Origin: a virus
Taxonomy: Duplodnaviria > Caudoviricetes
Direction: 5' to 3' (one strand)
Virus record (IMG/VR): IMGVR_UViG_3300035208_005676
Coordinates: 1-64,000 of that record
Length of the DNA stretch: 64,000 bases
The position numbers were made by a program, and so were the translations under genes. The notes beneath the pieces were generated by a model. The model had not been told where the DNA came from. It was given only the letters and a program-made list of their open reading frames with translations, and ran no database searches. This document shows positions 1 through 64,000 of this stretch, piece after piece; within the stretch, counting starts at the first letter, position 1; each line of letters begins with the position of its first letter.

Positions 1-907
1 TCTCGCGGAGCCCGGCAGCGGCGGCGCGGGTGGCGCTGTTCTCGTTGACCTCGGAGCCCTCTTCGCCCAGCTCACGCTGGGCCGCGGCCGCGGCCTCCAG
101 CAGCTTGATCTGGACCTCCGCGGGGTGGGCGATGATCTCCCGGAGCAGCCGGTACGAGATCCGGCCGGCGAGGCCCGCCTGGAGGGCCTCGGGGCACAGC
201 CGGCGGACCACCTGGATGTACTGGGCCACGGACCCGAGCGACATCCCGAGGCGGGCGGCGATCTCGGTTCGGGGGATGCTCAGATCCTCCATCGCCGTGA
301 GGCGCACGGCGATCATGATCGCGGGCACGCCCTTCCGCATGTGGCTGATGATGTTGCGGAACGCGATATCCGCGCTGGTCGCGGACTCGACGATCACGTT
401 CATGGTGTCGAAGCGGCTGTCTTCGGCGGACAGGCGGCGGAGCGCCTCGCGGCGGCGGAAGCCGTCCTCCAGGTAGACGTGGGGGGTGCCGCTCTCGTCG
501 AGCTGGACACCAGCAGCGGCCGGGAACCGCTGGCCTTCCACCTTGATGGAGTCGAGGAGGTCGTCGACCTTGAGGGATTCGCCTTCGTTGTGGCCGCGGA
601 CGTTGACGAAGCCCGGGAGCACTTCGATGCGGTCCAGGGGAAGCGCCACCAGCTCGGAGCGGCCCCCGCGGGCCACGCGGCGGAGCAGCCCGTCGATCGA
701 GTCGTCGATCGGCTCGGGGGGCGAGGGGGGCGGCACCTTGACCTCGGTCGGGGTGCCCGGGAGAGCGACGCCGCTGGCCTTAGCCACGGGGGACCCCTTC
801 TTCGCCTTCGCCGCGAAGGTCTCCTGGGCCTTCGCCTTCGCTGCCGCGGACATCTCCGGGGCCTTCTTCGCAGGGGCCTTCTTCGCAGGGGCCTTCTTCT
901 CCGGCAT
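1..907 (-). CDS. parB: ParB/Spo0J-family partition protein (3' end outside window; absent from ORF track)
   Basis: Manual translation from ATG at 907 (GGGAGG RBS upstream): MPEKKAPAKKAPAKKAP...LPLDRIEVLPGFVNVR...LLDSIKVEGQRFP...YLEDGFRRREA (ParB GxRR box) ...RTEIAARLGMSLGSVAQY (HTH). Frame is open to the edge. Confidence 0.85.
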   Translation of the reverse strand, partial: MPEKKAPAKKAPAKKAPEMSAAAKAKAQETFAAKAKKGSPVAKASGVALPGTPTEVKVPPPSPPEPIDDSIDGLLRRVARGGRSELVALPLDRIEVLPGFVNVRGHNEGESLKVDDLLDSIKVEGQRFPAAAGVQLDESGTPHVYLEDGFRRREALRRLSAEDSRFDTMNVIVESATSADIAFRNIISHMRKGVPAIMIAVRLTAMEDLSIPRTEIAARLGMSLGSVAQYIQVVRRLCPEALQAGLAGRISYRLLREIIAHPAEVQIKLLEAAAAAQRELGEEGSEVNENSATRAAAAGLRE

Positions 908-1304
908 GGTCGCCTCCCGTCCGTTGGTTCTCTTCCTTGGTTCCATCATAGGTACTCGCTGGGGCGGAGTCAAGATCTCTGTTGCGGATCCTCTGCAGCC
1001 CCGCGAGCAACGCGTTGTAGAGGGCGACCAGCGGGCTTCCCGCGGGAGCGACTGTCGCGTCCAGCGCGCCGCCCAGGATCGCGCGGAAATACGCGGCCAG
1101 GAAGGCCCGCTTGGCCTCCAGCATCGGCGGGCCGGTCAGGCCCACGGAGACCGTCCACAGGTAGGCTCGGCTGCCATCCGCTGCGTCGCGCATCCGGATC
1201 CCGTCCAGGCGGCTTTGCGCCCGGCCGAGCCAGCTGCGCAGCTCGGCCTCGTCGGCGTAGGTCTGGGGGAGGAGCTTTCGCTTCTGCTTCGTGGTCAGAC
1301 TCAT
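780..1304 (-). CDS. hypothetical protein
   Basis: ATGA coupling to the ruvC stop. The 3' part overlaps the parB promoter and start, so the tail is doubtful. Confidence 0.5.
   Translation of the reverse strand: MSLTTKQKRKLLPQTYADEAELRSWLGRAQSRLDGIRMRDAADGSRAYLWTVSVGLTGPPMLEAKRAFLAAYFRAILGGALDATVAPAGSPLVALYNALLAGLQRIRNRDLDSAPASTYDGTKEENQRTGGDHAGEEGPCEEGPCEEGPGDVRGSEGEGPGDLRGEGEEGVPRG
945..973 (-). promoter_or_regulatory. sigma70-type promoter for parB
   Basis: TTGACT-17 bp-TATGAT on the minus strand, about 40 bp upstream of the parB ATG. Confidence 0.7.
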
Positions 1305-1873
1305 TTCTTCTCCTGTCGGCGCATGGCGCGGGTGAGATCACTTGTTAGGGCGCAGTGGGCAACGGCAGCAGCGTCGCAGGCGTGCTCGACGAGGTCAGTC
1401 CCGCCGCGGGGGCCGAGCGGCCAGAGCGCGGCCAGCTCGGGATACCGGCTTTCCAGGGCAGCTTGCACGCCGCCTTTCGTAGCAGCAGCTCGGCCGGTGA
1501 CGATCCGCTTCAGATCCTTCGGGGCGACCTCGACGATCGGCAGATCGGCTGTTGCGGCGAAGCCTACCACGACTCCCCAGGCCGCGCCCACCTTGATTGC
1601 AGAGGCCGCGTGCCGTGGATGGCTGGCTTCCTCGGCAGCCAGGAGTACGTCCGCGAGAGAGAACGCGGCGAGCTTCGTCTCGATGATCTCGGCCAGGGCA
1701 CTGGCCAGCTCGCGGAGCCGGCGGGTGTTGTCGCTGGCCGCGCGCACCTCTCGCTTGTGCGTGGTTTTTTCCGTTACTACTGTACCGACTGCGGCGAAAC
1801 GCGTTTCGCTGTCGTGAAGCAGGATGGCCCAACCCAAATTGGCAAAGCCGGGGTCGATTCCCAGGATGATCAT
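1301..1873 (-). CDS. ruvC: Holliday junction resolvase RuvC
   Basis: ILGIDPGFANLGWA, AAEE, KRIVTGRAAATK, EHACDAAAVA motifs. Confidence 0.92.
   Translation of the reverse strand: MIILGIDPGFANLGWAILLHDSETRFAAVGTVVTEKTTHKREVRAASDNTRRLRELASALAEIIETKLAAFSLADVLLAAEEASHPRHAASAIKVGAAWGVVVGFAATADLPIVEVAPKDLKRIVTGRAAATKGGVQAALESRYPELAALWPLGPRGGTDLVEHACDAAAVAHCALTSDLTRAMRRQEKK
1794..1809. repeat. 16-bp palindrome GCGAAACGCGTTTCGC, copy 1 (in ruvC)
   Basis: exact match. Confidence 0.95.
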
Positions 1874-1876
1874 GAT

Positions 1877-2200
1877 TTAGCTCTCCAGGGGGGCGAAGGT
1901 CAAGGTCCCGTCTTTTTCGATTGTGGCGAAGCCCACGTCAGTAAAACCCGCGTGGGTCCAGCCCAAAGCGCGCATTCGCTCTGCGACAAGCGCGGCGACC
2001 TCTTCCTGTGCCTGCTGCATGTGTAACTGGTCTCGGCGTATCTGCCGCAGCGCCAGGACGAGGGGAAACAACTCCTCTCGGGGGTTTATCATTGACCCGC
2101 CGGAATCCTGAATACGTTGGAGCGTGTCTTTGATCTTTAGTCGCTGCTCTTTCGTAAAACAGGGCTCCAGGTTTGCCATGACGACGTCAACCAAGCTCAC
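1877..2200 (-). CDS. hypothetical protein
   Basis: Operon-packed ORF. GTG start just after the helicase stop. Confidence 0.6.
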   Translation of the reverse strand: MSLVDVVMANLEPCFTKEQRLKIKDTLQRIQDSGGSMINPREELFPLVLALRQIRRDQLHMQQAQEEVAALVAERMRALGWTHAGFTDVGFATIEKDGTLTFAPLES

Positions 2201-2201
2201 G

Positions 2202-3491
2202 TCAACCCCCCAGAAGAGCAGCCAGCTCCCCGCCGCCGACGAAGAAAAGACGATCCTTGGCCCGGGTAACCGCGGTGTAAAGCCAGCGGTGGGCCTCAGT
2301 CTCATCCATAACCCGCAGCAGAGTGTCCGGGGCATATACGCCCACGGTCGGCCACTCCGAGCCCTGGGCCTTGTGGCAGGTGAGCGCGTAGCCGTAGTCC
2401 ACCAGGATGGGAAGCACTCCTGACTCCCGCTTGATCTTCTGTGCCCGCGCTGGCCAGCTCAGGCCGTCCTGCTGCTGCTCGGCCGTCTGGAGGAGCAAGC
2501 TGCACTCCTGCGCGGCGGTGTCCAGTGGGGATCGAATTGTGGCCGCGTAGGTCGTGCCGCTGTGCCACCGCTGCGCGGACCCGAGGCCCAACAGATCGAC
2601 CAAGTCGCCGTTGCAGAGGTTAGCTTCCCGATGGTTGTGCGTGACGACGAGCCGCTCGCCAGGCTCGAAGGGTCTGGCCGGTGAATAATCCCGTTGTTTC
2701 CGCGCGGCCGTATTCAACTCATGCCGATCCTGGTTCCGCCAGGTGAGCACCTGAAAGTCAGGTACCCGCATCCAATCCTCGGCCTTGTCGCGGTTGTCAC
2801 GGACGATCGTCACCTTCTGCCAGTCGGCCGGCGGCGGAGCAGTCGACGAGCGCAGCGCGGTGGCCAGCGCGATGATCGGGGAACCGGCCTGTTGGCGGAC
2901 AACCTCGGTCAGGGAGCAGCGCTCCGCGCTCAGTTGGTCCATCAAGTCCTCGTCGAAGATGCTCTCCGCCCCGTACTTCTCCTTCTCTGCTGCCGAGAGT
3001 ACCGGCGGGAGCTGGAAGGAATCCCCGATGGCAACGATCGATCGCTGCCCCAGGGTCGGCGTGACCAGATCGTACAGGTCGCTCAGGACTGCTGGCGAGA
3101 TCATGCTGGACTCGTCGAGGAGCAGCGCAAAGCGAGCCGGGAGATCCTCAATGGTCCGCAGCCGGAAGCCCATGAGGTTTCCGAGGCGGTCGACCACGGG
3201 GACGTAGAGGAAAGAATGGATCGTCCGGGCGCAGCGGACCCCCAGCTCTCGAAGCCGAGCTGCGGCCCGGCCGGTGGGACAGGCGACCACGAAGTCCTCG
3301 TCGGCCCGCTGGCCGCTGTCCAGCAGGGATTCGACGATCGCGGCGAGCAGGACGCTCTTCCCGGTGCCGGCGTAGCCGCGAATGACCAGGATCCCGCCGG
3401 TGTAGAGGATGCGCGTGGCCAGGGCTGCGGCCCGGGTCTGCCCTGCAGTGAAGTCCAGTCCCTCAGGAGCGACGACAGCGACGCGCTTCAC
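2202..3491 (-). CDS. SF1B helicase, Dda/RecD-like
   Basis: GYAGTGKS, PTGRAA, DESSM, GDSFQLPPV, YALTCHKAQGSEW, YTAVTRA. Confidence 0.92.
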   Translation of the reverse strand: MKRVAVVAPEGLDFTAGQTRAAALATRILYTGGILVIRGYAGTGKSVLLAAIVESLLDSGQRADEDFVVACPTGRAAARLRELGVRCARTIHSFLYVPVVDRLGNLMGFRLRTIEDLPARFALLLDESSMISPAVLSDLYDLVTPTLGQRSIVAIGDSFQLPPVLSAAEKEKYGAESIFDEDLMDQLSAERCSLTEVVRQQAGSPIIALATALRSSTAPPPADWQKVTIVRDNRDKAEDWMRVPDFQVLTWRNQDRHELNTAARKQRDYSPARPFEPGERLVVTHNHREANLCNGDLVDLLGLGSAQRWHSGTTYAATIRSPLDTAAQECSLLLQTAEQQQDGLSWPARAQKIKRESGVLPILVDYGYALTCHKAQGSEWPTVGVYAPDTLLRVMDETEAHRWLYTAVTRAKDRLFFVGGGELAALLGG

Positions 3492-5641
3492 GACGCAACC
3501 TCCAGGCGGGACACGCCGGCCGTGGCCGCAATCGCGATCCGCTGCGGAAAGAACGCCTGAAACTCCGGGTCGTGGGTGGCCAAGAAGACCGTGCCGAGAT
3601 CTTTCGCCACCTCCTGCACCAGGCGCACCGCCTGCTCCGCTCCCAGGGAGTCGACGTGGGTCAGGGGCTCGTCGAGCACCAGGAGGTCGAGCCCCCCGTG
3701 CAGGCCGGCGGTCACGCTGCGCAGAGCGAGCAGCTCGACGAGATCCGCCCGTCGCTGCCAGCCTCCGGAGCAGCCCGCGTAGGTGCCGGATCCGTGGTCC
3801 AGCTCGACGACGGCCGCGAACTTGTCCCGCGACTCCCCGCTTTTCAGCTGGGTCTCCGTGTCGAAGCGCACGGTCAGCCGCCCATCGGAGAGCGCGTGCG
3901 CGTACCGCCGGGCTGCTCTATTCAATGCCGGAAGGATCTCGTCGAGGAGCAGCGAGCGGATCCCGGCCGGGCCGAAGCCATCGACCCAGAAGCGGAGCAG
4001 GTTGGCTTCGCCGGTCAGCTTCTGCGTGCCGATCTCGGCGTTGTCTTCCTGCGTGCGCAGCTCCAGGGCGCGCTTTTCGATCCCGGCCAGGGAGACGGTG
4101 TAGGGGTTGACGGCCGTCTCCTGCGCAACCGCGCGTGCGGTCGTGTCCGCCAGCTCCTTGACAAGGGCCTCCCGGGTCTGCCGGCTCTCCCGGGAGACGG
4201 TCAAGACCACGGTCAACCGCATTTCCAGGGAGCGGATGGCTAGCGCTAGTGGCGCGTCGGTCAGCTTGGCCAAAGTGTCTTCCTGCTCCCGCAGCTCCCC
4301 TTCCAGCGGGACACAGGCTCGCTTCGCCTCGGTCGTCTCGACCACGCCTTCCGCCAGCCGATGCTCGGTCTCGTCGATCCGTGCAACCAGAGCCTCCTGG
4401 GTGGTGACGAGCGTGGCCTTACGGGCCTCCAGCCGCTCGATCTGCTGGTCCAGCGCATCGGCGGCTCGCTCCTTGCGAGCCAGGGCGGCCTGGCGGTCCT
4501 CGCGGAGCTTCGCGAGCAGCGTCGTGTCGGTCAGCCCGTGCTCGGCGGCCTTTTCCAGGTCCACCTTGCAGGTGGGGCAGTGGTGGGTGACCTCTTCCCC
4601 GAGGGCTTCGATCTCGTCGAGCAAGGGGTCGACCTGATTGAGCAGGCCCGACAGGGTGCAGCCGATCTGCTCCACCTCCGCGCTCAGCTGCTCCCGCTGC
4701 CGCAGAAGATACTGCAGCGCGCTCCGGGTCTCCGCGGCGGCCGTATTTTTGGCAAACAGGGTGGTCTGCGCCTCGGACAGGGCGGCGCGGGCGCGCTGCG
4801 CGGCCTGCTGCAGCCCCTCGCGGAAAGCGTCCAGCTCCGCCCGCTTTGCGTCCAGCTCTGCCCGGATGATCTGGGGATCCTCGGCCGCGGCGTCTCCGAG
4901 ATCGTCCAGGGTTGCCTGGACTCGCCCGGCCTGCTGCCGGAGTCGGGTCGCCTCCTGCACCCGCCGCTGCTCCCACTCGGTCTGCGCGGTTGCGGTGCTC
5001 GCCAGCTCGCCCTGGACAGCAGCGGTCAACCGGACAAGGTTCGTCCGCTGCACCTGGAGCGCGCCCAGCTCTGCCTCGACGACACGCAGCTGCTCCGCGC
5101 CCCGGTCCCGAGCTTTGACGAACCGGTCCAGCTGCAGCATTTCGTCCAGGACGGCCTTGCGCTGCGCGTCGGTCCCGGTCGAAAACTGGTCCAGCTGGCC
5201 CTGGCCGAAGATGCAGGACGTACGGAAGGTCTCCCAGGACAGGCCGAGGAGCGTCTGGATCTGCGGGTCCAGCGTCTTCTCCGGCCCGCGCAGCGTCGGC
5301 TCGGTCCAGGATTCGCAGCAGATCTGGGCCAGATTCTTGAACTTCTTGTGCTTCCGATGCCGGGTGACCGACACCGCGCCCAAGGTCGGATGGTCCAGAA
5401 AGACGGTCACAGAGCAATCGCCAGTCTTGCCCGTCCGCTCCGGATCGTGGACCACCTCGTCTCCGCGCAGCCCGCGGATCGTCCTCCCGAACAGGCACCA
5501 GGACACGGCCTCCGAGACGGCCGCGCTCTTACCAGCCCCGTTCGGGCCGAGCACCAGGACCACGCCGCGAGCGTCGCAGTCGAGTTCGACCGACTGCCAG
5601 CTCAGGAAGTTGCGGATCTCCAGGCCGAGTACGCGGATCAT
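3488..5641 (-). CDS. sbcC: SbcC/Rad50-like ATPase (gp46-like)
   Basis: Start MIRVLGLEIRNFLS; GPNGAGKS; FGQG Q-loop; coiled coil with CPTC zinc hook; SGG signature; LDEP; THD. Confidence 0.92.
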   Translation of the reverse strand: MIRVLGLEIRNFLSWQSVELDCDARGVVLVLGPNGAGKSAAVSEAVSWCLFGRTIRGLRGDEVVHDPERTGKTGDCSVTVFLDHPTLGAVSVTRHRKHKKFKNLAQICCESWTEPTLRGPEKTLDPQIQTLLGLSWETFRTSCIFGQGQLDQFSTGTDAQRKAVLDEMLQLDRFVKARDRGAEQLRVVEAELGALQVQRTNLVRLTAAVQGELASTATAQTEWEQRRVQEATRLRQQAGRVQATLDDLGDAAAEDPQIIRAELDAKRAELDAFREGLQQAAQRARAALSEAQTTLFAKNTAAAETRSALQYLLRQREQLSAEVEQIGCTLSGLLNQVDPLLDEIEALGEEVTHHCPTCKVDLEKAAEHGLTDTTLLAKLREDRQAALARKERAADALDQQIERLEARKATLVTTQEALVARIDETEHRLAEGVVETTEAKRACVPLEGELREQEDTLAKLTDAPLALAIRSLEMRLTVVLTVSRESRQTREALVKELADTTARAVAQETAVNPYTVSLAGIEKRALELRTQEDNAEIGTQKLTGEANLLRFWVDGFGPAGIRSLLLDEILPALNRAARRYAHALSDGRLTVRFDTETQLKSGESRDKFAAVVELDHGSGTYAGCSGGWQRRADLVELLALRSVTAGLHGGLDLLVLDEPLTHVDSLGAEQAVRLVQEVAKDLGTVFLATHDPEFQAFFPQRIAIAATAGVSRLEVAS

Positions 5642-6753
5642 GGCGCGCCCCCTCCCGACAGAAGCTCTTGCCCCAGTCGCAGTACAGCGTCCCGGTCCAG
5701 ATCCGGGGCCTTGAAGTCGAGGTAGCGGGACAGGATCTCCGCGTCGGGCAAAGCTGCGGACAGGTCGGCCCGGTCCTTTTTCTGCTCCTGCTCGACGGCG
5801 GGAATCACCTCCCAGGTGGAGCTGGGTACGTCTCCCGCGGGCGGGGCCGCGGCCCGGACGAAGTCCTGCGGCCACACCTGCGCGTCGGGGGTCTCCCGGA
5901 GGTCGACGAAGTGGGGGGCGACGATCGGGCAGAAGCGAGCTTCCCACGGTGATCCGTGCATCTTCGGATTCCACTCGATCTCCCAGTAGCCCCGCTCCTC
6001 CCCCGCGTCGCCCCAGTCGAGCTGCTGCGGGGAGCCGATCTGGATGGCCAAGCGGCCTTCCCGGCTGTTGGCCGCCCAGATCGGCACAGGCACGTCTCCG
6101 CGCCAGGCCCGCGGGGAATGGAGGTGGCCGAAGAGCAAGAGCACGTCCGGAGCGGCCGCGAAGACCGGTTTGAGCATTCCCAGGGTCCAGGCGGGCTCCC
6201 CTGGGGGGATTGCGTTTCCGGGGAGATCGATTGCATTGTGCGCGAGCAATACCACAGGGCCGTCTTTGGCGGCGGAGCGCACCTGGACGTCAACTGCGTG
6301 GGCGAGGATCGCGGCGGCCGCGTCCAGATCGTCGGTATGGGGTAGGAGGATCAGTGTCACGGTGCTGACGGTGCTGTCCGAAATGGAGTAGCGGTCGATC
6401 GCCGGCTGGTCGAAGGTGAAAAACCTATTCCGGGCGATGCCGTGGAGCGCGCTCTCTCCGGTCTCCGTGCGGTCGTGGTTTCCGGCAATCCCATAGATCG
6501 AAGGTGCGCCCTGCAGGGCCTCCACCGAGGCCAGCAGGGCGGTCGTGGGGATCAAGCCGCGCTGGTGGAACCAGTCCCCCCCGAACAAGGTCAGGTCGGG
6601 CTGCCAGGGGCGGTTCCGGTCGACGTCGAGGATCTGCTGCAGGACCCCCTTGCCAGCCTGGAGGCGCGAGTTGCGCCCGGTCTCCGGGTCCAGGGTGGCC
6701 CCGGCCTTGAAGGGGTGCAGGTGGAGGTCGGAGAAGACGCGCAGGCGGATCAT
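5638..6753 (-). CDS. sbcD: SbcD/Mre11-like nuclease (gp47-like)
   Basis: SDLHLH, GGDWFH, GNHD, GHLH, GSPQQLDWGD; adjacent to sbcC. Confidence 0.9.
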   Translation of the reverse strand: MIRLRVFSDLHLHPFKAGATLDPETGRNSRLQAGKGVLQQILDVDRNRPWQPDLTLFGGDWFHQRGLIPTTALLASVEALQGAPSIYGIAGNHDRTETGESALHGIARNRFFTFDQPAIDRYSISDSTVSTVTLILLPHTDDLDAAAAILAHAVDVQVRSAAKDGPVVLLAHNAIDLPGNAIPPGEPAWTLGMLKPVFAAAPDVLLLFGHLHSPRAWRGDVPVPIWAANSREGRLAIQIGSPQQLDWGDAGEERGYWEIEWNPKMHGSPWEARFCPIVAPHFVDLRETPDAQVWPQDFVRAAAPPAGDVPSSTWEVIPAVEQEQKKDRADLSAALPDAEILSRYLDFKAPDLDRDAVLRLGQELLSGGGAP

Positions 6754-7358
6754 AGCTCACCTCGGAGGAAGTTTTCCAGCTCCAGGAGATCATCGTCTCC
6801 CTGGGTGTTGACCAGCCAGCGCTTCTGCAGCGCTTTGGCGACGGTCATGACCAGATCGACGAGGCCCTGCTGCGTGGTGACGGGGGCTGCCGATTCTTCC
6901 TGCCGCTTCTCCCACGGAGCCTTGATCTCACCCCAGGCTTCGTCTTCGACGTCGGCGCTGTCCGAAAGCAGATCGGCCCAGGTTGCGCGCAGCTCCTCGT
7001 CCCCGGCGCGGGAGGAAAGAAGATCCGTGAGATCGTCGGTCATCGCGTCGAGCGCTTCCGCGGCAGCTTCGGCCTTGGCCTCGCGGGTGACCTTCCCCTC
7101 CAGGGCTTCCTCCAGCTTCCCAGCCAGCTTTTCGATCAGCGCGTCGACAGAGGGGGCGTCGACCGCTTCCCGGGCCGTATCCCAGCGGTCTTCGATCTTC
7201 TCCAAGAGACGCTTGAAGCTATTGTCCAGGGCCGTCCGGACGCTCTCCTCGACCAACCCTGCCACGTCCTCGGAGGCAGCGTCGGTGCGCTCCACAAGGG
7301 AGTCGCAGAGATCGTCGTGACGGATCAGATCGTACTTCAGCGACGAGATCCAGCTCAT
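6750..7358 (-). CDS. hypothetical acidic protein
   Basis: AGGAGGAG RBS, coupled to sbcD. Confidence 0.7.
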   Translation of the reverse strand: MSWISSLKYDLIRHDDLCDSLVERTDAASEDVAGLVEESVRTALDNSFKRLLEKIEDRWDTAREAVDAPSVDALIEKLAGKLEEALEGKVTREAKAEAAAEALDAMTDDLTDLLSSRAGDEELRATWADLLSDSADVEDEAWGEIKAPWEKRQEESAAPVTTQQGLVDLVMTVAKALQKRWLVNTQGDDDLLELENFLRGEL

Positions 7359-7375
7359 GTTCTCCTCCTGGTCAA

Positions 7376-7409
7376 CCCTGGCCGGCGAAACGCGTTTCGC
7401 CGGCCAGGG
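7376..7409. repeat. 34-bp perfect intergenic palindrome containing copy 2 of the 16-bp motif (7385-7400)
   Basis: CCCTGGCCGGCGAAACGCGTTTCGCCGGCCAGGG. Confidence 0.95.
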
Positions 7410-7423
7410 AAGATCTCGCGCTG

Positions 7424-8659
7424 CTACTTGGCGTTGATGGCGCGACGCCGCTTGAGCCGATCCGCGATCGACAGGGAGGCCGCCTCGGAGGCGGCCGCGA
7501 CCACGGCAGGGTCAGCCGGCGGTTCCAGAATGGCCTCGACGAGGGGGGCCGGCACCGGCGGAGGCGGCGCGGCCGGCGCGGCCGGCTTCACCACCGTCAC
7601 CTTCGGCGGCTCCGCGGGGGCCGGGGCAGCGACAGGGACGGTGGCGGGAGCCGCGGGCTTCCCGAGGCCGAGCCGCCGGGCCAGGACCAGCACGTCCGCG
7701 GAGGGGGCCGCGTCCCGGGAGGGCTCTTCCTCTCCGCCACAGGCGCGGAGGAAGTTGCACTGTGCGCAGCCGGGGTGCGCGGGGTCGCGCCGATCCGACT
7801 TGAAACACACGGGAGGCGGCCCCTTGGGCGCTTCCTTGTCGGCCTTCTGCGGCCGGGTCACCGTGCCACCGGAGCAGATCGTCCGCTGGTCCGCGAGCGA
7901 CCAGCACCGCAGGACGTGCTCGGCCCAGTCGGGATCGTAGAGATTGACCACCTTGCCCTCGGGCGCGCCGAGGGGGTAGTCGTCGGGGAGCACCTTCAGC
8001 TCGTATTCCCGCTCCAGCCGCTCCCCCGACACCTTGATCTCGAATTCGCGGCCCATGCTACTGAAGAAACGCCCGGCGTAGCGGTCGTCGGTCAGGTAGC
8101 CCAGGATCTCCTCGTAGAGCCCCTTGGGCAGCTCGGCCAGGACGTAGCGACCCTGAGGCTTGTCGGCGGTGCGCAAGACCCCGTTGACCATGTACTTCCG
8201 GCCGACGCGCTCGTTGTTGCCCTGCTTGCGGGACGCGGAATTGTCCGACGCACGCAGCCCCTCCGCGATCTTGCAGAAGATGCAGTGGCGACCGAGCAAC
8301 TCCTGCTCCTCTTCCGAGCAGATCCGGCCGCGGTCGCGGCCCAGCTCGTCGAGCAGCCGGGCCAGGGCGGGATCGGCGTACTGCCCGTGGGTGACAGCCG
8401 CGCAGCGGATCCCGTCCATATTGCGCGACTTCGTGACCCCGTTCTCCTGGTAGACTTCCCGCGCGCCGTAGTTGACGAGGCCGAAGTGGTTGCCGGTCTC
8501 CCGATCGAAGACCTCCCGCTCACCCTGGCGGGGAATGAAGTCCACCGGGCGGAATTGGTAGGACTCGCCGGCCTTGAAGCGGAGAAACTCGCTGTTGCCG
8601 CCGTGACTGTCCGCCAGCTGCTTCTTGCGCGCCTTCAACTGATTGTAGTCGATGCCCAT
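7424..8659 (-). CDS. putative ssDNA-binding protein (gp32-like) with Cys clusters and Pro/Ala-rich tail
   Basis: FLRFKAGE..FR, CIFC, KYMVNG, GREFEIK..G..REY pattern; recombination-gene context. Confidence 0.55.
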   Translation of the reverse strand: MGIDYNQLKARKKQLADSHGGNSEFLRFKAGESYQFRPVDFIPRQGEREVFDRETGNHFGLVNYGAREVYQENGVTKSRNMDGIRCAAVTHGQYADPALARLLDELGRDRGRICSEEEQELLGRHCIFCKIAEGLRASDNSASRKQGNNERVGRKYMVNGVLRTADKPQGRYVLAELPKGLYEEILGYLTDDRYAGRFFSSMGREFEIKVSGERLEREYELKVLPDDYPLGAPEGKVVNLYDPDWAEHVLRCWSLADQRTICSGGTVTRPQKADKEAPKGPPPVCFKSDRRDPAHPGCAQCNFLRACGGEEEPSRDAAPSADVLVLARRLGLGKPAAPATVPVAAPAPAEPPKVTVVKPAAPAAPPPPVPAPLVEAILEPPADPAVVAAASEAASLSIADRLKRRRAINAK

Positions 8660-8722
8660 GTGTCCTGCTCCTTGCGCTGTTTCCTCGTTTCGAGGTGGTT
8701 TGCGCTCCTGTTCTTGGGCTAG

Positions 8723-9232
8723 CTATCCTCGCATGCCGATCGCCCGCCCCTTGGCGACCGCTGATTCGTTGTCCGACTCCCGCCGCTCCGAGATCGCCAG
8801 CTGGATCAGGGTGTCCCGGCGATGCTCGAAAGCCTGGACGATGTAGAGGCCGATCCGGGCGCGGCTCTTCGCGCTGTTGGCCGCCTCCACAGCCTCCTGG
8901 TAGCGGGGTGACTGCTCCAGGCGGTTCTTGACCACCTTGTCCGCGGCGGTGGCCGCGATCCCCTCGGCCTTGGTCTCCAGGCGCAGCAGCTCGGAGATCT
9001 CGCCGGAGACGCGGTCCAGGGCGGCCTCTTCCTGGTCCTTCTCCGCTTCCAACCGAGCCCGGACGGCAGCCCAGAAGGCGTACAGCCCCGCGTGACGGCT
9101 CAGGAGATCGTGCATGTTGCCGTCGCAGGAGAGCTGCGTCGTCAGGTTGACCGTGCGAGGGCCCTCCTCGGTGGTGATCCACACCCAGACGTCACCGTTC
9201 GGTTTTTCGGACATCGTGATCAGGGTCGGCAT
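8723..9232 (-). CDS. UvsY-like recombination mediator (helical)
   Basis: GLYAFWA...PRYQEA...AFEHRRDTL pattern; next to the SSB gene; GAGGAG RBS. Confidence 0.5.
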   Translation of the reverse strand: MPTLITMSEKPNGDVWVWITTEEGPRTVNLTTQLSCDGNMHDLLSRHAGLYAFWAAVRARLEAEKDQEEAALDRVSGEISELLRLETKAEGIAATAADKVVKNRLEQSPRYQEAVEAANSAKSRARIGLYIVQAFEHRRDTLIQLAISERRESDNESAVAKGRAIGMRG

Positions 9233-9860
9233 CGTGGTCCACTCCTCAACGCGGACAGAGCTGTCCGCAGCCGCCGGTCCTGCCGCGCTTCCTGCCGCAG
9301 CCGGCCCAGGCGCTCCAGATCCCGGTCGTTGTAGTCGCAGGTGAGGTTGACGCCGGAAACGCCCACCTCGTCTTCCCAAGCCAGGAGCCAGACCGGCCCG
9401 AGGATCCCGGAGAGCACACCGGCCTGGATGGCCGCGCTGGTTGTCCCTGTCTGGCGGAGCAGCAGGTGGAAGCGATAGTCGCTGTCCTGGTACTCGACGG
9501 CCAACCGCTCATGCAGATTCGCGCTCGGGGCCTCCAGGCGCAGCTGCAACCGCAGCCGCTTCCACTCGCGCCAGATCCCGATCGCACAGCCCGAGGTGAT
9601 CGCCCAGGTCGGCGGGATCGTGGTACCCCAGCGGCACAAGCAGCCGCGCGCGTCGCACATATCGAAGACGGCCAGGACAACCTCCGCGGGACGCGTACCA
9701 GCCAGCTCGCAGCGCTGGTAGAGAAGGTCGACCTCCCGGGTAGCGAAGCGGTGGGTCCGCCGGATCCCGGTGCGGCCGCTGCATAGCTCGGCGTAGAGCA
9801 GCTCGGCGCGACGGATCGCCTGGTTCCGCTGCTCCCGGGCAGCCAGCGCGGCGAAGTCAA
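9220..9860 (-). CDS. hypothetical protein (start uncertain)
   Basis: Protein-like 3' half of ORF 9220..10314 fills the operon gap. No canonical in-frame start after the upstream stop. Confidence 0.5.
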
Positions 9861-9878
9861 TCGGCGGAGGTGACCCAT

Positions 9879-10856
9879 CTACAGCTGCTTCTGCTGGCGC
9901 AGCTGCGCGAGCGCGCAGCGCACGATCTCGCGCAGCTCGGCGGACTTCTCCCAGCTTTCGAGAAGGTCCTTCAGGAGGGCGGGGCTCACCGGAGCCGTCT
10001 TCGGCGAAGGCGCGGCCGGCGGAAGCGGAGAGGGGGCGGGCTCGGCGCACGGAGGCACCTCCGGAAGCGGGAGAGTGACAGCGGGGGTGGCTTCCTCGTC
10101 GAGCATGTTGCCCTGCCAGATCGGGCAGGGGTCGCACATGGCCAGGTGCCCGGGGTCGATCCCGTCGACCCCGCTGACAAGGAAGGCTGCGACGACCCCG
10201 CTCCACCCGGCGGAAACAGGCACGCCGGTTCGGCCGCCGGCAACGGCGCGGACGGCGATCATGTTTTTCTGGAATCCACCGCGGCCGCCGGTCGGGTCGA
10301 CGCCTTCCCACCAACCACCCTCGGTTGGAATCAAGGGGACGCCGAGGTGAACAGCGATTGCGCCGCTGGCCTGGACTCCGTGCAAGAGCGACTCCAGGTT
10401 TTGTCGGCCAAGCCCGAACCAGACGCGCTTGCCTTTGCCCACCTGGGCCATCTTACGGCCCCAGGGGGGGCAACCCTCGCGCTTGCAGATCAGCTGGAAG
10501 CGGGAGAGGCTGCCATCCTTGCCGGGCACCTCGACAACCGCGGTGGCATCCGGGCCGAGGTCGTGGGGGGTCACCTGCAGGGCCAGGTCTGCCAGGAAGA
10601 TCTTGTTCGCCTTCCGTGCCACCTTGCACGCGTCCAGGATTCCGGACGGGATCCCCAGGATCCGCTTGTCGCCTTCGGGCAAGATAGGATAGGCTATGGC
10701 CGAGATCCCGTTGCAGGCCACGAGGTAGCCATCGTCGAGCCAGATCCGATCTCGACCCTCGTACTCGGCCTTCCCCTGCTTATTTACCGTGCAGGTGAAA
10801 GCCGACAAGGCTTCGACCAGCTCCACCGGGAGCTTCAACTCGTAGGACTCGGCCAC
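9879..10856 (-). CDS. hypothetical protein (weak beta-clamp-like resemblance)
   Basis: AGGAGG RBS before GTG. YLVACNG loosely recalls clamp LVATDG. Confidence 0.55.
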   Translation of the reverse strand: MAESYELKLPVELVEALSAFTCTVNKQGKAEYEGRDRIWLDDGYLVACNGISAIAYPILPEGDKRILGIPSGILDACKVARKANKIFLADLALQVTPHDLGPDATAVVEVPGKDGSLSRFQLICKREGCPPWGRKMAQVGKGKRVWFGLGRQNLESLLHGVQASGAIAVHLGVPLIPTEGGWWEGVDPTGGRGGFQKNMIAVRAVAGGRTGVPVSAGWSGVVAAFLVSGVDGIDPGHLAMCDPCPIWQGNMLDEEATPAVTLPLPEVPPCAEPAPSPLPPAAPSPKTAPVSPALLKDLLESWEKSAELREIVRCALAQLRQQKQL

Positions 10857-10958
10857 CGGGACACCTCCTGTTCCTGCTCGCACCAGATCTGTACCCCGAG
10901 AATGGAAAGTCGGCCAACAATTCGACCGGAGGCAAGCAGGGAGCCGCAAAGACGCCTC

Positions 10959-10987
10959 TTGACATCTTGCTAGAGAGTCACTAGGCT
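10959..10987 (+). promoter_or_regulatory. sigma70-type promoter of the rightward replication operon
   Basis: TTGACA-17-TAGGCT in the divergent intergenic region; near-copy at 29722. Confidence 0.7.
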
Positions 10988-11015
10988 AGTAGGGCAAGCG
11001 CCGGAGAGAGTCGCG

Positions 11016-11031
11016 GCGAAACGCGTTTCGC
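11016..11031. repeat. 16-bp palindrome copy 3 (divergent intergenic region)
   Basis: exact match. Confidence 0.95.
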
Positions 11032-11072
11032 CCCCCGGTAAAGTGACGCAGGAAGATTGCAGCGGAGGTAAA

Positions 11073-11495
11073 ATGAAGCCGAAAAAGCTACCCCAGGGCA
11101 CCGGGCTGGTTGCTGTCGGCGCTGTTGCCGTTGTTGCGGCCGGCGGGTTTTTGGCGGAGAGTGCGCCGCTGGCCCGGCTCCCGCTTTCCAAGACAATGCG
11201 GCGGCTCGGAGAGAAGGGAGATCTCCTCTGCGCCCTGCTCTCCCACGAGCAGCGCCGGGCGTTCGAGGAGGGCTTCGCCCAGGAGCGCCACCTGCTCCAC
11301 GGGATTCGCTGCTTCCGGCTGAACGGCGAGGGCGAGGTGGTTCCGGAAGGCTGGTCCAACGGCGTCAACGCCTGGGTGGACGTTGCTGCGGCGAAGACGG
11401 CGCAACTCCTGGCAGGGGAACCGGGGGACACGATCTGGCGCTGCCGGATGGCCTGGGCGCTTGTCGTCGAGGCAGCGCGGGCGGGGGGGCTCTGA
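11073..11495 (+). CDS. hypothetical protein
   Basis: GGAGGT RBS + ATG; TGATG coupling to the next gene. Confidence 0.7.
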   Translation: MKPKKLPQGTGLVAVGAVAVVAAGGFLAESAPLARLPLSKTMRRLGEKGDLLCALLSHEQRRAFEEGFAQERHLLHGIRCFRLNGEGEVVPEGWSNGVNAWVDVAAAKTAQLLAGEPGDTIWRCRMAWALVVEAARAGGL

Positions 11496-11929
11496 TGCGC
11501 CGGCCACGCTGCTACATCATCGGGCCATTTAGGGCCCAGACCGAACTGGGCCGGCGGCAGAACATTGCCGCTGCAGAGCGCACGGCGTTGAACGTGGCCG
11601 CTGTCGGCTACTTCTACCGCTGCCCGCATCTGCACAGCGCGCACTTTGACGGGCAGCTCGACGACGCATACTGGCTTGCCCTCGGGCTGGACCTGCTGAG
11701 CGAGTGCGACGTTGCCTACCTCGTCCCCGACCCCGCCTGCCCGGAAGGAATGCTGCTCGGTCGGTCCTGGCTCGACCCGACCGGAGGCTGCGTCTCGACA
11801 GGCAGCACAGCCGAGGTGGCATGGTGCTACGAGCACGGTATCCCCGTGTTCTACAACGAGAAGCAGCTCCGGAGTTTCGTCGACAACTGGAACTGTCGGG
11901 ACGCAGGGAAGCTCCCGGAAAACGAGTGA
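11495..11929 (+). CDS. DUF1937/DUF4406-type nucleoside deoxyribosyltransferase-like protein
   Basis: YIIGPF..., CPH, LLSECD, STGSTAEVAW...GIPVF. Confidence 0.7.
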   Translation: MRRPRCYIIGPFRAQTELGRRQNIAAAERTALNVAAVGYFYRCPHLHSAHFDGQLDDAYWLALGLDLLSECDVAYLVPDPACPEGMLLGRSWLDPTGGCVSTGSTAEVAWCYEHGIPVFYNEKQLRSFVDNWNCRDAGKLPENE

Positions 11930-12101
11930 ATCATGATCGAAGTTTTGCCCCGCAAACCCGCACGGCGTAAGGCCCCGCTCTTCCCCTCGCGGGCGGGTGC
12001 GCGCGCGCCTGCTATGGGGCCAGTAGGCCCTTACTTTTCTTGTCTTACTCCTGACATTCCATTCAGAGTGTATTTTCTCTGTCTTCTTGTTTTTCTTGAA
12101 A

Positions 12102-12117
12102 GCGAAACGCGTTTCGC
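12102..12117. repeat. 16-bp palindrome copy 4 (in AT/pyrimidine-rich tract)
   Basis: exact match. Confidence 0.95.
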
Positions 12118-12153
12118 GTTCATTCCTAATTTCTTTTCAAGGGTCGGCGGTTC

Positions 12154-13845
12154 ATGCTAATCCGACTTTCCGGAGACGAGATCCTCTTCTATGGCCTGCA
12201 GCGCGAAGCCGCATGGCAGGCTCATTTGCGCTACAATCCGAGCGAGAAAGCGTGGGTCGCGAAGGCCACGCCACGCTATGCGGACTTGCTGTCGCGCTTC
12301 TTCCGGTCAGAAGACCTCGGAGTGGCAAAACCTCTTGTGGATCAGCTACTTTCTTTGCAAAACCAGGAGGAAGTGGATCTGGCGCATCTCCGGGCGACGA
12401 GAGCAGACCGAGCCGAGGTCGACAAGCTCTTCGATCTCCTCCCTGGACTCGACCGGGTAGCCTTGTACCACCACCAGAAGCAGGCCATTCTGCACGGTGT
12501 TTTGTTTCCCAGATGGTGCTACTGGATGCAGATGGGCACCGGAAAGACACTGGCAGCGCTGGCTACTTTCCGGACGCTACTGGAGCAGGGGGAGGTCTCC
12601 CGGTGCCTGGTAGTAGCCCCGTCTCGGTTACTTCACGAAGCCTGGGAGAGACAGGCAAGGCAGTTTCTCGGCCTATCCGTACTGGTAGCCGAGAAGGTAC
12701 CGCTGAAACAGCGAATGCAGCTGGTTCGGGATTCCACGGAGCAGGTGGTCGTGATTTCCTACAAGGCTATCCGGAAGTTCGGCGCACAGTACGCAGCTAT
12801 CCTCCAAGCGGGAGCTTGGCTGGCAATCTTTGACGAGGCTGCGCGCTACGTTGGTGGGAAGAGCTTACAAGGGGATGCGGCCGGGCAGATCAGCGCAGCG
12901 GCGGCCCGGGTACTTTTGCTCACCGGAACACCCTTCACGGGAGACGTGGAGCGCTTCTACCGGCAGATAACGATCCTCGACCTCGGAGAGACGTTCGGAC
13001 CTTCCTGGGGTCGGTTTATTCAGCTAGCCTTGGACTGGGGTGCAACGCAGGACTACTGGGGGAAGGTTCACTGGGATAAATCGCCACCCTTCCTGGCCTA
13101 TCTTCGGGAGGGAGTGCGCCGCAACTCGGTTCAATGGGATCGGGATGAGTGCCTAGACCTTCCGGAGCGGGTGCTTCGGGATATACCTGTGACCCTGGGT
13201 CCGGAGACGGCCAAGGTCTACCACGCCGTAAAGACAGGCGGATCCGTCCCGGGTTTCGGGATTGCGCTTCCCTCTGGCGCGGTCAAGGCTCTGCGGATGG
13301 CCCAGGTAACGTCGGGTTACGTCTACCAGGAAGATCCTGACGGGGTCTACCGGGGGAAGTACCGCCGGTTGGCCGACAATACCAAGCTGGATGCGCTCCT
13401 GGAGATCCTTTCCGACGAGCTGGAAGGGGAGAAGGTGATCGTCTGGGTGCGCTGGTTAGAAGAGCTGGACGTGGTCGCCGAGGGCTTGAAGAAGAGCCGG
13501 ATTGGCTTTGTGGAGCTGTCCGGGCGGACGTCCAAGCGGGTAAGCGAGCAGCTGTCGGTCTGGCGCGCTCCGGACGGGCCTACGGTGCTGCTGGCGACTG
13601 TGCAGACCGGCGGGGAGGGCCTGACCCTCAACGAGGCGTCGGCCATGGTTTTCTTCTCGGTCGGGTACGACTGGGAGGTCTACCAGCAGGCCATCGATCG
13701 AAACTACCGGATCGGCCAGCAGAAGCGGGTCGTGGTTCTCCGGCTGGTCGCGCAGAAGACCGTGGACGTCGAGATCGTGAAGGTGCTCGCCCGGAAGGGC
13801 CGGCTGGCGGATCTGGTCCTCGGGGCTGGGGAGGGGGGCGCTTGA
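12154..13845 (+). CDS. SNF2-family helicase
   Basis: HQKQA, QMGTGKT, FDEA, LTGTP, GGEGLTL, QAIDRNYRIGQ. Confidence 0.9.
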   Translation: MLIRLSGDEILFYGLQREAAWQAHLRYNPSEKAWVAKATPRYADLLSRFFRSEDLGVAKPLVDQLLSLQNQEEVDLAHLRATRADRAEVDKLFDLLPGLDRVALYHHQKQAILHGVLFPRWCYWMQMGTGKTLAALATFRTLLEQGEVSRCLVVAPSRLLHEAWERQARQFLGLSVLVAEKVPLKQRMQLVRDSTEQVVVISYKAIRKFGAQYAAILQAGAWLAIFDEAARYVGGKSLQGDAAGQISAAAARVLLLTGTPFTGDVERFYRQITILDLGETFGPSWGRFIQLALDWGATQDYWGKVHWDKSPPFLAYLREGVRRNSVQWDRDECLDLPERVLRDIPVTLGPETAKVYHAVKTGGSVPGFGIALPSGAVKALRMAQVTSGYVYQEDPDGVYRGKYRRLADNTKLDALLEILSDELEGEKVIVWVRWLEELDVVAEGLKKSRIGFVELSGRTSKRVSEQLSVWRAPDGPTVLLATVQTGGEGLTLNEASAMVFFSVGYDWEVYQQAIDRNYRIGQQKRVVVLRLVAQKTVDVEIVKVLARKGRLADLVLGAGEGGA

Positions 13846-15221
13846 CCATCTTCGGGGAAAACTACCGCCCGGACGCGTTCGCCTTCTTGCCGGAGTTTCA
13901 GTTGCGGCTGCTCGCGCTGCTTGTCCGGGATCGTCGCTGGCTTGCCGGCCATCGGTCGGCGGTCGACTACCGCTACTGGGAAGACCCGTCCCAGGCAATC
14001 CTGGCTGAGCTGCTGCTCAGCCACTACGACCGCTACCACGTCCCGCCAGACGAGCTGGAGCTGGCTGAGGCGCTGGACTCCTACCTGGAGCGGCGGAAGG
14101 ACCGGGAGCCGCTGCGGGACCACCTGGCGGACGCGCTCCAGCAGGTTTTCGGGACCGACCTCGGGACGGTGGAGCACCTCTCCGAGAAGCTCCTGGAGTT
14201 CGCCAAGCATCAGGCCGTCAAGGCCGCAGTGATCCGGTCGGCCTCGCTGCTGCCCGAGGGGGACTACTCGGAGATCGAAGAGCTGATGCGCACCGCGCTG
14301 ACCCTCGACGTGGACCGCTCCAAGGCTGGCGAGCGGTACGCCGACCTTTATGCCCGGGTCGCGCGGATGGACTTCGCGGATCTTCGCCGGCCGGTGCCGG
14401 TGGGGATCGGCCAGCTGGACGCGGCCCTGGGCGGCGGGCTCGGGCGGACAGAGCTGGGGCTGATTGAAGGGGATACCGGACTGGGTAAGACTCTAGCCCT
14501 GATTGACTTTGCGGCCGGGGCCTGTCTCGCCGGCTACGTCGTGTTCTATGCCTCCCTGGAGGATCCGATTTCCAAGCTGACCGAGCGGCTCAATCGGCGG
14601 CTGACCGGTTGGACCCGCAAGGAGATCGAGGCCCGGAAGGAAGAGACGGTCACGCGGATTGAATCCATCCTCCGGTTCACCCGCGGGGAGATCCTGCTGG
14701 CCTGGTTTCCTCCGGACGTGACCTCTTGGGAGGTGATCCCGGAGTCGATTCGAGCCAAGGAGGCCGAGATCGGGCGGACGGTGGACCTTGTGATCGTCGA
14801 CTACTTGAACAAGGTCAAGCCGCCCCGGGACGGGCAGAAAGACCACGAAGCGGCGAAGGATCTGGCGTTGCGGATGGTGGGCTACCTCGGGGAAACGGAG
14901 AAGGCCGGTTGGTCGGCGGTGCAGGTGACGGCCGAGGGTGGCAAGGCCAAGACGGTGACCCACCAGCACGCGTTCGGCGGCCGGGCTCAGACCCATCCGG
15001 CCCGGGTGATCCTGGGGCTGAGTCAGACGGAGCAGGAGGCCGGCGCGAAGCCCTGGCCGAAGCTGCGGGTCAACATCAGCAAAAGCACGGACAGCCGGGC
15101 TCGGCGGGCGATTCCCTGCTACGTCGACTACGAGCGCTCCCGGCTGGTTCCCTACGAGGAGCAGAAGGACGAGGTCGCCGCGGGCGCGCCGCCGGTGATC
15201 GGGGAGAAGGCGAAGCCATGA
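13842..15221 (+). CDS. DnaB-like replicative helicase
   Basis: GIGQLDAALGGG, GDTGLGKT, SLE, IVDYL. Confidence 0.88.
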   Translation: MTIFGENYRPDAFAFLPEFQLRLLALLVRDRRWLAGHRSAVDYRYWEDPSQAILAELLLSHYDRYHVPPDELELAEALDSYLERRKDREPLRDHLADALQQVFGTDLGTVEHLSEKLLEFAKHQAVKAAVIRSASLLPEGDYSEIEELMRTALTLDVDRSKAGERYADLYARVARMDFADLRRPVPVGIGQLDAALGGGLGRTELGLIEGDTGLGKTLALIDFAAGACLAGYVVFYASLEDPISKLTERLNRRLTGWTRKEIEARKEETVTRIESILRFTRGEILLAWFPPDVTSWEVIPESIRAKEAEIGRTVDLVIVDYLNKVKPPRDGQKDHEAAKDLALRMVGYLGETEKAGWSAVQVTAEGGKAKTVTHQHAFGGRAQTHPARVILGLSQTEQEAGAKPWPKLRVNISKSTDSRARRAIPCYVDYERSRLVPYEEQKDEVAAGAPPVIGEKAKP

Positions 15222-15430
15222 TGACCCCACTTCAGCGCTGTGTGCTCGACGCTGTGCTCGCCTGCCCAGGGGGGATCTCCCTGGATGACCTTGCCGCGGG
15301 CTACGTCCCGGCGCGCCGGTCTCTCGCGGCAGCTCGCGCCTCTGTCCGTGACGTGCTCCACCGCCTCGGGGCCGAAGGGCTGGTCGAGTCGGTTGACGCC
15401 GGGGAGCATTGGCGGAGGGCTGAGCCGTGA
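15218..15430 (+). CDS. small winged-helix-like protein
   Basis: Coupled ORF; SVRDVLHRLGAEGLVES. Confidence 0.5.
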   Translation: MMTPLQRCVLDAVLACPGGISLDDLAAGYVPARRSLAAARASVRDVLHRLGAEGLVESVDAGEHWRRAEP

Positions 15431-16251
15431 GGGACCAGTTGCCCGTTGAAGCCCCTGCCCCGAAGAAGCGGCTGGCCGCCGAGGAGGTCACTGCCGGCCT
15501 GCGGTTGCTGCTCCGTTCCCGGTACGGCGAGGCTCGGCGCTATGCCGTCTTGGAGGAGGTGGCCGACTCGACGGGCTACGCCGCCAGCCGGTCCTGTGAC
15601 CTCGTCGCGTTCAACCTCTGGCCGTCCGACGGCCTGGAGTGGCAGGGCCACGAGATCAAGGCGTCCCGATCGGACTGGCTCAGGGAGATCAAAGACCCTG
15701 ACAAGGCCGATGCCTTCGCGATCTACTGCGACCGGTGGTGGATCGTGGCCGGCGACAAGGCAATGGTCCAGATCGGGGAGCTGCGGGAGGGCTGGGGGCT
15801 GATGGTGCCCGGCGCGAAGGGGCTGCGGGTCGTCGTCGGCGCGGCCAAGCGGGAGCCGAAGCAGGTGCCCCGGCGGCTTGTGGCGGCCATCCTGCGACGG
15901 TCGCAGGAATCCTCCCCGGGCGAGCGGGAGCGGCTGCTCCTGCGGGACCAGTTGAGCCGGGCGACTGGCGACGCGGTGCAGGAACAGCGGCGGGCAGAGC
16001 GGGAGCGGGACCGTCTACAAGGCGAGTTGGACAGCCTCCGTAAGGGCCTGGCCGACTTCGAGACAGCCAGCGGAATCAGGGTCGAAGGGTACAGCGGCAA
16101 GCGTCTGGGGGAGCAGGTAGCGCTGTTGGGGCGGACGCAGATCCCGCCCTACCGGATCAGTGAGTACCGGCGGCTGGCGACTACGGCAGAGGGTCTGGCC
16201 CGGGAGGCCAAGGAAGCGGCAGACGCGGCCGAGCTGTTTGCGGGGAGGTGA
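15427..16251 (+). CDS. MmcB-like PD-(D/E)XK nuclease with C-terminal coiled coil
   Basis: EEV...CDLVAFNLWPS...HEIKASRSDWLRE...K...CDRWWIV. Confidence 0.7.
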   Translation: MRDQLPVEAPAPKKRLAAEEVTAGLRLLLRSRYGEARRYAVLEEVADSTGYAASRSCDLVAFNLWPSDGLEWQGHEIKASRSDWLREIKDPDKADAFAIYCDRWWIVAGDKAMVQIGELREGWGLMVPGAKGLRVVVGAAKREPKQVPRRLVAAILRRSQESSPGERERLLLRDQLSRATGDAVQEQRRAERERDRLQGELDSLRKGLADFETASGIRVEGYSGKRLGEQVALLGRTQIPPYRISEYRRLATTAEGLAREAKEAADAAELFAGR

Positions 16252-16634
16252 CCGTGCGCAGGAACAGGCGGGTGGATCTCAGTCTTTTCGGAGCTGGTTG
16301 TCGCGATCTGCGTGCTGAGGCGCAGGCGCGGGACCGTGCTTTGGATCTCCTGGCCGAGTATCGTGCGCTGCTCGTGGCAGAGGCCAGGGCGATCGCGTTG
16401 CGGATCTGCCAGGAGCGCGGGCGGGTGACGTCGAGCCAGGTACTCGCGGAGCTGCGCGGTCGGGAAGACCTGGCGGCCGCGCTGGCCGCTGCCGACCCGC
16501 GGTTCATGGGAGTGGTGTTTCGCGGGGAGCCGTGGAAGCAGCTGGGGTGGGCTTCGACCGGGTCTCATCGTCGGCGGGTGCCGGTCTGGGGGCAGGGGAG
16601 CAATCTGGGCTTCCTGTTGAAGGAGGAAGGCTGA
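16248..16634 (+). CDS. hypothetical protein
   Basis: coupled ORF with GGAGG RBS. Confidence 0.65.
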   Translation: MTVRRNRRVDLSLFGAGCRDLRAEAQARDRALDLLAEYRALLVAEARAIALRICQERGRVTSSQVLAELRGREDLAAALAAADPRFMGVVFRGEPWKQLGWASTGSHRRRVPVWGQGSNLGFLLKEEG

Positions 16635-16972
16635 TGCCGTTCAAGGAGCAGCTGGCCGATGCACAGGCCAGGCGAGACTACTGGAAAGATCGGCCGCTGT
16701 CTTCTGCAGATGCCGGGGTTGCTATCAGGCTGTACGCGGCGTGGGAGACGACGGTCGGCCATTTGCAGCGGATCATTCATGCGGAGGCTTCTTTTGACGC
16801 TGCGGAGGCTGCTTACCAGGAGGCGGAGCGTGTCCGCAATGCCGCTGCTGATGCTTTGGGTCACGTTTTGACCTGTTATGAGGATTCGTACTACCAGAGT
16901 CAAGACCTGGAGAGCGCAGCGGTGCGGCTCGGGTGTACGCCGCCGGGGGAGGGTTACTGTGCGCCGGAGTGA
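16634..16972 (+). CDS. hypothetical protein
   Basis: AGGAGG RBS, TGATG coupling. Confidence 0.65.
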   Translation: MPFKEQLADAQARRDYWKDRPLSSADAGVAIRLYAAWETTVGHLQRIIHAEASFDAAEAAYQEAERVRNAAADALGHVLTCYEDSYYQSQDLESAAVRLGCTPPGEGYCAPE

Positions 16973-17942
16973 CCTTCTCCAGTCCGCTCTGGAGAGCGGC
17001 AAGCGGGAGCGCAAAGCGGGGGAGTACACGATCCTCTGTCCATTCTGCGAGGCCAGGATCGGCACGCCCGACGTGACCGGCAACCTCGGGGTGAACGTGC
17101 TCAAGGGCGCTTTCTACTGCTGGCGCTGCCACTGGGGCGGCTCGTTGCGTTACCTGCTGAAGCAGGCCGAGAAGGGCGGTCTGCTGGAGCCGGTGCGGCA
17201 GATTGATCTGCGGGCTGCGCTGCGCCCCCTGGAAAGCCTCCCTGTTGCCTCGCCGGTGGGCTTTCCGGCCTATCCCCTACCTGGGGGGTTCGTCTACCTT
17301 GCCACGGCTCCCGGGGGCTTTGGCGGGCACGCTACAGCGTACCTCCGCGGGCGGGGCGTGACCCCGGCACAGGAGCAGAAGCTCCGGCCGGGGTACACAA
17401 CGCAGGAGTCGGCCCGCGGGGAGCGGGACTGGCGCGGGCGGGTGATCTTCCCGGTCTTCCTGGGGGGCCAGGTGGTCTATTTCGTCGGCCGGTCGTGGGG
17501 GTCGGCGGAGCCGAAGGCGTTGAATCCGCCCCTGCCCGAGGGGCTGGGCAGGCCGATCTGGGGGCTCGACGCGATCCCGCTGGGGGGCGGGGTGGTGCTG
17601 TGCGAGGGGATCCTATCCGCGGCGGCCGTCCCGAACGGCGTTGCGGTGCTCGGCTCGTCGTTGACCGAGGTGCAGCTCTTCCTGCTGCTGTCCCGGATTC
17701 CGAGTCAGATCGTGGTGTTCTTTGACGCTGACGACGCCGGGAGGCAGGGTGCGCGGGACGTGGCCGAGCGACTGCGGAAGATCTGGCCAGGGGAGTTGCG
17801 GGTGGCCTCGCTCGCGGTGGAGGGGAAGGATCCGGGGGACTATCTGGGGGAGCCGGGGGTCATTGCGGAGGCGCTGCGGGGGGCGAGCCCGTTCGGGTTG
17901 ACCGACTCGCTGCGGACGCTAGCAGGGATTCGTCGGAGATAG
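16959..17942 (+). CDS. DNA primase (Zn-finger + TOPRIM)
   Basis: CPFC...CWRC, RVIFPV, FVGR, CEG, FFDADDAG, KDPGD. Confidence 0.9.
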   Translation: MRRSDLLQSALESGKRERKAGEYTILCPFCEARIGTPDVTGNLGVNVLKGAFYCWRCHWGGSLRYLLKQAEKGGLLEPVRQIDLRAALRPLESLPVASPVGFPAYPLPGGFVYLATAPGGFGGHATAYLRGRGVTPAQEQKLRPGYTTQESARGERDWRGRVIFPVFLGGQVVYFVGRSWGSAEPKALNPPLPEGLGRPIWGLDAIPLGGGVVLCEGILSAAAVPNGVAVLGSSLTEVQLFLLLSRIPSQIVVFFDADDAGRQGARDVAERLRKIWPGELRVASLAVEGKDPGDYLGEPGVIAEALRGASPFGLTDSLRTLAGIRRR

Positions 17943-17944
17943 GC

Positions 17945-17973
17945 TTGACGCTGCTTTCGGCGTGTGTTACGTT
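17945..17973 (+). promoter_or_regulatory. putative sigma70 promoter
   Basis: TTGACG-17-TACGTT before the AGGAGG RBS of 17995. Confidence 0.55.
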
Positions 17974-17994
17974 ACTCAATAGGAGGGATTCACG

Positions 17995-18267
17995 ATGGCG
18001 ACTGCGAAGGTGAAAATGGGGCGGAAGGCGCTCCCGGGGACGCGAGTCACGGAGAAAGGGGCCGGCTTCTCGGTCTGGCTTGGACAAGAGTTGCGGGATC
18101 GGTTCTTTGCGCTGGCCGCCGAGCTGAACGTCCCGCCGTCGTCGATGGCCCGGGTGGCAATGAACCTTCTGCTGGATTCCTCCGTAGATGATGAGGTCTT
18201 CAAGAATCAGGTGGCCGAAGCGGCCTCGCCCAAGCAGGGGCGTGAGCGGGTCCGGATCTCCAAGTGA
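17995..18267 (+). CDS. putative ribbon-helix-helix regulator
   Basis: FSVWLGQELRDRFFALAAELNVPPSSMARVAM. Confidence 0.55.
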   Translation: MATAKVKMGRKALPGTRVTEKGAGFSVWLGQELRDRFFALAAELNVPPSSMARVAMNLLLDSSVDDEVFKNQVAEAASPKQGRERVRISK

Positions 18268-18704
18268 GCAGCGCACTCTGGGATGCTCTGGCAGCCCCCG
18301 CGGCCCGGCTGGGGGGCGCTGCGCTCTGCGAAGACGTCCGCGCCGACGCGTGGCTCCGGCTGCAGCCGTTTCAGGAGGAGATCGACGACAAGCTCTCCTC
18401 CTGGGCCTGGCGGGCTACGCGCTGGGAAGTTTCCCGAGAGCGGCGGGCGCAGTCGCGGGAGATCCCCGCGGAGATGCTGGCCTACCCAGTCGCGCGGCCG
18501 GATCCGGAGGCTGTGCTGGTCCTGCGTCGCTTTCTGTTCCGGTGCGCTCCCGACGAGCTGGAGTTGATCCGGCACCGGTTGGACGGGCAGAGCGACATGG
18601 CGGCGGCGGTGCTGCTCTACCCGAACGCGGCGGAGCGGACGGCGCGGCGACGGTTGGCCGAGGTGGCAGCGCGGTTGCGAGCGCGAGCAGCAGCAGAGCT
18701 GTAG
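18264..18704 (+). CDS. hypothetical protein, possibly sigma-factor-like
   Basis: DVRADAWLRL (region-2-like) and C-terminal TARRRL; weak. Confidence 0.4.
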   Translation: MSSALWDALAAPAARLGGAALCEDVRADAWLRLQPFQEEIDDKLSSWAWRATRWEVSRERRAQSREIPAEMLAYPVARPDPEAVLVLRRFLFRCAPDELELIRHRLDGQSDMAAAVLLYPNAAERTARRRLAEVAARLRARAAAEL

Positions 18705-18710
18705 GGGGTA

Positions 18711-21392
18711 TTGGTGACGGTTGATCTCTGCCGAGCGCGGCCCGAGTGCCTGAAGTGCGGCCTCTGGCAGGAGGGGTGCCAGCGGCCGATGATCCACGGC
18801 CGCGGCAGTGATCATCCCGCGGTCATGTTCATTGGGCGCGATCCAGGGTACGAGGAAGACCAGATCGGACAGGTGTTTGTCGGCCCCTCTGGCTACCTGC
18901 TCGACCTGGGTTTGGCCAGCTACCAGATCGCCGAGGAGCTGGTCTATCGGACTAACATCGTCCGTTGTCGTCCGTTGGGCAACAAGCTACTCCAGGAGGC
19001 GAAACGCGTTTCGTGCTGCTCCGCCTTTCTCCTGGAAGAGATAACCCGGTTGCAGCCGCGGATTCTTGTTCCCCTGGGTGGGGTTGCTTGCGCAGCCCTG
19101 ACCGGCAAGGGGGCGATCCGGGAGATGCACGGACGCGCGCTGGAGCAAGATGGCCGGATCGTCCTGCCCATGTATCACCCTTCGGCGGTGCTCCACGATC
19201 CGTCGCTGCAGCCGGTCTTCGACCGGGACTTCGCCCTGCTGCGCAAGGTGCTGGTCTACGGGAAGGTGGACCCCGACCCGATCGACGATGGTGTCCTGAC
19301 CGACATCGGGGAGGTTCGGGCAGTCTTCGACGAGATCTTCCGGCGCGGCTACGTTGCCTTCGACTACGAAACCAATACCCTGAAGCCCTGGGAGCATCCC
19401 AGCCCGCGGATCGGGCTGCTCTCACTGTCGCTCGGGTCACACCGGGCGCGGGCGCTTCCTCTCGACCCGTGGCAGAGCCCCTGGGAATCGCCCTGGACGG
19501 TCGAACAACGGGCCGAGCTGGCTGTCCTGATCCGGCGGATGTTGACCGACCCGAAGCTCGTCCGGGAGGCGCACAACGCCCAGTACGAGCACCTGATGAC
19601 TGCCTGGTGTTTCGGGTTCGAGATGGGACTGACACAGGACAGTATGCTGGCCCATGCGCAGCTTGACGAGAACGCGGTTCACAACCTGGACGATCTCGCC
19701 TGGCGCTTCACGGATCTCGGCGGCTACAAGGAGAAGTTTCGCGACGAGCTGCCGGATCCCGACAACTTCCTCTCCGCGCCGCTTGACCGGCTGGGCTGGT
19801 ACGGCTGCCGGGACGTCGTGGTGACCGAGCGGGTGGGAGCAGCGGTGCGGGCTCAGCTCACCCCGGAGCAGCTGACCATCCTGCGGGACGTGCAAGAGCC
19901 GCTGATCCCTGTGCTGGCTGGGCTGGTCCGGGTGGGGAAGAAGGTCGACCTCGACGCGGTGAAGTGGTTGGACGCCGAGTGGACGGCTCTGGCGGATGGG
20001 ATCGAGGTGGAGCTGCGGGCCTGGCCCGAGGTGGCAGCCGCGGAGCAGGTGCTCGCGGTGCAGCGAGCAGACGCGGACGCTGCCCGAATGATGTTGGAGC
20101 TGCGCGACCTCCAGGCCGATTCGGAGAAGGCCAAGAAGACGGCCCGGCAGAAGGCGATTGCCTGGCGGCTGGAGGAGGTCGCGGCCATCAAGGCGCGGGA
20201 TCCCGCTGTTCTGGAGGTCTACCGGGAGCCCTTCAATTTCCGCAGCGACCCGCAACTCCGGGTGCTCTTCCTGGACCCAGCCTGCCTGGCCTACCCCTAT
20301 ACCCGGTTCACGACCGAGACGGGGGAGCCGAGTGTCGGGAAGGACGCGCTGGTCGTCTGGGGGGAGCATGACGAGCGGCCGCGGTTGTACCGTCGCTACC
20401 GGCGGTTGCGGACTATCCATTCTAGCTTCATTGCGCCGATGTACGAGTATCTGGCCAAGTCTTTGGATGGTTGTGTGCATGCTGGGTACAACCAGCATAT
20501 TGCACGGACTCACCGGCTGAGTAGCTCGGATCCCAACGAGCAGAATAGGCCCCGGGATGATACCTGTGCGGTGCTTGGCGCTCCACCCATCCAGGATGCG
20601 ATGTATTGCTCCCGTTTCTCGGGCGGGGAGGTTGTCAAGGCGGACTATTCGCAGCTGGAGCTGCGGGTGCTCGCGGTGGCCAGCGTGGATCTGGCGTTGC
20701 TTGCCGCGTACGAGAAGGGGCGGGATCTGCATGCGACGACGGCTCTGGGCTTTTTCGACCACCTCCGCGGGGGCGTCTCCGACGAGGTGTTCGCAGCGGC
20801 CCTGGAGAAGGCCAAGCAGCGGGAGGCTTGGAAGACAGAGCGCGGGATCGGGAAGCGGTGCAACTTCCTGACCTCCTACGGTGGGTCGGCGCAGCGGCTC
20901 CAGGCGCTCCTGGCGGAGCAGGGGCTCTTCCTCCCCTTGGAGGACTGCGAGCGGTACGTCGAGCTGTTCTTCGAGCTGTACCCGGGGGTGCGGCGCTACA
21001 TGCGTTGGGTCTCGGATCAGGCGGTGGCCGCGGGCGGGGTCGTGGTCTGCGCGGACGGGTCGCGGCGGCACCTGCCAGCCCTGATCCACGGGGAGCCGGG
21101 GGAGCGGGCGCACGCGGAGCGGGAGGCAGGGAACGTCACGATCCAGTGGCCGGCGGCGAAGCTGACGATGATCGCGTTGTCGTTGCTCGGTCAGCTGCTC
21201 CGGGAAGAGAAGATGGAGTCGCTGATCGTCGGGACCATTCACGACTCGATCCTGGTTGACTCGCCGGCCGAGGAGGCCGAGGAGGTGGCGGAGCTGGTCA
21301 AGGGGGCGATGGAGCTGGCCGCGGAAGACCCGCGGTGGATGCCGGCCGGGTGGTGGAACCCCCGGGTGCCGGTGATCGCGGACGTGGGGTGA
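18711..21392 (+). CDS. family A DNA polymerase with N-terminal family-4 UDG-like domain and 3'-5' exonuclease
   Basis: CLKCGL..GRDPG..NIVRCRP..YHPS (UDG); FDYET, HNAQYE, YGCRD (exonuclease); [27 protein letters not shown] (Phe at the F762-equivalent), HDS. Confidence 0.93.
18999..19014. repeat. palindrome copy 5 (GCGAAACGCGTTTCGT, in DNA polymerase)
   Basis: 15/16 match. Confidence 0.9.
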
Positions 21393-21394
21393 GC

Positions 21395-23536
21395 ATGAAA
21401 CGGCAGACCAAGAAGGTGTCCCCAGCAGTGGCCCAGGCCAAGGCAGTCGAGAAGGCGGTCGTGACGTCGGCCGCGGCGGAGCCCAATCCGCAGTACCTGA
21501 TCGACGTCAACAAGCGCTACGGAGCGGGGTCCGTCATGGTCCTCGGGTCGGAGGGGGTGGTTGCAGGGGTGGTCCCGATCCCTTCCGGGCTGCCTTCCCT
21601 CGACGCCGCGCTCGGGGTCGGCGGCCTCGCGGAGGGGCGGCTGGTCGAGATTTTCGGGATGGAATCTTCGGGAAAGACCTCCCTGGCGCTGATCTTCCTC
21701 GGCCAGGCGCAGAAGCTGGGCCGGCTGGCCGGCTTCATTGACGCCGAGCACGCGCTGGACCCGGCCTACGCCAAGAAGCTCGGGGTGGACGTTACCCGGC
21801 TGCTGATCTCGCAGCCGAGCTGCGGGGAGGAGGCCCTGGAGATCGCGGAGACGATGATCGTCGAGGGCGGGGTCCGGTTTATCGTCGTCGATTCCGTGGC
21901 CGCGCTGGTGCCCAAGGCCGAGATTGAAGGGGAGATGGGCGACGCGCACGTCGGCCTGCTGGCCCGACTGATGAGCCAGGCAATGCGCAAGCTCACCGGG
22001 GTCGCGTCGAAGCACGGGGCCACCGTGGTCTTCCTGAACCAGATCCGCATGAAGATCGGGGTGATGTTCGGCTGCTTCCACTACAACGCGAGGGTGACGT
22101 TGGCCGATGGCGGGAGTGAGAAAATCGGGAAGATTGTCAATCAGGAGCTTCCTGTGGAGGTGTTGTCACCCGATCCGTTGACGGGAGTTTGTTCGCGGGC
22201 AAAGGTCGTTGGATGGCACGATAACGGGAATGCTGATGGTTTTCTCCAGTTCGTTGTTGAGGGTGTTGGGGGAAATGGACGGGCATCATTCGGGGTGACT
22301 CGGAACCACATGCTTTTCGCCCCTGCCCCGGCCTTCTTTGGTATTGAGGAAGGGGGTCCAATGTGGACGGAGCGGCGGGCGGAATCTTTTAGTAGTGGTG
22401 ACCTCGTGGGGCACAAGGTGTTAGTGCAGTTTACCCCGTTGCAGCGGCAATTGGCAGTTGCATCGGTGCTCGGAGACGGGTCGCTTCGTGCGGTTAGCCG
22501 TCATACGACGGCGTTGCGCCTGGCTCACGGTCCACATCAGGTGGATTATATGCGCTGGAAGGAAGAGTTGCTTGCCGGCTGTGTTGCTTGGTCCGGCCCA
22601 CATAGGCAGAGTGGCGGGTGGTGTGTTGACTGTCGTCCGTCCAATGATATGACAGCTATCCGGCAGGAAGCATATCGACCGGACGGGTCGCGGTTGTTGT
22701 CGGGGATTGTTCTCGACGAGTTGACGTTGTTCGGAGTTGCTGTGTGGGCGATGGACGATGGTTCGTTTTCTGGTTGCTACGCGCGGTGGGGGTGCGGGAA
22801 GTTTGAGATCTCTGTTAAGAGCTATACCAACGAGGAGAGGAGTATCCTCGCCAGGCGTCTTGGGGAGCTTGGTTGTGGTGTGCCGACCGTGACCAGGGGA
22901 GGGACGTTGGTTTGGTCGGGTGCGCGTACCGAGGTCCTTATGGAGAAGATTGCGCCATTTGTTCCGTCGTGCATGGACTACAAACTGCATCCGAAGTTCC
23001 GGGGAAGGTATGTCCAGATTGACGATCAGGAGCAAGAGGATCGCTATATGCTGGTTCCGGTTCCGATTGTGGACATCTACGAAAAACCGTTGACGAGGTC
23101 GATGCGGCGCTTTGATCTCACTGTCGAGGGGAACCATACCTACCTTGTTGATGGTGTGGCTGTACATAACTCGCCCGAGACGACCACGGGCGGCAACGCG
23201 CTGCGCTTCTTTGCCTCGCAGCGGTTGGAGCTGCGCCGCGAGGCCGCGATCAAAGACGACGCGGGGCAGGCGATCGGCTCGCGGGTCAAGGTGACCGTGG
23301 TCAAAAACAAGGTCGCTGCGCCCTTCCGGACGGCCTCGGTCGACCTCCGCTATGCCTGGGGGTTGGATCGGGAGTCGGACGTGCTGGATGTGGCCGAGAA
23401 GGCCGGGATTGTCCAGCGGTCGGGGGCCTGGTACTCCTACGGGGAGGTGCGGCTGGGGCAGGGTCGGGAGCAGGCGACGGCCTACCTGCGCGAGAATCCG
23501 GCGCTGGTCGAGGAGTTGGTGGGGAAGCTGCCGTGA
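21395..23536 (+). CDS. recA: RecA recombinase with intein
   Basis: [44 protein letters not shown]|intein|[13 protein letters not shown]. Confidence 0.96.
22073..23170 (+). mobile_element. 366-aa intein with LAGLIDADG homing endonuclease (RecA-b site)
   Basis: Starts [12 protein letters not shown] block B, SVLGDGS and WAMDDGS motifs, ends VHN|S; visibly lower GC. Confidence 0.93.
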
Positions 23537-23934
23537 CAATCGTCAAGGGCAAAGCCGTGGTGCAGATCTCCCGGAGAACGAACGGGAACAACCCGGATCT
23601 TGTAACGATCATGATCCAGGACGAGAACAGCCGGTCACAGGTGGAGGCGTTTCTGACCCTGGAGCAATTCGGGTTGGTGGTCATGGGGTGTTACTTTGAT
23701 GGGGCTACCGCCGAGTGGCACAACCCAGAGCTGTTGGGTTTTGTCCGAGAGACCAAGACCGTCTATGTGACGTGGAGTGGTTCTTTCAGGACAACTCCGC
23801 AACAGCGGCAGGAGGCAATCTCCTTGTACGAGACTGAGGGGTGGAAAGGTCGGGCAGAAGACCTCGACAACGACCATAACCGGCGGGGCAACGGGACCTA
23901 CGCTGTCGGCTTTGTGCGCTGGGTGAAGCTATGA
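23533..23934 (+). CDS. hypothetical protein
   Basis: coupled ORF. Confidence 0.7.
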
Positions 23935-24221
23935 AGGTGGCGAGCAAGCTGGATGCAGACCGCGGGCGGGTTGCAGATCGGCTGGCGCAGCTGGGCTACA
24001 AGGTCGACACGGCCGACTCGGGTACCCTGCACATGCGCCTTCCCCCGCCGGCAGAGGGCGCGATCTCGATCTGCCCGCGCTGGCGCTGCGCGGAGCTGGG
24101 GTGGATCAGCTTTCCTCGGCTGGCGAGGTCGGTTGTTGGGTCCTTCAAGGGGCGAGACTGGCAGGAGCGGTTGGCGGATGCTTGCGATATGCTGGCCAAG
24201 CGGATCTTGGACGGGAGGTAG
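23931..24221 (+). CDS. hypothetical protein
   Basis: coupled ORF. Confidence 0.6.
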   Translation: MKVASKLDADRGRVADRLAQLGYKVDTADSGTLHMRLPPPAEGAISICPRWRCAELGWISFPRLARSVVGSFKGRDWQERLADACDMLAKRILDGR

Positions 24222-24225
24222 CGGT

Positions 24226-24609
24226 GTGAAGATCAAAGAGAATCACTGGCTCCCGAAGCTGATCCGCTGGCCGATCCGGGCGACGGCAATCACCCTGGGC
24301 CAGACCATCTACCTGGCCGGGCTGGCCGCGGATAATCCGGGTACGGTGCGGCATGAGGCGGTCCACACCCTGCAGTTTCAGGAGACGGGGTGGGTGCGCT
24401 TCCTGGCGATCTACGTCTGGGATTGGCTCCGCGGTTGGCGGCTGTGGGGAAGCCCGCGGCTGGCCTACCTGCAGATCCGCTTCGAGCAGGAGGCGCGGGA
24501 GGTGGCCCGGCGGACAACGCTGCTCGAAGTGATCCCGGAGTGTGTGTCGGTTCTCCGCAAGCCGTTCGGGTGGAAGCAGCTGCGCGTGGACCAGTGGGCC
24601 AAGGTCTAA
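24226..24609 (+). CDS. small HExxH zincin (DUF4157-like)
   Basis: AITLGQTIY...RHEAVHTLQ...FEQEA. Confidence 0.7.
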   Translation: MKIKENHWLPKLIRWPIRATAITLGQTIYLAGLAADNPGTVRHEAVHTLQFQETGWVRFLAIYVWDWLRGWRLWGSPRLAYLQIRFEQEAREVARRTTLLEVIPECVSVLRKPFGWKQLRVDQWAKV

Positions 24610-24619
24610 GGGGGCGAGG

Positions 24620-25027
24620 ATGCGCGAGATCAAGACTCACCACGACGGCCTGGGGTTGACTGAGCTGTGCCGCGTTTTTGCCGCCGGCAAGCCGCACCCG
24701 GTCAACGGGGCGAATCATCGCTACAAGCTCCAGCGGGATCTGACAGCGCGGGAGATCTACCTGGAGTGCGATTCCTCCCGGGCAAAGAGTGTCGGCTTCA
24801 TTCAGTTTCAATGCGGCCCGCGTGACGAACCCGACTCGACACCTGGCACCCTCGACGGCGCGGTCCTGGCCGTGCTGATTGACCGGTTGGAGAGTTTCCA
24901 GGCCGGGTCCTTTGCCTGTCCGGAGAATGAGATCGTCCTGGAGCACCTGCGAAGCGCGGCTGTTGCCCTGGTCTTTCGGGCCCGGGATCGGGCGCTGCGC
25001 GGTGTGCTCGGCAAAAATGAGAAGTAG
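24620..25027 (+). CDS. tad1: Tad1-like anti-Thoeris/anti-CBASS nucleotide sponge
   Basis: GANHRY...IQFQCGPRDE...G...L..LIDRLESFQAGSFACPEN...H...R..DR..RGVLGKNEK matches the Tad1 pattern as recalled. Confidence 0.8.
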   Translation: MREIKTHHDGLGLTELCRVFAAGKPHPVNGANHRYKLQRDLTAREIYLECDSSRAKSVGFIQFQCGPRDEPDSTPGTLDGAVLAVLIDRLESFQAGSFACPENEIVLEHLRSAAVALVFRARDRALRGVLGKNEK

Positions 25028-25060
25028 ACGAGGCAGGGGCTTCGTCCGGAGGAGGATTGC

Positions 25061-25315
25061 ATGCGAATCAAGCTCGGTGAGACGGTGGTGGAGACGGATT
25101 GCGGTGACGTGGAGCTGTCGGAGATAGGCCGCCCCGAGACGCGGCTGATCCTGCGGGTCGGGGGGGAGGTGTTTCACCTGGATGACGTTGGCGATGGTAC
25201 GCTCGCGGTCGCGGTGGGTGACCATCGTTGGACGATCGGGCGGGCGACGACTGTCTTTCAGGATCTCGGCGCGGTCGTCGTGAAGCTGGGCCCCGGCGGC
25301 TGTTCCGCCGACTGA
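25061..25315 (+). CDS. hypothetical protein
   Basis: GGAGGAGG RBS. Confidence 0.65.
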   Translation: MRIKLGETVVETDCGDVELSEIGRPETRLILRVGGEVFHLDDVGDGTLAVAVGDHRWTIGRATTVFQDLGAVVVKLGPGGCSAD

Positions 25316-25411
25316 CCAGCGCAAGGTTCTCCGACCTTCTCCGGGGATCAGGGATTCTGTTCTCCTTTCCCGTTCCCCGGAGAAGGTCTTTTGCCAGGGT
25401 GAGGGTAGGCT

Positions 25412-25651
25412 GTGCAGTTCTCGCAAGACCTTGACGAGCGGTTGCTGGCGGATGTGAGCGTGGTCCGGGGGTTGCATGAGCTGGGAGAGTCGCCGTTGGC
25501 TTTCTGGTCTGCGGTGGTTGGGCGGCTGGCTGAGCCCGGGTTGACCGCGGCCCTGGCGCAGCAGCGCTGGGAGCAGCTGCACGCGGCAGGGCACGACGAG
25601 AAAGGGTTGCCCCGGCCGGTGCGCGGCCGGGTCTGGTGGTGGGGGATGTAG
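25412..25651 (+). CDS. hypothetical protein
   Basis: operon-packed ORF. Confidence 0.5.
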   Translation: MQFSQDLDERLLADVSVVRGLHELGESPLAFWSAVVGRLAEPGLTAALAQQRWEQLHAAGHDEKGLPRPVRGRVWWWGM

Positions 25652-25652
25652 G

Positions 25653-26252
25653 ATGCGCGGAGCGAAGCAGATAGCGGCGCGCAAGGCGCGGGACAACTAC
25701 CCGACTCCTCCGGAGGTGGCCGCGTTGCTGCCGGCCCTGCTTGACCGGCGCTACCCGGGGTGGGATGATGGGTGCCTTGCGCTGCTGGAGCCCTCGGCGG
25801 GCCGGGGGAACCTGCTACAGGCGTTTGCCGGGCGGCAGATCCCGTTGCGGATCGCCGTCGAGGTGAGCGCGTCTTGCCGGCTTGACCTGGAGCAGCTGGC
25901 GGATCGGGTGCATTGCCCCGAGGACTTCCGCTTCTACGCCCCGCCTCCCGTGGGTCTGGTAGTCGCCAACCCTCCCTACCGGTACTCGTCCGTCTTTCTG
26001 CACAAGAGCCTGCGGTATCTTCGGGGGAGGGGGCTCAATCTGGCTGCCTTCCTGCTGCCGCTGTCCTTCCTGGGATCGACCGGCCGGCACAACTGGCTGC
26101 AGGAGCATCCGCTAACCGGGCTGGCCGCCCTTTCGGAGCGCCCCAGCTTCACCGGGGACGGGGGAACCGACGCGGTAGAGTATGCCTGGATGATCTGGGC
26201 TATGCGGGACGGGCAGCTGCTCTCCGACCAGCAGTGGATCGAGGTGGTCTGA
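25653..26252 (+). CDS. amino-DNA methyltransferase (m6A/m4C)
   Basis: DNYPTP, LEPSAGRG, NPPY, RPSF. Confidence 0.85.
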   Translation: MRGAKQIAARKARDNYPTPPEVAALLPALLDRRYPGWDDGCLALLEPSAGRGNLLQAFAGRQIPLRIAVEVSASCRLDLEQLADRVHCPEDFRFYAPPPVGLVVANPPYRYSSVFLHKSLRYLRGRGLNLAAFLLPLSFLGSTGRHNWLQEHPLTGLAALSERPSFTGDGGTDAVEYAWMIWAMRDGQLLSDQQWIEVV

Positions 26253-26989
26253 TGGCCTACGCGGGGAACACCCAAGCTCAGGGCCGGAAGATGCGGATCC
26301 GGAAGAAGCCCGGCCCACTCCTGCTGAAAGGGGCGGAGGGGTCGTCCATCGCGCGTGGAGTCAAGGCGAGGGAAGACAAGCGGGCGCGGGTGCGTGTGCC
26401 GGGGCCCATGCCCGCGGGTAGCTCGGTTCGGGACGTCGAGCCGCCGGGCTGCACCCCGGAGGAGTACGTCCGGGCGTACACGGCCTACAAGGCGCACCCG
26501 ACCATCCGGACGGTGGCCGAGGCGCTGGGTTGGTCGACGACGCGGGCCCGGCGGCTGGTCCTGGACGGCTACCCGGACTGGGGGATGGCCCCGCTGCTGG
26601 AGCGCTTCGCCGGCCTGGTTGAGGAGGTGACGGCCGAGGCTGATGAGAGCGATCGGGACGTCATGGCGGCGATTGCCCGGGAGGCCCGGGAGCTGCGGCT
26701 GGACGCGCTGCGGCTGCTCCGGGATGGGTTGTCGGCAGCGAAGGCCGCTGTCTTCACGGCCAATGGGGAGGTACGGCCCAAGGATCTGAAGGATCTGTAC
26801 GAGATTTACGACAAGCTGGTCCGGTTGACGTCCTTTGCGCAGGGCGGGCCCGACCAGCGCGGGGAGCTGTCCATTCCAGAGGGGAAGCTGGATACTTCGG
26901 CGATGCTGGCTAACCTGATGGCTGCGGGGATCCTGGACGAGGCTCCGCCGAGGTTGCTGGAGGCGGAATTGGCGGGCAATGAATCCTGA
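26252..26989 (+). CDS. putative terminase small subunit
   Basis: HTH (TIRTVAEALGWSTTRARR) plus helical C-terminus, directly upstream of terL. Confidence 0.55.
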   Translation: MAYAGNTQAQGRKMRIRKKPGPLLLKGAEGSSIARGVKAREDKRARVRVPGPMPAGSSVRDVEPPGCTPEEYVRAYTAYKAHPTIRTVAEALGWSTTRARRLVLDGYPDWGMAPLLERFAGLVEEVTAEADESDRDVMAAIAREARELRLDALRLLRDGLSAAKAAVFTANGEVRPKDLKDLYEIYDKLVRLTSFAQGGPDQRGELSIPEGKLDTSAMLANLMAAGILDEAPPRLLEAELAGNES

Positions 26990-29195
26990 GCAGGCCCGTG
27001 TGCAGGTGCAGCGGCTCCTCGATGGCTCCTGGCAGCACGGGGAGGACGGCTACTGGGATCGGATCTCGGCCCTGCTCGGCTACGTCAAAGCGCAGGGGGG
27101 GCTCGGGAGTCCGCGGGACACGCGGGCGCAGCTGGACTTGCGGCGGAAGCACGCCGAGATCGCGATGATTGGCTGGGCGCGGGCCGACGCCAATGACTTT
27201 GCCTCCTACGCCTATTCCTCGACGGCTACCGGCCTGCCACTGCAGCAGAGTCGGATGCACTTCCTGATGCAGCGGGCCTTCGACGTGCTGGGCAATGCGG
27301 ACGTGGGCGCGTACCGCGGGAGCGGGAAGACGTCGCAGATGATCGAGGTGCGTGGGGTCCACACGCTCGGCACCGATCCAAACCTCCAGCTCAAGCTGGT
27401 CTGTGAAGGTGGCGACACCGCGTCGGCCCGGGTGAGGGCAATTCGGAACCATATCGAGCGCAACGCGCGGATCCGGATGGTCTTTCCGAAGCTGCTGCCC
27501 ATGGTGGGGATGCCCTGGTCCGACGAGTCAATCACGGTGGCCCGGGAGACGATCTCCAAAGACCCCAGCTTCTTCGGCGCGGGCTTCAACTCGGCGGTCG
27601 TCGGCGGCCGGTGTCACATCCTCCTGGGCGACGACGTGACGCCTCCGGACGCAATGTCGTCTTCGTCCACTCGGGCGGCCGTGGAGCGGAGCTGGGAGAA
27701 CGTCTGGACCAAGATGCTGACCCCCGGCGGCCGGATCTGGTTCGCGTACACCCCCTGGCATGACCGGGACTTGACAGCGAAGATCCGGGCCAATGCGGCC
27801 TTCCGTCACCTGCTCTTTGCCGTGGGCGGGCCCCAGGGCTGCCAGCATTGCCCGGACAACAAGGGCGACCCGTGCGGGATCCCCTTCCACAACCCCTGGG
27901 CTCCGCAGCTGCACTCGGCTGAGGAGCTGTGCCGGATCTACTTGCGGGATGGCTCGCTGTCCTACTCCCGGTCGCACCAGCTGATCCCGTTGGTCGCGGA
28001 GACGTCGCTGTTTCCGCCGTCGTTGTTCACGTCGGCGGTGCGGCGCACGGATCTGATCATGGGCCGCCCCTGGCGGTGGTGGGCCAGCTACGGGATCCGG
28101 CGCGTGATCGGCGTGGACCTGGCCATGGGGGCCGGGGCCGGCGACGACTACACCGTGATCTGCGTGCTCGGCTTCGACGAGAATGGGAAGCGCTATCTCA
28201 TTGATCTGATCCGGGAGAAGACTACTGACTACCAGCGGCAGCTGCAGCTGGTCAAAGAAGCCTATTCCAAGTATCTCCCGGATATGATCTTTGCAGAAGG
28301 CACGCAATACCAGCGGGTATTCTCGTCGATTCTGGCGGCGACGACTGCTCTGCCGATCAAAGCGTTCTACCCGATGGGAGCGGGCAAGGGGCGGCGGGTG
28401 GAGGGGGCGGACAAGCGCGATCTGAAGTTTGGTGTGCCCGGCCTGCGCATTCTCTTCGAGCAGTCGAAGTTGATCCTGCCGATCGGAGACGACTACAGCT
28501 TGGAGCGGTCGGATATTCTGCAGGACGAGCTGCAGCATATCGCCATGACCGACGACGGGAAGGTGGAGGGGGTCGGGTCGCATGATGACTGCGTGATGGC
28601 CCTTTACATTGCCCACCAGGCCGCGCTGCGGCTCGGGGCGGACTTCGGGGAGGAGGTTGACCGGACCTTCGATGGCTCCCCGCTGCCAGGCAACCTGGAG
28701 GGGCTGGAAGACTCCCTGCCTGTCTCCAGCGTGCCGCTGCAGCACCCCGACCTGGGGAAGCTGATTCCCTTGGCTGCCGGGGCAGGCCAGGCGGTGCAGG
28801 TGCCGGTGAAGCGGATCCGGCCGCGCCCGGCCGAGTACGAGGAGATCTATCAGGTGCTCCGGGACCAGGAGCCGCGCCACCTGGACGCCTATGTGCGGTA
28901 TGTGGCCGCGCTCCACGAAACTCCCAAGCGGTACCAGCTGCTCGGCTCTGGCTTTCCTCCGGCGCTCGCGGGGAAGCTCGACGGCCTGCAGATCAAGTTC
29001 GGCGGAGCGTCGGTCCTGTTGGTCGCGGAGGATCTGTCGAAGCAGTTTGAGCGGGCGGTGCTGGTTGGCGACCGGCGGCAGCTCGACCATGTTGACGAGG
29101 CCCGTGTGGAGGAGTTGTTCGGGGAGGGCGACGAGGGGCTGGCAGCGCAATCGCTTCGACTGCCTGAAGGGGCAGAAGGCTGGGAGGTGCTCTGA
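26979..29195 (+). CDS. terL: terminase large subunit with C-terminal extension
   Basis: RGSGKTS, GGRCHILLGDD, TPWHDRDL, GVDLA..DDYT, HDDCVMA. Confidence 0.92.
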   Translation: MNPEQARVQVQRLLDGSWQHGEDGYWDRISALLGYVKAQGGLGSPRDTRAQLDLRRKHAEIAMIGWARADANDFASYAYSSTATGLPLQQSRMHFLMQRAFDVLGNADVGAYRGSGKTSQMIEVRGVHTLGTDPNLQLKLVCEGGDTASARVRAIRNHIERNARIRMVFPKLLPMVGMPWSDESITVARETISKDPSFFGAGFNSAVVGGRCHILLGDDVTPPDAMSSSSTRAAVERSWENVWTKMLTPGGRIWFAYTPWHDRDLTAKIRANAAFRHLLFAVGGPQGCQHCPDNKGDPCGIPFHNPWAPQLHSAEELCRIYLRDGSLSYSRSHQLIPLVAETSLFPPSLFTSAVRRTDLIMGRPWRWWASYGIRRVIGVDLAMGAGAGDDYTVICVLGFDENGKRYLIDLIREKTTDYQRQLQLVKEAYSKYLPDMIFAEGTQYQRVFSSILAATTALPIKAFYPMGAGKGRRVEGADKRDLKFGVPGLRILFEQSKLILPIGDDYSLERSDILQDELQHIAMTDDGKVEGVGSHDDCVMALYIAHQAALRLGADFGEEVDRTFDGSPLPGNLEGLEDSLPVSSVPLQHPDLGKLIPLAAGAGQAVQVPVKRIRPRPAEYEEIYQVLRDQEPRHLDAYVRYVAALHETPKRYQLLGSGFPPALAGKLDGLQIKFGGASVLLVAEDLSKQFERAVLVGDRRQLDHVDEARVEELFGEGDEGLAAQSLRLPEGAEGWEVL

Positions 29196-29425
29196 TGGGC
29201 AGGATGGCACGCGACGAAGACGACCAGGATCGCGACGAGCTGGTCGACGTCGAGTACGATCGGGTCAAGGCCGCCACGGAAGGCGCAGTCCTGTTGGATT
29301 GCGGGGGGCAGGAGATCTGGTTCCCGCGGTCGCAGGCAGATGCCCTGGAGGATCTGTCCAAGGGCGATGGGCCGGGGACGGTTGCGCTTCCCTTCTGGTT
29401 GGCGGAGGATCGTGGTCTGATCTAG
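29195..29425 (+). CDS. hypothetical protein
   Basis: TEGAVLLD...WFPRSQ...LPFWLA small phage protein pattern. Confidence 0.7.
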   Translation: MGRMARDEDDQDRDELVDVEYDRVKAATEGAVLLDCGGQEIWFPRSQADALEDLSKGDGPGTVALPFWLAEDRGLI

Positions 29426-29435
29426 GGGGTGGCCG

Positions 29436-29717
29436 ATGCATGGCGGAGCAGGGTGGCTGGACCGAGACGGTATCCTCTACCCCTGTGCGCACGGAGGGCA
29501 CGACCACCTTGCCGGCCAGCTCGGCCGGACGGTCGCCGATCTGGAGCAGGCCGGCTGGATCCGCGTGCTCGGTCCTCCCGGCGATCTTCCCGGCTCCCCG
29601 AATTGGCTGCTCGACCGCGGCCCCCCCGCGGTCGGCTTCCACGCCTGCCGCCACCCCTCCGAAGCGCAGCGAGCTTGGCTCTTGGCTGAAGGGCACGTTC
29701 TCCCCGATGACGATTAG
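29436..29717 (+). CDS. hypothetical protein (paralogue of the 31167-32135 C-terminus)
   Basis: GWL.R.G...PC....H...A......LE..GW.RV. Confidence 0.65.
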   Translation: MHGGAGWLDRDGILYPCAHGGHDHLAGQLGRTVADLEQAGWIRVLGPPGDLPGSPNWLLDRGPPAVGFHACRHPSEAQRAWLLAEGHVLPDDD

Positions 29718-29721
29718 CCTC

Positions 29722-29750
29722 TTGACTTCCTATTAGGGAGTCACTATGTT
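29722..29750 (+). promoter_or_regulatory. sigma70 promoter with embedded inverted repeat
   Basis: TTGACT-17-TATGTT; TGACTTCCTA-T-TAGGGAGTCA. Confidence 0.7.
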
Positions 29751-29802
29751 GGTAGGGGAAGGGAGGAGGAGAGGAGGCCGAGAGGCCAAGGGAGAAGGGA
29801 AG

Positions 29803-30042
29803 ATGTCATACCTCAGCACCTACTACACCTACACCGTCCGCGCCCTCTCTGGCCGCACCGGGCTTGACCATCTCCTCTCCGGGGTGGTCAACAGCTTCGT
29901 GCCCTCCTGCTACAGCACCGCCTACGCGGCGCAGCGCGGGGCCGAGCGGGCGATCCGCCGGGCCTGTCGGAAGGCCGGGCACCCCAGCCTGACCTTCGGG
30001 ATCGCCTACACCGTCCGGCAGGGGATGACCGCCGGCTTCTAG
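29803..30042 (+). CDS. hypothetical protein
   Basis: purine-rich leader; first gene after the promoter. Confidence 0.6.
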   Translation: MSYLSTYYTYTVRALSGRTGLDHLLSGVVNSFVPSCYSTAYAAQRGAERAIRRACRKAGHPSLTFGIAYTVRQGMTAGF

Positions 30043-30113
30043 TTGACTGGCCGCGGCGGGGAGCCGCAAGGGTATCTACCCGAGAGCCCGGGTGACCGGG
30101 CAGGGAGATCATT

Positions 30114-30437
30114 ATGCGGATCAACAAGATCGAAGTGCGCGACTCGGATTCACCCTGGAACGAAAACCTGGCCCCCGGCCGGTACTTCCTGGCTCTGGTC
30201 TGTGACGAGAACCGCGGGTGCGCCGAGCACTACAACCTGAGCACCCGGCCCTTCCGCACCAACCGCAGTCACGAGGTCAAGCTCCAGGGGTGGTGCGGCA
30301 CTACCAACAACGTCAGCGTCACGGCCCGCGGGGCCGTCGAGGTCTACCAGGACAAGGCCGAGCGGCTGCGGGTGCGGCACTTCGACGCACAGGCACTGCT
30401 CGATGAGGTCAGCCCCGACAACGAGCTGGCCGAGTAG
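30114..30437 (+). CDS. hypothetical protein
   Basis: GGGAG RBS; RTNRSHE...GWCGTTNN. Confidence 0.7.
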   Translation: MRINKIEVRDSDSPWNENLAPGRYFLALVCDENRGCAEHYNLSTRPFRTNRSHEVKLQGWCGTTNNVSVTARGAVEVYQDKAERLRVRHFDAQALLDEVSPDNELAE

Positions 30438-30475
30438 CTTCCGAGCAAGACCACGACAGGCAACCGGAGGACACC

Positions 30476-30934
30476 ATGCGCACCGTCGACCAGCTCGCCA
30501 AGCTCACCTACACCGTCCCGCCCGAGAACCAGGGCCAGATCGTCGAGGTCGCCTACGCGGTCGACGCGCAGGCCGATCTCGTGGTCAAGCGGACCGCGGA
30601 TCAGAGCTTCGCTCCCGGCTTCCCTGAGCGGGTGGTCTTCGAGGTCGCTGACGTGGACGAGATCGAGGGCGATTTCGAGCCCTGGAACCAGACTCCGGTG
30701 GTCACCGAGGACTGCTGGGATTCGGCCGAGTATCCCAAGCCCGAGGTGGCCTTCGCGAAGCGGACCCCCGGCCCGCGGGTCCGGTACTACCAGGGGACCG
30801 ACTTCGACGCGGTCCAGGAGGCGGTGGACGAAGCCGCGGGCAACTCCAAGTGGACGCCCGACTACACCTCGCAGCTGAGCCTGGGGCAGGGCTGGTACAG
30901 CGTGCCGCTGGTGAAGCGGGGGGCAGCAGAGTGA
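30476..30934 (+). CDS. hypothetical protein
   Basis: GGAGG RBS; YTVPPENQGQIVEVAY. Confidence 0.7.
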   Translation: MRTVDQLAKLTYTVPPENQGQIVEVAYAVDAQADLVVKRTADQSFAPGFPERVVFEVADVDEIEGDFEPWNQTPVVTEDCWDSAEYPKPEVAFAKRTPGPRVRYYQGTDFDAVQEAVDEAAGNSKWTPDYTSQLSLGQGWYSVPLVKRGAAE

Positions 30935-31170
30935 GCAGCAAGGCAGCACTTCGGCGGGATCGAGAACGGCGGCGTTTCAAGAGCCGGGAGGCGGCCTGGG
31001 ATTGTCTTCTGGGCCGCCTGTCGCCAAGGCAGCCGTTCCCTCCCCAGGGAGCCCCGGGGGCGGGGGACACCCCCCTCCCCAGCTCCGAGGGCAGCCCGGG
31101 GCTTCTCCGGCGCTTCCTCGGATGGCTCCTCGGGGAGCGGGAAACGCAAGCGCGGGGGAGGACGTCGTGA
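30931..31170 (+). CDS. hypothetical protein
   Basis: GTGA-coupled on both sides. Confidence 0.45.
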   Translation: MSSKAALRRDRERRRFKSREAAWDCLLGRLSPRQPFPPQGAPGAGDTPLPSSEGSPGLLRRFLGWLLGERETQARGRTS

Positions 31171-32135
31171 CCATTTTTTGCCGCTTCGACGCAGCCTTCG
31201 CCCGGAAGATGGCTGCCTGGCTCCGGGCCGGAGAGTACCTTGTGGACTGCGGAGCCGGGGAGGGTCACCTGGAGGAGGTTCTCCGGCGGGAGATCCTGGG
31301 GCTCCAAATGGTCTCCCTGGACCTTTTTCCGCAGGCGGATCATGTCCTGCCGAGGGACTGCGAGACGTGGGAGTGGAACGCGGCTTCCGTGCCGATCTTC
31401 GTCCGCCCCTGCCATTCCGGGTTTGTGGAGCGGACGGTGAAGCGGGCCTTCGCCCAGGGAGCCCGGCGGGCACTCTACGTCGGGAAGCACAGCGACTCCA
31501 ATTTCAACCTGGACTTGGACCTTCCCGGCCGGGATGCTGACGACCCGGACGCGTACACCTGCAAGCTGGCCTCTGTCTTCCGGGGCTGGTCCGGAGAGGA
31601 AGCGGAGCGGGTCTGGGAGCTGACGAGCCCGGCGGTTCTCTTCCAGACCTTCCGGCTGGTTCGGCAGCAGTCCTGGGGGCCGAATGGCTGGTACTGGATG
31701 CGGCTCCGGAGTGACGGCTGGTACGAGAACATTGGAGGAGGGCGGACCCCTCCGAGCGGGATGGAGGTTCGGGAGGAGGTTCAGGCCCGGGACTTTTTCG
31801 ATCAGCGGTTGGACTGGACGAAGAGCAGCCTTGTCGTCTCGGAGAGCCCGGCCGGCTGGCTCGGGAGGACCGGGGAATGGCACCCGTGCCGCCAGGAAGA
31901 CCACGATCTCTGCGCCCAGCTTGTCCTGCGTCGGAGCACCGCGGAGCTGGAGCGGGAGGGCTGGGTCCGGGTCTACGGGGCTCCGGGGACGGTTCGGATC
32001 TTCGGGGAGGCGACGACACTTTCCTGGTCCTGCCTTTCCGAGTGCCGGGAAGATGGCCTGGCCCGGGTTCGGCTCTCTCCGGAACAGCGTCTCTGGCTCG
32101 GGGAGCACGGGCACAAGGTCGAAGACTACGATTGA
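31167..32135 (+). CDS. SAM-dependent methyltransferase-like N-terminus fused to unknown domains
   Basis: LVDCGAGEGHL motif I; C-terminal repeat of the 29436 domain. Confidence 0.55.
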   Translation: MTIFCRFDAAFARKMAAWLRAGEYLVDCGAGEGHLEEVLRREILGLQMVSLDLFPQADHVLPRDCETWEWNAASVPIFVRPCHSGFVERTVKRAFAQGARRALYVGKHSDSNFNLDLDLPGRDADDPDAYTCKLASVFRGWSGEEAERVWELTSPAVLFQTFRLVRQQSWGPNGWYWMRLRSDGWYENIGGGRTPPSGMEVREEVQARDFFDQRLDWTKSSLVVSESPAGWLGRTGEWHPCRQEDHDLCAQLVLRRSTAELEREGWVRVYGAPGTVRIFGEATTLSWSCLSECREDGLARVRLSPEQRLWLGEHGHKVEDYD

Positions 32136-32149
32136 GCGAGGAGGGGCTG

Positions 32150-32464
32150 ATGGTAGCTCGGGATGTGAGCTTTTTCTCCGAGATCTCCGCCGAAGCGAAA
32201 CGCGTTTCGTCCCCCGTCCGGGAGGAGTGGGAGCGGTCGAAGGTGCGCCAGGCTGCGGCCGAGCTGCGGCCGGCTCCGAAGGTGAAGCGGCAGCGGAAGA
32301 CCCGGGCGGCCGTGGTGGCGGTGACGAAGGAAGAGCAGACGATCGCCCGCGCCGAGTGGGCCGTGCAGCAGACCAAGGAAGCGAAGCGGCCGGCGCAACC
32401 CGCGGCGCAGCCCGCGGGGCCGGTGCGGAAGACGTCCCGCTGGGCCGCGATGGAGCTGGACTGA
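32150..32464 (+). CDS. hypothetical protein
   Basis: GAGGAGG RBS. Confidence 0.6.
   Translation: MVARDVSFFSEISAEAKRVSSPVREEWERSKVRQAAAELRPAPKVKRQRKTRAAVVAVTKEEQTIARAEWAVQQTKEAKRPAQPAAQPAGPVRKTSRWAAMELD
32195..32210. repeat. palindrome copy 6 (GCGAAACGCGTTTCGT)
   Basis: 15/16 match. Confidence 0.9.
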
Positions 32465-32877
32465 TGGGCAAGCACAGCAAGATCAAAGTGCTTCCGGTGC
32501 GAGCGGCGCTGGCGGCAGCGGAGCGCGCCAGCCAGTATGGGCTGGCCGCGGTGGCGGTGCGCGAGGGGGGCAGGGTGTCCCGGGTGCAGTTCGTGTACTA
32601 CGACGACGACGACGACGTGGGGCCGCGGAGCGCTATCTGCTACGTCGGGGATCCGATGGGCAGCGCCGAGGTGGATGTGCGCCCGCGGGATCTGCTCACT
32701 GTGGGTGCAGGGCTGGCGCTGGCGATGGACTGCGGGCTGACGGTGGACGTGCATCCGGAGATGCTGGCCCGGCTCATGTACGATTCCGCTGTCCGGGAGG
32801 AGGCTCAGTCGGCGATTGCTGCCGCTACGCGTCGGTCCTGGGATCGGTACACAGACTGGCTGCGGCAACAGATCTGA
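32464..32877 (+). CDS. hypothetical protein
   Basis: TGATG coupling. Confidence 0.6.
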   Translation: MGKHSKIKVLPVRAALAAAERASQYGLAAVAVREGGRVSRVQFVYYDDDDDVGPRSAICYVGDPMGSAEVDVRPRDLLTVGAGLALAMDCGLTVDVHPEMLARLMYDSAVREEAQSAIAAATRRSWDRYTDWLRQQI

Positions 32878-32889
32878 GGGAGGTTTGCC

Positions 32890-33201
32890 GTGATCATCAA
32901 GTGCGAGCGTCGGACCCAGGTCCAGGTGGTGCAGGGGGTCTGCCAGGATCCCGACTGTACCCACCGGTGCTGGTACGGCCGATCCCGCGAGCCCTACCCG
33001 GACGATCGGCTGCAGAAGCTCACTTTCGTTCGGTTGGCTGCCTCGCTGTTCTGCCCGCGGAGCTTCGATGAGGGGTGGAAACGGGCTGAGGAGTGGTTCG
33101 CGGGTGGTGACCCCTGCCAGGACGCGACCGACGACTGCCCGCACATTTGCCCTTGCCTGGTCCGCCGGCCGGTGGCAGGGCAACCTTGTCAACCCCCTTG
33201 A
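32890..33201 (+). CDS. Cys-rich hypothetical protein
   Basis: GGGAGG RBS; 9 Cys. Confidence 0.55.
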   Translation: MIIKCERRTQVQVVQGVCQDPDCTHRCWYGRSREPYPDDRLQKLTFVRLAASLFCPRSFDEGWKRAEEWFAGGDPCQDATDDCPHICPCLVRRPVAGQPCQPP

Positions 33202-33214
33202 TTTTGGGTAGACT
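33186..33214 (+). promoter_or_regulatory. putative promoter of the polyvalent-protein cluster
   Basis: TTGTCA-17-TAGACT then AGGAGG RBS. Confidence 0.55.
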
Positions 33215-33235
33215 CCTTCCCCAGGAGGTCTGCTC

Positions 33236-35305
33236 ATGTCTTCAATCGGCCTGAACAACGGCAACGCCCCGGCCTTCACGTCGCGCAGCCGCCTTTCTCC
33301 TGACGTCCACCCCGATATGCCCCCTGAGCCCTCCGCGGACGCTGTGGGGCAGGGGCGGCCGATTGCCAGCCTCGACGACGTGACGGACGGGCTCGGGCTG
33401 CCTTCCGACGATCGGGCGCGGCTGCGCACCGGCCTGGAGGAAGCTGGGCGAGGCCCCGACGCGATCCGCAAGGCGGTCGCTGGTCCGCTGCGCGAGCTGC
33501 GGCAGTCGAGCCGGGATCCTCTGCTCGTCAAGACCGTGGGGCAGCGGTTCACCGCGTATCTGGGCAATGGGCTGATCAAGGGCAACGACCAGCCCCCCGC
33601 CGGCTTTACCCCGATCCCCAACAGTCGTCACGGCGGTTGGCACAAACAGGCCGGCGCGGGTTTTTTATACTATTACCCCGGAGTCGGTGTCACCCGGCAG
33701 AGCAAGGAGAACATGCCCGCGCAGCCGGGCATGAAGCAGACAGGACCGCAGCAGGGGCCCGGGGGGCAGCAGGGGCAGCCCCCTGGGGGGAAAGGCCAGC
33801 CAGCGGGGCAGCAGGGGGCCCAGGCGGGGCAGGAGCAGGTGGATCCCTACAAGCCGACCTCGACGAAGCGACCGGTAGCCGAGCTGCTCGGCGGGATGGA
33901 TCCCAAGGAGTTCAGCGGGCTGTCGAGGACCGACCAGGCCGCGAAGACAGCCAAGTATTCCGACGTGGCTGCCGAGATGGAACAGTACCAGCCACCCGAG
34001 CCCTACGACGGTGACTCCCACGCGGGCGCGGCGAAGTCGGCCGCAAAGCATGTGCGGCAGTTGCAGCGGGACGGGGTGTTCTGCCAGGATGCGGCGGAGC
34101 GGACGAACGCGCTGGTCGCCCGGATGGCCCAGGACGCGCAGGCCGCGAAGATCCCCTCGCAGCTCTTCGCCGCGCTGACCGCGCGCAACGTCGCGAAGCT
34201 GGCCCTGCAGGAGGCCAAAGCCGTCGAGCGGACGATCGGGGACCATGGGGTGCGGCATTGCTCCGTCAACGTCAAGCATTGCCATGAGATCATGGACGCG
34301 TTGAAAGCCGGCGGGCTCGCGGTCGAGCCCAAAGACTACCTCGCCGCGTCACAGATCATGATCGATCACGATATGGGCTACGCGATTCCGGCCATCCACG
34401 AAGGCGGCTTCGACGTGGGCGACAAGTTTCACCCGCAGGCGTCGCGGGTGCTCTGGGAGCAGCAGCCGGAGATGGGGCACATCTTCGGGGAGGACGGCGC
34501 GAAGGCGATGGCCCAGATCATCGAGGAGCACAGCGGGACGTCCCTGGACTGGGAGAAGGACCCGCTCGGCTCCGCGGTGCGGATGGCCGACAATACCCAC
34601 CTCTTCGCCGACAAGATGCCGGAGCTGCTCTTCGACTCCCGCAAGGGGGTCGAGCTGATGGCCAAGATCGCGTTGCTGAAGCAGGCCGAGGGTTTCGTCG
34701 GGAAGGAAGGGCAGAAGGCCGCGGGAAAGGATGCTGGAATCGGAGCCGCGGTCAACGATCTGCGGGACGCGCTGCGCCAGCACATTGACCAGCGCGGCGA
34801 CTTGCCGATCCAGTATCGGCAGCGGCTCCAGAAGGCCGCGGCTGAGATCGGGGCCAACACGGACGTCTTCCTGGCCTCGCGGCTCGCTGGCCGAGATCCG
34901 AAGTTTGCCTTCGACGCGAAGGAGAAGCGGATGGACCTGACCTGCGAGCATTCCGACGTCCGCGGGGCCATCGCGGACGTCTTCGGAGAAGACGAGCAGG
35001 ACAAGCAGTTTTCCAAGATGCTGGAAGACTTCGGCCTGAAGAAAGCGGATCAGGACAAGCTGAAGAGCCCGCCGCCGCCAACCCGGGTGGATATTCCTCC
35101 GGATGGGAAGGGATCGGTCGCCAGCTTCACCTGGAAGCCGAACACAAAGGCGAATGCCCACGAAAAGGAGTTCGCGGACGTGCTGCATAGCGTCCAGGCG
35201 GAGTGGAAGGCCATTCAGGGGGAGCAGGACGAGACGAAGAAGGCCGGGATGCTCGCCAAGTGGACCGGGGAGTTGACCAAGGCGCTGCGCGCCTGGCAGC
35301 GGTAG
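33236..35305 (+). CDS. HD-domain phosphohydrolase with N-terminal leader and repeat module
   Basis: DHGVRH...DHDMGY...HP...EH...RMAD; LIKG followed by PPAGFTPIPNSRHGGW...YYYP. Confidence 0.7.
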   Translation: MSSIGLNNGNAPAFTSRSRLSPDVHPDMPPEPSADAVGQGRPIASLDDVTDGLGLPSDDRARLRTGLEEAGRGPDAIRKAVAGPLRELRQSSRDPLLVKTVGQRFTAYLGNGLIKGNDQPPAGFTPIPNSRHGGWHKQAGAGFLYYYPGVGVTRQSKENMPAQPGMKQTGPQQGPGGQQGQPPGGKGQPAGQQGAQAGQEQVDPYKPTSTKRPVAELLGGMDPKEFSGLSRTDQAAKTAKYSDVAAEMEQYQPPEPYDGDSHAGAAKSAAKHVRQLQRDGVFCQDAAERTNALVARMAQDAQAAKIPSQLFAALTARNVAKLALQEAKAVERTIGDHGVRHCSVNVKHCHEIMDALKAGGLAVEPKDYLAASQIMIDHDMGYAIPAIHEGGFDVGDKFHPQASRVLWEQQPEMGHIFGEDGAKAMAQIIEEHSGTSLDWEKDPLGSAVRMADNTHLFADKMPELLFDSRKGVELMAKIALLKQAEGFVGKEGQKAAGKDAGIGAAVNDLRDALRQHIDQRGDLPIQYRQRLQKAAAEIGANTDVFLASRLAGRDPKFAFDAKEKRMDLTCEHSDVRGAIADVFGEDEQDKQFSKMLEDFGLKKADQDKLKSPPPPTRVDIPPDGKGSVASFTWKPNTKANAHEKEFADVLHSVQAEWKAIQGEQDETKKAGMLAKWTGELTKALRAWQR

Positions 35306-35306
35306 C

Positions 35307-38300
35307 GTGCGTGAGTATCCCCCCGGCACCGTGCGGCAGTGGCGCACCGGTCCTGCTCGGAAGGAAGCGGATGGCTCCTGGGTACCGTTGCCAGCCGGGG
35401 GGAAGTACCCGCAGGGGAAGGGGCTGCGGATCCTGTCGCTCTTCTCCGGGGCTGGGGGGCTCGACGAGGGGCTGCGGCGGGCGCTGCCCGATGCGAAGCA
35501 CGTCGGTTTTGCAGAGCCCGACGAGGCTGCCCGCGCGGTCTTGAAAGATCATTGGCCCGGGGTGCCGGTCCACTGGGATGCCCGCGAGCTGGCCGATCGA
35601 GCCGAGACGGGGAAGGACATCGGGCGACCTAACCTCGTGGTCGCCGGTTTTCCCTGCCAGGACGTCTCCCAGGCCGGTAAGGGTACCGGGATGGCCGGGA
35701 GCCGGACCAGCCTCTACCGGCACGCGCTCCGGATCATCCGCGCCACGAAGCCCGAGATCGTACTCTTCGAGAACGTCCCCGGTCTGCGCACCAACGGGTT
35801 GGCCCTGGTCCTCGCGGATCTGCACGCGGCCGGGTACGATGCAACCTGGGATCACGTCCCGGCCGCGGCGGTCGGGGCCCCCTCGCAGCGGGACCGGATC
35901 TTCCTGGTCGCGCACCGGCCCGGGGTGGAGCTGCACTTCGGCGGCGCGGCTCCGGAGCGGCACGGGGTACACTGGCGGCAGACGTGGAAGGAAGCGCCGG
36001 TTCTGTCGGCTGACGAGGAGGCCGGGGCAGAGGCGCTGCGGCGGCAAGGCGGGCTTCCGGTGACCTGGAAGGGTACCGGCAGCAAGGAGATCCTGCGGCT
36101 CGCCGGGAACGCGGTAGCGCCCCCCGTAGGGCACTACCTGGGGGAGATCCTGGCGGGCGCGACCGAGGGCAAGGAGCAAGCGGCCGCGGCGAAGCCCTGG
36201 CCGGCGGAGCTGCCGCGGGCCGGTGTGCTCCGCGGCGGCGGTGTCGAGGAGCGGAAGCCCGCGCATCCGCTCGGAGCCCTGCGGAACACCGCGCAGGTGG
36301 GCGACGTGGTCTTGATTCAGGACCCGGCCCCCTACAACCCGCCTGGGGAGGACGCGTACGACGGCGCGAGCGCGGTCGACGAAGCCTACCTCGGGCAGGT
36401 GGTCACGATTCAAGGGCGCGGCTCCGAGGATCAAGTGGACGTCGAGACGCCGAACGGCGACGTCGTCCCCTTGCCCTGGACGTGGCTTGCGCGGCTGCCC
36501 ACGCCGACCGCGACCGAGGGGAAGGGTGGGATCCCGGCGAGCTTGCCGGGCTTCCCGGGACAGGAGTTTGCAGCGCGCAAGCGTGGCGGCCAGCTGCGGC
36601 ACATGGTCACCGGGAGCGTCAATCACGACTTCGCAGCGTGGGCGCAAGGGTTTCCGCAAGGGTGGTTTGACGCTGTCCAGGCAGAGCAGCCGCGGGAGAA
36701 GGAAGGGGAGCAGCTGCCGCTGATCAAGGCCGGCTACCCTGTCGGTAGCGTGCGTCTTTTTCGGGCAGCTCCGGACACGAATTGTGACGATTCGGGCACA
36801 ACTTCGTTCGCTGCTCGGGAAGGCGATGCTGTTGCATACCTGGACAACCCCGGTTTTGGCGGAAGCAAGCTCTACACGGTGGTTATTTCTCCTGTTTTGA
36901 GGGAGACTCTCGACCTGATTGAGGGGGAAGCCCCGAGTTGGCTTGCCGGGGCAATTCGATCTCATGGTGCCGCCGGGAAGGTGTGGGCGCTGACCGCTTC
37001 AGAGGTAGTACGGGCCGCTTTGGCGGAGCATGGTATTCGATGGGTCAGATTTACTGACGACTTTCCTGTTGGTTGCGAGACGTGGGCTCTTGTGGGATGG
37101 GAAGACGGGTCCACCAGTGACGTTGAAGACGAAATGGAGGAGATCAAAACAGGAGGAGAAGCTGTGTCTTCGGGGCAGCGTCATTCTTCCTGGCCTCCGA
37201 CCGGCCCCGGTTGGCAGGCGATCCCGAAGGGGAAGCACGGCGGGTTTCGGCGGCGGGCCGCGGACGGCGACTGGGAGTACACCTATCCTTCGGAGCCTAG
37301 CACACTGCAGAAGGGCAAAGCCTACCCGCCCGGGACGATCCGCCAGTGGCGGGGCGGCCCGGCCCAGAAGCAGGCGGACGGGAAGTGGAAGCGGTTGGAG
37401 CCCACCGCGAAGGTGACCGCGAAGGGCCATCCCAAGATCTTCCGGTATCCGACCGAGACGGTCTATGACGTCACGCCGGCCGGGCCGGGGTTGGTGCGGC
37501 TGACCCGGGAGGGTACGCAGTACGGCCCGACCATGCCCGAGGCCAGCGTCAAGCACTTTGTCAACGACATCGCGGGCCGGGTGGAGCTGCCCCCCTCGGG
37601 CAACCCCGACATCGACGCGGTGACCTCGGGGCAGGCGAAGCTGCTGGGCAAGGGTGACGACGGGATCGCCTTCCAGGTAGGGAACAAGGTCGTCAAGGTG
37701 TCGACGACGGTCCCGTACCACCCGGAGAATCCAGGGCACCGTTCTCCCCAGGAAGCGATCGAGATGTTGCGCAGGCAGAGCGAGACGGGGAACAAGCTCG
37801 CTGATCTGGGGGTGCCGGGGATCCAACGGAGCGAGTACATCGTTCACGGGGACAAGGGCTTCCAGATCAAGTCCTGGGTCGAGATCCCGGAGAAGCTGTC
37901 GCAGGACCAGCTCGACCAGCTGCAGGAGTCGATCCTGGCCATGCACCGGGCCGGCTATTCCTTGAACGACGAGCCCCAGGGCGGGCTTGGCCCGGACGGG
38001 CGGATGGTGCAATTCGACGTGGGCAAGGCCGCGCCGACGAAGGAGTCCAGTTCGCGCTGGGACAACAGCGAGGAAGACGACCTCAGCCGGCTGCGGTACC
38101 TCTACCAGCGCAACGACGTGCCGTTCGTCCGGTTGGATCGCACGGACGGCTTGCGGTTGGTCGACAAGGCCCAGGAGATGCTGGACCGGGACAAGCCGCC
38201 GCTGCGGATGATCGGGATGATCTTGCAGGACGCGGCCGAGAAGATCGTCAAGGAAGCTCCGCGCATGGGCTCACACTGGGCTGGCAAGGCGCAGGCGGAG

Positions 38301-40649
38301 CTGGAGAGCGCGCAGTCGCTCCTGGAGCTGGTCTCGATTGACGTCCCACCGCGTGACCCGCTGGCCAAGGGCAAGAAGGCGCAGATCGGGGAGGTCCACC
38401 AGTGGCAGGACGGCCCCGCGCGGAAGGTGGCCGAAGGGAAGTGGGAAGAATTGCCCGCAGAGGGCCCCAGGACGCCCCAGAAGCGAGCGGCTCCTGCCCA
38501 CCTGCCCGGAGAGGCCGAGCGGCGGTGGGCCCGGCTGGAGGCGATCCGGAAGGCCCTTCCAGCCATCCGGCAACAGGTGGATCTCAACCTGCGGGAGAAG
38601 GGGCTGTCGAAGCAGCGGATCTCCGCGGGCGTGGTCTTCCTGCTCGACCGGTACGGGATGCGCGTCGGCAAGGAGTCGCACGCGGCGGCGACCGGGCACT
38701 TCGGCGCGTGCAGCTTGCGGCGGAAGCACGCAACCCCCGAGGGCGACGGGATCCGGCTGTCCTTCCCGGGCAAGGCCGGGGTGGCCTGGAGCCTGCTGGT
38801 TGACGACCCGGCCGAGGTTGCATTGATCCGCCGGTGCCTGGCCCAGAAGGGGACGAAGGAAGACCCGCTGTTCCGGTTCAACGATGCCGGCGCGCTCCGG
38901 CAGATCTCTGACGACCAGATCAACGCCTACCTGAAACAGATCGGCGGGGAGACGGTGATCGCGCACTCACTGCGCACCTACCGGGCAAACCAGCTGCTCG
39001 TTGAGGAGCTGGACAAGGCCGGGAATCCACCGGCAGCGAAGCGGCCCGGGGTTGTGCGACGAGCAATCGCGGCGGTGGCCAAGCAGCTGTTTCACGGCCC
39101 GGCGGCCTGCCAGAAGAGCTACCTGCACCCGGCGATTCTGGCGGCCTTCCTGGGGGGTCAGCAAATGAGCCTGGACCTGGCCAAGGGGGCGGTGGGGCCG
39201 GACGGGTACACGCCCGAGGAGCGACGGTTCCACGCGGTGCTGGACGCGATTGCGGCTCACTGGCGGGGCAAGCTGGCCAAGGGTAAGAAGGTCCCGATCG
39301 GCACCATCCACACCTGGGCCGACGAGGCGCACGCGCCGGCTTGTAGCTTGGCCGCTGCGGCCGTGGCCGGCGTGCTCGGGTTGCCGGTGGTTGAAGAAGG
39401 CTCTGGTCCTGACGAGGTGCGAAACGCGTTTCGCTTCGCCCTGGAAAAGGGGCGGGGTTTCCCGATCGGCACCGTGCGCAACTGGCGCACCGGCCCGGCA
39501 AAGAAGGTGGCCGAGGACAAGTGGGCGCAGTTGTCTCTACCGGGTCCACAGCAGGCCAGGGAAGTGTCAGCAATGCCGGCTCCGGTCGTGGCGGGCGTGA
39601 CGTGGGAGAACCTGCCGGAGAAGCTGCAGGAGGGGCTGCGGCAGTTGTTTCCGGAGCATCCTCCGGAAGACGATCCGGAGGGCTGGGGGCAGCGTGTCCA
39701 GGCGGCCAAGGATGCGATCTGGGCGGTGCTGAAGCAGTACGAGCACGAGTCGGCCGGGGAGGTTGTGCAGCGGTGGTTTGGGCTCGCAGCAGCCGCGGAC
39801 ACCTTCGGGAACGGGCTGAAGCTCTGGCAGCCGGTGGCGATCAAGCTGCAGGAGTTGCGGGACGGGCGCGGAGGGGGGGTCTCTGTCACGGGCGCGCGGG
39901 GTGACGCGGTGATTCGTCTGTTGGGCGACGCGTTCCCCGAGTGGACGCGCACGCTGGCTCCGGTGCGGTTGCACTTGCAGCCGTTGGGCAAGACGGTAGC
40001 GGAGCGGGACTATTCGTGGGAGCAGCTGGTCAAGGGGTCAAGGATCCTGGAGGGTGTGCCGGAGAAGCAGAAGCAGCTGATCATGGAGTCGGAAGGGGTC
40101 TGCAAGCGGATGCCCGACAACGGCTCCACCATCGTCTACCAGTCCGCCAAGTGGCGGGCGCTGGAGGGGGTGACCGGGGCGAAGTACCGGCGCGTTTTGT
40201 TCCACGAATATGGGCACGCAATCGACAACGCGCTCGGGCAGGCTCCTGGGCATTTGTGGCCGGAGATGGTCGCTTTGGTGGGTAAGGATCAGTGGGCCGC
40301 CCGGGAGTTCATTTCTTCCTACGGTGCGGATAATGGATCCCACGAGGATTTTGCGGAGGCCGTGGCCTGGCAGCGATCGGGGCTGTTGTTTGCCGCTCCG
40401 ACAAAGGCGTCGACCATTGAGCGCTTTCTCTCCTCTCCCGAGGCCGCCCGCGATCTGATGTGGGGCGCGCTCCAGCGGCGTGCGGAGAAGGCGGCAGCCT
40501 CGCTGCAGCAGTTCATTCCGCCCAAGCCCGCGGCGGCAGCCAAGCCGACCATGCCGGCCTACCTGATCCATCCCGACCCCGCGGTGACCGCCGCTCGCCA
40601 GGCGGATTGGGAGAAGGTGGCCGCTTGGCAGCAGGAGGGTCTGCGGTGA
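35307..40649 (+). CDS. polyvalent protein: C5-cytosine MTase + ART-like + kinase-like + topoisomerase IB + zincin peptidase
   Basis: FSGAGG/GFPCQD/ENV/RDRIF/GNAV; LGKGDDGIAF..VVKV..FDVG; RVG..FPGKAG..LRTY..H..KSY; HEYGH..SSYG..EDFAE. Confidence 0.85.
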   Translation: MREYPPGTVRQWRTGPARKEADGSWVPLPAGGKYPQGKGLRILSLFSGAGGLDEGLRRALPDAKHVGFAEPDEAARAVLKDHWPGVPVHWDARELADRAETGKDIGRPNLVVAGFPCQDVSQAGKGTGMAGSRTSLYRHALRIIRATKPEIVLFENVPGLRTNGLALVLADLHAAGYDATWDHVPAAAVGAPSQRDRIFLVAHRPGVELHFGGAAPERHGVHWRQTWKEAPVLSADEEAGAEALRRQGGLPVTWKGTGSKEILRLAGNAVAPPVGHYLGEILAGATEGKEQAAAAKPWPAELPRAGVLRGGGVEERKPAHPLGALRNTAQVGDVVLIQDPAPYNPPGEDAYDGASAVDEAYLGQVVTIQGRGSEDQVDVETPNGDVVPLPWTWLARLPTPTATEGKGGIPASLPGFPGQEFAARKRGGQLRHMVTGSVNHDFAAWAQGFPQGWFDAVQAEQPREKEGEQLPLIKAGYPVGSVRLFRAAPDTNCDDSGTTSFAAREGDAVAYLDNPGFGGSKLYTVVISPVLRETLDLIEGEAPSWLAGAIRSHGAAGKVWALTASEVVRAALAEHGIRWVRFTDDFPVGCETWALVGWEDGSTSDVEDEMEEIKTGGEAVSSGQRHSSWPPTGPGWQAIPKGKHGGFRRRAADGDWEYTYPSEPSTLQKGKAYPPGTIRQWRGGPAQKQADGKWKRLEPTAKVTAKGHPKIFRYPTETVYDVTPAGPGLVRLTREGTQYGPTMPEASVKHFVNDIAGRVELPPSGNPDIDAVTSGQAKLLGKGDDGIAFQVGNKVVKVSTTVPYHPENPGHRSPQEAIEMLRRQSETGNKLADLGVPGIQRSEYIVHGDKGFQIKSWVEIPEKLSQDQLDQLQESILAMHRAGYSLNDEPQGGLGPDGRMVQFDVGKAAPTKESSSRWDNSEEDDLSRLRYLYQRNDVPFVRLDRTDGLRLVDKAQEMLDRDKPPLRMIGMILQDAAEKIVKEAPRMGSHWAGKAQAELESAQSLLELVSIDVPPRDPLAKGKKAQIGEVHQWQDGPARKVAEGKWEELPAEGPRTPQKRAAPAHLPGEAERRWARLEAIRKALPAIRQQVDLNLREKGLSKQRISAGVVFLLDRYGMRVGKESHAAATGHFGACSLRRKHATPEGDGIRLSFPGKAGVAWSLLVDDPAEVALIRRCLAQKGTKEDPLFRFNDAGALRQISDDQINAYLKQIGGETVIAHSLRTYRANQLLVEELDKAGNPPAAKRPGVVRRAIAAVAKQLFHGPAACQKSYLHPAILAAFLGGQQMSLDLAKGAVGPDGYTPEERRFHAVLDAIAAHWRGKLAKGKKVPIGTIHTWADEAHAPACSLAAAAVAGVLGLPVVEEGSGPDEVRNAFRFALEKGRGFPIGTVRNWRTGPAKKVAEDKWAQLSLPGPQQAREVSAMPAPVVAGVTWENLPEKLQEGLRQLFPEHPPEDDPEGWGQRVQAAKDAIWAVLKQYEHESAGEVVQRWFGLAAAADTFGNGLKLWQPVAIKLQELRDGRGGGVSVTGARGDAVIRLLGDAFPEWTRTLAPVRLHLQPLGKTVAERDYSWEQLVKGSRILEGVPEKQKQLIMESEGVCKRMPDNGSTIVYQSAKWRALEGVTGAKYRRVLFHEYGHAIDNALGQAPGHLWPEMVALVGKDQWAAREFISSYGADNGSHEDFAEAVAWQRSGLLFAAPTKASTIERFLSSPEAARDLMWGALQRRAEKAAASLQQFIPPKPAAAAKPTMPAYLIHPDPAVTAARQADWEKVAAWQQEGLR
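39419..39434. repeat. 16-bp palindrome copy 7
   Basis: exact match. Confidence 0.95.
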
Positions 40650-40873
40650 AGATCCTCTACAACGGTCGCGAGGTCGCCACCCTGGAGGACGGCCAGCTCA
40701 CCACGGACTATCCTCAGCTGCACACACTCTGGGCCAACCCGCCGCCTCTGCTCGGTGGAGGTGCGGTCAACGGAGTCAACTACTCGCAGCAGCAGCAGCC
40801 GAAGACGCCGGCCGAGAAAGAGCAGGCTTTCCTGGAGGCTCTGCGTCTGGTAGGATTCAGGGTTGAGGAGTAG
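40646..40873 (+). CDS. small hypothetical protein
   Basis: GGAGGG RBS, GTGA overlap. Confidence 0.65.
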   Translation: MKILYNGREVATLEDGQLTTDYPQLHTLWANPPPLLGGGAVNGVNYSQQQQPKTPAEKEQAFLEALRLVGFRVEE

Positions 40874-40877
40874 GAAG

Positions 40878-43460
40878 ATGGCCAGCTATCCGATCGGCAC
40901 AATCCGGCAGTGGCATGGTGGTCTTTGCCGGAAGGGAGCCGATGGAAAGTGGCACCCGATCAAGCCCGAGGACGTCACCCACGAAGATCTGGATGCGACC
41001 CCGCTGCGGGGCTCTGCCGAGGAGGCTCGCCGTAAGGAGCTGTCCCCGGAAGCCTGGGCGGAGAAGCTGGCCGGCGGCAAGCTCCACAAGGGCAAGAAGG
41101 CCAACATCGGCGAGATCCGCAACTGGGCGGACGGGCCGCACAAGAAGGTCGAGGCCGGGAAGTGGACCGAGGTCGAGGGCGGGCCGAAGGACAAGGAAGC
41201 GCGCAAGCTGCGGGAGCGGGAGCAGCTGGGGCAGACCAGCATGTTTGGGGACGATATGCCAGCGCGAGGGCTTGGTGCTCGCGACGGCGACGCGCCCGCT
41301 CCAGCCAAGAAGGAAGAGCCCGCGTCCGTTCCGGCGGCCCCGGAGCCCGAAGGGAAGCGCTGGGCCAAGGAGATCGAGCGGCAGGGTGTGGCTGAGCGGT
41401 CCGCGCCGGGGGGAACGGAAGCCGCGCAGCGCGACAAGCGGCTGCAACATCAGCTGCAGGCCGAGGTCCACGGGTGGAATCAGCCCTGGCAGCGGAATAT
41501 GACGCTGGCCAACGGGAACGTGACTTACGAGATCAAACGGCTGAAGGCAATGGCTCCATCCCTCCGCAAGGAGGGCACCGTCAAGATGATCGAATCGGCC
41601 ATCGCTGCGTATGAGGCCGACGAGACGATCGGACACTTCCACGCGGACAAGCTGCGCGGGGAGCTGTCGGCGGCCTGGGAGTCTGGCCGGAGGAAGGCGG
41701 CCCCGCCCGACGCGAAAGAGCAGAAGGCGATGGCCGAGTTCACCGCGCAAGCGGAGCGGGCCAAGCAGGGTGCGGTGGTCGACGGCTTCCAGGATCGGCT
41801 CCGGACCCTGTCCGCTGCGAAGCATGGGGGGCATGCCGAGCTGGTTGCGCTGCGCGACGAGCTGCGGGCCGCTGGTCGCGAGGGGACGATCCCTCACGCG
41901 GACGCCGATCGGATGATGGACGCGGCAACCGACCTGATCGTTGCGCGTCCGTCGTTGGTTCACGGCCTGGGCGGGGAGCACGAGATCCCCTCCTTTGCGG
42001 GGTCGCGTCGGGCGGACGGGTGGCGGCGAGAGTTTGGCAGCGGGGACGCGTGGTACCACGAATGGAATGACGTGCAGCAGGTTCCCGGACATGGCGGGGC
42101 CGAGGATCGGTTGGAGCGGCACACGATCCATGTCGACCCGGACGGGGGGGCATACCTCGTAGCGGTTCACCGGGCGTTTCAGCCGAGCAGCTCGGAAAGT
42201 CCGCTGGAGCTGCACGAGCACGGGCGCGCCCGCGTCGGGACACCGGAAGAGGTGTTGCCTGCGATCGAAAGGTTGCATTCCAAGCTGGGGGAGCAGAATC
42301 AGGAGCGACTGGCACAATCCAAGCCTTTGTGGGAGCAGTGGCGCAAGTTTCGGTATGACCATGCCGAGGGGGATCCGTACTTTCGCGACAAGGAGACGCA
42401 GTTTAGCGGGCGTGTCCTGAATAAGGACTATGCCGGGGCGCAGAAGCTCCTGGAGGAGTACCAGGCTGGGGTCAAGGGTGCCGCTCGACGGGGCAAGCAG
42501 CGGACCAAGCCGGTGCGGAAGAGCCAGATCCTCGTCAAGTCCAGCATCATCCAGGCTCACGTCGGCCCTCCCCTGGTCCTGATGGCCTCCCCGGAGAATC
42601 CCCAGGTGCGGCGGTGGCAGCGGCCCAACCCAGGCGAGTCGCGGGAAGCCTTCATGGGCCGCTTCCGCGCCAACCGCGACAAAACTCTTTCTCACTGGCG
42701 CTCCCTGGCCGCGCAGGTACCTGGCCAGCGCGACCTGGAGACGGGCGAGACGATCTCCGCAGCGCGCATCGAGGACGCGCGCAAGCGGGTGGCCGAGCTG
42801 GAGGGGGAGATCGCTAACGAGCGCAAGGGCGCGGCCAAGAAGGAAGCGAAGCGTGAGGCGGCCTCCGCCGGGCTCCAGGCGGGCCTCTTCGACGCTCCCG
42901 ACGCGGCACCCAAGCATCAAGGTGGCCTGTTCGGGGACGATGTTACGCCTGCGCGGGGGCTTGATACCCGCGACGGGGATGAGCCTGCGCCAGTCAAGCG
43001 AGGGCGGAACGTCGCTTATGACGCGTGGAACGATCAGGTGAAGCTGGCCGCGCAGCCGGCCCTGACCGCAATCATCAAGAAGCTGACCGCCGCGCACCCC
43101 GGCCTGTCCGCGACGGTAGAGCACGTCCCGGGCGGGGTCGACCCCGACGAGCTGCAGGCGAAGGTCAAGACCCCCTGGGGGACTGAGCTGACCGTGCGCT
43201 ACCGGCAGAAGATGGCGGGCATGGGCACCCTGGAGATCAAGCCGGCCGCCGACGACAACCGCGCCTTGCGCGCCGTGCGGGATGCGAACGTGCCGCTGTC
43301 GATCCCGATTGCCGCGGCAACACCCCGCTCCGCGATGGAGCAGCTGGTTGGGGCGGGAAAGCACCTGGCCGCCCTGGGAAGGTCCCTGGCGCTCCAGGCG
43401 CAGGGGTCGACCCCTTCCAAGGAGACGGCCTCCACAACGGGCAGCCTGGGCCTCTTCTGA
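40878..43460 (+). CDS. large hypothetical protein carrying cluster repeat modules
   Basis: Two PIGTIRQW-type modules, LHKG and LVKS junctions, internal FGDD..ARGL..RDGD.PAP duplication. Confidence 0.75.
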   Translation: MASYPIGTIRQWHGGLCRKGADGKWHPIKPEDVTHEDLDATPLRGSAEEARRKELSPEAWAEKLAGGKLHKGKKANIGEIRNWADGPHKKVEAGKWTEVEGGPKDKEARKLREREQLGQTSMFGDDMPARGLGARDGDAPAPAKKEEPASVPAAPEPEGKRWAKEIERQGVAERSAPGGTEAAQRDKRLQHQLQAEVHGWNQPWQRNMTLANGNVTYEIKRLKAMAPSLRKEGTVKMIESAIAAYEADETIGHFHADKLRGELSAAWESGRRKAAPPDAKEQKAMAEFTAQAERAKQGAVVDGFQDRLRTLSAAKHGGHAELVALRDELRAAGREGTIPHADADRMMDAATDLIVARPSLVHGLGGEHEIPSFAGSRRADGWRREFGSGDAWYHEWNDVQQVPGHGGAEDRLERHTIHVDPDGGAYLVAVHRAFQPSSSESPLELHEHGRARVGTPEEVLPAIERLHSKLGEQNQERLAQSKPLWEQWRKFRYDHAEGDPYFRDKETQFSGRVLNKDYAGAQKLLEEYQAGVKGAARRGKQRTKPVRKSQILVKSSIIQAHVGPPLVLMASPENPQVRRWQRPNPGESREAFMGRFRANRDKTLSHWRSLAAQVPGQRDLETGETISAARIEDARKRVAELEGEIANERKGAAKKEAKREAASAGLQAGLFDAPDAAPKHQGGLFGDDVTPARGLDTRDGDEPAPVKRGRNVAYDAWNDQVKLAAQPALTAIIKKLTAAHPGLSATVEHVPGGVDPDELQAKVKTPWGTELTVRYRQKMAGMGTLEIKPAADDNRALRAVRDANVPLSIPIAAATPRSAMEQLVGAGKHLAALGRSLALQAQGSTPSKETASTTGSLGLF

Positions 43461-43481
43461 GGCCAGTGGAAAGGTGGGATC

Positions 43482-43694
43482 ATGTGCGACAACGGCTGTG
43501 CGGATTGCAGTTGCCATTCCTCCCCGCCCTTGCTCCTGGAGCAGCTGACGGAAACGGATCTGGAGCAGATCTGGCGCGCGGCCTACCCGGGGCGGGAGCG
43601 GCCCACCTCGGCGGGGTTGTTCGTCCGCGATCTCTGCGCCGCGCTGCATCGCTCCTCTGACCTCGACGGCCTGGCCAAGCGGAGCGCGACGTGA
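43482..43694 (+). CDS. small hypothetical protein
   Basis: fills the gap; GTGA-coupled to the next gene. Confidence 0.5.
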   Translation: MCDNGCADCSCHSSPPLLLEQLTETDLEQIWRAAYPGRERPTSAGLFVRDLCAALHRSSDLDGLAKRSAT

Positions 43695-46600
43695 GCGACC
43701 CGAACATCATCATCCACCCTCCGGAGGTTGCCAGTGATCCCGACATCCTGGTCAAGGGACGCAAGCCAGCTCCAACCGTTCCCTGGCCCCCTTCGGGACC
43801 CGGTTGGGAGTCGATTCCAAAGCCCCGCGGCGGACGTCACGGCATGCGTCGTCGTAAGTCTACCGGGTCCGGGTATGAGTACAGCTACATCCCAGTTGTT
43901 CCTCCTCCCCAGCTCAGCATGTTCGACAATGTTCGTCCAGCTGCCCCGGATAAGAAGAAGCGTGCCCCGCGGGCCGCTACCCCCACAGCTGGTCAGACGG
44001 ACCTCTTCGGCACCTTTGACGTGCCCGAGGCGGCCAAGCCGGCAGTGGAGCGTGCCAAGTCCACCTCCGAGAAGGTGGCCACAGCAGCGATAGCGGCCAA
44101 GCGTCCGCGCAAGGGGGCGATCTTCAACCCGGCTCCCGTGCTCAGGGTGGGCAAGGAGAAGATCCCCGCGCTCTCTGCCGGGGTGGATCGGCCTGCCCCT
44201 CTGCCCCAGCTCTCCCTGCTCGACTTCGCTCCGGAAGCGCAGCCGATCATCTACCCGGCCGAACAGGTGAAAGCGGACGTGGTGAAGGCGTCCCAAGGTC
44301 GCCCGCGCAAAACACGGTCGAGGAAGCTACTCGTCGACCCGATCGGCGCGCTGACCGACCCGGCCGACACAACCCCGGTAGCCTCGCCCGCCGAGCTGGA
44401 GTTGCCTCCGGCTGCAGTAGAGGACGTCGAGGCGCTGTTGCGCCAGGAGAAGGACGGGAAGCCCCTTCCTGACCGGGAAGTGCCCGCGGAGCCAATCCTG
44501 CCCGAGGGGAAGCGGCTGGCGGGCGAGATTGAAGCGCAAGCGGCCAAGGAGCGGGGGGAAGAGGCCGAGATCTTGCATTCCCAGTTTGGCGGGCTGCGGG
44601 GGATCGTCGAGCACGGGATCAAGGCGACGTTCGGGGGGCGTGCCGGGTGGGGGCCGGTGGCCCGGAAGACGGCCAACCAGCACGCGAAGCAAGTTCTCGC
44701 CACACTGAAAAAGGAGCAGCGGGAGGCTACTCCAGAAGAGCTAGAGATTCTGAAGGGTTACAGCGGGCATGGCGGCGTCGGGGGTGATTCCTTCGGCAAT
44801 CTCAATGAATATTTTACTCCCACCGGAATTGCTGGAGCGATCTGGGGGGCGCTGGCGGCGAGCAAGTGCGCCACGCGAGACACGCCGATCCTGGAGCCGA
44901 GCGTGGGCACCGGGGCGTTTCTGGACACCTGTCCGTTCCGGTTCGCGCAGACGGTGGGGGTGGAGCTGGACCCGACGAGCGCGGGGGTGGCCCGAGCCCT
45001 ATTCGAGCCACGCGGCGAGGGGTTTACCAAGATCGAAACGGACTGCTTTGAGCGGTTCGCGGTGCGGGATGCCCGCTACTGGCCGATCATCGTCGGCAAC
45101 CCGCCGTTCGGTGCACGGGGCAAGACTGCAGCGGCGGACCCCGAGAAGCGGGGCATGCCGGCGGAGTCGTACTTCCTGGACACCGCGGTCGACAAGCTGC
45201 TCCCGGGCGGCGTGGTGGCGATGGTGCTACCAACGCAGGTGATCTCCGGGGACGGGGAGGATCGCAAGGCATTCCGGGAGCGGCTGCTCAAGAAGGCTGA
45301 GTTGATCGGGGCCTGGCGCTTGCCTTCCGGGGCGTTTGCGCAGTCGGGTACCTCGATTGCGACAGACGTGGTTTTCCTGCGCAAGTGGCAGGGAGCGGAG
45401 GTGCTAGCCGCGCTCACGACCGACGAGCTGGCCGAGCGGGGCTACACGATTGATCCCGAGGTGCTCGCGGGCAACTACTTCCGGAAGCACCCGGGCCAGG
45501 TGTTCGGGGTCGAGCAGGAGGACGCGGAGTTCAACGGGCAGATCAAGGTCGAGGGCAAGCTGACCGCAGAGGATCTGCACCGGCTGGCCGAAGAGGCGGG
45601 CAACGCGCTGCGCGCCGGCCGGATCGCGAATAACCCGCTCACCCGCCCCATGATGGACGTAACCGAGGGGCTGAGCGCGGCACGACGGGTTGAAGTGGAG
45701 GCGGCGCGGACGGGCCCGAGCCCCTACCGGTGGGAAGAGGGGACGCTGCGCGACTTCGAGGGGATCCGCCATATCTACCGGAAAACACCGGACGGTTTCG
45801 CTTGGCGGCGGATCGACGCGGCCGAGGAGCTGGAGAACCTCTCCCCGACCGACAAGGAGCAGGTGACCGCCGCTGGGAAGATCGGCGAGGGGCTCAGTGA
45901 GCTGCAGGCGGCGATCCGCACGGGGGATGATCCCGCGAAGACTGCGGCGCTGCGGGAGCAGCTTCGGCGGGACGTGGTGACCTGGCGGGACCGGTATGGG
46001 GTGCCGGCCGGGGCCAAGAAGCTGCTGGGGAAGTTGGCCAACCAGACGGCCGCGGCGATGTTCGCCGGGTCAATCAAGCCGGACGGGGAGGTCTGCGACC
46101 TGTTGCTCCGGCAGGTGGACCCGCAGCGAGTGGCGCTGCCTGAGGGGCAGACCGAGACAGACTCGCCCGAGGTGGCGGTCGATATGGCGGCCCGGGAGGG
46201 GGACGGGATCATCAACCTGACGTCCGCGGCGCAGAACCTCGGCGGGGTGGACATCAAGCCGATCGAGGCGGTGCTGTTGGCCTCGCCGGCCTACTTCCTC
46301 GACGAGGAAGGCAACTGGCTGACGAAAGAGCGGTTCCTGTCGGGGTACGTCTACGAGCGGCGCAGCAGCTTGGCCAACATCGCGGCTGTCCTGGAGCAGG
46401 CCGCGGGGGACGCGAAGCGGGCCGCCGATCTCCTGCAGGGGATGGAGGGGCGGCAGGCGGCGGGGAAGCTGGGGCTGGCGCGCAACTTCGAGAAGGTTCT
46501 GGCGAAGATCAAGGAAGGCGTGGCCGAGCTGGACAAGGTCCGGAATGCGACCCCCTTCGAGGAGATCCGCATCACCCTGCGGGATGGCTGGGTGCCGATC

Positions 46601-49600
46601 GACGCACTCAACCGGTTTCTGCAGCGGCATTTTCATTCCCACGCCGAGCTGGTCCGGGAGGCCGGGGTCTACACCCTTTCCGTGGATGGGCGGGAGATCA
46701 AGGGTGCGGACAATGGGTTCTGGGATGGTCATATCGGCGCGAAGTGGCGGGCCGTGATCAACCTCCTGAATCGGGAGCGGCTGGGCGACAAACAGAAGGA
46801 CGCGGTCTACGGGATCGACGAAGACTACCGGCGCTTCCTGATGGAGGGCGACCGGGGCGAGTGGCGGGGGCCGGTGGAGGATGCCTACAACCGGGCCTTC
46901 CACGCGTACCGCGCCGCGGCGGTCTCGCAGGATGCGGTGCAGCTGGGCAAGGCGTGGCACTACGGCGAGAAGGTCAATGGGGAGTACGTCGGGCGGACCC
47001 CGCACGGCTATCAGTACCAGGGGATCCGTTGGCTGCAGCGACAGGGCAAGGGGATCCTGAGCGACGGCGTCGGCCTCGGGAAGACTCTGGTTGTGCTCGG
47101 TCACGCGGCGGCTGAGGCGGCGATCGCCAAGGAGAAGGGCCTGGCGCACAAGCCGCTGATCGTGGTGCCCAAGAGCCTGCTAATGAATTGGCAGGCCGAG
47201 ATCCTGGAGGTGTTGCCCCAGGCGCGGATCCTGCTGATCGGCGAGAAGATGATTCCCGACAAGAAGAATCCCGGGAAGATGGTGGGCAAGGAGCAGTCGG
47301 CCAAGGAGAAGGGTGAGGCGTGGGCGCGGGCCGCGCTGAATGACTGGGATTTCGTGCTCTGCTCCCGGGAGAGCTTCCAGGGGCTCGACCTGTCCATCGA
47401 GCACAAGATGGAACGGTGGGAGGATCTGGCTGCCGCGGAGGTTTCTGGCGCAGCCAAGGAAGAGAAGGAGTCCAAGAAGCGGGTCAAGAGCGAAGCGACC
47501 CTCGACAAGGCCAAGGCCCGCGCCAAAGCCCGTTTTGAGGCGGAGGACGCCGAGCGCAGGATCCTCGGGGCCCCGCTCTTCGAGGACGTGGGGCTGACCC
47601 ACCTGTACTTCGACGAGGGGCACGCGTTCAAGAATCTCTACGTCCCGAAGGGCGGCTACAGCGGGGTGAAGTATCTCGGATCGGCCCAGAAGGCGAAGCG
47701 CTCGGTCGACATGGATCTCAAGTGCCGGGTATTCGAGCAGTTGAATCCCGGCCGGGGGCCGATCCTGGCGACTGCCACGCCGGTCAAGAACAGCCCCTTG
47801 GAGGTCTACACGATGATGAGCCACGTTGCCCCGGAGGTTTTCACTTCTCGCGGGATCGACAACGTGGAGAGCTTCCTGGACCGCTACGCGGTGATCCGCC
47901 GGGAGGTGGTTCCGAACACGCGCGGCCAGCTGGTTGAAACGGACGTGGTTGCCGGCTTCAAGGGGCTGCGGGAGCTGCGCGACATCTGCGCCACCTACTT
48001 GATGATTCGGGACGCGAAGACGGTGGGGCTGCGGATCCCGGCGGAGGACCTGATCCCGGAGGCCGTGGATCTGACGCCGAATCAGCAAGCGACGATGGCT
48101 CGGTTGCGGCAGGTGCTAGAAGACCTGCTGAACGGGAAGATCGTCGGGGTCGACGACGACGATCTGTACGTTGACGAGTCCACCGCAATCGCGGCGGGGG
48201 CGAAGCCCGGGAGGCGAAAGAAGGGCGCGGAGGAGGACGGGGACGCGTCCAGCAGCCCGTCAGCCGGTATCACCGGGGCGATGGGCAAGCTCAACGAGCT
48301 GGAGAAGCTGGAGGACAAGAGCATCTTGCGGGTGCTCCACGCGATGCACGTCGTCAGCCTCGATCCCAGCTACGATCCGAGCATCATGGCGGACTATGCT
48401 CCCTCGCAGGAGGGCGGCCCGCCCCAGGATCTCCGCTCGCCCAAGCTGGAAAAGCTGGTTGCTAACTGCAAGGCCGCGTTGGACCTCCAGACGGCGGAAA
48501 AGCCGCGGGGGCAGGTGATCTTCTGCGACATCATCAAGGTTGAATACAAGATCCGGGACATGCTGATTGCCGCGGGGGTGCCGGCCGAGCGGATTGCGAT
48601 GATCAACGCGAAGGACGCGCCGACCATCACGGAGCGGCAAGAGCAGGCCCGGCGTTTCCAGAAGGGCGACGCGTGGGTGATCATCGGGAACACCGCGACG
48701 ATGGGGGAAGGGGTCAACCTGCAGAAGCGGGGCAGCGACATCCACCACGCGGACATCCCCTGGGATCCGGGCTCGATGGAGCAGCGCAACGGCCGCGTGG
48801 TGCGCCAGGGCAACCCGATCGACAAGGTGGGGTTGCGGACCTACCTGGGCAAAGGGAGCTTCGACGGGTACCGCCTTGCCGGGCTGTTGGGCAAGGGCCA
48901 GTGGCTCCAGCACCTGTGGCACGGGACAACCGACGAGATCGAGATCCCGGCCGAGGTGCAGGGGTTGAACCGTGACTCGCTGTTCGTGTTCGCGTCGGCC
49001 GATCCGGATGCCGCGTCGGCCGAGCTGGAGGAAGGCAAGAAGCGGCAGGCCGTCCAGAAGCGCGACGCCTTGTACCAGGCGGATCTGACCCGGTACGCGT
49101 CGCTGCGATCCATGTGGCGAGCGCACAAGGATCTGTTGCGCCAGGCGGCGACGGCGGCCGAGGATCCCAAGCGCATTGCGCCCGACGAAACCAAGGTGCA
49201 GGCGCTCGTACAGTCGATTGCGCAGTCACGGCGGATTCTGGGCGACTCCATCTACTTCCCGCACAAGGACGCGTTGACCGACGAGGCCCTGGACGGGCCC
49301 GCGGTGATCAACCCGGCAAACGGCCTGCTGATCAAGGCGGGCATGAGCCTGATGGTGCCGCGGGCGATGCGCGGGCACTCCTGGAACAAGCCTCCGACCG
49401 CGTTCCGGGTGACCGACGTGGACGCGCGGGCCGGGAAGGTGACCGGATTTTTCTACGGGTCGATCGACACCTTGGCTGACGCGCGGGAGCCGGTCACGTT
49501 GCTGATTCAGAACCTCGGGAAGGCCGCGGCGACCTTGATTGCTCCGGAGGAGGAGTCGCGGCTGATCGTAGACGAGATCGCGCGTCTGGGCCCCAGTCAG

Positions 49601-51274
49601 GTCAAGGAGCTGCCGGCCGACTTCCGCGCCGCGCATGAGGACGCTTTGCGCAGCGCGGCGCGGGCCTGGCTGCTCTCACAAGACGCGAAGGTCAGCGCGT
49701 CAAGCGAGGGTGTTTCGGTCGTTGGCTGGTCGAAGGACGCGGCGGGTGGGGTGTACCCGCAACAGCTGGAGCAGGCTGACGCGCTGCAGCTGGCCCGCAA
49801 GGGCCCCGGGGTTTTCGATCTGGTCGTGGGTGGGAAGGTCGACAAGGAGCGGCTGACCGCGTTCCGCTCGCGGCTCGCCGATTCCCTGCAGCGGGGAGTG
49901 GTCTTGCCGCAGGCCACCATAGACCTTCTGCGGGGACTGGGAGATCTGGGGCTGGTTCCCGGGGGCCTGGAGAGCTGGCTGGAAAGCGAGCTGCCCGAGG
50001 ACGTGAGCAAGGAGCAGTACGTCAACTTCCACCTGGCGGTGTACGCCGGGCTCCACCCGGGCGACGGTCGGGAGAAGAGCACGCGGGCCTGGCGGGAAGG
50101 GAAGTGGGCCGACGAGCAGAAAACGAAGCTGCAGAACAAGCAGCTCGCCTGGGCCGCGTACAAGGCCCGGGTCGGCGAGGAGACTGCGGCGGATACGCTG
50201 GTTGGTGGACTCTCGGCGCGGGCCGACTGGGTTGACCAGCCCGAGACTGCGGCGTCGGCGGACGTGACCACCGCGCGGCGGATCTTGCAAACGACCCGGG
50301 AGCAGATCGAGCTGGCAAACCGCTGGTTTGCGGTGCCGACCGCGCACCGGGATCCCCTGGTGATTCTGCGGCCGACCGGGGAGGGCGACGAGAAGGTCCC
50401 CTACACCGTGTCCGCGGTCTATTCGGCGAGCATCCTGTCTTCGTTGGCTGGTAAGGTGAACGGACAGATCTACCGGCCGGGTGCCGGCGTCAGCCGGTAT
50501 GAAACGGGGATCATCCTGGCCGACCTGGGGTTGACTCCGGAGCGGGTAGAGGCGCTGGAGCAGAAAGAGCTGGTCCGGATCAACGCCGAGCGGGAAGAGC
50601 AGCGGAAGCTGGCGGAGGCACGGGAGCAGCGGCAGCGCGAGGAGGCCGATCGGGTGCTCGCAGCGAAAGCCGAGAAGCAGAACGCGCTGTCGAAGATGCT
50701 GCGCGGGAAGGTGTGGCAGGCGACGAAGTTCGAGGATCGGGCGCAGGAGCTTTTCGCGGGGTTGTCGATTCTCGTCCGCGACCGGGAAGACGAGAAGCTG
50801 GTTGCCACGGAGCAGACTGTGTACGGGGCGACGAACGTACGGTTTGCGTTCGGCGGGCAAAAGGAGTTGTCGCCCAAGAAGGGGAGCAGTATCACCCTGA
50901 TTCGCAACGGCGGGCGCGGGCCGGCTTTCCTGAGGAGCGTCCTGGTAGGGGCAGGATGGTTTTTCGACGACAAGTGGACGAATTGGTCCGCGCCCCGGGG
51001 CATGAGTACCGACGAGCAGCGGGAGACGCTGGCGCGAGTTGCGCAGCAGCTCGCGGTGGCACAGCAGACGGCGCGGGAGTTGTCCGCAGCCGGTGTGACC
51101 GCGGAGTCGCTGGCCGGCGTGGATGTTTCGTTGCCCGGGGCGGCGGCAATGATCATCGCTGCGCAAGACGTGGTCAAGAGCTTGCCCGCCGGGGCACCTC
51201 TGCGGCCCCTCGCTGGACTTTTGGGGCGCGGCCCGGCTATCTTGGTGGGGACGCGACCGAGCGCAGGGAGGTAG
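43691..51274 (+). CDS. DarB-like N6-adenine MTase / SNF2 helicase giant protein
   Basis: YSGHGG, EYFTP, LEPSVGTG, NPPF; GVGLGKT, DEGHAFKN, TATPVKNS, GEGVNLQ, EQRNGRVVRQGN. Confidence 0.88.
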   Translation: MSDPNIIIHPPEVASDPDILVKGRKPAPTVPWPPSGPGWESIPKPRGGRHGMRRRKSTGSGYEYSYIPVVPPPQLSMFDNVRPAAPDKKKRAPRAATPTAGQTDLFGTFDVPEAAKPAVERAKSTSEKVATAAIAAKRPRKGAIFNPAPVLRVGKEKIPALSAGVDRPAPLPQLSLLDFAPEAQPIIYPAEQVKADVVKASQGRPRKTRSRKLLVDPIGALTDPADTTPVASPAELELPPAAVEDVEALLRQEKDGKPLPDREVPAEPILPEGKRLAGEIEAQAAKERGEEAEILHSQFGGLRGIVEHGIKATFGGRAGWGPVARKTANQHAKQVLATLKKEQREATPEELEILKGYSGHGGVGGDSFGNLNEYFTPTGIAGAIWGALAASKCATRDTPILEPSVGTGAFLDTCPFRFAQTVGVELDPTSAGVARALFEPRGEGFTKIETDCFERFAVRDARYWPIIVGNPPFGARGKTAAADPEKRGMPAESYFLDTAVDKLLPGGVVAMVLPTQVISGDGEDRKAFRERLLKKAELIGAWRLPSGAFAQSGTSIATDVVFLRKWQGAEVLAALTTDELAERGYTIDPEVLAGNYFRKHPGQVFGVEQEDAEFNGQIKVEGKLTAEDLHRLAEEAGNALRAGRIANNPLTRPMMDVTEGLSAARRVEVEAARTGPSPYRWEEGTLRDFEGIRHIYRKTPDGFAWRRIDAAEELENLSPTDKEQVTAAGKIGEGLSELQAAIRTGDDPAKTAALREQLRRDVVTWRDRYGVPAGAKKLLGKLANQTAAAMFAGSIKPDGEVCDLLLRQVDPQRVALPEGQTETDSPEVAVDMAAREGDGIINLTSAAQNLGGVDIKPIEAVLLASPAYFLDEEGNWLTKERFLSGYVYERRSSLANIAAVLEQAAGDAKRAADLLQGMEGRQAAGKLGLARNFEKVLAKIKEGVAELDKVRNATPFEEIRITLRDGWVPIDALNRFLQRHFHSHAELVREAGVYTLSVDGREIKGADNGFWDGHIGAKWRAVINLLNRERLGDKQKDAVYGIDEDYRRFLMEGDRGEWRGPVEDAYNRAFHAYRAAAVSQDAVQLGKAWHYGEKVNGEYVGRTPHGYQYQGIRWLQRQGKGILSDGVGLGKTLVVLGHAAAEAAIAKEKGLAHKPLIVVPKSLLMNWQAEILEVLPQARILLIGEKMIPDKKNPGKMVGKEQSAKEKGEAWARAALNDWDFVLCSRESFQGLDLSIEHKMERWEDLAAAEVSGAAKEEKESKKRVKSEATLDKAKARAKARFEAEDAERRILGAPLFEDVGLTHLYFDEGHAFKNLYVPKGGYSGVKYLGSAQKAKRSVDMDLKCRVFEQLNPGRGPILATATPVKNSPLEVYTMMSHVAPEVFTSRGIDNVESFLDRYAVIRREVVPNTRGQLVETDVVAGFKGLRELRDICATYLMIRDAKTVGLRIPAEDLIPEAVDLTPNQQATMARLRQVLEDLLNGKIVGVDDDDLYVDESTAIAAGAKPGRRKKGAEEDGDASSSPSAGITGAMGKLNELEKLEDKSILRVLHAMHVVSLDPSYDPSIMADYAPSQEGGPPQDLRSPKLEKLVANCKAALDLQTAEKPRGQVIFCDIIKVEYKIRDMLIAAGVPAERIAMINAKDAPTITERQEQARRFQKGDAWVIIGNTATMGEGVNLQKRGSDIHHADIPWDPGSMEQRNGRVVRQGNPIDKVGLRTYLGKGSFDGYRLAGLLGKGQWLQHLWHGTTDEIEIPAEVQGLNRDSLFVFASADPDAASAELEEGKKRQAVQKRDALYQADLTRYASLRSMWRAHKDLLRQAATAAEDPKRIAPDETKVQALVQSIAQSRRILGDSIYFPHKDALTDEALDGPAVINPANGLLIKAGMSLMVPRAMRGHSWNKPPTAFRVTDVDARAGKVTGFFYGSIDTLADAREPVTLLIQNLGKAAATLIAPEEESRLIVDEIARLGPSQVKELPADFRAAHEDALRSAARAWLLSQDAKVSASSEGVSVVGWSKDAAGGVYPQQLEQADALQLARKGPGVFDLVVGGKVDKERLTAFRSRLADSLQRGVVLPQATIDLLRGLGDLGLVPGGLESWLESELPEDVSKEQYVNFHLAVYAGLHPGDGREKSTRAWREGKWADEQKTKLQNKQLAWAAYKARVGEETAADTLVGGLSARADWVDQPETAASADVTTARRILQTTREQIELANRWFAVPTAHRDPLVILRPTGEGDEKVPYTVSAVYSASILSSLAGKVNGQIYRPGAGVSRYETGIILADLGLTPERVEALEQKELVRINAEREEQRKLAEAREQRQREEADRVLAAKAEKQNALSKMLRGKVWQATKFEDRAQELFAGLSILVRDREDEKLVATEQTVYGATNVRFAFGGQKELSPKKGSSITLIRNGGRGPAFLRSVLVGAGWFFDDKWTNWSAPRGMSTDEQRETLARVAQQLAVAQQTARELSAAGVTAESLAGVDVSLPGAAAMIIAAQDVVKSLPAGAPLRPLAGLLGRGPAILVGTRPSAGR

Positions 51275-51278
51275 CACC

Positions 51279-51629
51279 TTGGCGACGACCGTACCCGGAT
51301 CTGCAGCCCCCGAGGGTGTCCTGCGCAACCTTGTCCAGGCGCTTCAGACGGATCCGGTGTCCTACCGTCACTGGGGCCCGTGGTGGTGGCGGCTGAAGCG
51401 GATCCTGAAAGCGGCTGGCTATACCCGGGAGGTCTTCCAGGGGCTCGGCGAGGAGTTTCCTGACCACGAGATGCTGCACCGCTGGGATGACCTCGACGAT
51501 CGGGCCTTCCTGCTCGCGGCGCTCCTTGACCAGTACCAGAACGCGATCGCCCGCTGGCATTCGCAGTGGCAGGCGGACCCCGACCCGGAGCGGCCGGAGT
51601 ATTTCCTGCTCGACCCGGACGTGGAGTAG
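51279..51629 (+). CDS. hypothetical protein
   Basis: GGGAGG RBS; YRHWGPWWWRLK. Confidence 0.7.
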   Translation: MATTVPGSAAPEGVLRNLVQALQTDPVSYRHWGPWWWRLKRILKAAGYTREVFQGLGEEFPDHEMLHRWDDLDDRAFLLAALLDQYQNAIARWHSQWQADPDPERPEYFLLDPDVE

Positions 51630-51633
51630 GATC

Positions 51634-54192
51634 ATGGGCGAGCGTATCCCCGGCGGGCTGGCAGCGGGCAAGAAGCCTGAGGACTTCGATCCGGAGCAGC
51701 TCGCGGCCGGCGTCAGGGTCGAGGCCGAGCACACCACGGACTCGGCAGTCGCTCGCGAGATCGCGATGGACCATCTGACCGAGGACCCGGACTACTACCG
51801 GAAGTTGCGGCGGATGGAAAAGGCGCTGCGGGACGTCGGGGCCTGGCTGACGCTCGTCGAGCTGGTCCCGGAGGCCGATCTGACGAAAGCGGATCGGCAG
51901 GCCGCGCAGCACAAGTACATCATGCGCCAGCCGAGCGGCAAACCGAAGCCGAAGTGGCGCTACTGGTACAAGATGCCGGGCGGCAAGGGGGTCGTCACCC
52001 ACGACCGGCTGGTCGAAGGGGCGCGCTTCGCCGGGGCGCACAACGGCGCGGCAGGCCACTGGGAGGTGCTTTCCTCCGGAGACGACGGGGTGCTCGCTCG
52101 CCACTCCAGCGGCGCGCACGTCAAGCTGTCCCACGAGGAGTTTGCGGCCGGCGTCAACGCGCAGCACGCGGGAGCGCAGGGCGAGGCCCGGACAGAGCGG
52201 CGGCGCGAGATCATGGAGTCGTTGAAGGTGCTCCACGAGGGTGGCGGCGGCAAGGGGCAGGCGAAACGCGTTTCGCACCTGATCGAGGAGGCTGTGCGGC
52301 TCGGCTGGGTCTCGGAAAAAGAGGCGCAGCTCTACCGCAACCGGCTGCAGCCGGCGGAAGACAAGGCCGCGGCAGCCGATCCGGGAGCGAAGCTGAAAGC
52401 CGCGCTGGCCAGCGCGGCCCCGGAGCACCGGGACGCGATCCTGGCGCACATGCGCAGCCTGGAAGAGGAGCGGCAGAAGCTCGAAACGGCGGGCGCGGAG
52501 AAGCCGGCCGCCGCTCCCGCTCCGGAGCCCAAGGGCGGAGAGAAGGACAGCGGCCTCGGGCTGCGCGGCAAGTCCGACGACATGAAAACCGCGGATGCGA
52601 CGGGCAAGGGGCAGGACCAGCCCTTCCGCTACCGCCTGGTGCCGCTGGCGGACATGATCCCCTCGCACAACCCGGAGGACCAATTCCGCGAGCACCCACA
52701 GTACCCGAAGGGGGTGCAGGAGCGGCACTATGACCAGAACAAGGAGTCACAGCTGACGATCCGGCAGCGGGCCGGCGAGCTGGAGCCGCGCTTCCTGGTC
52801 AATACCAACCCGGACGCAGCCAACGGCCCGCCAATCATCGTCCCGAACGGCGTTGTCCTGGGTGGCAACAGCCGCACCATGACGTTGCAGCTCGCCTACC
52901 ACGACCATCCGGAGCAGGCGCAGAAGTACCGCGACTACATCAAGGAGCACGCGGCAACCTTCGGCTTCTCGCCCAAAGACGTCGACGCGATCGAGGATCC
53001 GGTGCTGGTCCGCGAGGTCGACGACCCCGGGACGCAGAAGGAACGGGCGTTGCTGGGCCGGCGCTACAACGAATCGTTCACTCGGGCGCTGGCTCCGCAA
53101 GAGGAGCAGGTGACGCTGGGCAAGCAGATCTCCGCGGGCACGCTGGGCAAGTTGACCGACTACACGGACATGCTGGCCGAGGCCAAGGAAGAGCCGACCT
53201 TCGAGGCGTTCCTGAGGTCCAACCGGTCGCGGCGGTTCGTCGAGTCGCTGGTCAAGGACGGGGTGATCGACGAGCGCAACCGGGATCGCTACTTGCTCCC
53301 GGCCAAGTCGGCGCACGCGGGGCTGCTCAACGAAGTCGGGCGGGTGTTCGCTTCCCAGGTGCTCATGGGCAGCATCATCGACGACGTCGACGACCTCGAC
53401 GACATCGGGAAGACCTACCGGGACCGGATCAGCTCGCAGCTGCCGGTGATCCTGGCCGCGAGCGCGAGCAACCCGAAGTTCGACCTCTCCCGGGCGCTGA
53501 AAACCGCGGTCGGCGTGCTCGCGCAGCAGGAGCGGGAAGGCAAGGCGCACCCCTGGCTGGTCCTGAAGCAGGGTGACATCGCCCGGAAGGACAAGGAGAC
53601 GGGGGCCGAGGTGGTGACCGGCGCGGGGGACTACTCCCACCCGGTCTACAAGGATTCGCTGGCGCAAGCCATGGTGGCCGTCTTCTCCCGGGCCTCGCAG
53701 AAGGCCACGGGTCCGGGGTTCCGGAAGTTTGCCGATCTGGCGACCGCGCCCTCGTCGGAGGGCGGGATGTTCGCGGACGGGCCGACTGACGAGGAGCGGG
53801 CCCTGGCCGGCATGCGCAGCGCGTTTGGCTTCACGACGGCCGATCCGCTGCGCGAGGTCGAGAACCTCGAAAACGAGCGGCTGGGCGCGAACGCGCAGGC
53901 GACGGCTGAGCGGGGCAAGGCCGCTGTGAAGCAGAAGATGACCGAGCGCGGGATCAAGACGCAGGGCGAGGTTGCGCCCAAGAAGGTCCGCAAGCCGCGG
54001 CTGGTAAAGCCCGAGCCCGAGCCGATTCCTGAGCCCGTGCGCAAGCCGCGCAAGGCAAAGGCAGCCCCGGCTCCCGAGCCTGAGCCTGAGCCCAAGCCGA
54101 CGCCGATCCGGCGGGGGCGGGGCCCGGACAAGCAACCGCGCAGGCGGCGGGAGCCGAAGATCGTTGTCACGGGGCGGAGGAAGGCGGCATGA
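51634..54192 (+). CDS. polyvalent protein: DUF5661-like N-terminus + ddrB-like ParB domain
   Basis: QLAAGVRVEAEHT..AREIAMDHLTEDPDYYRKL; YRLV..DMIPSH..QERHY..GPPII..VLGGNSR. Confidence 0.75.
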   Translation: MGERIPGGLAAGKKPEDFDPEQLAAGVRVEAEHTTDSAVAREIAMDHLTEDPDYYRKLRRMEKALRDVGAWLTLVELVPEADLTKADRQAAQHKYIMRQPSGKPKPKWRYWYKMPGGKGVVTHDRLVEGARFAGAHNGAAGHWEVLSSGDDGVLARHSSGAHVKLSHEEFAAGVNAQHAGAQGEARTERRREIMESLKVLHEGGGGKGQAKRVSHLIEEAVRLGWVSEKEAQLYRNRLQPAEDKAAAADPGAKLKAALASAAPEHRDAILAHMRSLEEERQKLETAGAEKPAAAPAPEPKGGEKDSGLGLRGKSDDMKTADATGKGQDQPFRYRLVPLADMIPSHNPEDQFREHPQYPKGVQERHYDQNKESQLTIRQRAGELEPRFLVNTNPDAANGPPIIVPNGVVLGGNSRTMTLQLAYHDHPEQAQKYRDYIKEHAATFGFSPKDVDAIEDPVLVREVDDPGTQKERALLGRRYNESFTRALAPQEEQVTLGKQISAGTLGKLTDYTDMLAEAKEEPTFEAFLRSNRSRRFVESLVKDGVIDERNRDRYLLPAKSAHAGLLNEVGRVFASQVLMGSIIDDVDDLDDIGKTYRDRISSQLPVILAASASNPKFDLSRALKTAVGVLAQQEREGKAHPWLVLKQGDIARKDKETGAEVVTGAGDYSHPVYKDSLAQAMVAVFSRASQKATGPGFRKFADLATAPSSEGGMFADGPTDEERALAGMRSAFGFTTADPLREVENLENERLGANAQATAERGKAAVKQKMTERGIKTQGEVAPKKVRKPRLVKPEPEPIPEPVRKPRKAKAAPAPEPEPEPKPTPIRRGRGPDKQPRRRREPKIVVTGRRKAA
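52261..52276. repeat. 16-bp palindrome copy 8
   Basis: exact match. Confidence 0.95.
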
Positions 54193-55421
54193 GCCTGCTA
54201 CCTCCCGACAACGAGCCGCTGGACCTGGAAAAGGGGCTTGCCGATTGGATCTTCCCGATCGCCAACGCGATCGTTGGCGGGAAGGACGTTCCCGACGCCA
54301 GCCCGGCTTCTCGTCGGTCGGTTCCCTTGCAGGCGGCCGGGCTAAAGTACGGCTCTCCGGAGCAGGCGGAGCACGCGCGGGGCCCGGGTCGGGGTCGCCT
54401 GGTCCTGCTCCCGTCGAAAACCGACCCGCGGATCCGCCGCTGGCAGGAGCCGGCCGGGGCTGCTCCGCGGGAGAAGACCCCGCGGCACAAGGGCGGAAAC
54501 GTCCCGGACGTGGGCCGGGTGATCGGGGAGGACAGCCGCAAGCGACTGGTTGCCTGGGCCCGCTCGCACCGGTACATCGGAGAGGCCGTCCGGGAGTACC
54601 CGGATCTGGAAGACCAGAAGCTCGCCGGGGTGGCGCAGGTGCTTCACCGCGAGGGGACGATCTCCCCGGATGGCTACGAGGAAGCCCCGGATCGGGAGAC
54701 GACCCCCTACGAGGGGAATCTGGTCCACTGGCGACGAGCGCTGGCCGAGCTTTCCCCTGACGATCGGCACGCGCTGTACGAGATCCATGACGCGCACCGG
54801 CGCAACTGGGTCCACGGGTCGCCAGCTGCTCCGGAATCGTCGCGGCACGTTCTGACCGGTGCTTCCGTGGGGCTGCACTCTGCAGGCCGGCGTGAGGCTT
54901 TCCCGATGGCAATGAGCCTGGGCGGAGACGACTTGGAGAAAAACATGACCAGTCACGACGCATTCGAGGATCTGTGCAAGTCGGTCGGGATCGACCCCCT
55001 CCAGAAGGGTGAAGCGGCGGGGCCTCCCCCTCCGGGCCCGCAGCGGACCCCGCCGCCCCAGGCAGGCCCCGGGGCCCCTGCACCCACCCCTCCCGGCGCG
55101 GTTCCTGCCCCGGCTGCCCCCGGGGCTGCTGGAGGCCCCTACGCCCCCCCTCCGGGGCCACCTTCGCCCCCGACCGCCGCGGCCGCGGACAAGGCCCCGC
55201 CGGGGCCGGGGGGGTTGCTGGATTCCAGCGAGGATGATGGGGTCGACCCTGAGGTCAAGAAGGCCCTGGCCGGCTGCAGGTTTTCCGACAAGGGCGCGGA
55301 CGGTTCTACCCTGGTGGGCCAGGGCGAGGGGCCGCGGCTGGCGAAGCTCCTGGAGAAGGGCGAGGAGAAGCAGTCGACGGACTTCTCGATGGCCAACGCG
55401 CTCGGGGGGAGCTGGAAGTGA
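54189..55421 (+). CDS. hypothetical Pro-rich head-associated protein
   Basis: ATGA coupling; several LxK[G/S] sites. Confidence 0.65.
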   Translation: MSLLPPDNEPLDLEKGLADWIFPIANAIVGGKDVPDASPASRRSVPLQAAGLKYGSPEQAEHARGPGRGRLVLLPSKTDPRIRRWQEPAGAAPREKTPRHKGGNVPDVGRVIGEDSRKRLVAWARSHRYIGEAVREYPDLEDQKLAGVAQVLHREGTISPDGYEEAPDRETTPYEGNLVHWRRALAELSPDDRHALYEIHDAHRRNWVHGSPAAPESSRHVLTGASVGLHSAGRREAFPMAMSLGGDDLEKNMTSHDAFEDLCKSVGIDPLQKGEAAGPPPPGPQRTPPPQAGPGAPAPTPPGAVPAPAAPGAAGGPYAPPPGPPSPPTAAAADKAPPGPGGLLDSSEDDGVDPEVKKALAGCRFSDKGADGSTLVGQGEGPRLAKLLEKGEEKQSTDFSMANALGGSWK

Positions 55422-57367
55422 TCTCCGCACGCGCCGTTGCCGCCTGGGCCGGAGGCCACTCCCGGGGGGCGGTGTCCCGGGTCGGGCGGGTCGTGACCGA
55501 TCTCACCCGCGACTTCGGCGCGGCCTTCCGGGAAGGGGCGGTGCGCTCGGCCGAGCTGAACAAGGCCGAGAAGCTGGAGGCGCGAGCCCAGATCCTCGGA
55601 ATCACCCCGGTGTTGTACCAGCAGATCGCGGAGACGCAGGGCGAAGAGCCCTTGATGGAGCGGGTGGCGCAAGAGCTGGCGATGGTGGACGCAAGCCCAC
55701 TGGTCAAGGCGATGCGCGAGGGCAACGGCCGCGAGTGGCGCGCGCTCACGGAAGACCCCTTCGAGCCGATCTCTTCCTGGGGCGGCTGGCGGGAGCGCCC
55801 GGGTCCGTTGTCGTGGGAGATGCTGCAGGGCCTCGCCTACCGGCTCGGCCCCTTCACCGCGTTTCTGCAGCTGCGGCTGAATCAGGTGCTCCTGTACGCC
55901 GTGCCCCAGGAGGACCAGCACGGGCCCGGCTTCATTGTGCGCAAGAAGGGAGCGGCCGGGAACGATCCGCGGTTGCAGTCGCAGCCGTCGAAGCAGCAGG
56001 CGCTTGAAGGGGACTCTCCGGAATCCGACGATCGGGCTCGCTGGCTCGAAAACGTGGTCGTCAACTGCGGCTTTACCCAGCGGTACGACGCCGAGACGGG
56101 GCAGACCCGGGACGGGATCTCCGACTTTCTGCGCAAGCTGGTCCGGGACTCGCTGATCTACGATCAGACGACCGTCGAGCTGCAGCGGGACCGTTCCGGG
56201 CGGCTGATTGCCTGGCGGGCGGTCGACGCGAAGAGCATCCGGCGGGCCAGTCACGACGAGAAGGTCAAAAACGAGCGCGGCGAGCCAGTGATCTACGCGC
56301 AGGTGATCAACGGCACGATCGCCGCGGACTTCTCTCCGCTGGACTTGGCCTTCCGGGTGCGCAACCCGCGCAGCGACCTCCGGGCGTTCGGCTACGGGCT
56401 CCCTGAGCTGGAAATGTGCATTTCCACTATCACGGCGCTGCTCAATGGCTTCGAGTACAACGCCCGCTACTTCACGCAGGGCGTGACCTCCAAGGGGATC
56501 GTCTCGCTGCACGGTCTGGTCCCCCGGGACCAGCTGACCGCGTTTCGGCGGTTCTGGACGGCGCTGGTCACCGGGCAGGCGAATGCCTGGCGCGCGCCGG
56601 TGCTGAACCTCCCCGACGAGAAGAGCAGCGTCAAGTGGGTCGACCTCCAGAAGAGCAACCTCGATATGGAGTGGGCCCGGTTTATGGACTGGTGCCTGAA
56701 GGTCGTCTGTGCGGTTCTGCAGGTTGCGCCGGAAGAGATCGGCTTCCAGTTCGGGAACCAGGGGCAGACCTCGTCGATCGGGGGTACGCAGTCTCCGAAA
56801 GACAAGCTGGACGCGGGGAAGGACAAGGGACTAAAGCCGCTGTTGACCTGGCTGGCTCAGGTGCTCAATGAGGAAGTGATCTGGAAGCTCGCGCCGGAGT
56901 ACGAGCTGGCTTTTGTCGGCCTGGACGCGGACAGCGAGCAAGCTCAGGTGGAGCTGCTTTCCAAGGAAGTCGGCTCCTTCCTGATGGTCGACGAGGCCCG
57001 CGCGGCCCGCAATCTGCCGCCGTTGCCCAAGAAGCTGGAAGGGCCGGGGCAGGTGATTTGCAACCCGACCTGGCTCCAGGCGTATCAGGCCGGGCGGACG
57101 GCCGCGATGGGCGCAGGTGGCATGGGAGGCATGCCGGGCGGGGGCGGCGGGGGTGGCAGCTGGCCGGGTGACGTCGGCGCGTTCGAGGACTACGCGTCGG
57201 GTGGACAGGATCAAGGGCAGGCTGGGGCGACGGCCCCCCCGGGCGGCGAGCAAGGGCAGCAGGGACAACCGGCGGCCAAGTCGTTGACCGCGGGCGCGCA
57301 GTCGGGTAGGCTGGAGAAGTCAAGTGCTCGCCGCGGGCGAGTTACGCGGTTCGAGTTTGATTTTTGA
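55418..57367 (+). CDS. portal protein
   Basis: VRDSLIYD, VDAKSIR, RNPRSD..GYGLPELE, NARYFTQG, DMEW, PEEIGF. Confidence 0.9.
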   Translation: MISARAVAAWAGGHSRGAVSRVGRVVTDLTRDFGAAFREGAVRSAELNKAEKLEARAQILGITPVLYQQIAETQGEEPLMERVAQELAMVDASPLVKAMREGNGREWRALTEDPFEPISSWGGWRERPGPLSWEMLQGLAYRLGPFTAFLQLRLNQVLLYAVPQEDQHGPGFIVRKKGAAGNDPRLQSQPSKQQALEGDSPESDDRARWLENVVVNCGFTQRYDAETGQTRDGISDFLRKLVRDSLIYDQTTVELQRDRSGRLIAWRAVDAKSIRRASHDEKVKNERGEPVIYAQVINGTIAADFSPLDLAFRVRNPRSDLRAFGYGLPELEMCISTITALLNGFEYNARYFTQGVTSKGIVSLHGLVPRDQLTAFRRFWTALVTGQANAWRAPVLNLPDEKSSVKWVDLQKSNLDMEWARFMDWCLKVVCAVLQVAPEEIGFQFGNQGQTSSIGGTQSPKDKLDAGKDKGLKPLLTWLAQVLNEEVIWKLAPEYELAFVGLDADSEQAQVELLSKEVGSFLMVDEARAARNLPPLPKKLEGPGQVICNPTWLQAYQAGRTAAMGAGGMGGMPGGGGGGGSWPGDVGAFEDYASGGQDQGQAGATAPPGGEQGQQGQPAAKSLTAGAQSGRLEKSSARRGRVTRFEFDF

Positions 57368-57368
57368 G

Positions 57369-57403
57369 CCGCGACGCCAGCTCGGGGGCTTGGTACCCGA
57401 GAC
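57369..57403 (+). promoter_or_regulatory. conserved 35-bp hairpin element, copy 1
   Basis: CCGCGACGCCAGCTCGGGGGCTTGGTACCCGAGAC; 34/35 identical to 57921-57955. Confidence 0.75.
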
Positions 57404-57430
57404 GAGTTCGACTTTTAGGAGGGTACGACC

Positions 57431-57919
57431 ATGGCGGTGGACGCGAGCGAGTACATCCAGAATCCCAACGTCGCAAACCTGAAGCCATCGCGGCTGGACA
57501 ACGAGCTGGCCTTCTGGCTGGCCGACATGCGGCGGACCCTGACCGTCGTCAACGTCCAGGGCGGGCTGCTCGTCGGCCGCTGGGTCGCGCCGTGGGCGGG
57601 TGTGATCGAAAGCATCCGCACCACGCAGCTGGCAGCGGGCGGCGGTGCTGGCGGGCAGAACAGCCTCACCCTGACGGTCGGCGGCGTCAACGCCTTCCTG
57701 GCCGCTGCGGACGGGAACACCGTCGTGGACAACGACGTGGCCGGCACGTCCGCGCTGACCGCGCCCACGGATGGCCTGACCGAGTCTCTCGACGGGATCG
57801 ATCGGTTCCACTTCGCCAAGGGCGACGTCATCGCCCTCGGAGCGGTGTCCGCTGCCGGTGCCTACGGGACCGCGCAGACCGAGATCGTGATCGCCCGCGA
57901 GTGCCCCGCGCGGGTCTGA
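57431..57919 (+). CDS. putative virion structural protein, paralogue 1
   Basis: 162 aa, Gly/Ala/Thr-rich, strong RBS, follows the portal gene. Confidence 0.65.
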   Translation: MAVDASEYIQNPNVANLKPSRLDNELAFWLADMRRTLTVVNVQGGLLVGRWVAPWAGVIESIRTTQLAAGGGAGGQNSLTLTVGGVNAFLAAADGNTVVDNDVAGTSALTAPTDGLTESLDGIDRFHFAKGDVIALGAVSAAGAYGTAQTEIVIARECPARV

Positions 57920-57920
57920 T

Positions 57921-57955
57921 CCGCGGCGCCAGCTCGGGGGCTTGGTACCCGAGAC
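57921..57955 (+). promoter_or_regulatory. conserved 35-bp hairpin element, copy 2
   Basis: see copy 1. Confidence 0.75.
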
Positions 57956-57967
57956 AGGAGGAAGATC

Positions 57968-58456
57968 ATGGCCGTAGACGTCGGTGAGTACATCCAGGGG
58001 CCCAGCGCGGCCCAGCTGAAGCCCTCGCGGCTCCACAACGAGCTGGGATTCTGGCTCAGCGATCGGCGGCGGGTGCTCTCCGCGACCCTGGCGCAGGGCG
58101 GGCTGCTCGTCGGCTACTGGATTGCTCCCTGGGCAGGGGTGATCGAGTCGGTGCAGACCACGCAGCTGGTTGCCGGGGCCGGCGGCGGCGTCGCGAACAC
58201 GATCGCCCTCGTCGTCGGCGGGGTCAGCGCGTTCACCCTCGCCGCGGACGGGGCCACGATCCTGGACAACGCGGCGGCGGGCACGTCCGCGCTGACCGCA
58301 CCCACGGCCGGCACGGTGGCCTCTCCGGACGGGGTCCTGCGGCTGCACTTCGCCAAGGGAGACACGATCTTCCTGACCGGCGTGCCCACCGCGGCCCAGT
58401 ACGGCACCGCGCGGACGGACATCGTGATCGCCCGCGAGAACACCGCGGGAGCGTGA
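57968..58456 (+). CDS. putative virion structural protein, paralogue 2
   Basis: 162 aa, colinear with paralogue 1. Confidence 0.65.
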   Translation: MAVDVGEYIQGPSAAQLKPSRLHNELGFWLSDRRRVLSATLAQGGLLVGYWIAPWAGVIESVQTTQLVAGAGGGVANTIALVVGGVSAFTLAADGATILDNAAAGTSALTAPTAGTVASPDGVLRLHFAKGDTIFLTGVPTAAQYGTARTDIVIARENTAGA

Positions 58457-58457
58457 C

Positions 58458-58706
58458 GTGCGGCTGATCGTCCAGGTGGAGCAGGGCGCGGGGGAAGACC
58501 GCAATTCCCCCGAGGCTCTGGCCGCGCTGGAGAAGGCGCTACACCAGACCGCGGCCAGCCTGCTCGGAGCATCGCTGGACCCACCCGCCGAAGGGAAGCT
58601 CCCGACGCAAGCCGCGCGGAACCTCCAGGCCCGGATCGAAGCGTACTACCAGGAGCAGCTGCTCCCGCACATGATCGAACAGATTTTGGAGGTATTGCCG
58701 CAATGA
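58458..58706 (+). CDS. hypothetical protein
   Basis: operon-packed ORF. Confidence 0.6.
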   Translation: MRLIVQVEQGAGEDRNSPEALAALEKALHQTAASLLGASLDPPAEGKLPTQAARNLQARIEAYYQEQLLPHMIEQILEVLPQ

Positions 58707-59026
58707 GTACCCCGATTGCCCCGACCGAGCCCTACTTCTCGTCCATCGGCGGGCGGAAGATGCTGGTCCTGCTGATCGCCGTGGCCTTCGCCGTGGCCGT
58801 CATCGCGGTCGCGCTGTTCCGGGCGGTGCCCACGGAGACCCTGGGGGAGGTCTTCCGCTTCCTGGAGGTGGTGATCCTCGCGTACATGGGAGCGAACGCG
58901 ATCTCGGCCGGCTCGGCCGCGGTGGCGAAAGCAGTCGGGCAGAAGCCCGCGTCCACGCCCGGGGTGGAGCTGCTCTCGCTGAAGGTGTCCGACTCCGAGG
59001 ATCTGCCCGAGAAGTCTGGCGAATGA
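58703..59026 (+). CDS. holin-like 2-TM protein
   Basis: GGRKML + two hydrophobic helices + AYMGAN. Confidence 0.55.
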   Translation: MSTPIAPTEPYFSSIGGRKMLVLLIAVAFAVAVIAVALFRAVPTETLGEVFRFLEVVILAYMGANAISAGSAAVAKAVGQKPASTPGVELLSLKVSDSEDLPEKSGE

Positions 59027-59358
59027 GCCGACGGACCCGGTGGATCCTGCTCGGGGTGGCCTGCATCTTGGCAGGTTTCTTTCTGGGCCTGGCGATCTTC
59101 GGGCGCGGGGAGTGGGGCTTTCTGGGGGTGCTCGCGGGCTTTTTCGGGCTGGCCGTCAAGCCTGAGCCGGAGATCCCCGAGGTAGAACAGCGGGTGGCGA
59201 CGGCCAAGCGGGAAGTGGCTGTAGCGCAGGAGCGGGCGAAGGAAGCGGCCCGCGAGGTGAGCGTGGATGTTGCGGAAGCTGCTACTGGTCGGGATCGCCC
59301 TCGTACTGCTCGCAGGGTGCTCGACTACCTCCGGAGCGCGAACCGCGCCGGGAAGTAG
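59023..59358 (+). CDS. membrane protein with coiled coil (i-spanin-like)
   Basis: N-terminal TM hairpin, helical C-terminus, overlaps the lipoprotein gene. Confidence 0.45.
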   Translation: MSRRTRWILLGVACILAGFFLGLAIFGRGEWGFLGVLAGFFGLAVKPEPEIPEVEQRVATAKREVAVAQERAKEAAREVSVDVAEAATGRDRPRTARRVLDYLRSANRAGK

Positions 59359-59737
59359 TTTTGCCACCGCGGCGGGCTGCTCCGAGACGTTGACCCCTGT
59401 TGCTCTGCCAGTCGTGGCCGACGAAGATCTCCGCGTCGAGCCAATGGAGGGGGTGATCTCCCCCGACCCGGCTGCCTGGACAACCCCCTTTCACGGCCAG
59501 CTTCTTTCCGATGCAGCTCTGGCGCTTTTGGAGGCGAAAGCCCGGGGCGGAGAGCTGCGCGAAGACGAGGCAGAGCGGCTGCGGGGGGTCGCCTGTCGGC
59601 TGCTCGGAGAAGTAGAGCGAGATCTGGTGCGACAACGGGCCGAGCTGGGGACGGCTCGGCGTAGTCTGGGGATGTTGGCGGCGGGGTCGGCTGGGGCGGT
59701 GCTCCTGCTTGCGATCCTCGCGGTTGCTGGGAGGTAG
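59267..59737 (+). CDS. lipoprotein with C-terminal TM (spanin-like)
   Basis: LLAG|C lipobox; C-terminal hydrophobic helix. Confidence 0.55.
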   Translation: MLRKLLLVGIALVLLAGCSTTSGARTAPGSSFATAAGCSETLTPVALPVVADEDLRVEPMEGVISPDPAAWTTPFHGQLLSDAALALLEAKARGGELREDEAERLRGVACRLLGEVERDLVRQRAELGTARRSLGMLAAGSAGAVLLLAILAVAGR

Positions 59738-59741
59738 CGGC

Positions 59742-60218
59742 ATGGGATGGATCGAAGCACACTGGCCCCTTTTCGTGGTCGCGGCCTCGCTGGCCATTCC
59801 TCTGATTCTGGCGGGGATGATGCTCGTCCGCGTGACCGGGCACGGCAACGCGACGAGCACCGGCCGGCAGAGCATCGGGGAGCAGCACATTGCCCTGCAG
59901 AACGGACGGCAGGAATGCCCGCCGGTGGTCTACACCACGATGGGCAGCCTGGCAGCGGCTGTTCAAGAGCTGCAGCGGCAGGTGGCCGAGGGCTTCCGTG
60001 AGGTGCGGGTTGACCAGAAAGAGACGCGGATGCAGCAGGCGCAGATCGCGGCCGATCTTCGGGTGGCCTCCGAGGGCTTCCGGGTGGCCGCCGAGGGCTT
60101 CCACGCGTTCTCCCGGCTGATGGAGCGATTCGACATCGAGGAAGAGACGATCCGCGTGCTCGACCGGGAGGCAGACGCGCTCGGCCGGGCGGGTGAGCGG
60201 GAGAGGGCGCACGGGTGA
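59742..60218 (+). CDS. membrane-anchored coiled-coil protein
   Basis: GGGAGG RBS; N-terminal TM. Confidence 0.6.
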   Translation: MGWIEAHWPLFVVAASLAIPLILAGMMLVRVTGHGNATSTGRQSIGEQHIALQNGRQECPPVVYTTMGSLAAAVQELQRQVAEGFREVRVDQKETRMQQAQIAADLRVASEGFRVAAEGFHAFSRLMERFDIEEETIRVLDREADALGRAGERERAHG

Positions 60219-61984
60219 TCCCGATCCGCCCGAATCGGGAGCAGCTGCGGCGGCACGTCGAGCGAGCTTCAATTACCCCCGAGGTGGCCAAGGCGATCCG
60301 GGAGATCGTCCAGCTGCACCATGAAGCTCTTGTCGAGGCGGTCTGCGGCGGGAGCATGCTCCCCGAGGCCGTGACGGCTCAGATCCGGGCTGCAGGGATC
60401 CCGCGCTGGGCCGGTCCTTCTGTCGTCGAGTCGGGGGTCGACCTGGGGATCCTCACCGCGGGCCTAAAAGACCCCTTCCAGGACGAAGTTGACCCTGACG
60501 AGCTGGCCCGGCGGATCCTGCACCAGCGGGAGTTGCCGCTGTCCTACGCAGAGGCCGTGGCTGAGCAGGAGGCCAAAGAGAAAGCGGCCATTTACTGCCG
60601 CGGCCTCGGAAACACCGTCGACAAGGAGACGCAATCGTTGATCGTCGAGACGACGGTCGAGAACCGCGCGCAGCTGGTTGACGCGATCCGCGACGAGACG
60701 GCCGAAGCAATCCACTGGCGCGAAACGCGTTTCGCAATGAAGAGTCGGCTCGGTCGGGCAACTGGCGAGTGGCACCGGGATCTGCACCGGATCGCCGAGA
60801 CGGAGCTGCACAATGCGATGCAGGCCGGGCGCGGGGCGGCAATCGAGCGCGACCACGGGGAGGGCGCGCAGGTAGCGAAGCGACCCAATCCGTCTGCCTG
60901 TCCTGCGTGTTTGAGCATGTACCTGGATGGTGACGGCAACCCGCGGATCTTCCGGCTGTCAGAGATCAAGAGCGCGAGCAACGCCCGGGATCCCCAGACG
61001 GGCAAGCCGCGAAAGCGCGCGGACTGGGTTCCCGCCTTGGAGGCGCTACACCCCCACTGTTTCCTGCCCGGGGCAGTTGTCCAGGGCCGGATTCAGCTGG
61101 CGACCCGGGCGCTGTACCACGGGGAAGCCGTTGAAATACTTACTGCTCGTGGGCACAAGCTCACCGTCACGCCGAATCACCCCGTACCGACCGCGGACGG
61201 CCGCTGGCTCCCGGCGGGAAAGGTCGCGCAGGGCGATGATCTGCTCTGCTACCTTGGCGGGCAGGAAGGGGATGGTGCGGCCCGAGTCGCGCCTCGTCCG
61301 GACCCCCGGCACGAACAGCAGAACCCAGCCCGTATCGAGGAGGTATTTGACGCGTTTGCGAAAGGCGGTCGGTGTGCGCGATTGCATGCCTCCCCGATGG
61401 ACTTCCACGGCGATGCGATCGGCCTGGAGGGCGACGTCGATGTTGTATGGCCCGCAAGCGTGCTGTTGCGAGACGGCCTCTCCCCGGTCACGGAGTGCGG
61501 TAGCGATCTCGTCTTCCCCGAAGCCGACGTTGCGGCCGTAGCCGGTGGTCTGTCGCTCAGTTGCGCGGCGGGCTCGCAGCTCGGGAGACTCGGTTTGTCC
61601 TCGGCGGCTGGCCCAGGCGCTACCGAGCTGGCGCTCGACAGCAGTCCGATCCATGCGCAGGTGCTCCCACTTGATGTACTCCTGCTCGGACTGGCTTCGG
61701 AGCTGGACACCTGCGTCGAGGAGTTTGGCCTGCAGGGTGTTCCTTGCGACGCCGGCTTCGCCGGCAAGCTGCTTGATCGATTCCCCGGAGCGGTAGCGGC
61801 GGACAAAGTCGTTCAGGTTCGGAAGTTCAATTTTTCTGGTCATGTGTACGATCTCCAGTCGGAAACTGGATGGATCGTAGCAGACGGGGTTGTAACAAGC
61901 AACTGCCGCTGCCAGCTGATCTACGTTCCCGAGGGCTGGGGCTTCGACGAAGACGGCCGGCTGGTTCCCCCGAGGCGCAGGTGA
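60215..61984 (+). CDS. MuF/SPP1 gp7-like head morphogenesis protein with intein
   Basis: RIAETELHNA, ACPAC, and HPH|intein|CRC reconstituting the HPxCRC motif. Confidence 0.88.
   Translation: MIPIRPNREQLRRHVERASITPEVAKAIREIVQLHHEALVEAVCGGSMLPEAVTAQIRAAGIPRWAGPSVVESGVDLGILTAGLKDPFQDEVDPDELARRILHQRELPLSYAEAVAEQEAKEKAAIYCRGLGNTVDKETQSLIVETTVENRAQLVDAIRDETAEAIHWRETRFAMKSRLGRATGEWHRDLHRIAETELHNAMQAGRGAAIERDHGEGAQVAKRPNPSACPACLSMYLDGDGNPRIFRLSEIKSASNARDPQTGKPRKRADWVPALEALHPHCFLPGAVVQGRIQLATRALYHGEAVEILTARGHKLTVTPNHPVPTADGRWLPAGKVAQGDDLLCYLGGQEGDGAARVAPRPDPRHEQQNPARIEEVFDAFAKGGRCARLHASPMDFHGDAIGLEGDVDVVWPASVLLRDGLSPVTECGSDLVFPEADVAAVAGGLSLSCAAGSQLGRLGLSSAAGPGATELALDSSPIHAQVLPLDVLLLGLASELDTCVEEFGLQGVPCDAGFAGKLLDRFPGAVAADKVVQVRKFNFSGHVYDLQSETGWIVADGVVTSNCRCQLIYVPEGWGFDEDGRLVPPRRR
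60720..60735. repeat. 16-bp palindrome copy 9
   Basis: exact match. Confidence 0.95.
61046..61843 (-). CDS. antisense HTH + Vsr/DUF559-like endonuclease nested in the intein
   Basis: GGAGA SD before ATG; YRSGESIKQLAGEAGVARNTL (HTH); E.EI...QHACGPYNIDVA....IAVEVH...R..YL...GWVLLFV. Confidence 0.8.
   Translation of the reverse strand: MTRKIELPNLNDFVRRYRSGESIKQLAGEAGVARNTLQAKLLDAGVQLRSQSEQEYIKWEHLRMDRTAVERQLGSAWASRRGQTESPELRARRATERQTTGYGRNVGFGEDEIATALRDRGEAVSQQHACGPYNIDVALQADRIAVEVHRGGMQSRTPTAFRKRVKYLLDTGWVLLFVPGVRTRRDSGRTIPFLPAKVAEQIIALRDLSRREPAAVRGRYGVIRRDGELVPTSSKYFNGFPVVQRPGRQLNPALDNCPGQETVGV
61058..61903 (+). mobile_element. 282-aa intein (Hint) with no recognisable sense-strand endonuclease
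   Basis: CFLPGAVV (block A), LTVTPNHP (block B), GHVYDLQS (block F), VVTSN|C (block G). Confidence 0.9.
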
Positions 61985-62184
61985 GCCCGCCGCGCGTCTG
62001 CTGTCCGGGCTGCGGCCGGAAGGTTGCGCAGGAGGACAGCGATGGAGGCGGCTGGCTGGCCCGTACATCGGTTCTGAAGGTCGGGCCGGGCGGGGAGGTC
62101 AAGATCCGCTGTCGCCACTGTGGCGGCCTGGTAGCCCTGCCCTTGACCGAACGTCGGACCCCTCCGCTCATGGTGCGGCGCTAG
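61981..62184 (+). CDS. small zinc-ribbon protein
   Basis: CPGC...IRCRHC; GTGA-coupled. Confidence 0.65.
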   Translation: MSPPRVCCPGCGRKVAQEDSDGGGWLARTSVLKVGPGGEVKIRCRHCGGLVALPLTERRTPPLMVRR

Positions 62185-62207
62185 AGTTATCGTATGCTCT
62201 ACTACTC

Positions 62208-62402
62208 GTCGCGGATCCTCCGCGCAGGTGCAGCTTCGCTGCGCTCATGCCGCGGGTTTCGGCCCCCGCGTCGGCGTTTCGACTTTCCCCCGCTGGTTCC
62301 AGCCGCCACGGAAAAATACCCTCCGCGCAGGGGTTGTCGGCTCAGGCTGCGCGTCGCGGAAAACCACCCTCCGCGCTGGGGTTGCAGACGGTCAGGCCGG
62401 TG
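62208..62402 (-). CRISPR. trailer of four variant repeats with short spacers
   Basis: Variant repeats at about 62208-62237, 62249-62283, 62305-62340 and 62353-62388; 6-bp stem kept in all. Confidence 0.7.
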
Positions 62403-62803
62403 GTCGCGGATTCGTTCCCTCCGCGCAGGTGTTGCCGGCGGCCGCAGGTGCAGACGGCGTCCGCCAACCCCAGGGTCGCGGATTTGTTCCCTCCGCGCAG
62501 GTGTTGCCGGAGTTCGGTCCCGAGCCTGTGAGCACATTCTGATGGCGTCGCGGATTTGTTCCCTCCGCGCAGGTGTTGCCGGACGCCAGCTGATCGAGCT
62601 TGCTTATGAAGGAGAGTAGTCGCGGATTTGTTCCCTCCGCGCAGGTGTTGCCGGCACTCTCATTTTCAACCATCTCCTCTTGCTTGCGAGCCAGTCGCGG
62701 ATTTGTTCCCTCCGCGCAGGTGTTGCCGGTCGATCAGCTGGCGTGCAGCGCGCCGGTCCTTCGGGAGGTCGCGGATTTGTTCCCTCCGCGCAGGTGTTGC
62801 CGG
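62403..62803 (-). CRISPR. CRISPR array: 6 x 36-nt repeats, 5 spacers of 36-39 nt
   Basis: Repeat (minus strand) CCGGCAACACCTGCGCGGAGGGAACAAATCCGCGAC at 62403 (1 mismatch), 62475, 62547, 62619, 62694, 62768. Confidence 0.97.
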
Positions 62804-62809
62804 GGCACG

Positions 62810-64000
62810 TCACGGAATACCAGGAACGGCAAGGCTTTCTGCTTCGCTTTGCGAGCGGGTCTTTTTGAGTCGACTCCACTTCGATCCGCTTTTCTGCAAC
62901 TCCTTGGAATTATTGGCCGTCGCTTTCCCGTTCGGGGTTGCCACACCTTCCCGCTCGCTTCCATAGTGGATCAGGAGTACCCGAGCCGCGTTCTCGTCTT
63001 GATCCCAGCAGGCTCCGCACCCCGGACAGACGTGGTCGACGGACGCCGCGGCGTCCCATTTTTCAGTGTGGCCGCAGAGGTGGCATTCTTGCGTGGTATA
63101 GGCCGGATCCAGTTTGACGACGGTCTTCCCGCGCATCGTGAACGCGTTGATCAGGCAGAGTCGCAGCTCGGAAGGAGCGGCGATCCGCTGTTGAAGACGC
63201 GCTGCGGGCCTTTCCACCTCTTCGGCCTCGGGAGCGATGTGCCGCTGCATCTTGCTTAGATCGAAATCCTCCAGGATCAGCGTGTTGTACTGCTCGGCCA
63301 ACCGAGCCGCGGCGACACGGTAAACTTCCCGGCGACGGCGCAGAACCTTGTCTCGCAGGTTTTCCTGCCACTGCCAGAGGTGGTAGTCCTGTTTTTCCCA
63401 GGTGTCGAGCAGAGTAAAGCCCTCGTCATCGTCGGGAAAGCGGGCCTCTCGCCAAGCTCGAATCAGGATGACGAGGTGCCCCGTAGCTTTCCAGAGGTGG
63501 ACGTAAGCAATCCCCAGATCGGCCATCCACGCAGGAATCTTGTGGACTGAGATCCACGCGATGAGGCTCTTCTGCACCTCGTTGAAGTTCTTTTTGCGGA
63601 TGCTCTGAAGGTCACTGACCTTCTGCAACCGCTCTTGAATCGGAATGTCTACTCCGATTTCTCCCAGATCCCCGTCCGATCCGACGAAGAAGCCTCCCCG
63701 GAGCGATGCCGGCTTGCCGCGCCAGCCCAGGTCGACCGCGAGGAGCCGATTTCCGGGTACGACGATCTGTTCGGGGGTCTCTAGGGAAAGGCAGAGAGAC
63801 CAGCTCGGTTTGCCCGCCAACCGGGACACCTTGACTTTGGCCCACTTGACTCGGCTGTTCGGGGGCACCGGCCGATGCAAGGTCACCGGCCAGGTGGCCC
63901 AGATCGGCTTACCTGTTGAATCCGAGGAGACGCGCAGGTGAGCGACTGTTCGCTGTTCCGGAGAGCGGCGGCGATCCCAGGCCGACGCGGGGACGGGGTC
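62810..64000 (-). CDS. compact type V effector, Cas12m (V-U1)/TnpB-related; 5' end outside window
   Basis: Frame open to the edge; WPVTLHRPVP..VKW, AVDLGWR (RuvC-I), HLWQWQ..RDK..RRR..YR, LEDFDL (RuvC-II), CHLC..CPGC, DQDENAA (RuvC-III); abuts the array. Confidence 0.85.
   Translation of the reverse strand, partial: DPVPASAWDRRRSPEQRTVAHLRVSSDSTGKPIWATWPVTLHRPVPPNSRVKWAKVKVSRLAGKPSWSLCLSLETPEQIVVPGNRLLAVDLGWRGKPASLRGGFFVGSDGDLGEIGVDIPIQERLQKVSDLQSIRKKNFNEVQKSLIAWISVHKIPAWMADLGIAYVHLWKATGHLVILIRAWREARFPDDDEGFTLLDTWEKQDYHLWQWQENLRDKVLRRRREVYRVAAARLAEQYNTLILEDFDLSKMQRHIAPEAEEVERPAARLQQRIAAPSELRLCLINAFTMRGKTVVKLDPAYTTQECHLCGHTEKWDAAASVDHVCPGCGACWDQDENAARVLLIHYGSEREGVATPNGKATANNSKELQKSGSKWSRLKKTRSQSEAESLAVPGIP

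Follow-up and report, generated by a model that had tools for sequence, protein, structure and literature searches.

Anti-sense Vsr-like endonucleases have been described in full inteins that interrupt minor capsid genes of actinobacteriophages, with the second ORFs typically located outside the splicing domain, and in the proposed model the intein was there first and was then invaded by a free-standing endonuclease (Gosselin, Arsenault, and Gogarten, bioRxiv 10.1101/2025.01.02.630785). We analyzed a 64,000-nucleotide stretch of a metagenomic phage genome of 103.5 kb (the whole stretch is called the window here) that carries an intein of this type. The window copy shares with the published inteins a contiguous intein ORF, a complete antisense ORF with a Vsr-like fold, and an in-frame middle without a recognisable fold. 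It differs in its setting, a metagenomic phage whose intein family reaches phages of Pseudomonas, Cronobacter, Vibrio, Idiomarinaceae, and Haemophilus/Aggregatibacter, and in its geometry: the antisense ORF, whose start signals are embedded in block F, overlaps both splicing lobes and has its last fold elements opposite block B. The original prediction had implied that such a layout was new, which fails because the antisense layout has already been published (Gosselin et al., 2025). The window is one more example of a described layout, and its value is therefore confirmatory.

Three further systems are related. Anti-sense or out-of-frame LAGLIDADG endonucleases occur in inteins, among them that of Synechocystis dnaX (Gorbalenya, 1998, and Gogarten, 2002, as cited in later literature; Phillips et al., bioRxiv 10.64898/2026.09.14.751524). 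They have in common with the window that the homing endonuclease is a separate overlapping ORF, proposed to have originated when a mini-intein was secondarily invaded, but the enzymes are LAGLIDADG rather than Vsr-like and reside in other host genes and organisms. In the "fractured genes", a free-standing Vsr-like endonuclease gene lies between the halves of a split intein (Dassa et al., 2009, PMC2677866). These share with the window a Vsr-like endonuclease that is associated with an intein, mainly in phages, and is a protein of its own with separate expression signals (putative in our case); their host gene, however, is divided into two ORFs and restored by trans-splicing, whereas the host ORF in the window is contiguous. 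The prototype of the EDxHD homing endonucleases, I-Bth0305I (Taylor et al., 2011, PMC3239194; PDB: 3R3P), has a Vsr-like catalytic domain, which is also predicted for the window nuclease. It is encoded in a group I intron and carries NUMOD repeats, whereas the window nuclease uses helix-turn-helix (HTH) modules of the Hin/resolvase type, and in the latter only part of the composite EDxHD motif can be identified. Altogether, the locus supports the view that inteins gain mobility enzymes through invasion by free-standing endonuclease genes.

A class-1 intein in a phage head gene

The host gene (60215-61984, + strand) encodes a head-morphogenesis (MuF-like) precursor of 589 aa including the intein, and translation of this interval gives a single ORF that spans the whole element with zero stops. 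As originally predicted, a 282-aa intein (61058-61903, + strand) splits the gene at HPH|CRC, and its coordinates and splicing blocks A, B, F, and G were all confirmed. In translation, the intein begins with CFLPG, its Cys1 codon located at 61058, and ends with VVTSN, followed by the CRC of the C-extein, so that it has the C-terminal Ser-Asn and the +1 Cys. Block B (61163-61183) conforms to T38xxH41 and reads T38-P-N-H41, and block F reads GHVYDL. Residues C1, Y20, G22, G32, V37, T38, H41, V263, Y264, D265, and N282 are invariant across six relatives. Structure prediction yielded a HINT domain, the fold of class-1 inteins, from the two ends of the intein: an N-terminal splicing lobe with blocks A and B (residues 1-69, 61058-61264, + strand) at pLDDT 82-95, and a C-terminal lobe with blocks F and G (61808-61903, + strand) at pLDDT 82-97. 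Block G lacks the penultimate His and has Ser in its place (TSN), as do 10 of 11 loci, with HN found in L009 only. Inteins without the penultimate His are known to splice, and we regard this as a variant feature that is compatible with class membership.

The middle of the intein had been described as reading like filler, and both structure and selection bear this out. Residues 137-203 (61466-61666, + strand) have no recognisable fold and a pLDDT of 22-38, residues 81-136 are predicted with moderate pLDDT (52-89), and the sense-frame omega of the interior is 0.68-0.96. The sense-frame middle is thus predicted to be translated but mostly disordered.

After splicing, the head protein is predicted to be 307 aa long; intein-free homologues have 300-316 aa and are 48%-61% identical to it. 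Its identification as MuF draws on shared motifs. RIAETE and HPH|CRC, instances of the RIA(R/T)TE and C(R/K)C motifs of annotated MuF proteins, fall in register with the MuF protein of phage phi297 when the intein-free family is used as a query, although the match is weak (hhalign E 0.026, probability 1.9%), as is the likeness to MuF in BLASTP (E 0.031). HMM support is absent for this window: PF04233 (Phage_Mu_F) matched neither the whole protein (E ≤ 1) nor the N-extein (E ≤ 10), phrog_2468 ("head morphogenesis") reached only E 0.22, and the match to phrog_15127 falls on the intein, not the extein. We therefore use "MuF" as a tentative name that reflects shared motifs and is not confirmed by HMM.

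The antisense nuclease gene and its family

On the opposite strand, almost the whole intein is covered by a gene of 265 codons plus stop (61046-61843, - strand), which encodes an HTH and a Vsr-like nuclease and is the presumed homing endonuclease. The predicted features of this ORF were all recovered from the sequence: the ATG at 61843, a Shine-Dalgarno-like GGAGA 8 nt upstream (61852-61856, - strand), and the stop codon (61048-61046), which ends 12 nt before the first codon of the intein. The frame itself extends upstream to another ATG at 62068, which would give a 340-aa ORF; the 75 additional residues would lie opposite the C-extein and intergenic DNA and find no support among relatives, and ATG 61843 is the start backed by homology. 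A sigma-70 promoter scan of both strands over 60900-62400 returned none, a negative result that carries little weight for a high-GC phage. The gene is present as a single copy in the phage genome.

An N-terminal HTH followed by a Vsr-like nuclease core had been proposed for this protein, and profile and structure searches agreed. The HTH DNA-binding domain comprises residues 2-49 (61697-61840, - strand), and Pfam and fold searches assigned its modules to the Hin/resolvase type and detected no NUMOD family at E ≤ 1. The nuclease domain comprises residues 104-233 (61145-61534, - strand) and includes the motifs G131-x-Y-N-x-D136 and A145-V-E147 at 61403-61453. In the fold search the nuclease matched Vsr and I-Bth0305I, with the Vsr alignment reaching model residue 233; a profile matched 3HRL (E 2.8e-4), and PF18741 was found in 9 of 11 family members. 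A phmmer search with the single nuclease sequence gave no match among PDB sequences. Within the family, E110 is nearly invariant and D136 and E147 are invariant; the His after AVE shifts position or, in a number of members, is absent, and the LLDxGW Asp can be D, N, or G. The invariant residues G131, Y133, N134, D136, A145, V146, and E147 are all intact in the window.

The C-terminal tail (residues 234-265; 61046-61144, - strand) is antisense to the intein N terminus and the last four extein codons. Its residues 256-265 have pLDDT values below 50, its length varies among relatives because the stop position differs, and opposite to it the sense frame (intein residues 1-29) has an omega of 0.07-0.22, with a nuclease-frame omega of about 1. 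The last 30 or so codons of the nuclease are unselected read-through.

A tblastn search with the nuclease found 42 phage records. We opened six of them, from phages of Pseudomonas, Cronobacter, Vibrio, and three of Gordonia, and in every one a single long CDS for the head protein runs antisense to the nuclease. The same antisense layout was found on eight metagenome contigs with a GC content of 41%-69%, which brings the sampled relatives to 14. All 14 copies share their intein and their host site, no free-standing copy of the nuclease was found among these loci, and the C-terminal junction reads ...N|C(R/K)C in 12 of the 14, these being the loci where the junction is on the contig. Overall, the family reaches the phage groups named at the outset and contigs down to 41% GC, and its members differ widely in how many HTH modules they have. 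A profile search for the nuclease retrieved 11,161 representatives at E ≤ 1e-3, of which 1,433 remained at E ≤ 1e-30. As regards annotation, the head gene is the sole annotated feature in the six opened phage records, where the nuclease is unannotated; gene callers give the nuclease mainly on short contigs with a truncated head gene.

Codon-against-codon overlap and selection

The two frames are codon-aligned, with nuclease residue r opposite intein residue 263-r. Read in reverse complement, sense DFHGDA becomes antisense RIAVEV, and sense HGD mirrors the AVE motif of the nuclease; this alignment and the mirrored motif, both noted previously, can be read directly from the sequence. The start signals of the nuclease are likewise written into block F. 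The nuclease ATG is the CAT codon of intein His262 (61841-61843) read in reverse complement, and GGAGA arises in the same way from the block F Asp-Leu-Gln codons. Most homologues share these signals: in 10 of 11 loci the nuclease starts with an ATG or GTG that reverse-complements the block F His codon, and a purine-rich GGAG, GGAA, or CGAG stands at the equivalent place in 10 of 11, the exception being Gordonia phage Fosterous (L004), which reads CAAGG.

Two folded domains are predicted to overlap on opposite strands over about 40 codons (61145-61261, both strands), where nuclease residues 195-233, with which the Vsr-like fold closes in a helix and a strand, face intein residues 30-68 including block B. 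The intein N-lobe is confidently predicted over residues 1-68, nuclease YGVIRRD is the reverse complement of intein VTPNHPV, and the middle codon positions of this overlap are the least variable. The suggestion that about 790 nt are constrained on both strands was overstated: in most of the interior the sense frame (omega near 1) need merely avoid stops, and in the tail the nuclease omega is near 1 opposite a strongly constrained sense frame.

The GC content of the window is 66%, at which stops are rare and codon-aligned antisense frames are often open. The codons TTA, CTA, and TCA occur zero times on either strand, and because neither strand uses them, the sense passage through the nuclease gene stays stop-free. 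For the window alone, the double open frame is within chance (P about 0.05-0.09; about 0.08 and 0.05 given the local use of these codons). The antisense frame also remains open in relatives of 41%-47% GC, and the corresponding probabilities are 8e-10/1e-11 for L010, 2e-7/4e-10 for L003, and 3e-4/6e-6 for L002. The significance of the double open frame hence comes from the low-GC relatives and not from the window.

Homologous inteins keep the antisense ORF, as the original prediction required, and in the interior the nuclease frame is the more conserved of the two. Using dN/dS, which on overlapping frames provides crude estimates, we obtained interior omega values of 0.27-0.52 for the nuclease frame versus 0.68-0.96 for the sense frame. 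Interior amino-acid identity in most pairs is 0.41-0.54 in the nuclease frame versus 0.22-0.36 in the sense frame, and interior substitutions are commonest at nuclease third positions. Extein differences show the normal sense pattern (10/3/54 at codon positions 1/2/3). In the interior, the nuclease frame is under purifying selection and the sense frame drifts. The locus is a clear natural instance of two proteins whose codons lie directly opposite each other, with one strand selected for its sequence and the other mostly to stay open.

One could go further and regard the antisense layout as a selected design, a general solution across phyla and not a frozen accident of invasion, a proposal that we consider quite unlikely. 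If it were true, the nuclease start would be hard-wired into block F, such that neither part could be lost alone, and about 40 codons would specify two folded domains at once. Convergent transcription would keep the nuclease and the late head gene from being expressed together, so that the cut would fall in early co-infection, and sense residues 81-136, which mirror the nuclease core, might fold within the intein.

Mobility and the role of the nuclease

Evidence for mobility comes from precise intein-free alleles and from an identical intein in diverged exteins. The intein is present in 14 Pseudomonas phage records, and about 25 others have the exact empty site SIN|CKC, as read from translated proteins, in exteins that are 95%-97% identical; phi297, for instance, reads SIN|CKC where relatives of 95%-97% identity have the intein. 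Intein-free homologues of the window protein (P0158-P0164) read LHPx|CxC, their flanks meeting precisely at the predicted junction. In L010 and L011, some 1,500 nt of intein plus about 60-100 nt of flank are identical within exteins that differ by 10%-30%, a transfer signature suggesting that in these relatives the intein travels together with its nuclease and that the flanks are co-converted. The contigs of four metagenome runs contained no empty allele of the window's own phage over 59700-62250; they yielded diverged relatives only, with less than 80% likeness in the interior. Element mobility is supported by these observations, and the cultured pairs of Pseudomonas phages with and without the intein constitute a ready system for antisense-encoded homing.

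The reading that we consider likely is that the head gene is interrupted at HPx|CxC by a composite selfish element, consisting of a class-1 intein and an antisense free-standing nuclease that drives homing. The two terminal lobes would form a HINT domain that cuts the insert from the head precursor after translation and rejoins the flanks. An antisense transcript, with start signals supplied by block F, would yield the Hin-like HTH and Vsr-like (EDxHD-type) nuclease as a free-standing protein, which may then cut head genes that lack the intein, close to where it inserts, and repair from an intein-bearing copy would bring in intein and nuclease jointly. The proposal that the endonuclease is a separate antisense protein forming one selfish unit with the intein is supported by fold, family and context, selection, and signs of mobility. 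Against this explanation we count that the late sense transcript and the antisense transcript would collide, that the sigma-70 scan gave no promoter, that the EDxHD His varies within the family, that the window's own double open frame is within chance, and that the metagenome contigs yielded no empty allele of its phage.

A comparison with the closest relative (L005) raises the question of whether the window nuclease is still in use. The two interiors differ at 96 of 429 nt (22%), compared with 67 of 838 nt (8%) in the N-extein, and the codon-position pattern of the interior differences is nearly flat (41/18/37). Amino-acid identity in this pair is nearly equal in the two frames (0.66 for the nuclease versus 0.64 for the sense frame), omega is 0.79 in the HTH and about 1 in the linker, and L005 has lost 38 linker codons through a 114-nt in-frame deletion at 61527-61640. 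Because of this divergence, the flat pattern, the HTH omega, and the deletion, the nuclease of the window's lineage may be losing function. It could be a decaying relic in an intein that has become fixed, with no empty targets left and an ORF that survives by the rarity of stops at 66% GC, in line with the chance level at which the window's frame is open; another metagenome contig also has a diverged interior between conserved splicing blocks. We nevertheless consider decay unlikely: the nuclease core retains an omega of 0.33 in this same pair, all invariant family residues and the ATG with its GGAGA are intact in the window, and fast evolution of the HTH could equally mean tracking of the target site.

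It is also conceivable that the nuclease is functional but does not serve homing, the intein being a safe landing site or the enzyme having been recruited by the phage, e.g., against competing phages. The Gosselin preprint model, with a free-standing endonuclease invading an existing intein, would accommodate such a role, as would the nuclease's own start signals and the variable number of HTH modules, which suggests changing DNA targets. The joint movement of intein and nuclease with co-converted flanks, the occurrence of all 14 sampled copies in one intein at one host site with no free-standing copy among them, and the single copy in the genome argue against it, and we regard it as very improbable. 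Finally, a reading in which high GC leaves a shadow ORF open on the minus strand by chance, and an unrecognised endonuclease occupies the intein middle in frame, as the frequent openness of antisense frames at the window's GC and the pLDDT of sense residues 81-136 might suggest, is already contradicted, and next to negligible in probability, given a confident Vsr-like fold and HTH with thousands of homologues, a frame that is open in relatives of low GC and more conserved than the sense frame, the predicted disorder of sense residues 137-203, and a sense HGD that merely mirrors the nuclease AVE.

The intein, its host gene and the opposite-strand ORF

The head-gene ORF (60215-61984, plus strand) is stop-free over 589 aa, and its residues 282-563 form a class-1 intein (61058-61903, plus strand). 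By sequence reading, the intein opens with Cys1 within CFLPG, carries block B as T38-P-N-H41 and block F as GHVYDL, and ends in ...VVTSN before the Cys of CRC. On the minus strand, an ORF of 265 aa encoding the presumed homing endonuclease (hereafter the nuclease) runs from an ATG at 61843 to a stop at 61048-61046, with GGAGA 8 nt upstream of the ATG. The two strands are in exact codon register, intein residue 263-r lying opposite nuclease residue r. A longer minus-strand frame (stop-to-stop, ATG at 62068) was rejected; its extra part is antisense to the C-extein and intergenic DNA and is supported by no homologue. On re-reading, the sequence statements of the original prediction were all correct, including the sense DFHGDA as the mirror of the antisense RIAVEV, and the observation of an intein with an antisense nuclease ORF is confirmed. 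Intein-free homologues of the host protein (300-316 aa, 48-61% identity) read uninterrupted through LHPH|CSC, LHPW|CRC, LHPF|CAC or AHPN|CQC, and the predicted junction HPH|CRC is therefore confirmed as well.

The name MuF, originally given to the split gene, has to be softened. HMM searches with the host protein gave no match to Phage_Mu_F, phrog_2468 reached only E 0.22, and the phrog_15127 match falls on the intein, not on the extein. In alignments with phi297 MuF, which are weak (E 0.026-0.031), the RIAETE and HPH|CRC motifs fall in register, and these motifs and the shared insertion site suggest a MuF-like protein. In relatives the portal gene precedes MuF; in its place the window encodes small proteins with hydrophobic stretches (59709-60218, plus strand; neighbours at 58703-59737). 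As the portal is absent directly upstream, the gene order here is atypical. Directly after the head gene, a direct-repeat run at 62200-62900 reads like a CRISPR array, followed by a TnpB/Cas12-like ORF (62810-64000, minus strand) cut off by the end of the window.

Recurrence of the antisense ORF and selection on the two frames

With local codon usage, the chance of a stop-free codon-aligned antisense frame of this length is about 0.08, and the converse about 0.05. The window alone would leave the gene status of the ORF undecidable, and it is comparison with related sequences that settles it. Using tblastn, the 265-aa product matched 42 phage records; identity is 28-36%, and most alignments span at least 80% of the product, with hosts including Pseudomonas, Gordonia, Rhodococcus, Mycobacterium, Cronobacter, Vibrio, Idiomarinaceae and Haemophilus/Aggregatibacter. 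In all six records opened, the match lies antisense to a single long CDS adjoining the portal gene and annotated as head-morphogenesis, MuF-like or unnamed. A profile of the nuclease searched against 1.84 billion cluster representatives retrieved 11,161 proteins at E<=1e-3, 1,433 of them at E<=1e-30. All eight metagenome contigs fetched (GC 41-69%, most of them 0.9-3.4 kb) carry the nuclease gene codon-aligned and antisense within a head-protein intein, with both frames open, and every one reaching the intein C-terminal end shows an ...N|CRC junction. It is chiefly on contigs that truncate the longer head gene that gene callers report the nuclease, which explains why it is usually unannotated.

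Any TTA, CTA or TCA codon on one strand would place a stop in the codon-aligned frame of the other. These codons are absent from both strands of the overlap in all five loci tested. Given how neighbouring genes use Leu and Ser codons, the estimated probability of this absence on the nuclease and sense strands, respectively, is 8e-10 and 1e-11 in the metagenomic locus L010 (GC 41.5%), 2e-7 and 4e-10 in a Vibrio phage (GC 46%), and 3e-4 and 6e-6 in a Cronobacter phage (GC about 51-53%); selection therefore keeps both frames open across the family.

At the protein level, selection on the interior (nuclease residues 13-190) appears to lie on the nuclease frame. Amino-acid identity for most relative pairs is 0.41-0.54 in the nuclease frame versus 0.22-0.36 in the sense frame, although it is nearly equal (0.66 and 0.64) between the window and its closest relative, L005. 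Substitutions are commonest at nuclease third positions, i.e., sense first positions, and dN/dS (omega, Nei-Gojobori) is 0.27-0.52 versus 0.68-0.96; these estimates, crude for overlapping frames, point the same way. Across intein residues 1-29 the pattern reverses, with a sense omega of 0.07-0.22 and a nuclease omega of about 1, so the last ~30 nuclease codons are read-through, of a length that differs among relatives. In the N-extein, window and L005 differ in the manner usual for a sense frame (10/3/54 at codon positions 1/2/3). Of the roughly 790 nt proposed to be constrained on both strands, stop avoidance thus holds in both frames, whereas amino-acid constraint is weak in the sense interior and in the nuclease tail.

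Predicted folds and overlap of functional parts

The nuclease model (mean pLDDT 77) bears out the proposed HTH and Vsr/DUF559-like core. In fold searches, residues 104-233 matched E. coli Vsr (1CW0; score 10.3, 115 residues, rmsd 2.5), residues 107-211 the I-Bth0305I catalytic domain (3R3P; 9.5, 93 of 97), residues 105-211 the DUF559-type protein 3HRL (9.4, 89), and residues 2-49 the Hin recombinase DNA-binding domain (6.6, 45 of 47). The sequence profile also matches 3HRL (E 2.8e-4), and Pfam PF18741 is touched by 9 of 11 family members, below its cut-off. In relatives the number of tandem HTH modules before the same core ranges from one to about five (L010, 1788-3107; L008, 108-1268; profile-match lengths 218-446 aa), and the host intein grows with it, spanning 244 to 486 aa. 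The DNA-binding part is built of modules and can expand, although it has to stay open on both strands.

To be complete, the Vsr-like fold must extend to about residue 233. Its C-terminal helix and strand (195-233) therefore lie opposite residues 30-68 of the intein, a stretch that contains block B; YGVIRRD in the nuclease mirrors VTPNHPV. Two folded domains would thus be coded at once across about 40 codons. The start signals also overlap the splicing blocks: in 10 of 11 loci the block-F His codon, reverse-complemented, supplies the nuclease start (CAT giving ATG, and in L007 CAC giving GTG), and the Asp-Leu-Gln/Glu codons of block F supply the purine-rich putative ribosome-binding stretch in the same way. 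Sense residues 81-136 (61298-61465, plus strand), the exact mirror of the catalytic core, model at pLDDT 52-89, unlike other filler, with a predicted helix (93-103) and strands (105-110, 123-131). This may be a shadow of nuclease covariation in a small alignment; alternatively, the sense product may be partly folded there.

Precedents, state of the copy and mobility

The antisense-nuclease layout is already known, and the window's copy adds one more case. Anti-sense LAGLIDADG endonucleases in inteins date from 1998-2002, according to Gosselin et al. (bioRxiv 10.1101/2025.01.02.630785), a preprint on anti-sense VSR-like endonucleases in actinobacteriophage inteins; a 2026 preprint (Phillips et al., bioRxiv 10.64898/2026.09.14.751524) deals with the cyanobacterial dnaX intein and its out-of-frame endonuclease. 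Vsr-like endonucleases with split inteins are known as 'fractured genes' (Dassa et al. 2009, PMC2677866), and the nuclease family has a characterised prototype, I-Bth0305I (Taylor et al. 2011, PMC3239194). Our additions to Gosselin et al. are matters of degree: a family reaching well outside actinobacteriophages, down to 41% GC, start signals built from block F, a nuclease fold overlapping the splicing lobe, a statistical estimate of stop avoidance and one clear signature of co-conversion. The original interpretation is supported in its core, with qualification of the extent of both-strand constraint, the expression of the nuclease independently of the host gene and the MuF label.

The source genome is an IMG/VR virus record (103,540 nt, rated complete) that is present in metagenomes from landfill and groundwater; it has a single copy of the nuclease. 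We consider it unlikely that this copy is a decaying relic. Compared with L005, divergence of its interior has been about three times faster than that of the extein, with omega of 0.79 in the HTH and about 1 in the linker, where L005 has an in-frame 114-nt deletion (window 61527-61640); yet core omega is 0.33, and all invariant residues and the GGAGA/ATG start signals are retained. In L005 (1037-1966; 301-1422, minus strand) a 5-nt gap also interrupts the N-extein (window 60813-60817) and shifts the head-gene frame; misassembly or decay of the allele could account for gap and deletion.

L010 and L011, from different samples, agree without a mismatch over about 1,500 nt of intein, and identity extends about 100 and 60 nt into the flanks, beyond which the exteins differ by 10-30%; homing with co-conversion would be expected to leave this pattern. 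In P. aeruginosa phages, the intein is present in 14 records, and about 25 others (phi297, JBD44, JBD88b and more), with exteins 95-97% identical to theirs, are missing precisely the insert; the empty site in phi297 reads ...GNSIN|CKCSQVEV..., and the intein allele ...GNSIN|CYLPG...IIASN|CKCSQVEV. Cultured phages of both kinds offer a ready experimental pair for homing tests. The records (L013, H45-H69) fall into two groups, the intein-bearing vB_Pae_CF/BR series and the intein-free phi297, JBD44, JBD88b, Fyn8 and others.

Follow-up and report, generated by a model that had tools for sequence, protein, structure and literature searches.

The array considered here, which is encoded by a phage, passes beyond its last regular repeat and without any gap into four divergent units that are contiguous with the array and carry much shorter nominal spacers. 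This raises the question of whether such units are dead remnants of an ageing array, a separate set of regulatory guides, or guide units that the neighbouring effector may still load. The stretch of DNA analysed, referred to as the window, covers positions 1 to 64,000 of the 103,540-bp IMG/VR virus record IMGVR_UViG_3300035208_005676, a genome rated complete by CheckV.

The Effector Next to the Array

The protein encoded beside the array (Table 1) is homologous to Cas12m over its full length. Residues 6–545 match PDB chain 23vw with an E-value of 2.8e-76 (phmmer), and further PDB matches in the same search are Cas12m2 8hio (5e-28) and 8pm4 (5.6e-22). The C-terminus contains a Cas12f1-like TNB zinc-ribbon domain (Pfam PF07282, E 5.7e-13). 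An alignment with 28 relatives shows a conserved RuvC triad of the D-E-D type (D291, E445 and D534 or D536); the zinc-ribbon cysteines C510 and C526 are conserved as well, and C507 and C529 are present in at least 90% of the relatives. The effector is thus a phage-borne Cas12m of type V-M. The genes identified around the locus are phage structural genes for a portal, a head protease and a virion protein, and no match to Cas1 (PF01867) was found anywhere in the 103.5-kb phage genome. The presence of Cas12m on a phage is not new in itself, as shown by MvCas12m from a myxophage (bioRxiv 10.64898/2026.09.14.751636; see also PMC12607003).

Cas12m orthologues with D-E-D, H-D-D and N-D-D triads bound DNA but did not cleave it in all cases tested (PMC11013384). 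By analogy with these orthologues, the phage Cas12m is predicted to bind DNA in a PAM-dependent manner without cleavage. This bears directly on the original prediction, according to which one effector would cut with long guides and repress with short ones. Since the effector is a Cas12m, and all tested Cas12m proteins bind without cutting (PMC11013384), there would be no cutting mode from which a repressing mode could be set apart, and the proposed division of labour loses its basis.

Anatomy of the Array

The first regular repeat begins 6 nt past the cas12m stop codon. Regular repeats start at positions 62768, 62694, 62619, 62547 and 62475, which are identical, and at 62403, which carries one mismatch; the spacers between them measure 38, 39, 36, 36 and 36 nt. 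Each regular repeat is 36 nt long, forms a pseudoknot handle and ends in GAC. In the crRNA sense, which corresponds to the minus strand, its stem reads CGCGGA/TCCGCG and comprises 6 bp, and stem I of the pseudoknot has only 2 bp.

The four divergent units reported past the last regular repeat, with spacers of 14, 12, 21 and 11 nt, were found again at the same coordinates and with the same lengths (Table 1). The retention of the 6-bp stem in all four units also holds. The stem is intact at 62353, contains a G-U pair at 62305, reads CGCGGG/CCCGCG at 62249 and is closed by a loop of 3 nt at 62208. The G-U of the second unit pairs on the minus strand only. The first unit keeps the G:A pair and the final C, and stem I of the third unit reads GCC/GGC, as is typical in the Cas12m family. 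The loop cut in the fourth unit removes the 3′ arm of pseudoknot stem I; this unit is probably not a competent handle and probably dead. The unit spacings in the tail are 50, 48, 56 and 41 nt, the last of which becomes 47 nt if the loop deletion is counted back.

Table 1. Features of the Cas12m locus and Cas12m-type handles elsewhere in the phage genome. Positions refer to the window unless marked as genome positions; scores are those of the covariance model.
Feature	Position	Strand	Details
Regular array	62403..62803	minus	six 36-nt repeats and five spacers; 30.6–31.5 bits
Short spacer 1	62389..62402	minus	14 nt
Variant unit 1	62353..62388	minus	10 of 36 positions differ from regular repeat; stem intact; 28.0 bits
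Short spacer 2	62341..62352	minus	12 nt; no second copy in phage genome
Variant unit 2	62305..62340	minus	9 positions differ; one G-U stem pair; GGC end, not GAC; 17.3 bits
Spacer 3	62284..62304	minus	21 nt
Variant unit 3	62249..62283	minus	35 nt; ~13 positions differ; compensated stem CGCGGG/CCCGCG; 13.9 bits
Short spacer 4	62238..62248	minus	11 nt
Variant unit 4	62208..62237	minus	30 nt; stem intact; loop reduced from 9 to 3 nt; 21.8 bits
cas12m, type V-M effector	62810 to genome position 64603	minus	597 aa; protein P0001
cas12m, portion inside window	62810..64000	minus	C-terminal 396 aa
Lone handle	41250..41285	plus	35.2 bits; inside 865-aa ORF 40863–43460
Lone handle	42939..42974	plus	35.6 bits; in the same 865-aa ORF; stem pair compensated relative to 41250
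Lone handle	57368..57403	plus	36.3 bits; between portal stop codon and ribosome-binding site of next gene
Lone handle	57920..57955	plus	32.1 bits; directly before AGGAGG and start codon of paralogous 162-aa gene
Lone handle	64625 (genome)	plus	21.9 bits; 22 nt from cas12m start, on strand opposite cas12m
Lone handle	66205 (genome)	plus	16.1 bits; upstream of 66340 handle, before head-protease gene
Lone handle	66340 (genome)	plus	37.7 bits; before head-protease gene
Lone handle	76204 (genome)	plus	23.9 bits; between stop codon and GGAGGA plus start; nearly identical to array repeat

Strand and Age of the Array Ends

The orientation of the array was derived from relatives of the effector that are 31–47% identical. 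The set comprises 80 metagenome loci, 7 genome loci and several contigs; loci were searched with an 8-sequence protein alignment, a 28-sequence alignment being too diverse, and were scanned for units both with a covariance model and with an own scheme that scores positions and pairs. Of the handle-like units in the 87 loci of the relatives, 618 share the strand of cas12m and 5 do not, and the arrays start just downstream of cas12m, on the same strand. The strand count and the start of the arrays just after the gene indicate that the phage array is read on the minus strand and that the variant units are cas-distal.

Comparisons between arrays suggest which end is young. A 2.4-kb contig from another assembly encodes an identical Cas12m, and its first spacer is a variant of the third spacer in the window, 39 nt long as compared with 36 nt, with differences mostly at a wobble-like spacing. 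The recurrence of the third spacer as a variant first spacer implies that the cas-proximal end turns over. In a pair of related arrays from different samples (L048 and L050), the latter has extra cas-proximal and mid-array units, and the distal part is unchanged, including its short units. Within the window, the number of differences from the regular repeat runs, with distance from cas12m, from 1 over 10, 9 and ~13 to the final deletion. On these sequence comparisons, the variant units are the oldest, cas-distal end of the array.

A Compact Unit Class in Cas12m Arrays

Over ~44 arrays of Cas12m relatives, the distances between the 3′ ends of successive units form two modes, one at 72–74 nt and another at 47–49 nt that peaks at 48 nt. 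The two modes are separated by a trough at 55–63 nt, and few values fall below 46 nt, which gives the distribution a sharp lower edge. The spacings of 50 and 48 nt in the window fall on the second mode. Short units occur in 15 of 42 non-redundant arrays, and the handles beside short spacings are themselves divergent, with 5.6–6.0 differences per 26 nt from the modal repeat of their array as compared with 1.0–1.3. The cas-proximal fifth of the arrays is depleted of short units (8 against 70 regular spacings); beyond it, they are spread along the rest of the array, including its middle. Where the distal end lies inside the contig, 7 of 30 arrays finish in short units, and a tail of this kind is not an obligatory part of the system.

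The extreme case is one locus (L012) in which an intact cas12m ORF is followed by 26 units that are nearly all ~48 nt long; its 11.7 kb are identical in two samples. A class of compact units that conserves the handle structure recurs in Cas12m arrays. No published description of compact units, bimodal unit length or covarying variant handles in type V-M arrays was found in the literature covered, the original Cas12m paper (Wu 2022) lying outside this search.

Conservation of the Stem and the Pseudoknot

A covariance model trained on 30 repeats of Cas12m-family arrays was run over 134 kb of sequence. All four variant units were recovered on the array strand and in phase with the array. The weakest of their scores (13.9 bits) corresponds to E = 0.53 for 134 kb and to ~8e-4 for this 200-nt stretch. 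All 18 stem pairs are retained in variant units 1–3. With the same number of substitutions placed at random, the chance of keeping the six pairs would be 0.04, 0.055 and 0.018 for units 1, 2 and 3, respectively. Units 1 and 2 have derived changes in common, which makes them one lineage, and because they count only once, the joint support for stem retention is ~1e-3; this is above chance but comes from four units only. The substitutions are not spread alike over paired and unpaired positions, stem pairs being either spared or compensated.

Variant units 1 and 2 both have a 3-bp stem I (positions 9–11 with 20–22) and a T-rich loop, and in these two features they resemble the family consensus more than the regular repeat does. 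By fold measures, the variant units are no worse handles than the regular repeat, except for unit 4 due to the lost 3′ arm of stem I. The RNA fold of the whole region has a z-score of 0.97, which is uninformative in DNA as GC-rich as this.

The family provides a broader sample. When both pseudoknot helices published for the Cas12m2 crRNA are applied to 30 arrays, they covary: 88.5% of the cells are paired and 68 cells have changed on both sides, compared with 20 ± 4 in shuffles; the observed score was reached in 0 of 500 shuffles. In 58 short-period units from two loci (L012 and L015), 90.4% of the cells pair and 96 show changes on both sides, against 24 ± 6 after shuffling, although the unit detector based on positions and pairs favours base pairs and thus inflates the measured pairing. 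G-U pairs are frequent in these units, which fits an RNA structure on the array strand. The two loci supply more than half of the short units counted. A check that leans less on the pairing detector is the periodicity of L012, where the run of ~48-nt units is consecutive and interrupted by only two double-length gaps.

Guide Size and a Possible Origin of the Short Units

In Cas12m2, the guide–target heteroduplex spans 17 nt, and the repeat shows disorder at positions −36 to −30 (PMC10442227). The GoCas12m crRNA is ~50 nt long with a ~30-nt repeat-derived part, and 18 bp are read out (PMC11013384). The period of ~48 nt is close to the size of such a mature crRNA, i.e., a ~30-nt handle plus a guide of 17–18 nt. 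If the first ~6–7 nt of each repeat are removed, the RNA between the ordered handles of the window units measures 21, 19, 28 and 18 nt. With pairing limited to 17–18 nt and disorder over the initial ~7 nt of the repeat, these 18–28 nt may represent a full-length rather than a truncated guide. By analogy with the characterised crRNAs, spacers that are short in name may hence already give full-length guides. A conversion of the 5′ seven nucleotides into guide is not visible in the window, where they diverge no more than the rest of the unit; in L012 and L015, unlike in the window, the first seven nucleotides are freer than the rest.

The reading preferred here, with a probability a little above even, is that the tail consists of units of the phage type V-M array which have aged and become compacted but can still be loaded. 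From the position and strand of the array, we infer that it would be transcribed on the minus strand together with cas12m. A regular unit of 72–74 nt would then lose by deletion those parts that are discarded in maturation (the distal portion of the spacer and the leading nucleotides of the repeat that follows), and what remains would approximate a mature crRNA with a ~30-nt pseudoknot handle and a guide of roughly 17–20 nt. Selection would halt the deletions at this functional minimum, giving the sharp lower edge of unit length, and would also maintain the fold of the handle. If selection keeps the fold, Cas12m probably still processes and loads the units at 62353, 62305 and 62249 at the least. 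If loaded, they would act like any Cas12m guide, binding DNA beside a PAM and blocking transcription or replication at whatever target they may have at present.

Related Phages and Searches for Targets

Relatives of the portal gene of this phage occur on four viral contigs; three of the portals are 62% identical and the fourth is 47% identical. One phage of the first group (G001; 62.6 kb) comes from JGI sample 3300037067, which is also the source of the contig with the identical Cas12m. It has a cas12m of its own and an array of 10 regular units, which are followed by two distal variant handles with 12-nt spacers. The conservation in related loci on which the original prediction set weight thus extends to the architecture of the tail and not to its sequence: beyond the handle pattern, no homology was found between the two tails, and their short spacers are unrelated.

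PAM-adjacent targets in phage and host promoters, including that of the cas gene, had been expected for the short spacers. Searches of the phage genome, INPHARED, IMG/VR and the related phages yielded no convincing target. When all spacers were compared with the 103.5-kb phage genome, the only matches were the array itself and one of 14 nt with one mismatch inside a gene, which is read as chance, and none of the short spacers matches near or upstream of cas12m. In INPHARED, blastn detected nothing similar to the array. The second and fourth spacers have no exact-word match in IMG/VR, nor does the 21-nt spacer 3 have an exact match there. A 20-mer from the merged first and third spacers occurs in one AT-rich IMG/VR contig; the flanks do not match, and it was rejected as a protospacer. 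Short spacer 2 with the next 6 nt has two IMG/VR matches, which were likewise rejected, neither of them extending. Comparisons between this phage and the four related contigs (G001–G004), and of 612 guides of the relatives with this phage genome, revealed no meaningful targeting.

Short spacer 1 with the next 4 nt has 16 matches in IMG/VR, which belong to ~7 sequence families and share no common 5′ flank. One of them can be extended. With 8 nt from the start of the next unit added, the spacer matches the provirus IMGVR_UViG_2634166395_000002 at 22 nt exactly and at 26 of 28 positions (45226–45253, inside a 287-aa ORF). The chance of such an extension is ~0.01–0.1, given about seven independent 18-mer matches. 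This provirus is unrelated to the phage, and a motif common to variant units 1 and 2 speaks for a repeat origin of part of the extension. The match is borderline and is kept as a lead, not counted as a target.

Handles Outside the Array

The covariance model also detects lone Cas12m-type handles elsewhere in the phage genome, all on the plus strand, on which the structural genes are encoded as well (Table 1). Three of them adjoin ribosome-binding sites of late genes, and the handle at 41250 matches the array repeat of G001 at 26 of 29 handle positions. G001 itself has no handle outside its array at E <= 0.01, and no lone handles were found near the portal genes of the related phages. Nor do the guide-like sequences behind the lone handles match anything near these portal genes.

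In 7 of 68 relatives, a handle ends 21–54 nt before the cas12m start and on the same strand, compared with 0.023 hits/kb further upstream. Lone repeats are placed before cas12a in a similar way in type V-A loci (PMC10120712). The handle closest to cas12m in this phage is on the strand opposite to the gene. The lone handles, as deduced from their sequence and position, make a role of Cas12m at the RNA level plausible. A rival reading takes them for RNA decoys of the Racr type (PMC10651486). The resemblance to Racr RNA anti-CRISPRs and to viral solitary repeat units lies in the occurrence of handles outside an array; it concerns the dispersed handles and not the tail. In contrast to Racr, the matching effector is encoded by this phage itself, and late-gene ribosome-binding sites adjoin three of the handles.

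A more far-reaching proposal is unlikely overall. It regards Cas12m in this phage lineage as a defence effector and at the same time as a general regulator that binds RNA handles. The compact units would be selected guides that evolve by duplication and mutation rather than through Cas1-Cas2, and the lone handles at late-gene ribosome-binding sites, in the ORF and in the cas12m leader of the relatives would let Cas12m process or repress the messenger RNAs of the phage as well as its own synthesis.

Weighing the Alternatives

Degenerate terminal repeats at the trailer end are a general feature of array ageing. Under neutral trailer decay, the four units would be dead remnants shaped by random deletions, their RNA would be unused, and their stems would persist through a short divergence time or through template-switch correction. 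Quasi-palindrome repair by template switching can in fact keep short inverted repeats without selection on RNA. The location of the units at the old end, the divergence that grows away from cas12m and the lost loop of the last unit are what decay would produce, and it would equally account for the missing targets, the unconserved tail of G001 and the fact that just 7 of the 30 complete arrays end in short units. It accounts poorly for substitutions that avoid the stem or are compensated within it, and for a G-U pair that is specific to one strand. In the family, moreover, short units retain pseudoknot stems I and II with many changes on both sides, unit lengths are sharply bounded near 46 nt instead of being smeared, and L012 combines an intact effector with short units only. 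Neutral decay is accordingly rated as rather doubtful, though still deserving of attention.

The original prediction saw in the tail a second, regulatory guide set. Adapted to Cas12m, this idea would have the units tune promoters of the host or the phage through weak or partial matches, in the manner of CreA/CreR, scaRNA or crlRNA. Cas12m silences by binding, and a match of 12–14 nt would span the first 11 nt of the guide, in which no mismatch is tolerated according to a preprint (bioRxiv 10.64898/2026.10.26.761838, citing Wu 2022); the non-array handles in this phage and before cas12m of the relatives also point to a use of handles beyond defence arrays. The units are, however, contiguous with the array, and a scan of the minus strand revealed no promoter-like site. 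Their spacers are unmatched in the phage genome, including the region upstream of cas12m, the short spacers of G001 are entirely different, and matches of 12 nt in a host genome would be indistinguishable from chance. A dedicated set is thus disfavoured and its probability is small. A similarly small chance is given to handles that do not guide at all, serving either as a 3′ cap, through which the last real crRNA has its end protected or defined, or as a sponge that buffers free Cas12m, with irrelevant spacers. Conservation of the fold and not of the spacers would suit such a role, as would the distal tails of at least two short units in several arrays and the lone-repeat RNA decoys known for type V-A and type I (PMC10651486). 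Yet most complete arrays lack the tail, short units also occur mid-array, and a sharp minimum spacing suits a requirement for guide length better than a cap. What persists of the original idea is that the units may be functional guides: the RNA fold is kept on the minus strand, the class is recurrent, and the units are probably still bound by the effector, albeit not under a split between cutting and repression.

Significance and Comparison with Known Systems

As a small protein whose DNA binding can be programmed, Cas12m is under development for CRISPRi, base editing and epigenome editing. If natural arrays do contain a second type of unit near the size of a mature crRNA, whose handles may vary provided that the pseudoknot persists, these units would define a minimal natural guide cassette together with the handle sequences that are tolerated, and many guides could be packed into little DNA. 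They would also hint at how arrays without an adaptation module evolve. The non-array handles raise the further question of whether a CRISPR effector acts on the messenger RNAs of its own genome.

Among known systems, the homing guides of CAST elements (type V-K and I-F3) also combine an atypical repeat with a short spacer behind it at an array end. A homing guide was considered for the tail and rejected, the effector being Cas12m and not Cas12k and the identified neighbours being phage structural genes. CreA/CreR, scaRNA, tracr-L and crlRNA mini-arrays (PMC10120712, bioRxiv 10.1101/2024.12.27.630466) resemble the tail in their atypical repeats and their short or partial guides. Unlike these regulatory CRISPR-like RNAs, the window units are inside the main array, their spacers are unconserved, and no promoter target was found for them.

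The closest counterparts are the type V-M systems of MmCas12m/Cas12m2, GoCas12m and MsCas12m (PMC10442227, PMC11013384). The likeness comprises the homology of the full-length effector, the 36-nt pseudoknot repeat ending in GAC, an array just downstream of cas12m and on its strand, the absence of cas1, and spacers of ~36–39 nt. In contrast to the described systems, this array finishes with four variant handles, whose nominal spacers are 11–21 nt long. Trailer degeneration shares with the tail its location opposite the end that varies between the arrays of near-identical phages, as well as a divergence that rises distally. It differs in that silent, wobble or compensatory changes preserve the stem and a large part of the pseudoknot here, and in that a discrete size of ~48 nt is common to unrelated Cas12m arrays.

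Origin of spacers and array growth

The first and third spacers of the window's minus-strand array (62730-62767 and 62583-62618) share a 15-nt overlap on opposite strands, and therefore both derive from a single 59-bp target. On a contig encoding an identical Cas12m (L004), the first spacer (2392-2430) is a 39-nt variant of the window's third spacer, differing from it at four positions, which suggests either independent capture from allelic targets or drift of the spacer itself. Read in minus-strand sense, the fifth spacer carries at its distal end (62439-62458) a stretch similar to the ~12 nt with which a repeat begins, as in the variant units at 62388 and 62237. The fifth spacer may represent a short spacer joined to a truncated repeat fragment. 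Among the loci of Cas12m relatives, one array contains a ~20-nt core common to three 37-nt spacers (L070 3657-4136) and another a 21-nt spacer that recurs with small changes (L038 3931-4289). These look-alike spacers point to arrays that grew by duplicating segments instead of acquiring new spacers.

Short-spacer units and compact arrays

The related phage IMGVR_UViG_3300037067_017476, with a portal 62% identical to that of the present phage, carries a cas12m of its own, and the repeat of its array (L106 = G001:C1:56445-57233) differs from the one here; this array is likewise closed at its end by two variant units with 12-nt spacers. In L012 (6755-8089), an intact cas12m is followed by 26 handles with a period of ~48 nt, whose sequences have diverged by ~35% while retaining the pseudoknot of the Cas12m-type crRNA. 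In L015 (6849-11834), units of this kind, spaced by 39-64 nt, extend over ~5 kb, broken up by a 420-aa ORF on the minus strand, and the far end is a regular array with a spacing of 68-76 nt.

The 14-nt short spacer 1, together with the start of variant unit 1, matches the provirus IMGVR_UViG_2634166395_000002 (22 nt exact, 26/28) with borderline significance. The 5' flank of this match ends in CCA, and the surrounding ORF has no assigned function.

Handles outside arrays

All eight lone Cas12m-type crRNA handles found outside the array of this phage are located on the plus strand, and three fit exactly into the gap that separates one gene's stop codon from the ribosome-binding site of the next. 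The two in-frame handles differ by a compensated stem pair. The reading frame of a MuF-like head-morphogenesis gene (60215-61984) continues across an intein-like insert (61046-61903), where the opposite strand also holds a long ORF.

Positions of the provirus match and of handles outside arrays (window, positions in the window; genome, positions in the whole record; L numbers, loci of Cas12m relatives or related stretches, L097 being a stretch of this phage's own genome)
Feature	Position	Strand	Context
Lone handle	window 41250-41285	+	in frame within 865-aa ORF
Lone handle	window 42939-42974	+	in frame within the same 865-aa ORF
Lone handle	window 57368-57403	+	exactly between portal gene stop codon and next gene's ribosome-binding site
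Lone handle	window 57920-57955	+	between two 162-aa paralogues: stop codon, handle, ribosome-binding site
Lone handle	genome 64625-64660 (L097 725-760)	+	22 nt from cas12m start, strand opposite to cas12m
Lone handle	genome 66205-66237 (L097 2305-2337)	+	ahead of head-protease gene
Lone handle	genome 66340-66375 (L097 2440-2475)	+	ahead of head-protease gene
Lone handle	genome 76204-76238 (L097 12304-12338)	+	after virion protein: stop codon, handle, next ribosome-binding site
Pre-cas12m variant handle	L017 605-640	cas12m strand	
Pre-cas12m variant handle	L034 4934-4968	cas12m strand	
Pre-cas12m variant handle	L042 1822-1857	cas12m strand	
Pre-cas12m variant handle	L045 3419-3454	cas12m strand	
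Pre-cas12m variant handle	L054 377-413	cas12m strand	
Pre-cas12m variant handle	L070 1853-1888	cas12m strand	
Pre-cas12m variant handle	L082 4933-4968	cas12m strand	
Provirus match	L134 1501-1528 (G005:C1:45226-45253)	minus	within 287-aa ORF

Variant handles also precede cas12m itself, on the same strand, in seven of 68 relatives, ~40-fold above the background frequency. They end 21-54 nt 5' of the start codon, and the ribosome-binding site of cas12m therefore occupies the guide position. Such handles may serve cas12m autoregulation, as with the lone repeats upstream of cas12a.
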